Below are positions 1 to 64,000 of a stretch of 64,000 nucleotides of DNA, piece after piece; positions within the stretch are counted from its first letter, which is position 1, and the number at the start of each line of letters is the position of its first letter. The translations under genes and the position numbers were made by a program. The notes below the pieces were generated by a model. The model had not been told where the DNA came from. It worked only from the letters and a program-made list of their open reading frames with translations, and made no database searches. Source of the DNA: Carcharhinus longimanus (taxonomy: Eukaryota); the NCBI GenBank assembly GCA_030264375.1, contig JASCQW010000132.1, forward strand, positions 36,419,632 to 36,483,631, read 5' to 3'.

Positions 1-781
1 ACTTTAGTAGCAATAATACGAAGACAGATTATCACTTGAATGGGTGTAAATTGAGAGAGGTGGATACTGAATAAGAGCTTGGAGTATTTGTGCGTCAGTT
101 ACTGAAAGTGAGTACGTAGGTACAGCAGACAGTAAAGAAGGCAAATGGCATGTTGGCCTTCATAGCGAGAGGATTTGATTTTAGGGATAGGGATGTTTAG
201 CTGCAATTGTATAGGACATTGGTGAGGTGGTGGAGTATTGTGTGCAGTTTTGCTGTCCTTATCTGAGGAAAGATGTCCTTGCTATAGACAGAGTACAGCA
301 AAGCTTTACCAGGCCGATTCCTAGGAATGGCAGGTCTGTCATATGAGGAAAGACTTAGTCAGTTAGTATTATATTCACTGGAGTTTAGAAGAGTGAGAGG
401 AGATCTGTTGAAACTTATAAAATTCTAACAGGGTTAGACAGGGTAGATTCAGAAAGAACATACCCAGTGGTGAGGAAGTCCAGACCTAGGGGTCATAGTA
501 TGAGGATAAGAGGCAAACCTTCTAGAGCTGAGGTGAGGAGAAATTTCTTCACCCATGGTGGGGGATAAATGTGTGAAATTCACTAGCACAGAATGTAGTT
601 GAGCCCAAAGCACCGTCTGATTTCAAGAAGAAATTAGATATTAGCTCTTGGGGCTAAAGGGATCAAGAAATATAGGGGGGAAAAATTAGGATATTGAATT
701 TGATGATCATCCATGATCAAAGCGAATGGCGGAGCAGGTTCGAAGGGCTGCATGGCCTACTCCTGCTTGTAGTTTCTATGT
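1..781 (+). mobile_element. CR1-type LINE, 3' portion (degenerate RT C-terminus plus 3'UTR), cut by window edge
   Basis: Degenerate CR1 ORF2 C-terminal sequence (LEYCVQF-like, tggagtattgtgtgcagttt) and typical tail gaatggcggagcaggttcgaagggctgcatggcctactcctgct...ttctatgt. Confidence 0.85.
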
Positions 782-1187
782 AGGCCACAAAGGCTCATGA
801 TGTGATTCCATCCAAATCTACCTCATCAGGCCAAGATTGCTGGATAAGTTTCAGTAAAGCACACTGACTGAGTGCAGCTTTGTAGTTCTTTCATTATTTT
901 CCCCCTAATACTCTCTCACCATAGAAATGCATATCCATGTACAGTTTCGGACAAAATTTAACCAAAAATATTGCAAAACTATACATGCTTAGATGTGTAA
1001 TCTTTTATTATATTAATGCTACATTTTATATGCTCTCAAATGGTAAGTTAGCAAGCAGCTGAAATGGATGGTTAATTCCTTAAAGCTCTACGTTGTGAAT
1101 ATTTCCACAAAAATTAGCAGCAAATTTATTTTCACAATGCAAAACACCTGTACTTACCACTGAACACTGAGAACAAAACTGACTTAC

Positions 1188-1283
1188 CTGCATTCTGTAG
1201 AGTTTCAATATTTTGTGGTCTTGTTGCAAGTTCTGCAATTGTCTGTACAAATTGTGCTCTAGCCTTCTGGTATTGCTCAAAAA
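1188..1283 (-). CDS. SPAG6: SPAG6 coding exon 2 (96 nt)
   Basis: acag|TT TTT GAG CAA TAC...CAG AAT GCA G|gtaagt; phase 1-1. Confidence 0.95.
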
Positions 1284-2498
1284 CTGTGGTGGGGGAGGGA
1301 AAGGATGGGGTAAAAATAAAAGTAAACACATTCTTGAAACATTAATTCTCATATATAATGATTCAACAAGTGTTCTAAAACAAAGCAGATAATACTAACT
1401 GTGGTTCAATAGTAGAACTCTTGCCTTTGAATCAGACAGTTAGGGGTTCAAGTCTAACTCCAGAATATAAAATATAAGTTGACACTTCAGTACAATACCA
1501 AGAGAGTGCTGCACTGTGTTGGAGGCCCTGTCTTTCAAATGAGCTGTTAAAAGTGAAGTCCTGCCTTCCCACTCAGGGGCTATAAAAGATTCTGTGGCAC
1601 TGTTTGAAGAAATGGGAAATTCCCCTGGCTAATCTTTACCCCTCAAATAATATCACAAAATAGGTTTATCACCACACTGGTGCCTGTGGTAAACTGTAGT
1701 CCAGTTTCTGACATGACAACATTAACTACAATTTGTATAAAATTCATTGACTATGAAGCACTTTGGGACATCCTGTGATGCTATATAAATGCAAGTATTT
1801 ACTTTTGTATAAATAATCACTGCTTAATTACAATTTCAGATCAAATAAATAACTTTACATCTTTCCCTTGTCTATTAAGATCAATAATTTTTAACTGATT
1901 CATTTCTAATGAAAAGCAGCCAGCATAATCAAGGACCCCACGCACCCTAAACATACTTTCTTCCACCTTCTTCCATTGGGAAAAAGATACAAAAGTCTGA
2001 GGTCATGTACCAATTGGCTCAAGAACAGCTTCTTCTCTGCTACCATCGGACTTCTGAACGGACCTACCTCATATCAAGTTGACCACAGAATCACTACAGA
2101 GGAGGAGGCCATTGGACCCATTGAGCTTGCACTGACAACAATCCCATCCAGGCTCTATCCCCATAACCCCATGTATTTACCCTGCTAGTACCCATGACAC
2201 CAAGGGACAATTTGTCATGACTAATCAACCTAACTCGCACATCTTTGGACTGTGGGAGGAAACCGGTCTTTCTCAACACCCTAGCTATGATTGTAACACT
2301 CCATTCCACACCCTCTCCTTTCCTTCTCTATGAGCGGTATGCTTTGTCAGTAAATTGCACAAGTAACAATACTTTTCACTGTAAACCAATACATGTGACA
2401 ATAATAAATCGAATCTAACAGTAGCCTTCATGAAACAAGTCAATAATGCTTATAATTTCTGAAAGATGATTACCTTGTAAAGCTAATCTTTGAGTCAT
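1188..2498 (-). CDS. SPAG6: SPAG6 (sperm-associated antigen 6, armadillo-repeat axonemal protein), 5' part only: coding exons 2498-2474 and 1283-1188; gene continues beyond left edge
   Basis: Spliced translation MTQRLALQ-V-FEQYQKARAQFVQTIAELATRPQNIETLQNA(G) matches the SPAG6/PF16 N-terminus (human recalled as MSQRQVLQVFEQYQKARTQFVQ...); GT-AG junctions; lies downstream of BMI1 as in other vertebrates. Confidence 0.95.
1401..1800 (+). mobile_element. tRNA-headed Deu-domain SINE (SacSINE1-like), degenerate
   Basis: tRNA-like head (gtggttcaatagtag...ggttcaagtc), central tggcactgtttgaaga...ctggctaatctttacccctcaa block and tail gctatataaatgcaagt; similar copy at about 6880-7165. Confidence 0.65.
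1912..2418 (+). mobile_element. Rex1/Babar-like LINE 3' end, interrupted by a SINE
   Basis: Translation KAASIIKDPTHP..LLPLGKRYKSLRSCTNWLKNSFF..TIGLLN resembles the Rex1/Babar ORF C-terminus; 3'UTR ends tacatgtgacaataataaatc. Confidence 0.7.
2083..2266 (-). mobile_element. HE1/V-SINE-like shark SINE, 5'-truncated
   Basis: Aligns by eye with the fuller copy at 7472-7750 (atctttggactgtgggaggaaacc core, CR1-like tail). Confidence 0.75.
2474..2498 (-). CDS. SPAG6: SPAG6 first coding exon (25 coding nt, MTQRLALQ)
   Basis: gcaccATG ACT CAA AGA TTA GCT TTA CAA G|gtaatc; good Kozak context; phase 1 joins exon 2 in frame. Confidence 0.9.
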
Positions 2499-2612
2499 GG
2501 TGCCCGTACAGTGTGTGGATGATATATATTGGATCCCACACACACGGGATCTGGTGCCACGGCTGTGCTCTGTGCAGTGTCCAAGACAACCGGTGAATTG
2601 TGCTGTGCCGCG

Positions 2613-2626
2613 GTTACCACGGCGAC
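2613..2626. promoter_or_regulatory. RFX X-box-like element in the SPAG6 proximal promoter/5'UTR
   Basis: GTTACCACGGCGAC fits the imperfect X-box palindrome GTNRCC-N2-RGYAAC, about 115 nt upstream of the ATG of a motile-cilia gene, in a CpG-rich patch. Confidence 0.6.
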
Positions 2627-3384
2627 GAACCGGAAGGGGATGCTGGCCGATCCTTGGTGGAGGTCGCCACTTTGTGATTGTGAGCTGAAGCGCGTGAGCG
2701 GAGTGGCTTGCAGAGTGTGAGCTCCGCTCATTATTACCGTTGTCACTTGTTGTTGGCGAGTGTTTAGAGTGCGAGTTTGCAACTTGAAGCTCTCAAGCAT
2801 TCCCCCCCCCCACTTTTTTTCTCTCTTGTTCCCCGCTTTGATTGACAAGCACTCCGTGCATGAATTGTTCGCATTTATCCTGTCTGTAGCAGCAGCAGCC
2901 AGCCAGCCTCAAGCTTTGTTATAGTGCTGTGGTTCTCGGCCTGTGTCGCCGATTCTACAGTGCAAATGCCATATTTTCCGATGAAAAATATAATCGGCTG
3001 TGCAATACTCCACAGTACAATTCACCTGAACATGTATTAAGCATGCAGTTTGTTGTACAATCTTGTTAAGCATGCTCTCTTGGGACTAAAGAAAAATTTA
3101 TGTCAGGAACCCCAAGAGTAAAACACGAATTCAGTTAAAGATATTCACATCTTGAAAGGTTAAAGCGGAAACGATTCAAGTAGCAGCAAATGCAAACGGG
3201 AGCTCTGTCTCAGCATCTTTGCGATCGTTCTGAATACAAACGCCTTTGCTCAATATTAAAGTGATTTGTGGCTGGTGTTTTGACTTTTGATTGCGTAACA
3301 TGTGGAGAAATCGTTTATAGAGTCAATGTCATGCAACAAATGCTTCTTGACTGGCGGTCCTACCTAGATACCAAGAAAATCAAA

Positions 3385-3830
3385 ATCACGGAATTGTTAC
3401 ATTGCAGAAGGCGGCGTTCAGCCCATCGTGCCTGCACCGGCTCCCCAATGAGCAATACACTTAGTGCCACTTGCCTCCCTCTCCCTACACATTCTTCTTT
3501 TTCAGATAAGCCTTTTGAATGCTTGATTGAACCTGGTTCCACCATACTGTCAGGCACTGCATTTAGACCTTAACCACTCCCTGCGTGAAAACGTTTTTCC
3601 TCGTGTCATTAAGTGGTTATTTTAACCAATTATTATAAGTCTGTTCTCCCTAGTTCTTGATCCTTTTGCCGTGAACACAGTTTCTCCCTTTCTACTCTAT
3701 CCAGGACCCTCAATTTTGAATACCTCTGTCAAATCTCCGCTCAGCCTTCTTTTCTCCAAGGAAAACAGTTCATTTTTCCCAATCAATTGTCATAACTTGC
3801 GTTTTTCACCCCTGGAACTAGTCTGGTGAA
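3385..3830 (-). mobile_element. Degenerate CR1-type LINE 3' fragment
   Basis: Reverse-strand CR1 tail (ttcagcccatcgtgcctgcaccggct) followed by ttttgaatacctctgtcaaatctccgctcagccttct. Confidence 0.65.
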
Positions 3831-5829
3831 CAATCATAACCATTTTCGCAGAACAAATGTGTGCCTATTATGTATGGAACAATATAGGTGAAAAAATAAT
3901 TCGCCAAGAACAATCCATGTTTAGACTGCGTATACGTCTATGTTCTAAAATACAATGTTCTACTTTTTGAAAAGGACTAGCCAGCTACCACGAACAGCAA
4001 CTGAAATTGTAAATTGTGTCCATCTAACTAAGGCCTGAATTTAAGTTACTCACATTGATATGTTAAACATATACAATTTATTTTACATCTCAACCCTCTT
4101 TTAATGGTCGTGTGTTTGTAAGAATATACAAAAAGCTTCTTTGGATGCTGCCATTCATATCCAGTTTGTCCTGCTACTCATGTTTTGTTCTCCGTTTTCA
4201 TTAACATGTGCCTTAGGTCTTCTGGTTCAACTGCATCCACTCACATTTTAGAAACATTTATATTGGCAGCCTCCATCATCACTGTCTTAAAAAGGGAAAG
4301 GTTTCCCAAGATTCAAATGATATTTTATTACATATATTTTCAACTCCTGAGCATACTCGTCTCTACGTGTCCACTTCAATAGGATTTTCTTAGGAAAAAA
4401 GATTGAACGAATCCTTCAGTTAAATTACGTTATAACGGATTTAAGTTGCATACTTAAATCTGCATTACTTCCCAAACCTTATGAATTCTCTGCAATGCTC
4501 AGGGTGATTGCACCTGAATGTAAAACAAATATTAATGTCGTTCTCTAACGCTATACTTGTGTCAGATACTGATGACGCAGGCGCAAACGAAGCGCACACG
4601 ATGGGCATTTCCTCGCTTCGCGAAGAGCGATTAAGTTTTTAGTTTCGTTCCTTTTTGCCGATTTATGTGTCAATCGTGAAGTTTCACCAAACAGGTCAAA
4701 GTAAATAAATGACAACTGACGCAAAAATACTTGAACAAGAACTTACCTTTAAAATGTGAGGGTCGCCGCATGATAAACCAGTGCGAGTAACCATGTTTCC
4801 AAAATGCTGTGTGGAGTGGAAAGTGAAACTGTGAAACCAGTTTACTAACTCTGGCCGTCCTACATCTGACTTAATCCGTTACTGGGGTAATTACGCATCG
4901 ATCGGCATTTCAAGGCCCGCCTCTAGTATTTGAACGTCACAGCTTGGAGCTGCTGAACTGCATCTCATTGACCCGGCGCTAGGCTGTCAATCAGTAGCTT
5001 TTGTCGTAATGAAATGGCTGTTTAAGGAGGTCCGATATAATTTAGGGAATAGGTACGGAACATTCTACAAATGTCTCAATTATGATTTGGGTGTCATTAA
5101 ATATTCTATAATAATAACAGAAAAAATCCGAATATTTTAAAGATTACAATTTTATTGGTTGTCAGGATAAAAACCTACGTCTGAAGCCATTTGCGAGGCG
5201 AGATCGGTTAGTAATTTCGACATTTGTCTATCTTTGAAAATTGAACTGTTGTGATTGCATGGGCCAAGCGCCAGTGATACTCAACATTCACACTGAAACT
5301 TTTGAACTTTCTCAGGGGCATTTAAGCAGCTCATTTGTCATCTCATTACTATATCCCGTTAAACAGTGTTAAGAATGAATGCTTAGACATTGGCGAGTTC
5401 TGATATGTTCAGGTTGCGGAGCGCACGTTTGTATTTTTTTTAAACATATTCGGTTATATATTACTGCCCAGTAATGGATCAGCGTATTGATCAAAAGGTT
5501 TTGCCAGCTTCATGTATTAAAACTATTGGCTGCACGACCACCAAATCTTATAACCCTTGGAGAGACTAAGGCGATAGTCTGTTTAATGATTAACTAAATT
5601 TACAGGTCTGAATAGGGAGGAGGGGATTAGCCATAGCAACTAGCACATAACTTCATAATTTTATACAAACAATTGGATTGGCACCATAACCTACTGAGGA
5701 ATGTAAACCTTAAACACGTGATCTTCATCCGTGCTCGCTTTAGCCAACCTACTTCAATACAAAGCAGTTCCATGTTTCCACTGGAATTGATTATCCAGGG
5801 AAAAAAGCTCTGAAACTTACTGTTTACAC

Positions 5830-5892
5830 TAGAAGACCATAAGACATAGGAGCAGAATTAGGCCACTCGGCCCATCGAGTCTGCACCGCCAA
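5830..5892 (-). mobile_element. Short CR1/SINE 3'-tail fragment
   Basis: agaccataagacataggagcagaattaggccactcggcccatcgagtctgcaccgcca is the reverse complement of a tail like that at 725-781. Confidence 0.65.
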
Positions 5893-6879
5893 TGTTGGCG
5901 TTTGCTGTTGGTCTTCTCCTGAAGAATAGTTTGTGCAATATTGTATTCATGAACTGTTTTCTCACCAAAAGAAATATTTCTATAGTCCAATACTATAATG
6001 TCAATATCCACCATTTATTTTTTAAAGTGCATTTTAAAGGATATCTTTGGAATTATTCAAAACTAGTACGTACTAGTACACTCGGTTCCAAACAAATGCA
6101 AAGCTACAAATATTCGATATGCAAACAACGCACAATCTGGAATATAACAGCCAGACGAGTTCAATATTTGTATATAATGACGATACGACGCTAATGCTGC
6201 GGCAGTTTTTCCATGAGTTGATATAAAAGGTCGCATAGCCCACATAAGGCGCTGTTGCTGCTGGGTTAAACCCAAAACCAGCCCACACGGAAACTAAAAA
6301 AAACAACATCGAAGGAGTGGATTTCCGTAACGAAACTCTGGTTGATTTTTGCCATCATTTAATGTATTTTGCATTCAACATATCAAGCAAACTGGCGAGG
6401 AACTACTAGAATATGAAAGGTTCGCATTGTAATGCCATCGCAACCTGCTCAAGGTGAAATTGTGATGACATTCGTGTGATAACTCCGGTCTCTTGCTACC
6501 ACGGGGGAAGAAACGAGGCAAGAAAAATGCGCATGTGCAGGCACTTACACTACGTATAATGTGCTTAATAATGATATTTATCAAATGTGAGATGTCATGA
6601 TAGGTAAATCTTCTTTGCCACTCTATGTATTCAAATACAAGAATATTTTTCCTCTTATTTTTTACTTTAAACTTCTATTTCTAAGAATAGTTATATAGAG
6701 GAAATATCCCAAACGTGCAGAACAGATATGGTGTTGGAGAACGAACTGCGTGTGGTTCTTCTGTTCTCTGCACTACTTTTCATAGATATTTTTAAAAATA
6801 TGTTTGGCTTCAAGTAAATTATTCAACTCGACTGTGGGACAAATCATCGTCAAAAGTGCCCTGGCTCAAATGGAAGGCT

Positions 6880-7165
6880 AAATGGCTCCGTCTGTCCTGT
6901 CATGTAGATTATGGCACTAGTTCGAAGCAGAGCAGAAGAATTATACCTCTATCCTGGCCAATATTTATCCTTCAATCAACATCACAGACATGATCTGTTT
7001 ATTATTACATTGCTGTCAGTGGGTAATTGCTGTGTGCAAATTGCCTGCCGCATTTCCTTTATTGCAATGATGACTACACTTCACAAAAAAAAAGTCCATT
7101 AGCTCTGGAACGCGTTGCGAAGTCCTGTGGTCCTGAAAGTCGCTATATGAATGCATATCATTATT
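6880..7165 (+). mobile_element. Deu-domain SINE fragment
   Basis: atggcactagttcgaag...cctggccaatatttatccttcaatcaacatcac...tgctgtgtgcaaattgcctgccgcatttcc...gctatatgaatgca; homologous to 1401-1800. Confidence 0.65.
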
Positions 7166-7471
7166 TTGTTTTTATAACAATTCATCCCTGCTTTTTTCGG
7201 CACTTTGGGGCACTAATTGCACCATCTGCTAAATCCACTGGCCTCTCAAATCATAAAATACGACTGGCCTGCATTGGATATACTGCTGTGATTCAAGGTT
7301 GGCAGAAAATGTAAACTTTCTTTGCCGTTTAGATAAGCAGACAATGATATAGCACTGATGTTACTATTCAAAATCACATAATCATCAACTACACTCACAG
7401 CCTTTCTTTAGGTTATTACTCAAAATGATTTCGGTTCCAGGCCTGTCATTTGCAAGAAGAAACCGAACATT

Positions 7472-7750
7472 CATAGAATCCTTGCAGGGATAAGGCCATT
7501 CGGCCGATCGAGTCTGCACCGACCACAATCCCATCCGGGCCTATCACCGTAACCCCACATATTTACCCTTCTAATCCCCTGATACTAAGGGGCAATTTAG
7601 CATGGCTAATCCACCTAACCTACACATTTTTGGACTGTGGAAGGAAACCCCGGGAAACACGGGGAGAATGTGCAAACTCCGCAGTTATCCGAGGCCGGAA
7701 TTGAACCTGGGTCCCTAGCATTGTGAGGTAGCAATGCCACTATGCCACCA
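7472..7750 (-). mobile_element. HE1/V-SINE-like shark SINE, near full length
   Basis: tRNA-derived head with B-box on minus strand (ccaggttcaattcc), central core ggagtttgcacattctccccgtgt, CR1-like tail. Confidence 0.8.
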
Positions 7751-10700
7751 TTAGTTGCTTTCGGTCTCAGACAGGATACGGATCTTTAATTTGACGTTCG
7801 CTTGATGCATAAAGAAAAACGTTGAACCTATAAATGTGCATTCCATTGAGTAATAAGCTGCAGTAGAAATTACTAAACAAGTAGTCATGCGTTTATTAAC
7901 GCAATATCTACGTGCTTTTACGAAGGGCTATTCGAGCTGGCTATGGAACATTCGTTTGGTCCATTCTCAAGTTGACATTTTTACAGATACAACGTGTTGC
8001 TAATGAGTCATTTTACATTTCAGAAGTAGTAACATTAATGCCAGGTGTAGTAACATCATTACATATCATGGTCATATCTCATGGCCCATTAACACCCACA
8101 GGAGCGAGGAAACTAATAATGTCAAGCCTGTGAATAACAATGTTTGTTCCCACATGTCAAATTCATGTATACGAAATATTGTACATCGTGTCTTTTTTTT
8201 TCCCTTCTGAGCTTCATCGACTGTTCCCTCCCACGCACCGTACAGGGGCCCGAGGAATACAGATTAGGTTATATATATTGATGTGCAGTTAAAAAAATCA
8301 CACTTCCAAATGAAATGAAGCTCATTTTTTTGAACAACCAATCTCATGTGAAGTAAAAGTGACGTTTTTAATGACAACGTCTTTCTGTGCACGTTCTTAC
8401 GTGTTTTTGGAGCGCCGCTCTTTTTCTAAGCTGTACGCTGGATTTTACGGTTCGTTTTTGCCACTAGCATCTTGCCACTGTATTCAACCTTCCCTGCACA
8501 ACACTAACTACCCACCCACTTCAACTGAAATAGGCGAGGCGAAATTCTACTCGTAAAGTCATTATGCAGTGTTAATGAAGCTGATAGTTTTACTGAAACG
8601 ATGGTCAGAATCCATTGCGGGCTGGCGTGGGGGCGGGGAGGTTGGACGAGGGGGGACACGCTGAGAAAATGTTTCTCCCACAGGAGGTGTTGGGTGGGTG
8701 GCGGTGGTGGACGTCAGTGTTTGGGAAATATTGTCACAGTGATACTGGATATAGGCCTTATTGGAATCCATGCATCATGTTTATTTTTAAACAAGGGTTC
8801 CTCGTATTCCGGAAATAAAATTGACCTTCTTCACCTACGCCTGAAAGACAAAACTAACTTTTGCCTTAGTCAGTGTGGAATGGGAGTATTTATTTAATTG
8901 CAATGGGGGGGAGGGGATTGCATTCGACGTACATCGTACGATATATTCAAAAGGATGCCGTTTATCAGAAAAAATATTCAGGTTAAAGCAAAAGCCTGCC
9001 CACTAAGTTCCAAACTGCAACTAGGTAAGAGGCGAGAGGCAATTTGTGGAATGAAAGTGGGAGAATCGCTGTTTTGTTTTCCCCATATTGTTCATTTTGC
9101 CTCTATGGTAGCCACTGGCAAAAATGTAGACAACCTTACAATTCAATTAAGCAATTTAATTTTGTACGGTTTGATCATGGTCTGCCGACCGGCCTTTTGC
9201 GTTGTATTTTCCCATTGCACGTCAAAAGTTGACTCAGCACGTTCACCGCCCACGAAGCAGCGGCAGCTGTGATTATGGCTGAATTCTTCGAATTCAAAAT
9301 GATGCGTGAACATCTCAACACCAACAGTAATTGGTGAAATGCTTCGAGATTTCACTCCCCAAACCCCACAGCTACAAGGGAATGATCAGATTATTAATCA
9401 CGTGCATTTTTAGGGGTATCCGACCTGTGATATTGAAGACGTAGCTCTCTCGTTTTTTGTGTTGTTTGCAGTTAATTAGCTTGATTATAAGATGTAGTGC
9501 ATCCGCGGCTGGTTTCCATTTGTTTAGGGAACGATGTAATTGATGTCACTGGGCTGTAGCTTCACAGCGTCGAAAGAACTATGGTAGCCGTGTTCACACA
9601 TGCTTCTAATCTATCCTTGCGGGAACCTGAACGGGAACATGTGGCGTTTTATTCGTTTAGTGCATTCATATGGCATGTTTTAAGTCTCTGACATTTTTCC
9701 TATTCGCCATTAAGGCAAGATGACCTGTAGATAACAATGTCACGGTAGCGCCAGCTTCTGGGTCGAGAAGGTTGTAGCTTCAAGCCATCATCAGATGTGC
9801 CAGCTTTCAGTTAGGGCGTTAAACCTCGGTGCATTCTGTGTTATGGTTTCCACAGCATGGTTTAACCTGGCTGGAATAAAATGGAAATGAAAACTGGGAA
9901 TTCGAAATGCAAACAGAATGCTGAAAATACACATAGATCGGTCAGCGTGCATGGAAAGAAGGTAGATGCTAAACGACTTGCTGCGTATTTCCAGAATTTC
10001 TTGTAATTATTAATTATGAAGTCCTTCACCATTATGATGAATATTCTTACCTCAGTCAACACGACCAGTCGTTGTTGCATTGTTTTAACTATGTTCCCAA
10101 CGGCTGCCATATTTGCTTACATAAAAACGGTCACTGCGCTTCTACTATATTAGCAGTAATAACTTACAACCCAACTGGCGTCAGTTGGAAATCTCGATTA
10201 AACGTGAGACCACCTGATCAGATTATCTTCTATTAACCTCCCCAAACTGAACAAACGCCGACAGTGCCAAATAGAAATGAAGCTAGAGTTAAGTCGCAGT
10301 CCAAGCAGGACAACGATGTAGAATTTGATTCAGGACTTCATAATGTTTGTTCCATTCTGTTAAGGAGGCGTGTCAATGATCAGGAGGACCGATCTCCGCG
10401 AAGGAGGCGAGAGCTACAAGCGACAATTACTCTTATATCTTCCTTCTTGAGGGGGGGAGACCTGGACTCCAACTATTTCCACCAGAAAGCAAATGAACCA
10501 ATACTTTTGTGCAATAATCTATTCAAACGAGTAGATGTTAGAAAATGCAGCCAGCAACTAATGTTACATTGTGGCCAAAAGTAACGTTGGCTGCCAGGAC
10601 TAAGCAACCATGATGTGAAGAGTTCTATTTCCTAGTGGTTGTCCTTCTTTAAATATCAAAGCAGCCAGGGACAGTGTGCGCTTTCCCAAAATGAATATAA

Positions 10701-13700
10701 CTCAATGCTGGTGAGCCCACTCAAAATTACCTGGGAGCTTCTTGAATCCGTCCTAATACCGGATTGATGTCCGATTACTCGTCCCGGGAAATAAATTCCA
10801 ACAAGCTGGAGGAATCTCAAACATCTTGACTTTAACTCATGGGTCTGTCAGATTGGGTCTATGTGATATTGCATTTTTGAGGCACATATCCGTGTAAGGA
10901 TGGATGCATGACTGCAGCCTGCGCTTCCGATGTTACAAACTAAATCTTTGTTTTCTATTATTAAGATTTCACCGGCGGTAGACGACAATATGTGTGTGAA
11001 AGAGAACATCTCATTCAATCAATTTGTGTACAGGAATTCTTCCTTAAGCTTTTTTTAAAATTTTCCACATAATAATTTTAAATAATATTTAAAATTGTAG
11101 ATGTGTTCCTAATGCCTTTCGTATTCCGAAGAAGTTACACTCCAAACTGCGTCATTAAAATGTAAATGTCAATCAGATTCTTCAACAAGTTTGAACCACC
11201 TGTTTTAGGATGTACCTCATGAGGGAGCGGGGGTGGTGAGAGTGGACTCCAAAGCAGAGCTCCTCTACTCTTCCTCCTTGAAGAACAGTACCTTCTGGCT
11301 TCCCATTACAAACCAACCACGAGTTTAATCTGGTAACTTATTCAAAGATCTGAATGCAATATTATTCGCCAGTTCTGCTATCTTCCATATACTGGTACTG
11401 ATTTCTACTAACTCTTAAGAATGGTTAGCCATTTATCTCAACCCGAACATTAAGATAGAAGCTACAATCACATCGAAGGTTTCGGAGATTTGCCTTGTTC
11501 ACAAATAGGTTCACAAATTTTTTTGAACTGAATGTAGCAATGTCATTGTCCTAAAAGAGTGGCAAAGGGTATACTGGTCCTAAGAGTCTCCAGTTAAAAC
11601 CTAAATATGCTCATTAGAATATTTTATTTCCAATTCTAAATTTTCCTTAATCTCTCTCTCTCTCTCTGTCTTTCCCTTCCCCCATAACCTGACTGAAAGG
11701 GCGACAAGCCATCTGCCATTGCTTTACTGGCTAGCCGCCGGAAAAAATTGCAATGGGAGAATAATCACCGTGCCATGCATCACCTCTCTTAAACTGGCGC
11801 CGTATAATGTCCTGTGTTGGGATTTTCCTCCAGTGAAGTCGTTGACATGGATTTATGTTCAAACCACCTGCAATGTGATGGACGTTTATTTTAAATGAAA
11901 AAGGTTTAATTCAACGGTCAATGCAGTCACTTGACACTGCAAATAAATCTAGACTATCCGAGATCCTTGAAACCTCACCATTTCAGACACCGTTCACAAT
12001 GTTGTCACGTTAAATAAATAATTCGAGTTTTATCAGTTTACGTGCTTCCTTGATCCATGTTTTTCCAAAAAAAAAGTCTTTATAAATGTGTGTTCGGTTT
12101 AGAGGCACATAAGAAAAGGCATTCCCTCAAAATGTCTCCTTTACCCCAACCCCACCTTCACACACAAGGTCTGGAATAAATGCACAATCAATGCAAGGCA
12201 ACACGTTTTTTTCCTAACGTCATATTTCTTAGAATGGTTCTGTCCTCAAAAAACAACGTGTACCTGATGGTCCACCTCAGCGATCTATTGCTTCATAAAG
12301 TACTGCCTTCTTGGTCTGTTCAAAATCGTTGCGAGGAGTTGGTGTCATTCGGCAAATATTGTGTATTTAAAAGATTCAAACACTACCCACAAAAGTCAAA
12401 CGTTTTGGCACTTGTACAAGCAGTTCGGTAAAGGAGTAGAAAAATGAAAGAAAAATCAATAATTCTGATGAGGTGACACATTAACTTGCCTGTTCTCTCC
12501 GCGGGTGCTGACTGACCTTCAAAGTGTTTACAATATTTTCTGTTTATATCTTATGTGCAGCCTTTTTTTGCCAGTATTTCTACTCACGCGTTTAGGCAAA
12601 GTCACCGGTCTTTCAGACAGCACATGGTACAAATAGCAAGACGAAGTCAGCTGTGCCAGTCCGATCGTTCAGAAACATTCCTGACATTAGGTGGCAGGAA
12701 GTGAAAATAGGGAATTCTGGAAGGGTACCGCTTTCTCGGCTACAGTTTAGGCGATGATACATCTTCAGGCGTTAAACCTGATACAAATCCTGCAAGTGAA
12801 ATTTGATCTTTCTGAGAGGGCCCCAAAAGTGAAATCTCGCAAAGGCTTAAAAGGCTGTTGCTTGAATGCTGACTCCGCATCCAGTGCTGAATCAGGACAA
12901 CAAAGCTACCGATGCGCCGCGGGTAGCAGAGAGTGAAGGGGTATCAGCCACAGATACACACAATTAGCGCCTTTAATCAAGTCTTTAAATTATATGACTA
13001 CTTCATATATATAAATCTTTCTTGACGTTCCACATAACGAGAATAGTAAACTTGACAAGTTGTTGGCTCACGTGCCAAACCAGAAGCAAAATCAAAGGCT
13101 AGAGATGGAATCAAGTATTGCCAAAAGTGAAATCTTTACGAGAACTGTCAGAAACGTCCCAACTTTAGCTGCAAAGAACTGATATACATGGCCGCCTATT
13201 ACATTTTAATGATGGCAACAAAAGAAAACACTTTCCGTGCCCATCGTGAATTGTCAAAATACTGTGTTCTCCTACGTTTTAATTTATAAACAAAACCCTG
13301 TAATAGACCCCACGGCTTATACAAACTGCAGGCACCGCCTGAAGTTTAACAGCAGGTTCAAGCTACTTTTTTTGATCAAAAATAAACGAACAAGGCACAC
13401 TGTCCGTCTTCCAGAGATCACTGTTAACCATCCTTTAAAGATTCCGCATCTAATTAATTGACTATGTCCTTATCGTTCAAAGGGAATATATTCAATATTG
13501 AGACACTTCTATTGTGCAATTTTTGCTGCCAAAAATATTTCTACACACATCCAGTACAGATGTGTAGAAAAACGAAGTTGTGAAAACATGCAAAATTTAT
13601 ATTTTAAACATGACGGTGTGTCCTACAAGTTCAGTTCTATTTGAAAATAATAGTATGGCTTTGTGTTTGATGTCTGTAATAAAATGAGAAAGTATTGTAT

Positions 13701-14039
13701 ATGTCCAATATGTATGATCAGCTCTGTCTTCCTCCACAAGCTTATCTTTGGTTTCATATTATGTTTGTCTGAAGTGTGAAAGCTGGATTTATTGAATATA
13801 AATTCATTCCTTTCTAAGTTATATTTTTAAAGTAACAGCGGTTGGACATTTATGTCCAAAGACTGTGATCTCAGTTATCTACACTTTGTTTTCTTAATAC
13901 AGATCTCTATGAACTATTTTCCACGAAGAATAATGAAGGGTGATCTGTTTAAATATTTGGCATAGATTCCAATACGAACTCACTTTTCGAAACTTTTTTT
14001 TTAGAAATTGTTAAGTATTGGCTTTTGATCTTTCACATG

Positions 14040-14166
14040 ATGTAGGCATCTCTGGCTACGCCAGCGTTTGTTACCGATCCCTAATTGCCCCTGAGAAAGT
14101 AATGGTGAATTGCCTTCTTGAGTCTCTGTAATCCATCTAGTGTAGGTACGCTCACGTTGCTGTTAG
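14040..14166 (-). mobile_element. LINE 3'-end fragment
   Basis: Reverse complement resembles the element end at 41400-41555 (ttctcaggggcaattaggga...cagagatgcctacatc). Confidence 0.5.
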
Positions 14167-16739
14167 AAAGTATTGCAGTGATATATGACTATGAGCTTTA
14201 TTTTGTCCGCTGACATGTTTGAATGGAAACGTTGTTAAAATAATTTCGTGTGCAACTAAAAGGTTTATTACATATCGATCGCTATAACATACAAATGTCT
14301 GTAGCTCTAGCTTAGTTTATTCCTACTTTTACTTTTTCCATCTTAATATCTCAAGCACAGATTAGAACATTTTTCCCAATGCTAAATCATCATTGCTGAA
14401 TCAAGCAACCCTATTATTACAATAACAGTAAGTGATTCATATCGTAAAATGAATTGTCCCCTGTGTTACACATAATATAAAGATTTCCTATGAACATTAC
14501 GTCAGCGAACTTACTCATGAGTTGACTTTTTAAAAAGCAATCCAACTGGAAAGCCTATACTTCATTTAAATTGAAAGAAAGAGTGGATGCATATAATGTT
14601 AATGAATGTCACGAAACAGCATTTAGTTCCAGCATATAATACACGAATTAGTCATCATTACAGGAGAATTGTGATCTTTTTAACACACAATATGATCTAT
14701 TTTCAAGTTTAACTACAAAATGGCGAGTTACACTTCTGTGAAGTTTAGCATCACTTAGTGTCAAATCCAGCAGTAACCACAGTAAGACATACCAATGAGA
14801 ATAACGTCATATCGGATGATCCCATGGCATGACAGTGATTTTTTTTAAAGCTGGTGCATGTTATTTGGATTTACGAGTTATGTTTCTATTCGTTTTCTTA
14901 ACAATCTGATGTAAACACTGAAGGGATGTCAAAAACTGACATATGAAGAAGCATATGGGTAGTGCAAACATGTCTTTTTAAACCTAAAAACTAACTGAAG
15001 TGACGTAGTGCTTCAACTGGAATGGAGGTAACGTTTAAGTGTACATTTTACCCCAGTTCCAAAAGGGTTAAGAAATAGTAAAACGGCTGGTGTTGCTGAT
15101 TTCATTCTCATTCCGTTTAACTTTGTAAAAGCGTTACCACACACATGTAGCAAATCCTAATATTACAACCTGCAGGGAAACTATCAACACTTCGAAAAAT
15201 CGTCAGGAGTATAAAATTGCACATTCTTTGTGCCATATTTGCGACCTTTGCTCGGTTAACATCGTAGCATAAAATAGAATACAGGTTCTCTGGAAGTTGA
15301 ATCAAAATGTATAGAACTAAGAATGAGTTCAAATGGAGCTGCATTTGGTGGCTATCAAACGTGATATGCTCTATTAATAAGCAATAATGTATTTATTACA
15401 CAATAATTATTGCCTGAAACATTAACTCTGTTTCTCTCTCCACGGTTACTGTCAGACCTGCTGAGTATTCCCAGCTTTCCTTGTGTTATTTGGGATTTTC
15501 AGCATTTTACTCTTTTATTGCGACCAATATGTGCTTTAACGTTAAGTTACACTTTCTCTGTGCTGACGTTTAATGTTAAATTACATTTTATCCATGCCTG
15601 CGTAAATAGCAAATCAGCATTATTCTGTAGTCTGTAGAATCAAACTTTTGAATGATGTCCAGAATAGGAGATTTAAAATAATGTGTAAATACTTGAGTAG
15701 GATAATCTGCAAATTGAGTTTAGATATAGAATTTAAAATCATCTGACCTATACTTTAAACAACTTTGCTGTTTAGCACAATATTGCCCGCTTCTCGGGCC
15801 TTCATGTCAATGTTTGCCAAGGGTTCACAGTATGAAACCTGTAAGTGTTTGATCTTGTGGTTTAGAAACGAAATTTTAACATATGCGAATAGAAGCAAGT
15901 TTTGGAGTTTCGATTTGTAGATAATGATTTGAATTCTGGCTTTCATTTTTTTCACATGTCGAATGTTCCACCTAATGAATATGATTTCGAACACGATCCA
16001 GACCACTGTGGGTTTGAGAGTGCAATTACACAAATATAACGTTCGTGCTAACCAGTTTGGCTTTGCACTGACACAACGGATACCATATGGAACCAACTTG
16101 AGATCCATCCAATGTTGGGCACTCTGGAATCAGTCCACCTTAGCACCCAATGCAGGGTTAGCATCATAGAATAGTTTTAGCACAGTGGAGGTCATTCGGT
16201 CCGTCCTGTCCATGACGGCTCTCTGCGGGAATCCCATTCTCCCGCCGTTACCCATAGTCCTGCACATTTTTTTTTCTCTTCAGATAATTATCCAATTTCA
16301 TTTGAAGGCCTCCAATGATAGCACGGCGCCAAGCCAAAAACGACAAGCAGCAATATCATATTTTGTAAATGTAAGAATTTGGTCATCATCCACGGTTCCA
16401 TTAAGTTTCTAAACTACAGCGGTTAAGGTTTACCATGACAGGAAATCCCAAACTATTCGCTTAAAAACACATATTGGGTTTGCTGATGTGTTTTTTTAGA
16501 AAACGTTGGGATTTTTACATTGGCTTCAATGTCTTCTTTGATGGCTACATTGAAATTGAAGAGGGAAGATTAAAGGACAAAGGCGTGTTTTTTATCTTTC
16601 TTTCCCGCCCGGGAAGAGAATTTTAACATGCGTACGCTAGCAATCAATAGTCATTTAACGTTCTTTTTGTAAAACGTGGGCGTTTTCTTTTGGAGAACAA
16701 TCCAGAGAGCGTTGGTGGGTTTTGGTGTGGATTGTGGTG

Positions 16740-17200
16740 GTAACACAGGCCGGGACATGTGCTCTGCACTGGTTCTGAGGTCTGACCATTGCACTCTGCG
16801 GCGGGGAGCCCGGGGGAGGTGGGGGAGAGCACGCAGGCGCGTTGCAGACNNNNNNNNNNCGACAGGGTCACGTGGCTGTTGAGCAGCCGCTCGGCGGGCT
16901 GCACTGGAGCTGCCTTCCTTTGTCATTCAGAGAGAGACATGTGGGCAGAGCGCTGGCAGGCCCTGCCTGCCTGCTCATACACTAGGTGCACAACCCCATC
17001 CAGCTGGCCCGCATAACCGTGCCAAGATAATGCAAAAGACAATGTGAAGAAACACCTTCAGAAGATGCGGGCGGATTATCAGTGCTGCCATTCAAATCCC
17101 CTCTGCGAGCCCACAGTTACAGACTCAATGTTCATTCTCATTCCCCTCACCCCCATGGCTGCGATTTAAATTTAAACCCCTTTCTGCTGTCAAACACGAC
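16740..17200. promoter_or_regulatory. GC/CpG-rich intergenic element between BMI1 and SPAG6 (candidate enhancer or orphan CpG island)
   Basis: Locally high GC and CpG, not recognisably repeat-derived, E-box GTCACGTG at 16867-16874; no credible ORF. Confidence 0.5.
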
Positions 17201-20200
17201 CCCACCTACCCCCCAGCCCCCACCCAAAAAATGTCAAGGCGAGAAATTAAAGTTAAGCTGCTATTTCTTTCCCCCTTAATGTTCCCAAGACGTGGCGCGT
17301 TACTAATAACCGTTCACTCCGCCCTTGTACTAGTTGCAAAAAAGAAAATGGTTGTTTGTGAGAAAAGGAAATCCGCTCGTTGAGCAAAGAGCTAAAAAAG
17401 ATCATGCAGGAGACAAGAACGTTACCCGCCGCTGACAAACAGGAAGCAGTTATCTGATTAAAACATTTACTTAGAATTTTGATGGAAGGTAATGTTTTTG
17501 TTTGATGTAAGGTAATGTTTTTTGTTAACGTCACAATGACACCTAACTGTTATTATGGTATTTTCAACATACAATGAACGCCCCATAAAAACTCTTACTA
17601 TCTATACCATAGGGCGCATTTCCTTAGCCCATATGTATATATAGAGAGACAGAGAGATAGAAATATAATTTACACTGGATTTTCAAATGTAGGAACACCA
17701 GTCTGCATTACGTCAAAATAAATTAGTTATTTCTATGAAGTAATGGATTACTCAGCGTACATTGCCGCGCTTAAGAATCCTATGCCTTTTGCACGAAGAG
17801 AATTTGTTTTGAGCTAAGATTACAACATTGAGATGCATTTATATATAGTTTACAAAATTGTAGCTTAAGGTCATGGATTGTTATCAGGAAAGGCAATCCC
17901 AAGGTTACATTTAATCCAATGCATTGATATCGGATGCTTTTGCATTGTTACCTGACGTTACTGTGAGACATAAGCACGTTGGATCCTTAAATACCTGCAC
18001 AGGCTGCTCCTTTCTGTAGGCCAGAAAATAACAAATTGAAAGAACTACATCATCTCTTACAAAGCAACCCTGATAACTGTGTATCAGTTAAAACATTTAC
18101 CAGAAACAATAAAAATAGTGGAGATCAGTAATAAACTTCGAGTGGATGCCGATACCTAACGTATTCGTCGTTTAGGAAAGCGATGGAAAGATCAGAAATA
18201 GAGTATCTGCTTAATTCGGCCGAATTGTCTTTGTTGATTCTATTGGAACTAGGGAGGCGGCGCCTTCACACCATTGGCGTTCATCTTTCCACCGGCAATT
18301 TAAAGCAAAAGCAGAGGATTGGGATACATTTAGCCCGACTACCCTCTCTCTCCCCAATACCCTCCCTTCCTCTCCCTCTTTGCCCATAAAATTATATGAG
18401 AATGAATCCAATGTGTACCATGGTGAATTCACAACCACAACATTCACTCGAATTATCTGAAAAGACGGTAAAGGTGGTATGAGAATGTCACACTTGTAGG
18501 GTGGTGAGGGAGATCATTTTTGTGAATTAAAGATTAAGGTACTTAGATTTTTCCAAGTGGAACGACTACTCGGATCAGTATTTTAAACGGGCCTTGGAAG
18601 CAAGGGGAGGTTCAATTCTGCTGTTAGTAACTTTCATGGACTTTCCTCAGAATAATCCACGGTTTAAACACACTAATAGCAAGATTTTTTTTCTATCTGT
18701 GTCAGTGGAAAGCCAAACATCTTATATTGTAACTGGCCTAATGCCCATGGGCATTTCTCGGTTTGTTTGTACTCACCATCAAAAAAGTATTGTTGATGCG
18801 ATTGCAGTATAAGCTTCCTAACTACCTGCTCCTCATCTTTTGGTTTGCTTTACTTGAGTCTTTGTTGATATTTTACTTTCCACTCAAAGGGGTGTATTTC
18901 ATGCGTGTATAAAGTTAAAGGAAATTATTTTCTTAGACTATTATGAATTGCGATAATTTATGGAAGACAAATAAGTAAAGTTTCTTATTTCACTCTTTTC
19001 ACAGGAAAAATGCCAACCCCCAACAACTACATTAATTTGGTTCCTACAAAAAGTTTTCCTGTCTAAGTAAAAGCCAGAGGAATGGTCGGCCTTAGTAGAG
19101 ATCTGCTGTTCCAGGGGTAGGCTGATTTTTTTTTTGCCCCTTTGTGCAAGTGAAGTTGTCTTTGAAAACTACTAAATGCATATTCAGAGAAATACTGGAA
19201 ATAAAATTATCCACAGTACTTACATAGCAAATCAAAGTAAATGTTACATAAACCTGTTAAAATAATCAAAGTACAAAACCAAGAATATTTACTGTTATTG
19301 CATTCATATTAATATAAAAAGAAAACATGATACTGGCTCATTCACATGATTGCCCTGTTACACGTATTTCCAGCTGTTTTCAATTGTGGATGTCAAGGGC
19401 AACGAAAATAATTTGATTACCAGTGATTAGGGAGCTTTAATTGGGTGTTACATGGTGTTCTCTGGTGTTTAAGATGTGAAAATGAAGGAAAATCGAAAAA
19501 GATTATCTTTTTTGAAACATCTTCTTCGTCTACTTGTGCTGTATTTATTGGTGGTAATGCCACCAGCTAATTCCGGAAACTAGAAAAATATAAATCAGAT
19601 ATAATTGTTCACGTTTACTTCCTTGCAACATTAACTGAACTATCATTAGCTCAGTAGCTTCATGTGGAACGAGAATATAAAAGAAGATTGTTTTTGTAGG
19701 ACGAGTGGCAAAGGAAATAGTTAACGAATACGCTTCAAAAACTTTTGATCTTGTTTTTACTTGAAACTTAGAATCACAGTTGCAACATTTGAAAAGAAAG
19801 CAGAGGGATATGAGTCGCGTTTTAGGTTTCGAAAGCTAATTGAAGATCCGTTTCCAGTTCTGTTGTATTGCAAGAATCTGGGGATAGCGGAGTATAAAGA
19901 GAGCGTATTTTCCTCAAACATGAATACGTGTATGGAATAATGCATTTAACAGGATAGTACAGGGAAAACAGGGTTCGCTACAATACCTTGAAGGACCCGA
20001 GGTATATTTCATATTTGGTGCAGTCCAAGCTCTGTGGACTGTCTCAGAAGATTTCTCATTTCGAATTGCTCAAGAGCTACTTGTTGACGTGCATCTAAAG
20101 TCATTAACCATTCTGTAAACGTTATAGTACGATTGCACCTTGAGGGTACTAGATGAATGTGATCTCATTCGCGCATAGCATTGTCTCCCTCTGATTTCCC

Positions 20201-20899
20201 ATTTTGTAACATTCTATCATAACATCTTACACTTTTATGAAATTCAGGATCACTATTTTCCTTCTGCAAAACCACATCACCATAGGGACTCACGACGGAA
20301 AGGAATTTTGAGTGCAATTTACACCTTCACTAATTTGCACAATAAAGATTATTTAATTTCATCCGCAATTATGAAAACTGTTCACTAAATGGTAAACATT
20401 TTCTTCAACATTGTATTTGACGGTTGTGTCGAATTTACAACATTGCTGATTATTGTTGCTATTGAAATGCATCTGCAAACTCTAACCATACTTCCAAGAA
20501 AGAGCATGTTCGGGAGAAATAGGAAACAAAAAGTGAATACTAAGAGCTTATGCAAAATCATTGCTTTTAATCGATCTCACAAGAAAATTAAAGCACGACT
20601 TGCATTGTGCTTTTCCTATTTAGGACGCAAAGAACTGTATTGTTCATTTGCTAATTTGTCTACAATATCAGCGACAGTAAAACTATGCCAACATTCAGAC
20701 AAAAATACTGTGTTTTCCTACAAACAAAATTTGACCATCGTAGAAGAGAAATTCTTATAAAGCCCTCTGTAGAGACGGAGTTTGGACCGACCACGATAAA
20801 ATAAGGCTAGCTTAGACAATCATTGTTCACGAGTAGATAGACATCAGTAGTTAAACGGTTGATAGATCATAGGCAATCTTATCCCTTTAAAGCATCACT

Positions 20900-22812
20900 T
20901 AAAACAACATGAACTGTTTAATACCCAGTACCTCTAAAGATTAAAACTCCAATATTTTTTGGAATCTATTTTCATACACTTTGCATTTACAAATTAATAC
21001 TCCATCCTCAAGAATGCCATTTGGAGTCAACCTTTGCAGCGTTAAATGTGAACCTACCAACATACTGAGATGTGAATATGAAAACAAATGCTACACCTTT
21101 CATTTTCCCAGCATAAGTTAGATTGTATTATTACAACACATCTCTCAATGCTTCATGTTTACAAATATCATAACAGAAACAAATATAGAAGAGATTTTGC
21201 AAGAAAATTACACATATAGGTCTGATTTGCCAAATGGCATTGGGCCTGGGGACATTTGATGATACTGCATAATAAGTATATCTTCTAATCATGTGTAATC
21301 ATTCTGATTGAAGTTTTAAATCATCTGAAGCTTATTTCTTACGACCCTAGTGTTAATTATTTTGTGTGGTTCAAATGTTGTCAGTTGAGTGTCTGAAATT
21401 TAATTTGTATATGTTACAGCTGAAAACAGTAATATTTTTAAACTATTCTGCTCAAGATGGTTAATCTTTTAGTGGAAGTAACAGCTAGCAAGTATCTGAA
21501 ATCATCACTGTTTGGAAATTCAAACATCTTTATCTATTATATTCTTAAAGTCATTTAACACCACCAGGTTTACTGGCACAGGTTGAACAAATATCAGGTT
21601 CAATGTTGACCTAGATTCAATTCATAACAATATCAATGGGAAAACCCCTTTGCATCCCCTTTAAAAATATCAAGTATATGTAATTCTTTAAATATTAAAA
21701 TTTAACAAGAGATGGCATGCCTAATTTTAAAAAGTTTGTTAATAGTAATTTGGACTGTTAAATTTAAGTAAAAACAATGAAATGAACATTTCAAGTAAAA
21801 GACATATATAGCATGTACACATTGTTTGGCTATGGTGATATACAAGGCAGAATTTCTCAAGTTATTTGAATTCACAGGGGCAGTATATTTTTAATTTATA
21901 GCTTATATATACGCTTCATAGTAATTTATTGGATGTTTGGCTTCTATCCATACAACACCTTTGAATTTTCTTAAGCATTTCTAAGATCTAGAAACTTAAC
22001 TGGTCAATGAAATTGAGATGTAAATATTGTTGTTCTATAGGCAATTCAAATACTTCATACCCACATAAGGTCTAAAATGATAAATCATTAAAACAATTTT
22101 ATTTTGGGGTTGATCAATTCAGTATTTTTTGTAATATGTGTACTAATGCTGCAGGAAAGCATTTAACAACCATAGATGCCAACATCTATTGTCAATCGGT
22201 TTTCACAGTGAAATGGCTAAAAATAATATTTTTCTAATTTTTTATCTTAAATTCCTTCTCAATTGGTGGTCATTGTGTAAAATCACTAGCCTTTTATATT
22301 TCATCTGTACAGCCAATATCACAATGCCTACTACTGGTAAATTAAAAGTATGTTGATATACAGATATAGTAAACTTCAATTCAATTAAACAGTTGTACAA
22401 AATATCTTCCAACGTTTACATCTTTACAATAATTTCCTGCCCAGCTTTCCTTCCTTCATTTTTTTATCTTGTGAGTCTCATCTCCTGCGAAATCATCGAG
22501 TCATTAAATCCAACGTTGTTAGCTGTAAATATCCTCAAATCTTTGCAATGCACATTTCAGTGATGTAGATCCCTTGCTATTTTGCATTCCCAAATACTGG
22601 AAAATTGTCTTCAGGAGCAAAAGATGTTGTCAAAACTATTTGTAGTATAGCCACATATTGTTTCTCGCTTTGAACAAAAATGTACAAGTCACTACAAAAT
22701 AGTGATGTTAAGGATGCTTGCAATGCGAAGCATTCTCTATATCTATATATTATCACATGGTATGAACAGGTCTTCGAATATAGATGTTGCACTGTCTATT
22801 TGGTGAATACTG
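20900..22812 (-). other. BMI1: BMI1 3'UTR (3' end uncertain)
   Basis: AU-rich repeat-free sequence after the stop; AATAAA on minus strand at 22098-22103 and 21925-21930, ATTAAA near 20920. Confidence 0.55.
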
Positions 22813-27427
<4,615 letters not shown>

Positions 27428-30400
27428 TTAAGTTCACTGGTTTGGCTTAATGTAATTGGTCCATGTTACAAGTCGGATACAATCATTAAGCGAGGGAAAA
27501 AAACGTATAATGCAAAATGGCAAGATACAAAAATGGATACATTATTTTCTAAAGCTACAATGATCAAATTATAATATACGAACCAATTTCTAGATAAAAT
27601 GTTCGCAATACACCGGGTAATCAACGTTTTGACGTTTCTCTTTCTTGAGTTGACTTAATCTCAATTGGCAAGGTTGTAAAACAAAGTAGTTTTGTAAAAA
27701 CAATTGATAACCCCAAAGCTAAGAATCGTTTTTACTGAAGTACTGACAAGCTGACATTACCGGAGCTTCCCATGAGTTGTAAAATCCATATTGCATGTGC
27801 CAGATCACACCCAATGAAAGCAAAGCCATTGAAACACACACTGAATCATTTTCGTAATCAGACGGATTTTAAGATGATCTTATACACACCACCTTTCCCC
27901 TGACCTTCACGGTGATAATGACAAAAAAAACCACAGACCACAAACATGCAGGTTTATGACAATGAATTTTGAACACCGCTCCTGGTCGTTTTGTTGGCTT
28001 TGTTTCCTTCATGTTTTAAGCATAGCAAAACCGCCTTTTCTACACTTTACTCTCGGATACAAACCGGCTGCACCAAAACACATTTCTTTCCGCGAAACCC
28101 ACATGCCTTTGGGCTCATATTTGTGCCGTTTCACGGCACGTCGGAATCGATGAAAATTTGCGGAAAAAAAGGACAAAGCGACTATCTATTTAGCAGAACA
28201 CTGTTGTATTACAAGAGTAATCGCATCTGGATTTGCAATCACACGTTTTATGCTTGACATGAAACCGACGATTCTTTAGCCCCGCGTAAAGCGAAACAGG
28301 AAGAATTGTGTTCTACAAAGCCATTTCCGGCAATTACATGTTCGTTGGAAATATTTTAATGAACATCGGGGTGCTGCACTAGTAATGCGATGCAGATCCC
28401 AAAGCTTGAGCCGTTACAAATTTAAATAAATAAAATAATGTTCGTGTCCTACACGAGGACCGTTCTTAATGATCGAAAAGGCAAATTGACGTCTGCTGGT
28501 GCCCATACTCGGCAATTCTTACAGTTACTATAGCAACTTGGGTTACACTTGGCATTTCGCCAGAGGACCGAAAATAGAGCGAGCTTCTGCGGGAAGACCC
28601 ACGGCGCTCATGTGGAAATATCGCAAATGTATAAACCTTCAATCTGCAATCACGACCGGAGGAAGATCGGAGTAATCTAAACATGCAAATCTCACCGCCA
28701 TTTCAAATGAGCCCTAACACAGCGCACATCATCGTTTTTTTGGCTCTCCTTGAGATAGACTCCACGTCGACACTAGCTGTAAGTAGTGGCTTTTGTGATC
28801 ACACGATTTTCTTCTGCAAACGCCTGTCTCCTTCTCGGGGCGATTAAGAGGTGGCTGCGGCTCCAAAGCAGAGGATCACTTTGATAGTGCACGCCTATTG
28901 ATTAATAATTAATTAATAAGTAATCAGGAAACAGGAATTAATAAAGATTCAATGTTTCACTAAACTTTTGTGGTTTGTGGTCCATTTAACACGTGAAAAA
29001 GAAAAGAGTTTGTTGTACTCGAGAAACCAGCAAGAAAACTGACAACATGCAAATAACTGTGTGACGCACAGAATTCAGAAGACGCACAGAAACCAGAGCA
29101 AATAAATACCAGGCACTAGCGGCCAAGTGAAAAAAAGTCACTGCTACTCGCACTTATTTACAATACCTACACCGGTTTGCTTGCCATCAAAACAAAGGTA
29201 TTTATTAAGGTTCGTGTACATTTGCTTTAAAGAAAGCATTTTTTACCCACAGCGCCGACGCGCGACGTTCCGAAGTAATCAAACTACATCAGGTCATAAG
29301 CAATCAACATTTCTGTAGTTTCTTGTATTTCAGTTGGCTTTAAGACACACACAAACGACATGTAGATCTCAATGAAGTTTCAGCCTTCACCCTTTCAGCA
29401 GTCTGACACAACCAACAGAACTCAAGAGAAGTTCCCCGTTTGTTTACCCGACTTACACGGTTTGTCCTGCCCCCCCCCCCCCAACTCCATGCCCAGAAAC
29501 TCTCAAACCCACCCCCGCCCCCTCTTTTCTCATTGAGTTGGAAGTCGCAGAGATCGCGACACGTTCAGCAATTTGGAGTTCGCACGCCAGCTTTTAGGCG
29601 GCTCTCGTTATCGAGTACCCTAGACCCATCCCGCGGGGGAAAAGAGAGAAAAAAAGTAAAAAACAAACCACGTGTTCCCAAACGCTCCGCTCTCCCCGTC
29701 AGGCCCTTCTGATCAGAGTGAGATTAACAAAACGGATGAGGATTTACTGATCAATAGATTAAACACTCCATCTGTGAAACCTTCATGACGGGGAGACAAC
29801 TCGACCTTGGTACACACAACCATGTAAACACACGTGTTTTATTTCACAGACCCATGGGCTTCCGTTTATGCTGGGTAATTCATGTCAGCTGTGGAACTTC
29901 ATGTCTCCTTGAGTATTTTTTAAAGCCCGATGCGGGATGAACAATTAACCTTCATAACATCGTACTCAACCGTCCCAAAGCAACAAAGAAATAAGGAAGG
30001 ATGAAGTACAACAAAACAACGTAGACCAACTGACACATGGGTCTTCAAGATATTGTACAAGAGGAACCACACCTGAAAAATGCATAAAATATTCTAGGAC
30101 AGCCAGCAGCAATTCTGAGAAAAGCATGGTCTACTATAATATTTCAACTGTGGTGTTCAGCATGTATAATTGCAAAATAACCATAGCCAGAGCCAGTCAA
30201 AACATCGCCACTACGGTATAAACACACACACACATATAAACAAGATTTCTGAAAGCTACATTAAAACTATACAACAGCTCAGAACATAAATATTAGCTTA
30301 TTAACTAAAACTAACACATAGCATGACTGAAATCAAATACATGGGTAAAAGGAGGGGGGTGGGGAGGGTGCAAATTGGATTGTTTTATTTCCTTTTCATG

Positions 30401-31716
30401 GCCATTCTGATTTTGGAACAATCAAACTATTAGACGAGAAACAAGGTTATTCGGCTGCATATCATCCTTAGCTGCTCTCAGAACTTCTCAGTCATTTCGC
30501 TTAAGTACATCAGAGACCATTCTGTAACATTAAAACCCTGTATAACCGAGGGGACACGTTTACAAACACGGATTGTGTGCATGTGTTCTCACACAATCTC
30601 AGTTGTCCCTGTCAAGTTGCTGCTCGCTTGGATTAAGCCGAAAAGGTTTTGCGACCAAGACCATGTTGGCCCCTTGAAATCGGCATCCTCGCAATCAAAA
30701 CATCATTAGATTATATTGCAGCTCTCCGTCCCCAATCTAACGCCACCCGCCCCCCCCCCCCCCCCCNNNNNNNNNNNNNNNNNNNNNNNNNNNNNNNNNN
30801 NNNNNNNNNNNNNNNNNNNNNNNNNNNNNNNNNNNNNNNNNNNNNNNNNNNNNNNNNNNNNNNNNNCCCGCCACCCCCTGCCCCACTACTACCGCCATCA
30901 TCACTATCAACAAGACAACACAGGACTGGGATAGCAAACGACGCCAACACGTTCTCGGAATCCATTCTAATAAATCTAACTGGGCAAAAAGGCGAAAACA
31001 AAACACTTGCTCACTCCCACTCATTCAGCAAACCTCGTGCTCTGCCGGGGAAAATCACTGGTGTCAATCTGATACAGTCCTGGTTACCACTCACAAGAGA
31101 CAAAAAAAAGAGAAAACGTCCACAAACAGGCAGGGAAAAAAATGTTTCAACATATTAATAGTTGATTATAACAAAGCTTTACAGGCTTCCTGGTTGTTTA
31201 TTTACTTCTTGACACCACAAGTACTGTACAAGGATCCGAGGGGCACCGCCACCGACCGCCATGTTTACCGTCAAAACCCAAAGAAGTACTCCTGAGAAGT
31301 TAAGTTCAGAAAAGACCCCAGATTCGACTTTTCACCCAAACAGCCACACAAGCACATACCTCACCCTGTACGGATCCTAAGTCTATAAAATCGTTCCACT
31401 GGGTTCCCCGTTTGATGTCAAAATACACATTTGTACATGAGCTGACTAATAACACTTCGGCGAAACAGCAGCAAATTTCCACCCTGGTCAACTTTCAAAG
31501 AAATATAAATAAAAATCCGCGACACTTCGAACCCCCCAACTTGCAATGATCGAAAGCACAAATATCATTCCCTCGATACAAACGAGCAGAAAGGTCACAG
31601 ACTCAAACGCGGCGGAGAATCGAACATTTTTTTTGCAAATGAAGTGCGTAAACGAAACTGAGTGGAAATAAGGACGGGCGATAAAGCCGCTGAGTTGCTG
31701 TCAGCCTTAAGAGCGA

Positions 31717-31770
31717 GGAGAGAGAGCGAGAGAGGAGAGAGAGAGAGAGAAAAGAGAGAGAGAGAGAGAG
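31717..31770. repeat. Imperfect (GA)n microsatellite
   Basis: gagagagagcgagagaggagagagagagagaaaagagagagagagagag. Confidence 0.85.
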
Positions 31771-31828
31771 GCAGCACCGGGTGCATTTCAAACAGAGAAA
31801 TCGGCCTCAAGTGGCGGCCACAATGTAC

Positions 31829-32100
31829 CTGGGAGATCTTTCCCAGGCAGCGCAGCCTTGGTGAGACCATGCCCGGGGCACGGCGACTCCCAGCTCCAAG
31901 CCTGCACCCCGCGGAAAACAATGAAAGTTGTAGATCAGGGGAAAAAAATGAATCGCAGCCAAGCGGCCATCTTGCATGAGCTGCAGACGCTGTCAATTGC
32001 AATCGCAGAGGCTGCAGCTTCGAAAGAGAGAGAGAGAGAGAGAGGAGGGAGAGAGAGGAGAGAAAATAACATTCGTTAAACACTAGCCCCCTCCTTCAAC
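31829..32100 (-). other. BMI1: BMI1 non-coding first exon (5' boundary approximate)
   Basis: Minus strand ATTGACAGCGTCTGCAGCTCATGCAAGATGGCCGCTTGGCT...AACTTTCATTG resembles the mammalian BMI1 5'UTR as recalled; candidate donor CAG|gtacat at 31828. Confidence 0.7.
32024..32062. repeat. Imperfect (GA)n microsatellite
   Basis: agagagagagagagagagaggagggagagagaggagag. Confidence 0.8.
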
Positions 32101-32620
32101 CCTCACACCGACCCCTGGCAGGAGCCGATCAGCGCCCATGCAATATTTGTTCAGCCCGTTCTACCTGGTGGCGAGGCGGCCGGGCTATTCCCCGCTTGTA
32201 GAAGTTAGGAGGGAAAAAAAAACCCACCCCCGGAGCCCCAGTGATGGGTGCCGTGAAACTGACACCGTCCCCAAAATGGCTCGAGTTCGACCGCCCCGCT
32301 CCGTCACGTGGTCTCATTCCTTAAGGGTGGCCTGGGAATTAGAGTCGGTGTAATCAGAGACGATTCCACCCCCCTCCCCTTCCCCTCCTCTCCCCTTCCC
32401 CTCCTCTCCCTCCGCCTCCTCCTTCCCCCCCCCCCCACCCCAATCCTCTCACCNNNNNNNNNNNNNNNNNNNNNNNNNNNNNNNNNNNNNNNNNNNNNNN
32501 NNNNNNNNNNNNNNNNNNNNNNNNNNNNNNNNNNNNNNNNNNNNNNNNNNNNNCCCCCACCCCACCCCAATCCTCTCACCGCACCGCCCTCCTCTACCAC
32601 CCATCTACCTCTTCAAAAAA
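32080..32620 (-). promoter_or_regulatory. BMI1: BMI1 promoter / CpG island
   Basis: CpG-dense; GC box ccgccccgc 32291-32299; E-box CACGTG 32305-32310; long C-rich tract ending in a gap. Confidence 0.7.
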
Positions 32621-33856
32621 AACACCAAATAATGCACCCTTTACCAGCCTCACTCGCACATCAGCTCCAGCTCCACCAATATCAAACCCTTTAAAAAAGA
32701 AATCTATACATGTCGCCGGGTAAAATAAGAGTCTCGTGGTTACAATACAACAACAAAAAAGAGGACGTTATATAATAAAATATGACTGCAAACTTTTATT
32801 TCAGGCTCTTGTTCCACATTCGAGAATACGTCTCAGCCAAGATTTCAGATGAAAGCTTCCCTTTATTAGGAATCTGCACGCTCGCATTTATAAAGTGCCA
32901 ACAGGATATTATCATTACGATTAGATTGCTGAATGATGATGTATAAAATCTTCATGTTGTAGCGACTGGGGATTGGCGGTGGGGCGACCCCCTCTTTTGA
33001 TCCAATTTTTCATTTGTAATATGTGTTGTTACTGTTCACAGCCTCACGATTCCTCCCCAGCATAGATGAACTATAGTCACTGGAACGTGGACAAGTTCCC
33101 ACAACTAGTTCACTTCACACATCCCGACTCTCCGTACTGATGTGCCGTACAACCTCCGGAAAAGACGACTTCTTTGTATTTTTGTTTAAATTGGAAAGCA
33201 GAAACAAATACAAACGCGCGTTTCGAACGAGGGAAGAGCTCCGAAGTTGGACGTAGCAGCATTGGTTACCTACAAATGAACGGACTGACAGACATTTTGG
33301 GAAATATGGGTTTATTAAAAGTTTAAGAAAATATTCNNNNNNNNNNNNNNNNNACGAAAAAAACCTACTTTCCGCTTCCGATATCTTATTTAAAATTGAC
33401 GTTTCCCCAATTTCCAACGAGTCTTGTAATGTTGGCAAGAAGAGGACAATAGCCGCCAAACGACTTCCAAGATGTGAATTTTTTATATATATATATATAA
33501 AATCACATCATTAAAGAATTGCATCCAGTTCAGAAGCTTCCCCCTTCACCCCAAACCGGCACCTGGAGACATCAAGAATAGTAAGAGATCTCTTCAAAAA
33601 CGTTGCTTTCATTCGAGGGGGGTTGGAATCAATTCGAATAGGTTTAGATCGTTGAAAGCGACTTAAAGTATCAATATTTTGACTTCTGGCAAAATACATT
33701 ACGTACCCAACAAATTTGAAACAAGCGTGGAATCATATCAAAGTGCGAAATAAGATAGCTCAGACTTTAAGAAGCATGTCTTTATTGTGGAAAAATCGTT
33801 TATACACAGTCAAACGCGACACATGATACAGCAAAATTCTCCCTCCACACCAGTAT

Positions 33857-33862
33857 TTTATT
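33857..33862 (-). other. Candidate COMMD3 polyadenylation signal (second AATAAA at 33781-33786)
   Basis: AATAAA on minus strand about 165 nt after the stop codon. Confidence 0.55.
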
Positions 33863-34026
33863 CAAGTATAGGGTGGAATACATTCGCTAAATGTAAAGTT
33901 TGAACTATTTATGGATTCTCTGTTGTTCGTCTTTTGCATAGAATGTGGAAGCAGGCAGGTTCTGGAGAATTCCTTTTATACCACCCACAGCCTCGAGTTC
34001 AATCGCGGTTCCCACAGCTTCATCAA

Positions 34027-34086
34027 TTACATCTGACTCGCCTTCTCCATGCTTTTAGCTGCATCCTTCAACTTCCCCAAAAGATC
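34027..34086 (-). CDS. COMMD3: COMMD3 exon 8 (60 nt incl. stop)
   Basis: cag|DLLGKLKDAAKSMEKASQM*. Confidence 0.95.
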   Translation of the reverse strand, partial: DLLGKLKDAAKSMEKASQM

Positions 34087-37000
34087 CTGCCATGAGAAAG
34101 CAGATTTTTATAATTACATATACACAGGAGTCAGAAATGTATACTACCGTCCGGGAAAAAAAAATCATTTTAAATCTTTTCCCAAGATTACAAACCCAAG
34201 TAACTTTATGTAAAATATTTGCGAATCACAGTAGATCTCTTTCCTCTTTTCCTCCCCCCACCCAACCGTCGTTAAAATTAGAAACAATTCATAGTCAAAT
34301 CATCAACACCTTGATGCATAGACTCTCAAACAAGTAACACGGCCAAGCTTTAGAAATTCACAAATGAAGTTTAAAATCTTTGTGGCTTGAAATAAAACGC
34401 TATTTTGCTAATATTTTCACTGAACAATTCCAAGTCGCAAATTCGCGTTAGTTTGTAAATTTCGAAGTAGAGATAGCTTTTTGTAAAATATGCCAATTGG
34501 AAAGCTGCCGAGCATAATGTCTTCAAGTGTCTTGTAAATTGCTGAACTTTCTAAAATAAAAAATGTGCCAAATGGCATTAGTAATAACACTAAACCTTGT
34601 AAAGGCAAATGGTCATTTACATTAAAAAGTTTGAGAATAAGCCAGGAGGTGGCTTCACATTAGGCAGTCAGTAACATTCCCCCTAAAATTGGAATTAAAA
34701 CGATGTTATATACAAATTTATTAGAATTGATACACGCATTAGACGCTATTTAAATTCAACACTTCAAAATGTAAAATGAGAGTGCAATGAAATGAGGTTT
34801 TTCCCTCTATCAAAATAAGTGGCGTAAATTCAGTGAAGGGTTAATCTTTCCATGGGCAGAGACACAGAAAATAATGAAACCCGGGTTTTCCCTCTTCCAA
34901 TCGATAGCAGGCAACTATTTGTAAAAGTCACTGCACAGGAATGAATGAAAAAGAAATCTTAATAGTGGCTCCTGAAATCAACGTGGTTGAAATTATAAAC
35001 TAGAGTTTATGTCTTTTAAATCATACCCTCAAATAGAAACCGACTTTTAGCTAACATGAAATTTGCCTGTAGGTGATCCCACAATGTACTTGTTTTCAAA
35101 CAATTTGTGTTCTTGAAGTTACGTTCCAAAAGAAAAGAGAATCATTGACGCAATGGCATCAATCCCAACTAGCCATATGTAAAGTCTACCATTTTACAAT
35201 CGAGCCTAAAGCGCAAACAGTAAAATAACCTCAATCTTGACATTTCGGAGGGAAAGCGTCAATATTTTGTAAGGGAGATTAAGTTTTGCTGGTCTACCTG
35301 CAATTGCTCCATTGTACAACTGAAAGTAACATCATGAGCTGGCCGGGACTCGCCATTCTGTAACGAAGTTAAAACAATATTAAACCGTGTTAAATAAGCA
35401 ATTCAAACTCAAAACGTAACATTTGCTTGTTTTAATCCTTACCTCGACATTCAAGGTGAGTAAATATGCTGGTTGATTGACTTTGTGAAGATGGTTATTC
35501 TGGAATACAGATACAAAAAAAAATGCATTTAGCTCGGATATTTGTGACATCCAAATAATTTGAAGAAAGTGACCGGGTATTGTATGAAAATGTTTACCCT
35601 AATGTGATACTCCAGGCGCCAAGAAGCATCAGTGATATGAGAAGGAAATCTTCCTAAACTGCAAGATATTTAACAGGAATAAAAATTAATGCATCTCAAA
35701 TCACGCAATTTCTTTCATTACATTTTCCGAACTAGTCAGAACCCACCCCCCCCCCAAAATTTGTATTAACAGTTTTGGTTAAACTATATTTTTAAACTCA
35801 ATTAGAACAAGTTGTCGTTTTGTTGGAGATACAGTTGTCAAAACGAAGGTGATTTTAAAAGAAAATCCATTTTAATGGCAATGGTGAACTGATCTTTAGG
35901 AGCAAAATTCACTAAATTTGTAAACACGAGTTTCAAAAAACTTCACCCTCAAGTAAATGTATGGCTAATATTAACTAAATGTGTGAACAAGGACATGTTA
36001 ATTAGCCAGGGTGCAAGTGCTGATGTTAAAATAATTAGACAGTTTGATTTCTGCCCCTCCTTTTTCTTCAATTTTATAATTAAGTTCAATTTTCGTCATA
36101 CACCTCGGCAGCACGAACTTTAGGGAGGCAGTCTACAATGGATTGGACTGGCGTTAAAATAATTAAATATTACCTTGCATTTATGATTGATGCAGCCTGT
36201 GCAGTTTGAACTGAACAACATCGTATGGTCAATTGAACAAAGCATCTAAAAATAGTTTTAGTATTTCAGTTGTTTTAAACCCTTGCCGAGAAACATTTGC
36301 TAGGTAGAAAATGGAGTGCCTTTATGATAAAAAAATGATAACCCAAGTTGTTCCAGTGAAACAAGTTATAGATACCGCACCCAAGATGGAACACCGTTCC
36401 AACCCCCATCTCTACACAGGCATAGACAAACTAATATGCAATTAATACTCACCTGCCTAGTAAGGTTTCCACTTTATCTTTGTTCTTCTAAATATATCAA
36501 AAGAAAACATAGGAACTTAGCCGCCTTATCAAAGCTACAATAAAAGGTTAGCTTCGGTTACTACATTTTCAGTGATGATATACAATGTAGATACTTGCTT
36601 CATTTTACTTGTAATTCCATGTGAATTTATCAGAGCACGTTTATACAAGATCGTAAGGCATTTTTTAAAAAAGTTATCTATAGTCAGCTGTAGGTTAGAA
36701 ATTTAGTTGGTTTTAATGAAAAAAGTGAACCATTTGCCCGACTCGATTTTCTTTTCGACACAAAACTGCAGCACTCCCAATAACTTTACAAATACAGTAT
36801 GGTATGTGAGGGACAGCAAACCTGGTATGCTGCGCAAAATGTGTCTATTCTTTCTCCTCCAAATCTACAGTCTTCAAGTAACGTGCTGGAATTGAAGAAC
36901 ATCAGTCACAAAATGCCTCCATATCCGAAAACAATGTTAAACGGAATACACAACATTCATTAATCTTAGACAGGTAACCTTATAGTCGATTTGTCGGCGT

Positions 37001-37859
37001 TTTGTTTTGCTGCCTCCAATACGCAGGTGGCGATGGCTACATGGCATTGTTTCAGCAAAGTCAAGTCCAAATTTCTCAGCTCTGTATGGTCTGCACACAA
37101 TGGTAGATAGTGATTTTCAATACCATTTCCACACAAAACGTTCCACTTATTAGAGGCCTTCGTCTAGTCCAAGGCTTACGTGACATTAATAAAGAGGTTA
37201 TTTTGTCAACTACTTCAAAAACCAAAAAAAGACCGTTAGTTCGAAGAAAAATCAAGTCCAACAGTTTATTCTGCTTTTGCAGAACTATTTTGATACATTC
37301 TGCCTTCAATGATAAACGCTACACAAGTCACTTGAGACAGTATTGTGTCCGCTTTTACTTACACAGAACATATTGGGACCTTAAATATTTATTAGCAACT
37401 CGTAAAACAGAATACACTTTCAGTTGGCTACCCTGATGCATTAGGCCCCAGGATATTCGTCCACAACAATGAACAATATACAGGCTCAGTGTGCATTTCG
37501 CGCCATCAAGTCGACAGCTCGAGAACAAGGAATCGGCCAACAGAAACGCATTTAGCAAATAACACCCTGTCCCAAATGTTATTTATAACTGGATTCGGGA
37601 GCATTGCGACGCAGAGCCGTTTGCAAAAGGAACAAACCGAGCGTAACCTTCCTGTATTAAATCAGTATAAAGAAACAGCAGCAGCCGCCCTCCGCAAATA
37701 GCTCGAAAATACGCGCTCACCAAATACTGCTCCGTCTGTTTGTGGGTTTATGAGGCTCTCGAAAGCCGCTTCCACTAAAATGTGGAATGTTTTGTTGGAG
37801 AAGTGGCTGGGATCGGCCAGCAATTGCAACCCTTTCAGTGTGTACTCTGGCAGCTCCAT
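34027..37859 (-). CDS. COMMD3: COMM domain-containing protein 3, 195 aa, 8 exons
   Basis: Exons of 139+112+64+35+61+57+60+60 = 588 nt, all GT-AG, open frame MELPEYTLKGLQLLADP...HITDASWRLEYHIR...FSCTMEQLQDLLGKLKDAAKSMEKASQM*; COMM-domain signature; directly upstream of BMI1. Confidence 0.97.
35298..35357 (-). CDS. COMMD3: COMMD3 exon 7 (60 nt)
   Basis: NGESRPAHDVTFSCTMEQLQ; cag|...|gtagac. Confidence 0.95.
35443..35499 (-). CDS. COMMD3: COMMD3 exon 6 (57 nt)
   Basis: NNHLHKVNQPAYLLTLNVE; cag|...|gtaagg. Confidence 0.95.
35598..35658 (-). CDS. COMMD3: COMMD3 exon 5 (61 nt)
   Basis: LGRFPSHITDASWRLEYHIR; cag|...|gtaaac. Confidence 0.95.
36453..36487 (-). CDS. COMMD3: COMMD3 exon 4 (35 nt)
   Basis: KNKDKVETLLG(S); tag|...|gtgagt. 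Confidence 0.92.
36822..36885 (-). CDS. COMMD3: COMMD3 exon 3 (64 nt)
   Basis: TLLEDCRFGGERIDTFCAAYQ; cag|...|gtttgc. Confidence 0.93.
36979..37090 (-). CDS. COMMD3: COMMD3 exon 2 (112 nt)
   Basis: (D)HTELRNLDLTLLKQCHVAIATCVLEAAKQNADKSTI(S); cag|...|gttacc. Confidence 0.93.
37721..37859 (-). CDS. COMMD3: COMMD3 exon 1 (139 coding nt)
   Basis: cacaATGG Kozak; MELPEYTLKGLQLLADPSHFSNKTFHILVEAAFESLINPQTDGAVF; |gtgagc. Confidence 0.95.
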
Positions 37860-38160
37860 TGTGCTGGACTGACCTTCGACACACAGCCACGTGATCCAGC
37901 TCAGCTGATCCACGCGGATGTGACAGTGTTAGCAATGAACAGCAGCAGCCAGAATATCAACACACTCTGCCCGAGCAAGCTACTCACCACCAAACTCAGC
38001 CCACTTAGTAGCCATTCCTACAGAAATATTACCATAATTAGTGTGCAAAGTGCGAATGCGTAATCATTTGTGCAATAATGTGAACACGCTCTTGCAAGCT
38101 ATTTCCGCACAGCGTTGCACACATTAAAACCAGCACATCGTTACTGTCTCCTCGCACAGG
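37860..38160 (-). promoter_or_regulatory. COMMD3: COMMD3 5'UTR / proximal promoter
   Basis: CpG-retaining region directly upstream of the ATG with E-box CACGTG at 37888-37893. Confidence 0.55.
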
Positions 38161-39869
38161 ACATTTAAACCACTGTTTAAAATGCAAAGATGCAACAAAA
38201 AGATAAAATGCTAATGTTACTGTTAATTCAAACATCAAAGCAGATCTTCAATGAGTTTAGAATTCACACATTTCTAGATATAAATGGGACAATAATTGTA
38301 AATATAATCGTGTCTTTTACTACAGCTATAGAGAGCACGCTGGAATAAGTGATTATGCCCGGCTAAACAGTTATCACATTGAAATGAACNNNNNNNNNNN
38401 NNNNNNNNNNNNNNNNNNNNNNNNNNNNNNNNNNNNNNNNNNNNNNNNNNNNNNNNNNNNNNNNNNNNNNNNNNNNNNNNNNNNNNNNNAAATGAACCGC
38501 CCTATCCCGCCTTACAGAACCTTTGTCTGTCCCGGAACTCAAGTAATTATTTTTCAGGTGCTTTGGTACAATAGATACTTCTAGCAATACACCAAATAAC
38601 AGCTAGTTTAAGTATCAGAACTAAACCGAGAGAAGTGGGTTAGGCCAATCGTTTATTAATGCTAATTTTGTTTTTGTTCAGTGTGGTTTTTCCATTCGTA
38701 GGGATCCCATGGAGTCCACATTTACTTTGTGGCTCTCATCAGCTGCAGGATAAGCACAACCAGAGCACGATCTCCACTGTTTAAAACACATGTTTGATGA
38801 CATTGATTAAGGACAGCTGTGATGTTCTTAAAGTTATCATTTAGCGTTTCATGTTCAAGCTCAATGCGAGTGGTATTATCTGGGAAATGGTATCCCAATT
38901 CCTTGAAGGATTACTTTCGTGATGAGAGGAAAGTGGTACGTAAGTTTATTGTCACAATTATGTCCCAGAATTGTGTACAGCAGGGTTGCAATTTTCTGTT
39001 GAATGATTTACTAGAAAACAATAGAGAAGACACATCCATCCCACTGATTTGGGTGAATTTAAACCCAGTTTAGACGTAAAAGAAAATGGTCTTTATAACG
39101 TATTGTGCCATTTAGATCTTCATGAATTATTTTGTGCTTGTAATTAGTTCAAAACTGTTTGACAATCAAAATTTGAAAACAACTTTATAAAGCTTTGAGA
39201 CTATTTATGTATGCTGATTTTGATTGTGTAAAATCAGTTTGTATTTGTTTTATCTTTTATACATTTTTTCATCTTCTGCTGTTTTTTATTTTTTTTGTGA
39301 AACATATAGTCTTCTGATCTGGTTCAGATAGGATCATTAAAGTTAACCAGGACAATTATCAACTAAGTGAACAAGCAATGAAGCTAAAGCTGAACCCATC
39401 CACAATTTAGCAAAATTTAACATTAACTTGACAGTACAATGCTGATAGACCACAAGGACAGCAGGTTGGAAGAGAAAATAGTTTCCTACATTTCAATTAT
39501 TTATTGAGTTGCAAGGTGGCAATTTGTTGAAACAAAGTGGGGAAGCTTATTTACACCAAATGAAACAATGCAATGTTGCATGCATCAAAATGGAAATGTG
39601 AGTGGATAATCATGTACATGCTACATATTGATGGTGATTGGCATAAACCAGACCTTCATTCATGTGTACTCAACACATGCATAGATTTTCACTCAACAGC
39701 ATCTGACCACACATGGAATTTGCATTCATACAGAAAAACTGATAGTGTTACTCAATTCTTTATTATTGAAAAGTTACAGTTTAAAATGTTACTTTTGCAT
39801 TAACTTCAGCTATGCTTCAGCAGATGTGCAGTGCTGACTGTTTTCAGTGTAAAGGATTGTACATAGATG

Positions 39870-51519: not shown

Positions 51520-54500
51520 CCCCACGTTATCTGAAGCCTCTTGTTATATTTTGCCTTGACCTTATATATCTCCAGCGCCCTTACATTTTGTACGTTATTA
51601 GAAAAGCACTGCAAAGCAACTGAGGAGTGGGGGACTGAGTACGTAACTGTGTCTCCGCGATCCTCTTGGCTGACCACATCTTTAGCCAGCAGTTGATATG
51701 AAACACCCATCATAACCTTATGTTCTCACTTCAAAAAATAATGCGGACAAGATCATAAATCGGAGTCGGCCCTTCGGCCCATCGAGCCTGCTCCGCCATT
51801 CATGAGCATACAAGAAATAGTATCAGGAGCCCAAATACGATGGTTTGTTTGCACACTTTTAAAATAGCGTCCGTGCTATTTTAAAAGAGCAGCTACAATT
51901 TTTTTTAATATCTCGGTACAATCGACCGTCTATAGCTATTACTGAGCGATGGAAGAATACACGGACGCAACATTCACGTGTGTTGTTTGGAAAGTTTCTT
52001 TTTCAAAGTCAATCATGCAGTATGTCGTAATCACAAAACTCAGGCTATTGTTCAGCCAAATGATTTGTTGTTGCATAAAGAAAGCATTGCACGATTTAAC
52101 CTAAGGTGAGGTCCCTATTCGGTTTTTCTGGCGAGGCCATCAGCAGGGCTTCGTAATTCAGTAAATATTGTGGAGTCGGGGATTTGCAACTGGAAAGAAT
52201 TATAACACAAGTTTTTCTTCAAGAGCAATGGAAAGTTTCAATTTGAATATACTAACAAAACACAAACTAAGAATAGTTAAAGTAATAACTCTTCAAATGC
52301 TCATACATCTCGATAAGAAAGCTTTTCATTTACACAGTTCTCCAGATTAGACTAGTTTCAAGGCCAACGACGTAAACATACTAAACACTGCGACATAGAT
52401 ACAGATTAAATCAAAATACTGTGTGGAAAGAATCAACTGCAACTACTTAAAGAGATGCAATGCATCATTAACAGGAAGGGTACTTAATTTAGTCTGTTCA
52501 ATCCTTTGCTCAGTGTATCCAGGCAAATCACAAAAGAACGTGACATGTACTTTAATTCTAAGTCTCCAATTAACAGAAGACCTGCCGTCGACATGTGGCA
52601 TAAACTCCTGCAGATCATATTGCCTACTCTCTCTCCTGTCTCATAATTACATTGCCTACAGTCAAAGATCTATCTTAGTAAAAAATAACATTAAATATAA
52701 ATGATTTTGAACACATGTTCTGACAATCATTGTACAATAAAAGGCTGGTCATAAAGTATAGATGTGCTTAGGTTTGTTATGTTTCCTTGCTATTTTTGTA
52801 CTTATGCAATCAGATTCGAATAAAAATCTATCTTATAAGTCTTTCTTCCACAATTTTAAAGTGCTAATCAAAACATCAGCAAAATAAAATTTAACTTACT
52901 TCTAAATGAGTGCATTCCAGCCTTTAAAAAAATGTATAATTATTGTGTCTTACTGGTTGTATAATGTTGTGCAATGTTCTGAGATTGTGAAAGATGCAAG
53001 TTTAGCAAAAAATGACATTTCATGGAACTTTCAGTTTTTAACATCTTAAGCCATCTTTTCTCTCAAAATTAAAACTGACAAATAATACGAGGATAATGAC
53101 TAATTAAAAATAACAATAAGGAAGGCCGTGCCACAACTCAGGAATGGATTGTACCCCAATAGATGTAGAAAGAAAAACACTTGATTTGTAACCTGATTAT
53201 ACTTTTGGGCACTCATTGGCAAAATACTAGTTATTTATGTTAGTAGTTATTCACTTACAGGAACAATTCAATAGGCACATGTAGAACACTTGCATTTATA
53301 TGACGCCTTTTACGACCTCCCACCGCGCTTTACGCCCAGTGAAATATTTTTGGAGTGTACACACTAATGTAAGAAATGTAACAGTACTACAATTCCTTAA
53401 ATAAATACTTTAATAAATTCAGCCTTGATTTACGCACCAGCCTTCGTCAATTACATTGACCACTTTTTATTCATAGGGAAAACGTTTCAAATTCTGGCCG
53501 TCGCTATGATTCTTTACCTGAATAACTTGCCACAAAGGAGAACCAATGCAATGCCGGACTGGGAGTCAAGAGGCACTCAATATAATATTTATTATATGCT
53601 TTAAATAATTAGCCCAATTTAACCAAGTTATCATCTTTTGTTCAGAACAACAAAACGGCCGGCAATACTTAAGTGTGTTGAATTTAGAAATACACCAACC
53701 CTTTCAAATGTTGTTTTCTCCACCTGTAATTTATTTCAACTTTGTGATATCGTGTAAATCCTGGATTAGAATAGGAACATTTTACACCAAAGTAAACATA
53801 TAGGGCCATGCTATTCCAAAAAAGTATTGGTTATAGAAATAATACTTTTTCTGGTTTACTAAACCTCTATCAAAAATAATAAAGGTTGCATATGAACTTT
53901 GACTAACAAATCACTCTTGCTGTAGAATCTCGCAGACCTAAGAGATATTTTACTGAGGGAGAGTAACGGAAATTGTAAAATGTAGGTTACCAATAAAATA
54001 CAGCAAAATCAGGTGGAAATTTATACTTTTCAAGAACAAAGTTTCTTGTACCCCATGAGCGATGCCTACCGTGCCCAAGGAAAATAGCTACTGGAATCCC
54101 TACACAAGACAGTGTTTATTGATTCCAACATGGATCCCTGAGCCCTTCAATGCGAAGGAGGGATTTGCCCACATAAGTTAAGAATGGAAAATAAACCTTC
54201 ACAAATATATAATCACTGAAACACGTCGATCTGTTCTAGAGGAGCCAGGTTTTTTATTGTTTTATGAATTAGCAAACACTAAAATGTCCATGAAACGTTT
54301 CTTCATGTTTATGGCAGTAGAAGAAGATCATCAATAAGAAGCAACTCTATTAACAAAGTTGACGATCTAGTGAAAATGATATAACATTAGGGTAAGTAAA
54401 AATAAATGAGAAGATCTGTCAGTTCAAGATTCATCGGTGTAACAGGAACGTGGTCACACTCAAGAAGTTAAACATGATTTTTGACATAAAGTTTCTTGAA

Positions 54501-56324
54501 GTATAGTTTCTCTGTTTACCCAGCCTTTGGGGCTAGTTTATGTTGTTTGGCCTGAGAGCCCCTTTCAAAGGTTCCAAAGTTTGTGGCAAAACACCAACCA
54601 ACTTTTAAGTTTTCCACGTTTAACTCTTTTTAACGACTGGAATTCGACAGTGATTTTACAGTCATTTACCACGTCGAGATTTACCACACTGGCTCATCAT
54701 TTGGTCTTCACTGACGATCAATGAAACATTGGAAATTCATCATTAACAATTTCATTCCGCATTTAAGTAGGGCGTGTCCTTTTAATTGATGTCTATCACT
54801 GACGAAAAGTGAAAACTTAAACGTGTTCAGTATACACTACCTTGCCATTTTACGGCACTTTTCAAATTTAAAGTAAATGGAAAGTGCTCTCCGGAAAAAC
54901 GCAGAGAAATTCGAATGGCTGAGATTGATTGTATGCTCTATTTAAACTGTGCTCTGATAAAGGGTCAAAACGCCAAACGTTAACCTGCAAGTCCAATATT
55001 TCCTGTCCTTTTTAAGTGCGAAGCTTCCTTTTATCTCTGGTCTAAATCATTTCGTGTTTAGCTGTGATTAAGGATTACTAAGTTACTACATCGAAACCCT
55101 AGAAGAAATTGATCGTGGTTAAATTCAACATTTTCTGTGACAACTTTCAAACACGCGATGAGCAGAAGATTCTTGGGATAGGTGAACATTGTGAAAAAAA
55201 ATCAAGACATTACATGTGTGAAGTCGAGGCAGATTTTTGTTTACTCAATGGATGTGTGTCGTTTTTCAATTACTTTAGTTACAGATAGGTGACAAATCAT
55301 TGAATTTTCGCTCACAATCTAGTTTGTCTTCATTTTTTTCAATTAATTATCACGAATTATTGTCCCGATGTTGTTGTTGTTGTTGTTTGCTGATTGAATA
55401 ATATTTTGAACTCAAATACAAACTTAGTAAAAAAAAGTTAATTGAATGTTTGAAGAAGTTCAGGAACATTTAAAGGAATAAAAGAAATATATTCAAAAAG
55501 TTACCTTTTGAATTTTTCAGAATTTCAAGAGAATGACTTTTTGTTTAGGTTTTCTAAGCGTTTGGTTCATTTTATTTTTTTTTCCTTAATAAAGGTATAG
55601 TCCATATCACCCGTTTCCACCCCTTACCTGAAGTTTCATTTCAGACTGTTTTTATTCTGGATGACAACTCCATCCAGGGAGCAACTACAAACTATTGCTT
55701 AATTGCGGCGGGCACAACGACGAGTTTTAGACAAACATTCTTTATACATAGCAGTGAAAGTGTACGATTTATATATTGAAGAAAGCTGCTCTTTCGCTGA
55801 AAACAGCCATCCGGAAAAGTCAATTAATCTCAATCCACATATAAATGCAACCACTATGTGCGTGTATGTGATTGAGAGATAGAGGGAAAACACGCGTGCA
55901 TGCACCATAAGTACATGAAACACCCCACCCTGTATCTGTCTAGCCATTTATCATCAATTTAAAGTACTACAGTCTTCGCAGTGTACAAGAANNNNNNNNN
56001 AAGAAGTGTCTCATGCGACGGACAGCAAACGGAATCAGTGAAATGTAACATGAAGAGTAGTTCAACATGCCATACTTTTCACCTCCCAGACAGCATTTCC
56101 GGCAATTAACTCTCCTGCGACTTGGCATTCCAGAATTTTAACATTCTGATAGGGGAGGACGTGTTTTGCCGAACACTCCTATTCCGTATTGAAGGAGCCG
56201 TGGACTATTGATTACAGAGCAGCAGCTACATTGTTTCGTTACTATAACCGCGAAAACGAGAAACACTCTGGAACTAGTGGACAAATGGTACACACACACA
56301 CACACACAAAGACGTCTACAGCCT

Positions 56325-56450
56325 CGTTTAACTGTAACGTTACATTCTACGTCCTCTCCTTTCCTTCTATATGTACCGTACGCTTTGTCTATATAGCGCG
56401 CAAGAAACAATACTCTATACTAATACATGTGACATCAATTCAATTCATCC
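56325..56450 (+). mobile_element. Rex1/Babar-like LINE 3'UTR fragment
   Basis: ctctcctttccttct...gctttgtc...caagaaacaatact...aatacatgtgaca matches 2290-2400. Confidence 0.65.
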
Positions 56451-58959
56451 CTTTTATTTCTTTAAAAAAATCATTGTTTGCCAACAGCATACTCAAGTAT
56501 ATAAATCATTTAAAGCGCACAACCCGAGAAACTAAAGCAGGTATTCGCCAAATAAACTAGAAATAGCCAGCCTGATTCTTCAATTGCAAACCGTGTCCAT
56601 AATCATACCGCACGGGATACTTCGACAGGTCAGACAATTCGCGAGACCCTATTTTACTGAGCATACAAAATCACTCGTCAGGAACAGTTCCGAGATTTAT
56701 TGGCAACAACTGTTTGACATATTAGATCACAGCATCACACAAATTGTACCTCCAGCTACATTAGATCACGCTGAGAAATTCTACATTAAAAGCACACTTC
56801 ATAGCACGAACGTTCCTATTTCAGGCGATAAAATTAGCAATGGGCGACGAACTGCCGCCTATATAGCGCCTCTAACGTCCTGGAGACCCCGACGTGCATC
56901 CTTGCCGGTGACTTTAACATTCGAAAGTAAACACCTATTTATTGATGGTAAACAAACGATTCCCTTGTTATGAAATGTGATGGTCACCACCATTCTGGCC
57001 ACCACCACCACCCCCCCGCCTTCCCCTCTGAAAAAAATTGTAACTTGAGCCTTTTGACCGTCTGGTTTAACATATCGTTGGATACAGATCCTGTATACGC
57101 AACATGCCCAAATGTTGCACCAAGCAGGCCATTTCACAGCTAAGGATATGCAAGATTCTATTAAAATTTATTTCCATTCCTCAGAACTGAAGGAATGACA
57201 ATCTGGAGTAGAACAAGAAGCATTTCTCCCTCCCCCCATAACCCCAACCCTCCAGTTCACTGGTGTCGAGCGTCCTTTAAATGGTCCTACACATTTGTTA
57301 TATATGCGAGCACGAACAGAAGATGCATTTTCTGATCACTGCAGTTTTCTCCCCTAAACAATTTCGAGTCGCCGATTTTCATTATATTCCGGCCTTTGTT
57401 ATGTCCATTCTTTGAAGTGCCCATCTGAAAGGAGGGGAAAAAAAGGAAATCAAAGGAGTTTCTTGGAATGTCAGATGAGGGAGTTCACAAGCCCGCTGTT
57501 TTCAATTCGCTGCATTTTTATTTACATTTCCGTATTTGTATACATTTGATCATTATCAAAACTGGAATCTTCTGTGGTTTCCAAGTCTGATGTAATCTGA
57601 TATCAAAAATACACAAGATGTAACATCTTTACGCAGATGTTTTCTGTTCGCAAACATTGCCAATCAGACACGGCTGAAGTTCCACCATACCAACTTTTAC
57701 CGCTGTTATATAATTATAGCCAATCCTTTGCCACGTTCTTGTGTTTTATTGCAGTGAGCTCCCATTAATATAAATAACATTACACTTCGTCAATACTTAT
57801 TCTTACCTGCTACTATAATGGCACAGGAAAAGCAGGCAGCATTCAGATGATCTTATGACAGTTTATGTAAATCCGAATTTCAATCCCTATGGTATCGGTT
57901 TCTGCATTTGATATAACATGTAATGATTTCATTGCATCTTGTATTTCAGCGACTGAATATCTATTCCGTTAATTTCAGATCTCTTTTATATCCACCACCA
58001 TTACTGCAGCAGTGTCCTGCATCCATGTCATGCATGTCTAAAAGACAATTTAATTCTGACCCATATGCTGCTTTGTAGATTAGTAGTTAGGATCAAGAAG
58101 GCATTCATGTGATCTCACTGACAGTCAGTCTTATCTTTGATAAGTGACATATCTGAGAGTTGCTTAAACTGAGCAGCTACTACTATGTGTTTTTGGCTTA
58201 TATAGCTACAGTGATTTAGCTATTTGTTTTCACATTTTAACTCTTCTTACATTTGGAAAAAATAAATGTGAATAGGCTAAGTATAAAACGTGCACCTCGT
58301 TGCTTATAATTATAACCTTTGATCAATTTCTCAAGGGACTTGGACTAATGAATGTGAATGCAGTTTGATATATTTTAAAATCTCTACAGTACAATTACAA
58401 TAAATGGCATGTTACATTAGTGCTTTCTTTTATAACAAAGGATATTTGAAACAGTCAACATGGAAAAAGTAAACTTGTTTTGTATAACTGAGTTTCACCA
58501 TCAGTACTGATTTTAAAAATGGAAGTCATAAAGATTTACAATTAACTCAAACATGCTTTTTATAGTTTTCTGCTAAGGCCTTAGAGTATTTATGTTTAAA
58601 CAGTGCTGATTACATCAGCAGGAGAAACTCTTGGAGGAATCTGATGAATGAAAGAACTGAATTAATCAGCAGCTGTTATTTTAACATTGCATCCTTCAAG
58701 CTAGTAGTCCATCATTGATCAGCACCCTCAAACTAAACAAAAAAGTTGCTGTCATGCTCATGGTAAATCATGTCCATAGTAAATATGACACCACACATAC
58801 CTTAAAAAATACAAGCCACTGCTATCAAATTGAATTATACTGAATGTTTAATTGCATCTGACAGCTATCAAAGCATTCCAGATGTTATCAAATCTGTGAA
58901 GTCATCTTCAGTCATAAATCTCTCACAACAGAAAAAAGTATTTTACAAAGGAATAATGG

Positions 58960-59208
58960 ATGTGTAGAGTATAGGGCTAACAGTAGGACTCTGAATAGTG
59001 TGGATGAACAGAGGGATCTAGGTGTATGTGTACATNNNNNNNNNNNNNNNNNNNNNNNNNNNNNNNNNNNNNNNNNNNNNNNNNNNNNNNNNNNNNNNNN
59101 NNNNNNNNNNNNNNNNNNNNNNNNNNNNNNNNNNNTTAACTGGTCGGCGCAACATCGTGGGCCGAAGGGCCTGTTCTGCGCTGTAATGTTCTATGTTCTA
59201 TGTTCTAA
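58960..59208 (+). mobile_element. Young CR1 LINE collapsed around an assembly gap
   Basis: EQRDLGVCVH before the gap; tail ggtcggcgcaacatcgtgggccgaagggcctgtt...(atgttct)n after it. Confidence 0.8.
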
Positions 59209-59339
59209 AGCTTCTATAGACTGAGGAATTACCTTTTTTTTTGCTCCACCTGATGGCTGCAGCCAATACGTCTCATGCAGAAATCATACAAAGAAATCAG
59301 AAAATACTACTTGTCCCTAAAACTGAATACTGTGGAGAG

Positions 59340-60590
59340 CAATGCACAAACAAGTTTGATTAGCTCCCATGCCTGTTTATACAAAACTTGGATGGAGACC
59401 TCTACCCAAAGCATTATTTTTATTTTTGTCAGTAACCTGCAAGGTCTTGTGATGAAATGGATAGTGTCCGTGTCTCTGAGCAAGAAGTTTTGGGTTTGAG
59501 CCCCAATCCAGGACTTGATGGCCATAGAAGTTGTGTTCATGGTGTGGCATAACAGGTTGATTATCAACTTGTGAATCCTTCCAATATGCCTGATGGCAAG
59601 TGTTAAGAATGGAACAATCTCCTGGTTCATTAGAATCTGTAGATAACAATGACAAGACACTGCAATACCTTGCCAAACATAATCATGGACCAATTCCATG
59701 ATTGACAAGGCCCTCCTAGGGCACTGTATTTGAAGAGAAAGAGGGTTAGTAATGTCCAGTCCCCAAGAATTAACATAAAAATAATTGTCAGGTTTGTGTG
59801 AGGTACTGATCATTATTGACTTCAATTTTGCCACAGCTCCTTCATGTCACATGCAGTCAATTGCTACCTTGATGTCAAGGACAATGACTCCCCTGGAATT
59901 CCTGTCTTTATGTTTGGACTATAGCTGGAGCTGAACAACCCCATTGAAACCTAAATTGAACATAGTGGAGTCAGTTTTTGGTGAGCAAATGTTGGCAGCA
60001 ATGTTTATAATTCCTTCCATCACTCTGCTGATGATTGAAAGTGGACTTATAGGGGAATAATTATTTGGGTTAAATTTGCTCTTTTCCTGGACAGGGCATA
60101 TCTGGCCTATTTTTTATATTGTCAGTTAGATTCCAAGCCTTTTTAGCTGAATTGCATTCACCTATCTGGAAGCGTAAGTAGTCCTGGAGCACAGGTTTTC
60201 ATCTCTACAACCAACATATTGTCACAGCCCAGAGCCCAAAGCCTTTGTTGTGTCCACCTCACTTAGCTATTTCTTGATATCATGTAGATTCAATCAAATC
60301 GACTAAAGACTGGCTTCTATAATACTGGGGACTTCAGGAGGAGACCAAGAAAAGTAATTTACGCCAAACTTCAGGAAGTTCTTTTGCACTCCTATGCTGA
60401 GATCTGTGATTACTGCAAATGGGAATATTTTTGTAGCCTTCAGCACACCCCATGATTTACTTTGTTATTTACCATCATCTGCAATTTAATATGGCAACAC
60501 TGCAGAGCTTTCATCTAATATGTTGGTTTGAGATCACTTACTCTCTCATTAGCATTCTGCTTCCATTGTTTAGCATACAGTAATCCTGCA
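59340..60590 (-). mobile_element. Old degenerate LINE (probable RT/endonuclease remnants); seems to resume at about 62070-62170
   Basis: Recognised by eye as decayed elasmobranch LINE sequence; broken frames, CpG-depleted. Confidence 0.5.
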
Positions 60591-60591
60591 T

Positions 60592-62069
60592 TATAGGCCA
60601 GTTAGTCTTACTTTGGTGGTCAGTAAGTTAATGGAAAGGGTCCTGAGAGATAGGCTTTATGATCACTTGGAAAGATGCACTCTAATCCAGGATAGTCAGC
60701 ACGCTTTCGTGAGGGATAAGTCCTGCCTCACAAATTTGATTGATTTCTTTGAGGAGGTAACTAAGTGTGTGGATGAAGGTAGAGCAGTTAATGTTGTATA
60801 CATGGATTTTAGTAAGGCGTTTGATAAGGTTCCCCATGGTAGACTCATGAAGAAGATAAGGAGGTGTGGAATAGAAGGAAATTTGGCCAATTGGATAAGT
60901 AACTGGCTGTATCATAGAAGACAGAGGGTGGTGGTGGAGGGAAAATTNNNNNNNNNNNNNNNNNNNNNNNNNNNNNNNNNNNNNNNNNNNNNNNNNNNNN
61001 NNNNNNNNNNNNNNNNNNNNNNNNNNNNNNNNNNNNNNNNNNNNNNNNNNNNNNNNNNNNNNNNNNNNNNNNNNNNNNNNNNNNNNNNNNNNNNNNNNNN
61101 NNNNNNNNNNNNNNNNNNNNNNNNNNNNNNNNNNNNNNNNNNNNNNNNNNNNNNNNNNNNNNNNNNNNNNNNNNNNNNNNNNNNNNNNNNNNNNNNNNNN
61201 NNNNNNNNNNNNNNNNNNNNNNNNNNNNNNNNNNNNNNNNNNNNNNNNNNNNNNNNNNNNNNNNNNNNNNNNNNNNNNNNNNNNNNNNNNNNNNNNNNNN
61301 NNNNNNNNNNNNNNNNNNNNNNNNNNNNNNNNNNNNNNNNNNNNNNNNNNNNNNNNNNNNNNNNNNNNNNNNNNNNNNNNNNNNNNNNNNNNNNNNNNNN
61401 NNNNNNNNNNNNNNNNNNNNNNNNNNNNNNNNNNNNNNNNNNNNNNNNNNNNNNNNNNNNNNNNNNNNNNNNNNNNNNNNNNNNNNNNNNNNNNNNNNNN
61501 NNNNNNNNNNNNNNNNNNNNNNNNNNNNNNNNNNNNNNNNNNNNNNNNNNNNNNNNNNNNNNNNNNNNNNNNNNNNNNNNNNNNNNNNNNNNNNNNNNNN
61601 NNNNNNNNNNNNNNNNNNNNNNNNNNNNNNNNNNNNNNNNNNNNNNNNNNNNNNNNNNNNNNNNNNNNNNNNNNNNNNNNNNNNNNNNNNNNNNNNNNNN
61701 NNNNNNNNNNNNNNNNNNNNNNNNNNNNNNNNNNNNNNNNNNNNNNNNNNNNNNNNNNNNNNNNNNNNNNNNNNNNNNNNNNNNNNNNNNNNNNNNNNNN
61801 NNNNNNNNNNNNNNNNNNNNNNNNNNNNNNNNNNNNGAGATATAGGAGGGATGTCTGAGGTAGATTCTTCACTCAGAGAGTGGTTGGGGTGTGGAATAGA
61901 CTGCCTGCTGTGACAGTGGAGTCGGATACTTTAGGAACTTAAGTAGTTATTGCATAGGCACATGGAGCACACCAGAATGATAGGGCATGGGATAGCTTGA
62001 TCTTGGGATTGGACATAGCTCGGCACAACATTGAGGACTGAAGGCCCTGTACTGTGCTATGTTCTATAG
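60592..62069 (+). mobile_element. Young 5'-truncated CR1 LINE spanning a gap of about 890 N
   Basis: YRPVSLTLVVSKLMERVLRDRL...QHAFVRDKSCLTNLIDFFEEVT...VVYMDFSKAFDKVPH is CR1 RT; 3' tail gaaggccctgtactgtgctatgttctat. Confidence 0.92.
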
Positions 62070-62149
62070 CATCATTAGGTTAGCACAGGTCACAGCATAC
62101 TGTTCCTTACTTCTCATTGAACCTGGATTAGTTTTCTGGTTTGATGGTA

Positions 62150-62890
62150 ATGGACAAGTGCCATAAAATTTATGCCACCAACAGCATGACGTCACAACCA
62201 GCACACCTTTCCTCCCAATTTCTTTCAACACTCTAAAGGGAGCCTTCCCTCCCTAATATCCTAGTCCACTCCTCAATCACTTACAACACCCACTCCCTTC
62301 CCAGGACACCTTTCCAGTCAAGCACATCTCCTCTTTCCTCACTGTTCGCTGCTCTAAGTACACCTTCCAGGTGAAGGAATAATATATGTACACTTTGCAA
62401 TGATCCTGTGAAACTTAACGTAAGTTTGAGGAACAGCGCCTCATCTTCCATTTAAGCATTTTACACCCTTCTGGATTCCACATGGAGTTCAACATTTTTC
62501 CAACCATAAACTCTGTATGCCAACCCCTCAGCCTATTTTCTTTCTTTCTCTTTGCACATTTTGGTTTTTCCTCTTATTTTTATTTTCAGACAGCAGTACA
62601 CCCACTATTTTATTTCTTTTTTTTGCCCATCATCATTCCTTTTGGGACTATAAGACTAATTCTTCCGTCATTCAATCTATCCTGTTTTCTAAGTTAGGTC
62701 TTGCTTTGGCCTTGTCCCACTGTCTCTTGCTCAAAACCTATTATATCTCGAACTTTTCCTAGTTCCTATGAAAGGTCATCAATCTGAAATGTTAACTCAG
62801 CTTCTCTCTCCACATACGCTACAAGATCTGCTGAGTATTTCCTACATTTTCTTTCTTTCTGGCATCTTTGGTATTCTACTTTTTGGTAAC
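62150..62890 (+). mobile_element. Degenerate Penelope-like element fragment
   Basis: ctagtccactcctc...cagcgcctcatcttccatttaagc...ggagttcaacattt resembles the C-terminal GIY-YIG region; ends in the gatctgctgagtatttcc terminal motif. Confidence 0.55.
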
Positions 62891-64000
62891 AGATTGTATT
62901 GGAATACAATTTTGCCATGGGCCCACAGTGCCTTATTGTGCAGTTTTGAGTTGTGAGATCTGTTCCTAACCTGTGCTTTGTGGCAACAAGGTAGAGCCTC
63001 ATATTGGGTATCCTCAATGTAAAGACAAAAATTCACCTTCACCATGCATTGGTGACTCCTACCACTATTGCATCTTCTCATTGACAGAGCAAACTATGAC
63101 AGGTGAAGTAAATTATTCCCATTGTCAATGTAATGGGTCATAAGCCGCACCCCACTATTTCCAGGGCATTAGCACTGTAGTTCCATCTGGCAAGAAACCT
63201 CAAAATCTTTATCCATTTATGTATCTTTAAAAGTTTTATTTATTTACCACCACCTACCTAATATGCTTCTAATTTTGCTTCTCAAATAAGATTGAGTACA
63301 GCTAGTAAGGTCAGTCAGACTGAATTTTAACATTTATTTTAAATTGCTTCCTTGTTGGAAGTGAAAAGGTTCTCCAAACAAACATGCCTCACAAAAACAT
63401 TACCATTGTTATTATGAAGAAAATCTTGAACCATTTCTTCTTTACATCTGAGATTTCCCAAACTGTGGGTCATGATCCCAATTGGCGTCTCACATGGACA
63501 CCAAGGCCCAGGCAACATTAGGCCCTCCCCTTGCTTTGCTTGTCTCTCAGTCTCTGTCTCTGGACCATATGTTCCTGCCTGTGATTGCTCAACTTTTGTC
63601 ACCAGGGAAAATGGAGAACTTGGCTGAAACCACAGTGGCTGATAACTGTCACACGTTACGTTCCACGTCCATTCAGAAGCATTCCGTTTTTCTCATAAAC
63701 CCTGACCCTGGCCACGAACCCAAAAGTGATACCTCCTCTGCTGAAATGCAGCCTGTCTCAGCTATTGGAATCTCACTTCAACTGTTAAAATGGGTCATTG
63801 GGAAATAGTTTGGGAGGGCCTGCTTTACATGTAATTCTATAAAGTTTACCTTCTCAGAACAATAGAGATGTTTATTATATGTTTTAATGTTGTTTTAAGC
63901 CTTTCAGCTTCTTCAAAGTAAAAGGGAACTATTTTGTACCTAGACAATTTTAATCCTGAAACTGTCAGCACAATCAGGTTTCTGACCTGATTACTGAAGA

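Follow-up and report, generated by a model that had tools for sequence, protein, structure and literature searches.

What keeps a short upstream open reading frame (uORF) in the leader of BMI1: its translation, its peptide, or the DNA in which its start codon is embedded? BMI1, a subunit of the Polycomb complex PRC1, is sensitive to dosage and has ties to both stem-cell renewal and cancer. Here, the question is addressed in a window of 64,000 nucleotides (the whole stretch of DNA that was analysed) from Carcharhinus longimanus, in which an earlier note had singled out such a uORF.

The BMI1 leader and its upstream reading frame

The gene downstream of the uORF is BMI1: the first coding exon and the BMI1 chains of the PDB agree at 37 of 37 residues, the best protein matches to this exon are BMI1 of sharks, rays and a chimaera, and all BMI1 coding exons map to 27364-22816. 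Upstream, approximately 2 kb separate COMMD3 from BMI1 exon 1, and this order of genes underlies the COMMD3-BMI1 read-through models of many species. Elsewhere in the window there is a single tRNA-Asn(GTT) gene (51438-51512), and a fragment resembling a LINE reverse transcriptase by eye (60574-60950) runs into an assembly gap. The features of the locus are collected in table 1.

Table 1. Features of the BMI1 5′ region, in window coordinates.
Feature	Positions	Strand	Remarks
COMMD3	37859-34039	minus	upstream of BMI1, same strand
Second deeply conserved block, promoter-like	32256..32352	minus	E-box CACGTG 32310-32305; opposite-strand YY1-type motif 32273-32281
BMI1 exon 1, 3′ part	31829..32016	minus	donor GT at 31828; X2 and X4 contigs end at 31829
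Weak-context ATG, other frame, 7 nt upstream of uORF	31975..31977	minus	55 codons with exon 1b
Start-codon context, YY1-type motif	31963..31974	minus	covers codons 1-3, where the ORF is kept best
uORF MAAWLRFIFFP*	31935..31970	minus	11 codons and TGA; A at -3, G at +4
36 nt past uORF stop	31899..31934	minus	invariant in X2 and X7; outside this species' uORF
Strong-context ATG	31868..31870	minus	A lies 65 nt past last base of uORF stop
Untranslated-region exon 1b, 199 nt	28696..28894	minus	joints in relatives' runs; AG acceptor places start at 28894
9-codon uORF in exon 1b	28703..28732	minus	stop, then ATG at 28701 one base later
Strong-context ATG, splices in frame to BMI1	28699..28701	minus	12-residue extension
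BMI1 exon 2, main ATG at 27334	27223..27364	minus	relatives' joints; BMI1 chain match

The leader exons were placed with contigs from the runs of four relatives (X1-X4) over 26900-32440; the RNA status of these runs is presumed, and their joints are GT-AG. The uORF is covered in two of the four runs (X2 and X4), on contigs ending at the 31829 donor, while X1, the closest of the runs, and X3 are without exon 1 coverage, which counts neither for nor against the exon. The joint of exon 1b to exon 2 (27364/28696) is present in three of the four, and that of exon 1 to exon 1b (28893/31828), with GT-AG ends, in one (X4). In relatives X2 and X4, then, the uORF belongs to a spliced mRNA leader. The earlier note had allowed that the segment might lie upstream of the transcription start site (TSS); since it sits inside a spliced exon in these relatives, this is not simply so. 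None of the four runs shows a direct joint between exon 1 and exon 2; three chondrichthyan protein models imply that such joining takes place. Exon 1 and exon 1b are covered at different contig depths, but depth cannot rank gene parts, hence no isoform shares are given.

Translation of 31970-31935 on the minus strand bears out the peptide MAAWLRFIFFP* and the strong Kozak context that had been claimed for it, and places an AUG with an in-frame stop, that is, an AUG-initiated uORF, upstream of the main BMI1 AUG. Its start context is the better of the two (the main AUG has A at -3 and C at +4). A strong-context ATG followed by a stop within 12 codons is found for 100 of the 2532 ATGs of the window; short reading frames of this kind are therefore common, and the case for the uORF rests on placement and conservation. 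The uORF block has one match in its own genome, and a metagenome scan with an 18-nt core of the block gave 39 loci, none with matching flanks and all put down to chance.

Counted from 32016 and with exon 1b included, the leader is 417 nt long and holds six upstream ATGs. Five of these besides the uORF (31977, 31870, 28732, 28729 and 28701), and likewise exon 1b, were absent from the earlier note. The uORF stop is separated from the main ATG by 335 nt with exon 1b and by 136 nt without it, with further AUGs between. The ATG at 31977 is lost in relative X7 and kept in X2. That at 31870 is kept in both; without exon 1b it shares the BMI1 frame and would add a 24-residue extension, with exon 1b it opens a 30-codon uORF, and matching N-termini occur in ray, sawshark and chimaera models (P0004, P0002 and P0006). 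The N-terminus of model P0003 matches the 12-residue extension that begins at 28701. The 10 codons before the BMI1 ATG (27337-27364) are open and well conserved as protein (96-98% over the exon in the eight top matches, seven of which are named cartilaginous fishes), and a YY1-type motif lies within them on the opposite strand (27344-27353). The Carcharodon BMI1 model P0001 takes its first coding exon, as an alternative, from an intronic segment at 28071-28118, where 15 of 16 residues match.

Conservation among close and distant relatives

Close relatives were compared base by base over 31785-32016, with contigs in two of four runs (X2 and X7); X5 and X8 have no exon 1 contig. Variable sites number 5/95 over 31899-31993 against 10/47 just 3′ of it (Fisher p=0.007; windows picked after viewing the data). 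By the same downstream measure of 10/47, the first nine codons (31943-31970) show no difference in either relative (p=0.011; windows picked post hoc), and the 36 nt that follow the uORF stop are likewise without a variable site (0/36 against 10/47 in 31852-31898; p=0.004, again with windows picked post hoc). Within the uORF, 3 of 36 sites vary, all at the end of the ORF. The change in X2 is a missense one at codon 10. In X7, the T run is longer by two bases and TGA has become CGA, so that the uORF stop is lost (one contig of depth 7, beside the T run); read by hand, its frame closes near 31894 after 25 codons, still inside exon 1. Exon 1 of X4 has five differences and one gap.

Distant relatives are represented by BMI1 protein models that read through the leader. 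In the 128 proteins returned, the block is read in the +1 frame by 24 and in the +2 frame by four, as mis-extended BMI1 models from birds, goat, a frog, an eel, a characin, three percomorph fishes and six others. A +1-frame residue fixes bases 2-3 of a uORF codon, and a +2-frame residue fixes bases 1 and 3, so protein letters speak of compatibility only. The 28 records were picked by similarity in one frame, so frameshifted orthologues are missed; they are bird-heavy and not independent, and their splices come from gene models. Five protein records (P0123-P0126 and P0038) have Trp where the window has TGA at 31995-31993; since this TGA may have been read as Trp, such records are not to be taken as real extensions.

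Within this sample, 28/28 records are compatible with codon 1 being ATG and codon 11 a stop. Codon 11 is TGA-compatible in all 24 of the +1-frame records, in which positions 2-3 are constantly GA and the next base varies (Glu/Asp), and in all four of the +2-frame records, in which positions 1 and 3 are T and A. The length from start to stop is 10 codons in 28/28 records and 11 in the window. Upstream of the uORF the spacer is 22, 23 or 26 nt across records, which is not a series of multiples of three. Downstream, the stop lies 80-88 nt before the main ATG in 22 of the 23 records that hold both, and 166 nt before it in the characin. Frame and stop are therefore compatible throughout a biased sample of bony-vertebrate type (28/28), and are lost in one of the two close relatives. 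The persistence of the stop position that the earlier note had proposed holds roughly, then, with X7 as the exception.

The human counterpart is already catalogued. Ji et al. 2015 (PMC4739776) call four BMI1 uORFs translated by RibORF, among them NM_005180:388-420 (33 nt; hg19 chr10:22610526-22610559), which begins 26 nt after the uORF at 308-361; mouse Bmi1 has a counterpart at NM_007552:353-385, also of 33 nt. For the preceding human uORF (308-361), Sandmann et al. 2023 report the peptide, which is similar to the residues immediately ahead of the block in the mammal-like record P0123, where the gap is also 26 nt. By the exon coordinates of Mackowiak et al. 2015, the human uORF stop lies 66+19 = 85 nt before the main ATG, the same distance as in goat, and the residues deduced from the protein records are compatible with the human 10-codon ORF. 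On the strength of the 26-nt gap and the 85-nt distance matching that of goat, human NM_005180:388-420 is the orthologue of the uORF in the window. The deep conservation claimed for block, start and frame is thus upheld by protein records, the human and mouse counterpart and the relatives' contigs taken together.

Other published data on this ORF are sparser. It is absent, among the rows listed, from the available part of a set of 221 highly translated heart sORFs, and the Ribo-ITP supplements have no BMI1 row. The list by Ji et al. of uORFs translated more than three-fold above the CDS has, in the part available, a different BMI1 uORF only (PMC4739776). In mouse NIH3T3 cells, Denr knockdown changes Bmi1 translation efficiency by a log2FC of -0.047 (adjusted p 0.97; PMC6547434), so the fall in main-ORF translation that marks DENR-dependent reinitiation is not seen in this one cell line, under knockdown only.

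Peptide, RNA element or DNA element

The earlier note had offered a conserved hydrophobic micropeptide as one explanation, to which sequence-dependent stalling of the ribosome by the nascent peptide may be added. Overall hydrophobic character and the first three residues do persist, and the human peptide passed the BLASTP conservation filter against mouse (PMC4739776), but Trp4, Arg6, Ile8, Phe9 and the C-terminus are not constant. Trp4 is excluded in five records, all four +2-frame percomorph-type ones and the fish-like P0125, where a stop is possible at that codon; records from amniotes, the eel and the characin exclude Arg at codon 6, that of the characin also excludes Phe at codon 9, and one percomorph excludes Ile at codon 8. 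The frog has a one-codon shift, the window has one extra codon, and the C-terminus is forced to differ in other records. Human and mouse differ with a Ka of 0.043 at a Ks of 0 (PMC4739776), and the changes in X2 and X7 all alter the peptide (3/3, none silent; these are few sites and carry little weight). The forced residue differences, the frameshift and stop loss of X7, the missense change of X2 and the Ka and Ks values speak against a conserved micropeptide. An excess of silent over replacement changes, as expected of a conserved-peptide uORF (CPuORF), is not found, at few sites and low power. The ORF is also missing from the BMI1 rows listed in the available part of a PhyloCSF-based sORF set, a weak point because the scan rule is unclear. 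Third positions of codons 2, 3, 6 and 8 are identical in the window fish, birds and goat, which selection on the peptide alone would not be expected to maintain from fish to goat. We regard a peptide-level explanation as very improbable; given that start, length and position are kept and the peptide is not, the uORF is likely to be a translational brake rather than a small protein. It is also quite improbable that the block is an RNA element (a structure, a protein site or a splice signal for COMMD3-BMI1 read-through) or a +1-frame extension of BMI1. Points in favour of these options are nucleotide-level conservation inside an exon, a pyrimidine tract and several AG dinucleotides ahead of the block, and the many gene models that run through it in the +1 frame and on into BMI1. 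However, the block folds no better than shuffled sequences (z +1.28, +1.27 and +0.44) and has no Rfam match near threshold, so neither a stable fold nor a family match marks it as a structured cis-regulatory RNA; for 31829-31934, which is less conserved, the fold has a z of -2.08. In the human read-through protein P0071 the block is not used. Coding of the block as a +1-frame BMI1 extension is rejected on account of the phase to BMI1, which varies between +1 and +2 from one lineage to another, and of the stop near 31894 that closes the +1 frame in both relatives.

A serious rival, of which the earlier note had named the YY1 site as an alternative, is an element that acts purely at the DNA level, in which YY1-type and neighbouring factor sites at the BMI1 promoter or first exon are what is kept, the ATG is the core of a motif and translation is incidental. 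A pattern built from what we take to be the YY1 consensus matches over the uORF AUG at 31964-31973 and so predicts a YY1 motif there. This motif, over codons 1-3, is the best-kept part of the ORF, and the third base of codon 2 is C in some lineages and G in others, both of which fit the presumed consensus. The invariance of the 36 nt past the stop also suits a DNA element. The 64 kb contain the pattern AANATGGCSG three times where 0.57 are expected (4/100 shuffles), and each of the three lies in the BMI1 5′ region, but this strict form was picked after the fact and the looser AANATGGCB shows no enrichment (7 against 7.5). The start of one human transcript model falls 13 nt ahead of the uORF, and an overlap of YY1 motifs with start codons just downstream of TSSs has been described (PMC3429435). 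Furthermore, a second block 300 nt upstream is equally deeply conserved, with a YY1-type motif on the other strand and no sense AUG involved. Its conservation (32352-32256) reaches from this fish to an eel, a quail and a mammal-like record, which shows that the BMI1 5′ region keeps DNA elements over the same time span. This block is likely to be a MYC-responsive core of the BMI1 promoter, in which a MYC E-box has been described (PMC8056379). An ATG at 32317 has a matching start in the eel protein model P0062. Against an element of DNA only, nothing in it predicts the TGA-compatible codon 11, the changes of length by triplets or the 80-88 nt spacing across an intron, and the human ORF has been called translated (PMC4739776); a DNA element accounts for the invariant flank and the silent sites, not for the stop and the spacer. 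We consider the DNA-only account possible, although unlikely, and rank it second. The account ranked first is a dual one, in which the uORF is translated within such an element; the two are not exclusive.

A candidate cis-acting brake on BMI1

The dual account, which we favour as somewhat probable, is that of a uORF that likely acts in cis and permits reinitiation; it lies within an element conserved at the nucleotide level, and its start codon is at the same time part of a YY1-type motif. Ribosomes scanning the leader would initiate at the strong uORF AUG and terminate after 10-11 codons, and the main AUG of BMI1 would be reached only through reinitiation or leaky scanning. On leaders that bear the uORF, most scanning subunits would initiate there, and a share would resume scanning and reinitiate. 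Selection appears to keep the AUG, the short frame and, in bony vertebrates, a stop approximately 85 nt before the main AUG, while the peptide sequence would be free to change. The same bases also lie in an element that probably binds transcription factors, the AUG being covered by the YY1-type motif; this would account for the persistence of silent positions and of the 36 nt past the stop. On a preproinsulin mRNA, efficient reinitiation is reported with a spacer of 79-140 nt (review PMC10275272), and 80-88 nt falls inside this range. In this fish, the next AUG after the uORF would be that at 31870, which is strong and, on leaders that lack exon 1b, shares the BMI1 frame; where exon 1b is present, the 9-codon uORF and then the in-frame AUG at 28701 would come next.

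Points in favour of a brake are the human translation call, the mouse counterpart, the compatibility of codon 11 with a stop, the constant length, the spacing and the better AUG context; in X7, too, the frame closes again inside exon 1 despite the lost stop. Several observations point the other way. Conservation inside the ORF is no higher than after its stop, as a DNA element would give; the stop is lost in X7; P0125 is without Trp at codon 4 and may have a stop; Denr knockdown is without effect; the ORF is absent from the heart sORFs; and the spacer of this fish measures 136 or 335 nt and holds further AUGs. Taken together, the comparisons favour a real, deeply conserved uORF with a likely brake function and disfavour a micropeptide. 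We infer translation of the uORF in this fish, repression by it, reinitiation after it and YY1 binding of its region. A bolder extension, which we regard as doubtful, is that of an overprinted element of a dozen bases, at once a YY1-type promoter site and the strong upstream start codon of a 10-codon frame with a stop approximately 85 nt before BMI1, through which reinitiation would have set BMI1 dosage since the origin of jawed vertebrates; cartilaginous fishes would reinitiate at alternative in-frame AUGs and so make N-terminally extended BMI1.

The kind of element is well known. The human and mouse BMI1 uORF (PMC4739776) has the same position in exon 1, the same spacing from a preceding conserved TGA in the mammal-like record, and closes before the main AUG; it differs in that the human form has 10 codons and 85 nt to the main AUG, against 11 codons and 136 or 335 nt in the window. 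That uORF is a catalogue entry, and the available part of PMC4739776 does not report its conservation beyond mouse. With the type of GCN4 uORF1 and ATF4 uORF1 (PMC10275272) it shares a short, non-overlapping frame that stops well upstream of the main AUG and is independent of its sequence, whereas the BMI1 uORF shows no sign of eIF2-dependent switching and is much more conserved at the nucleotide level, and Denr knockdown leaves Bmi1 unaffected. CPuORFs (the ESUCA set, PMC7530721; the SLC6A8 and FAM13B uORFs, PMC4568590) are also deeply conserved in vertebrate leaders, but the BMI1 uORF is without the silent-over-replacement excess, and its peptide and stop vary. YY1 motifs over start codons (PARP-1 BM7, PMC3429435, citing Xi et al.) are alike in their ATGGC core, Kozak-like context and place just inside the first exon; in the BMI1 leader, by contrast, the ATG opens a uORF rather than the main ORF, and the YY1 site is predicted. 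Hyperconserved vertebrate 5′UTRs (Byeon et al., bioRxiv 10.1101/2020.06.29.165878) likewise combine nucleotide-level leader conservation with a developmental regulator, while the conserved stretch of BMI1 is approximately 100 nt and BMI1 is not named in the main text of that study.

Among titles and the opening lines of abstracts, the literature search found no study of BMI1 uORF function or of its conservation to cartilaginous fishes. The main text of the ESUCA paper (PMC7530721) does not name BMI1, although the gene lists of ESUCA, the hyperconserved 5′UTR set and an ncORF catalogue (PMC13010147) may include the uORF. A review of BMI1 regulation covers transcription factors and microRNAs, and the term uORF is absent from its available part (PMC8056379). 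What appears to be new here is the deep conservation to a cartilaginous fish; as the element is of a well-known kind and the human ORF was already catalogued, the surprise is limited.

A uORF that extends from shark to human with a fixed spacer offers one AUG and one stop to edit, through which the tuning of BMI1 at the level of translation could be probed. Variants at the uORF AUG or stop would be candidates for altered BMI1 dosage. The locus also provides a clean case in which to ask what preserves deeply conserved upstream AUGs, their translation or their place at the core of a YY1 site.
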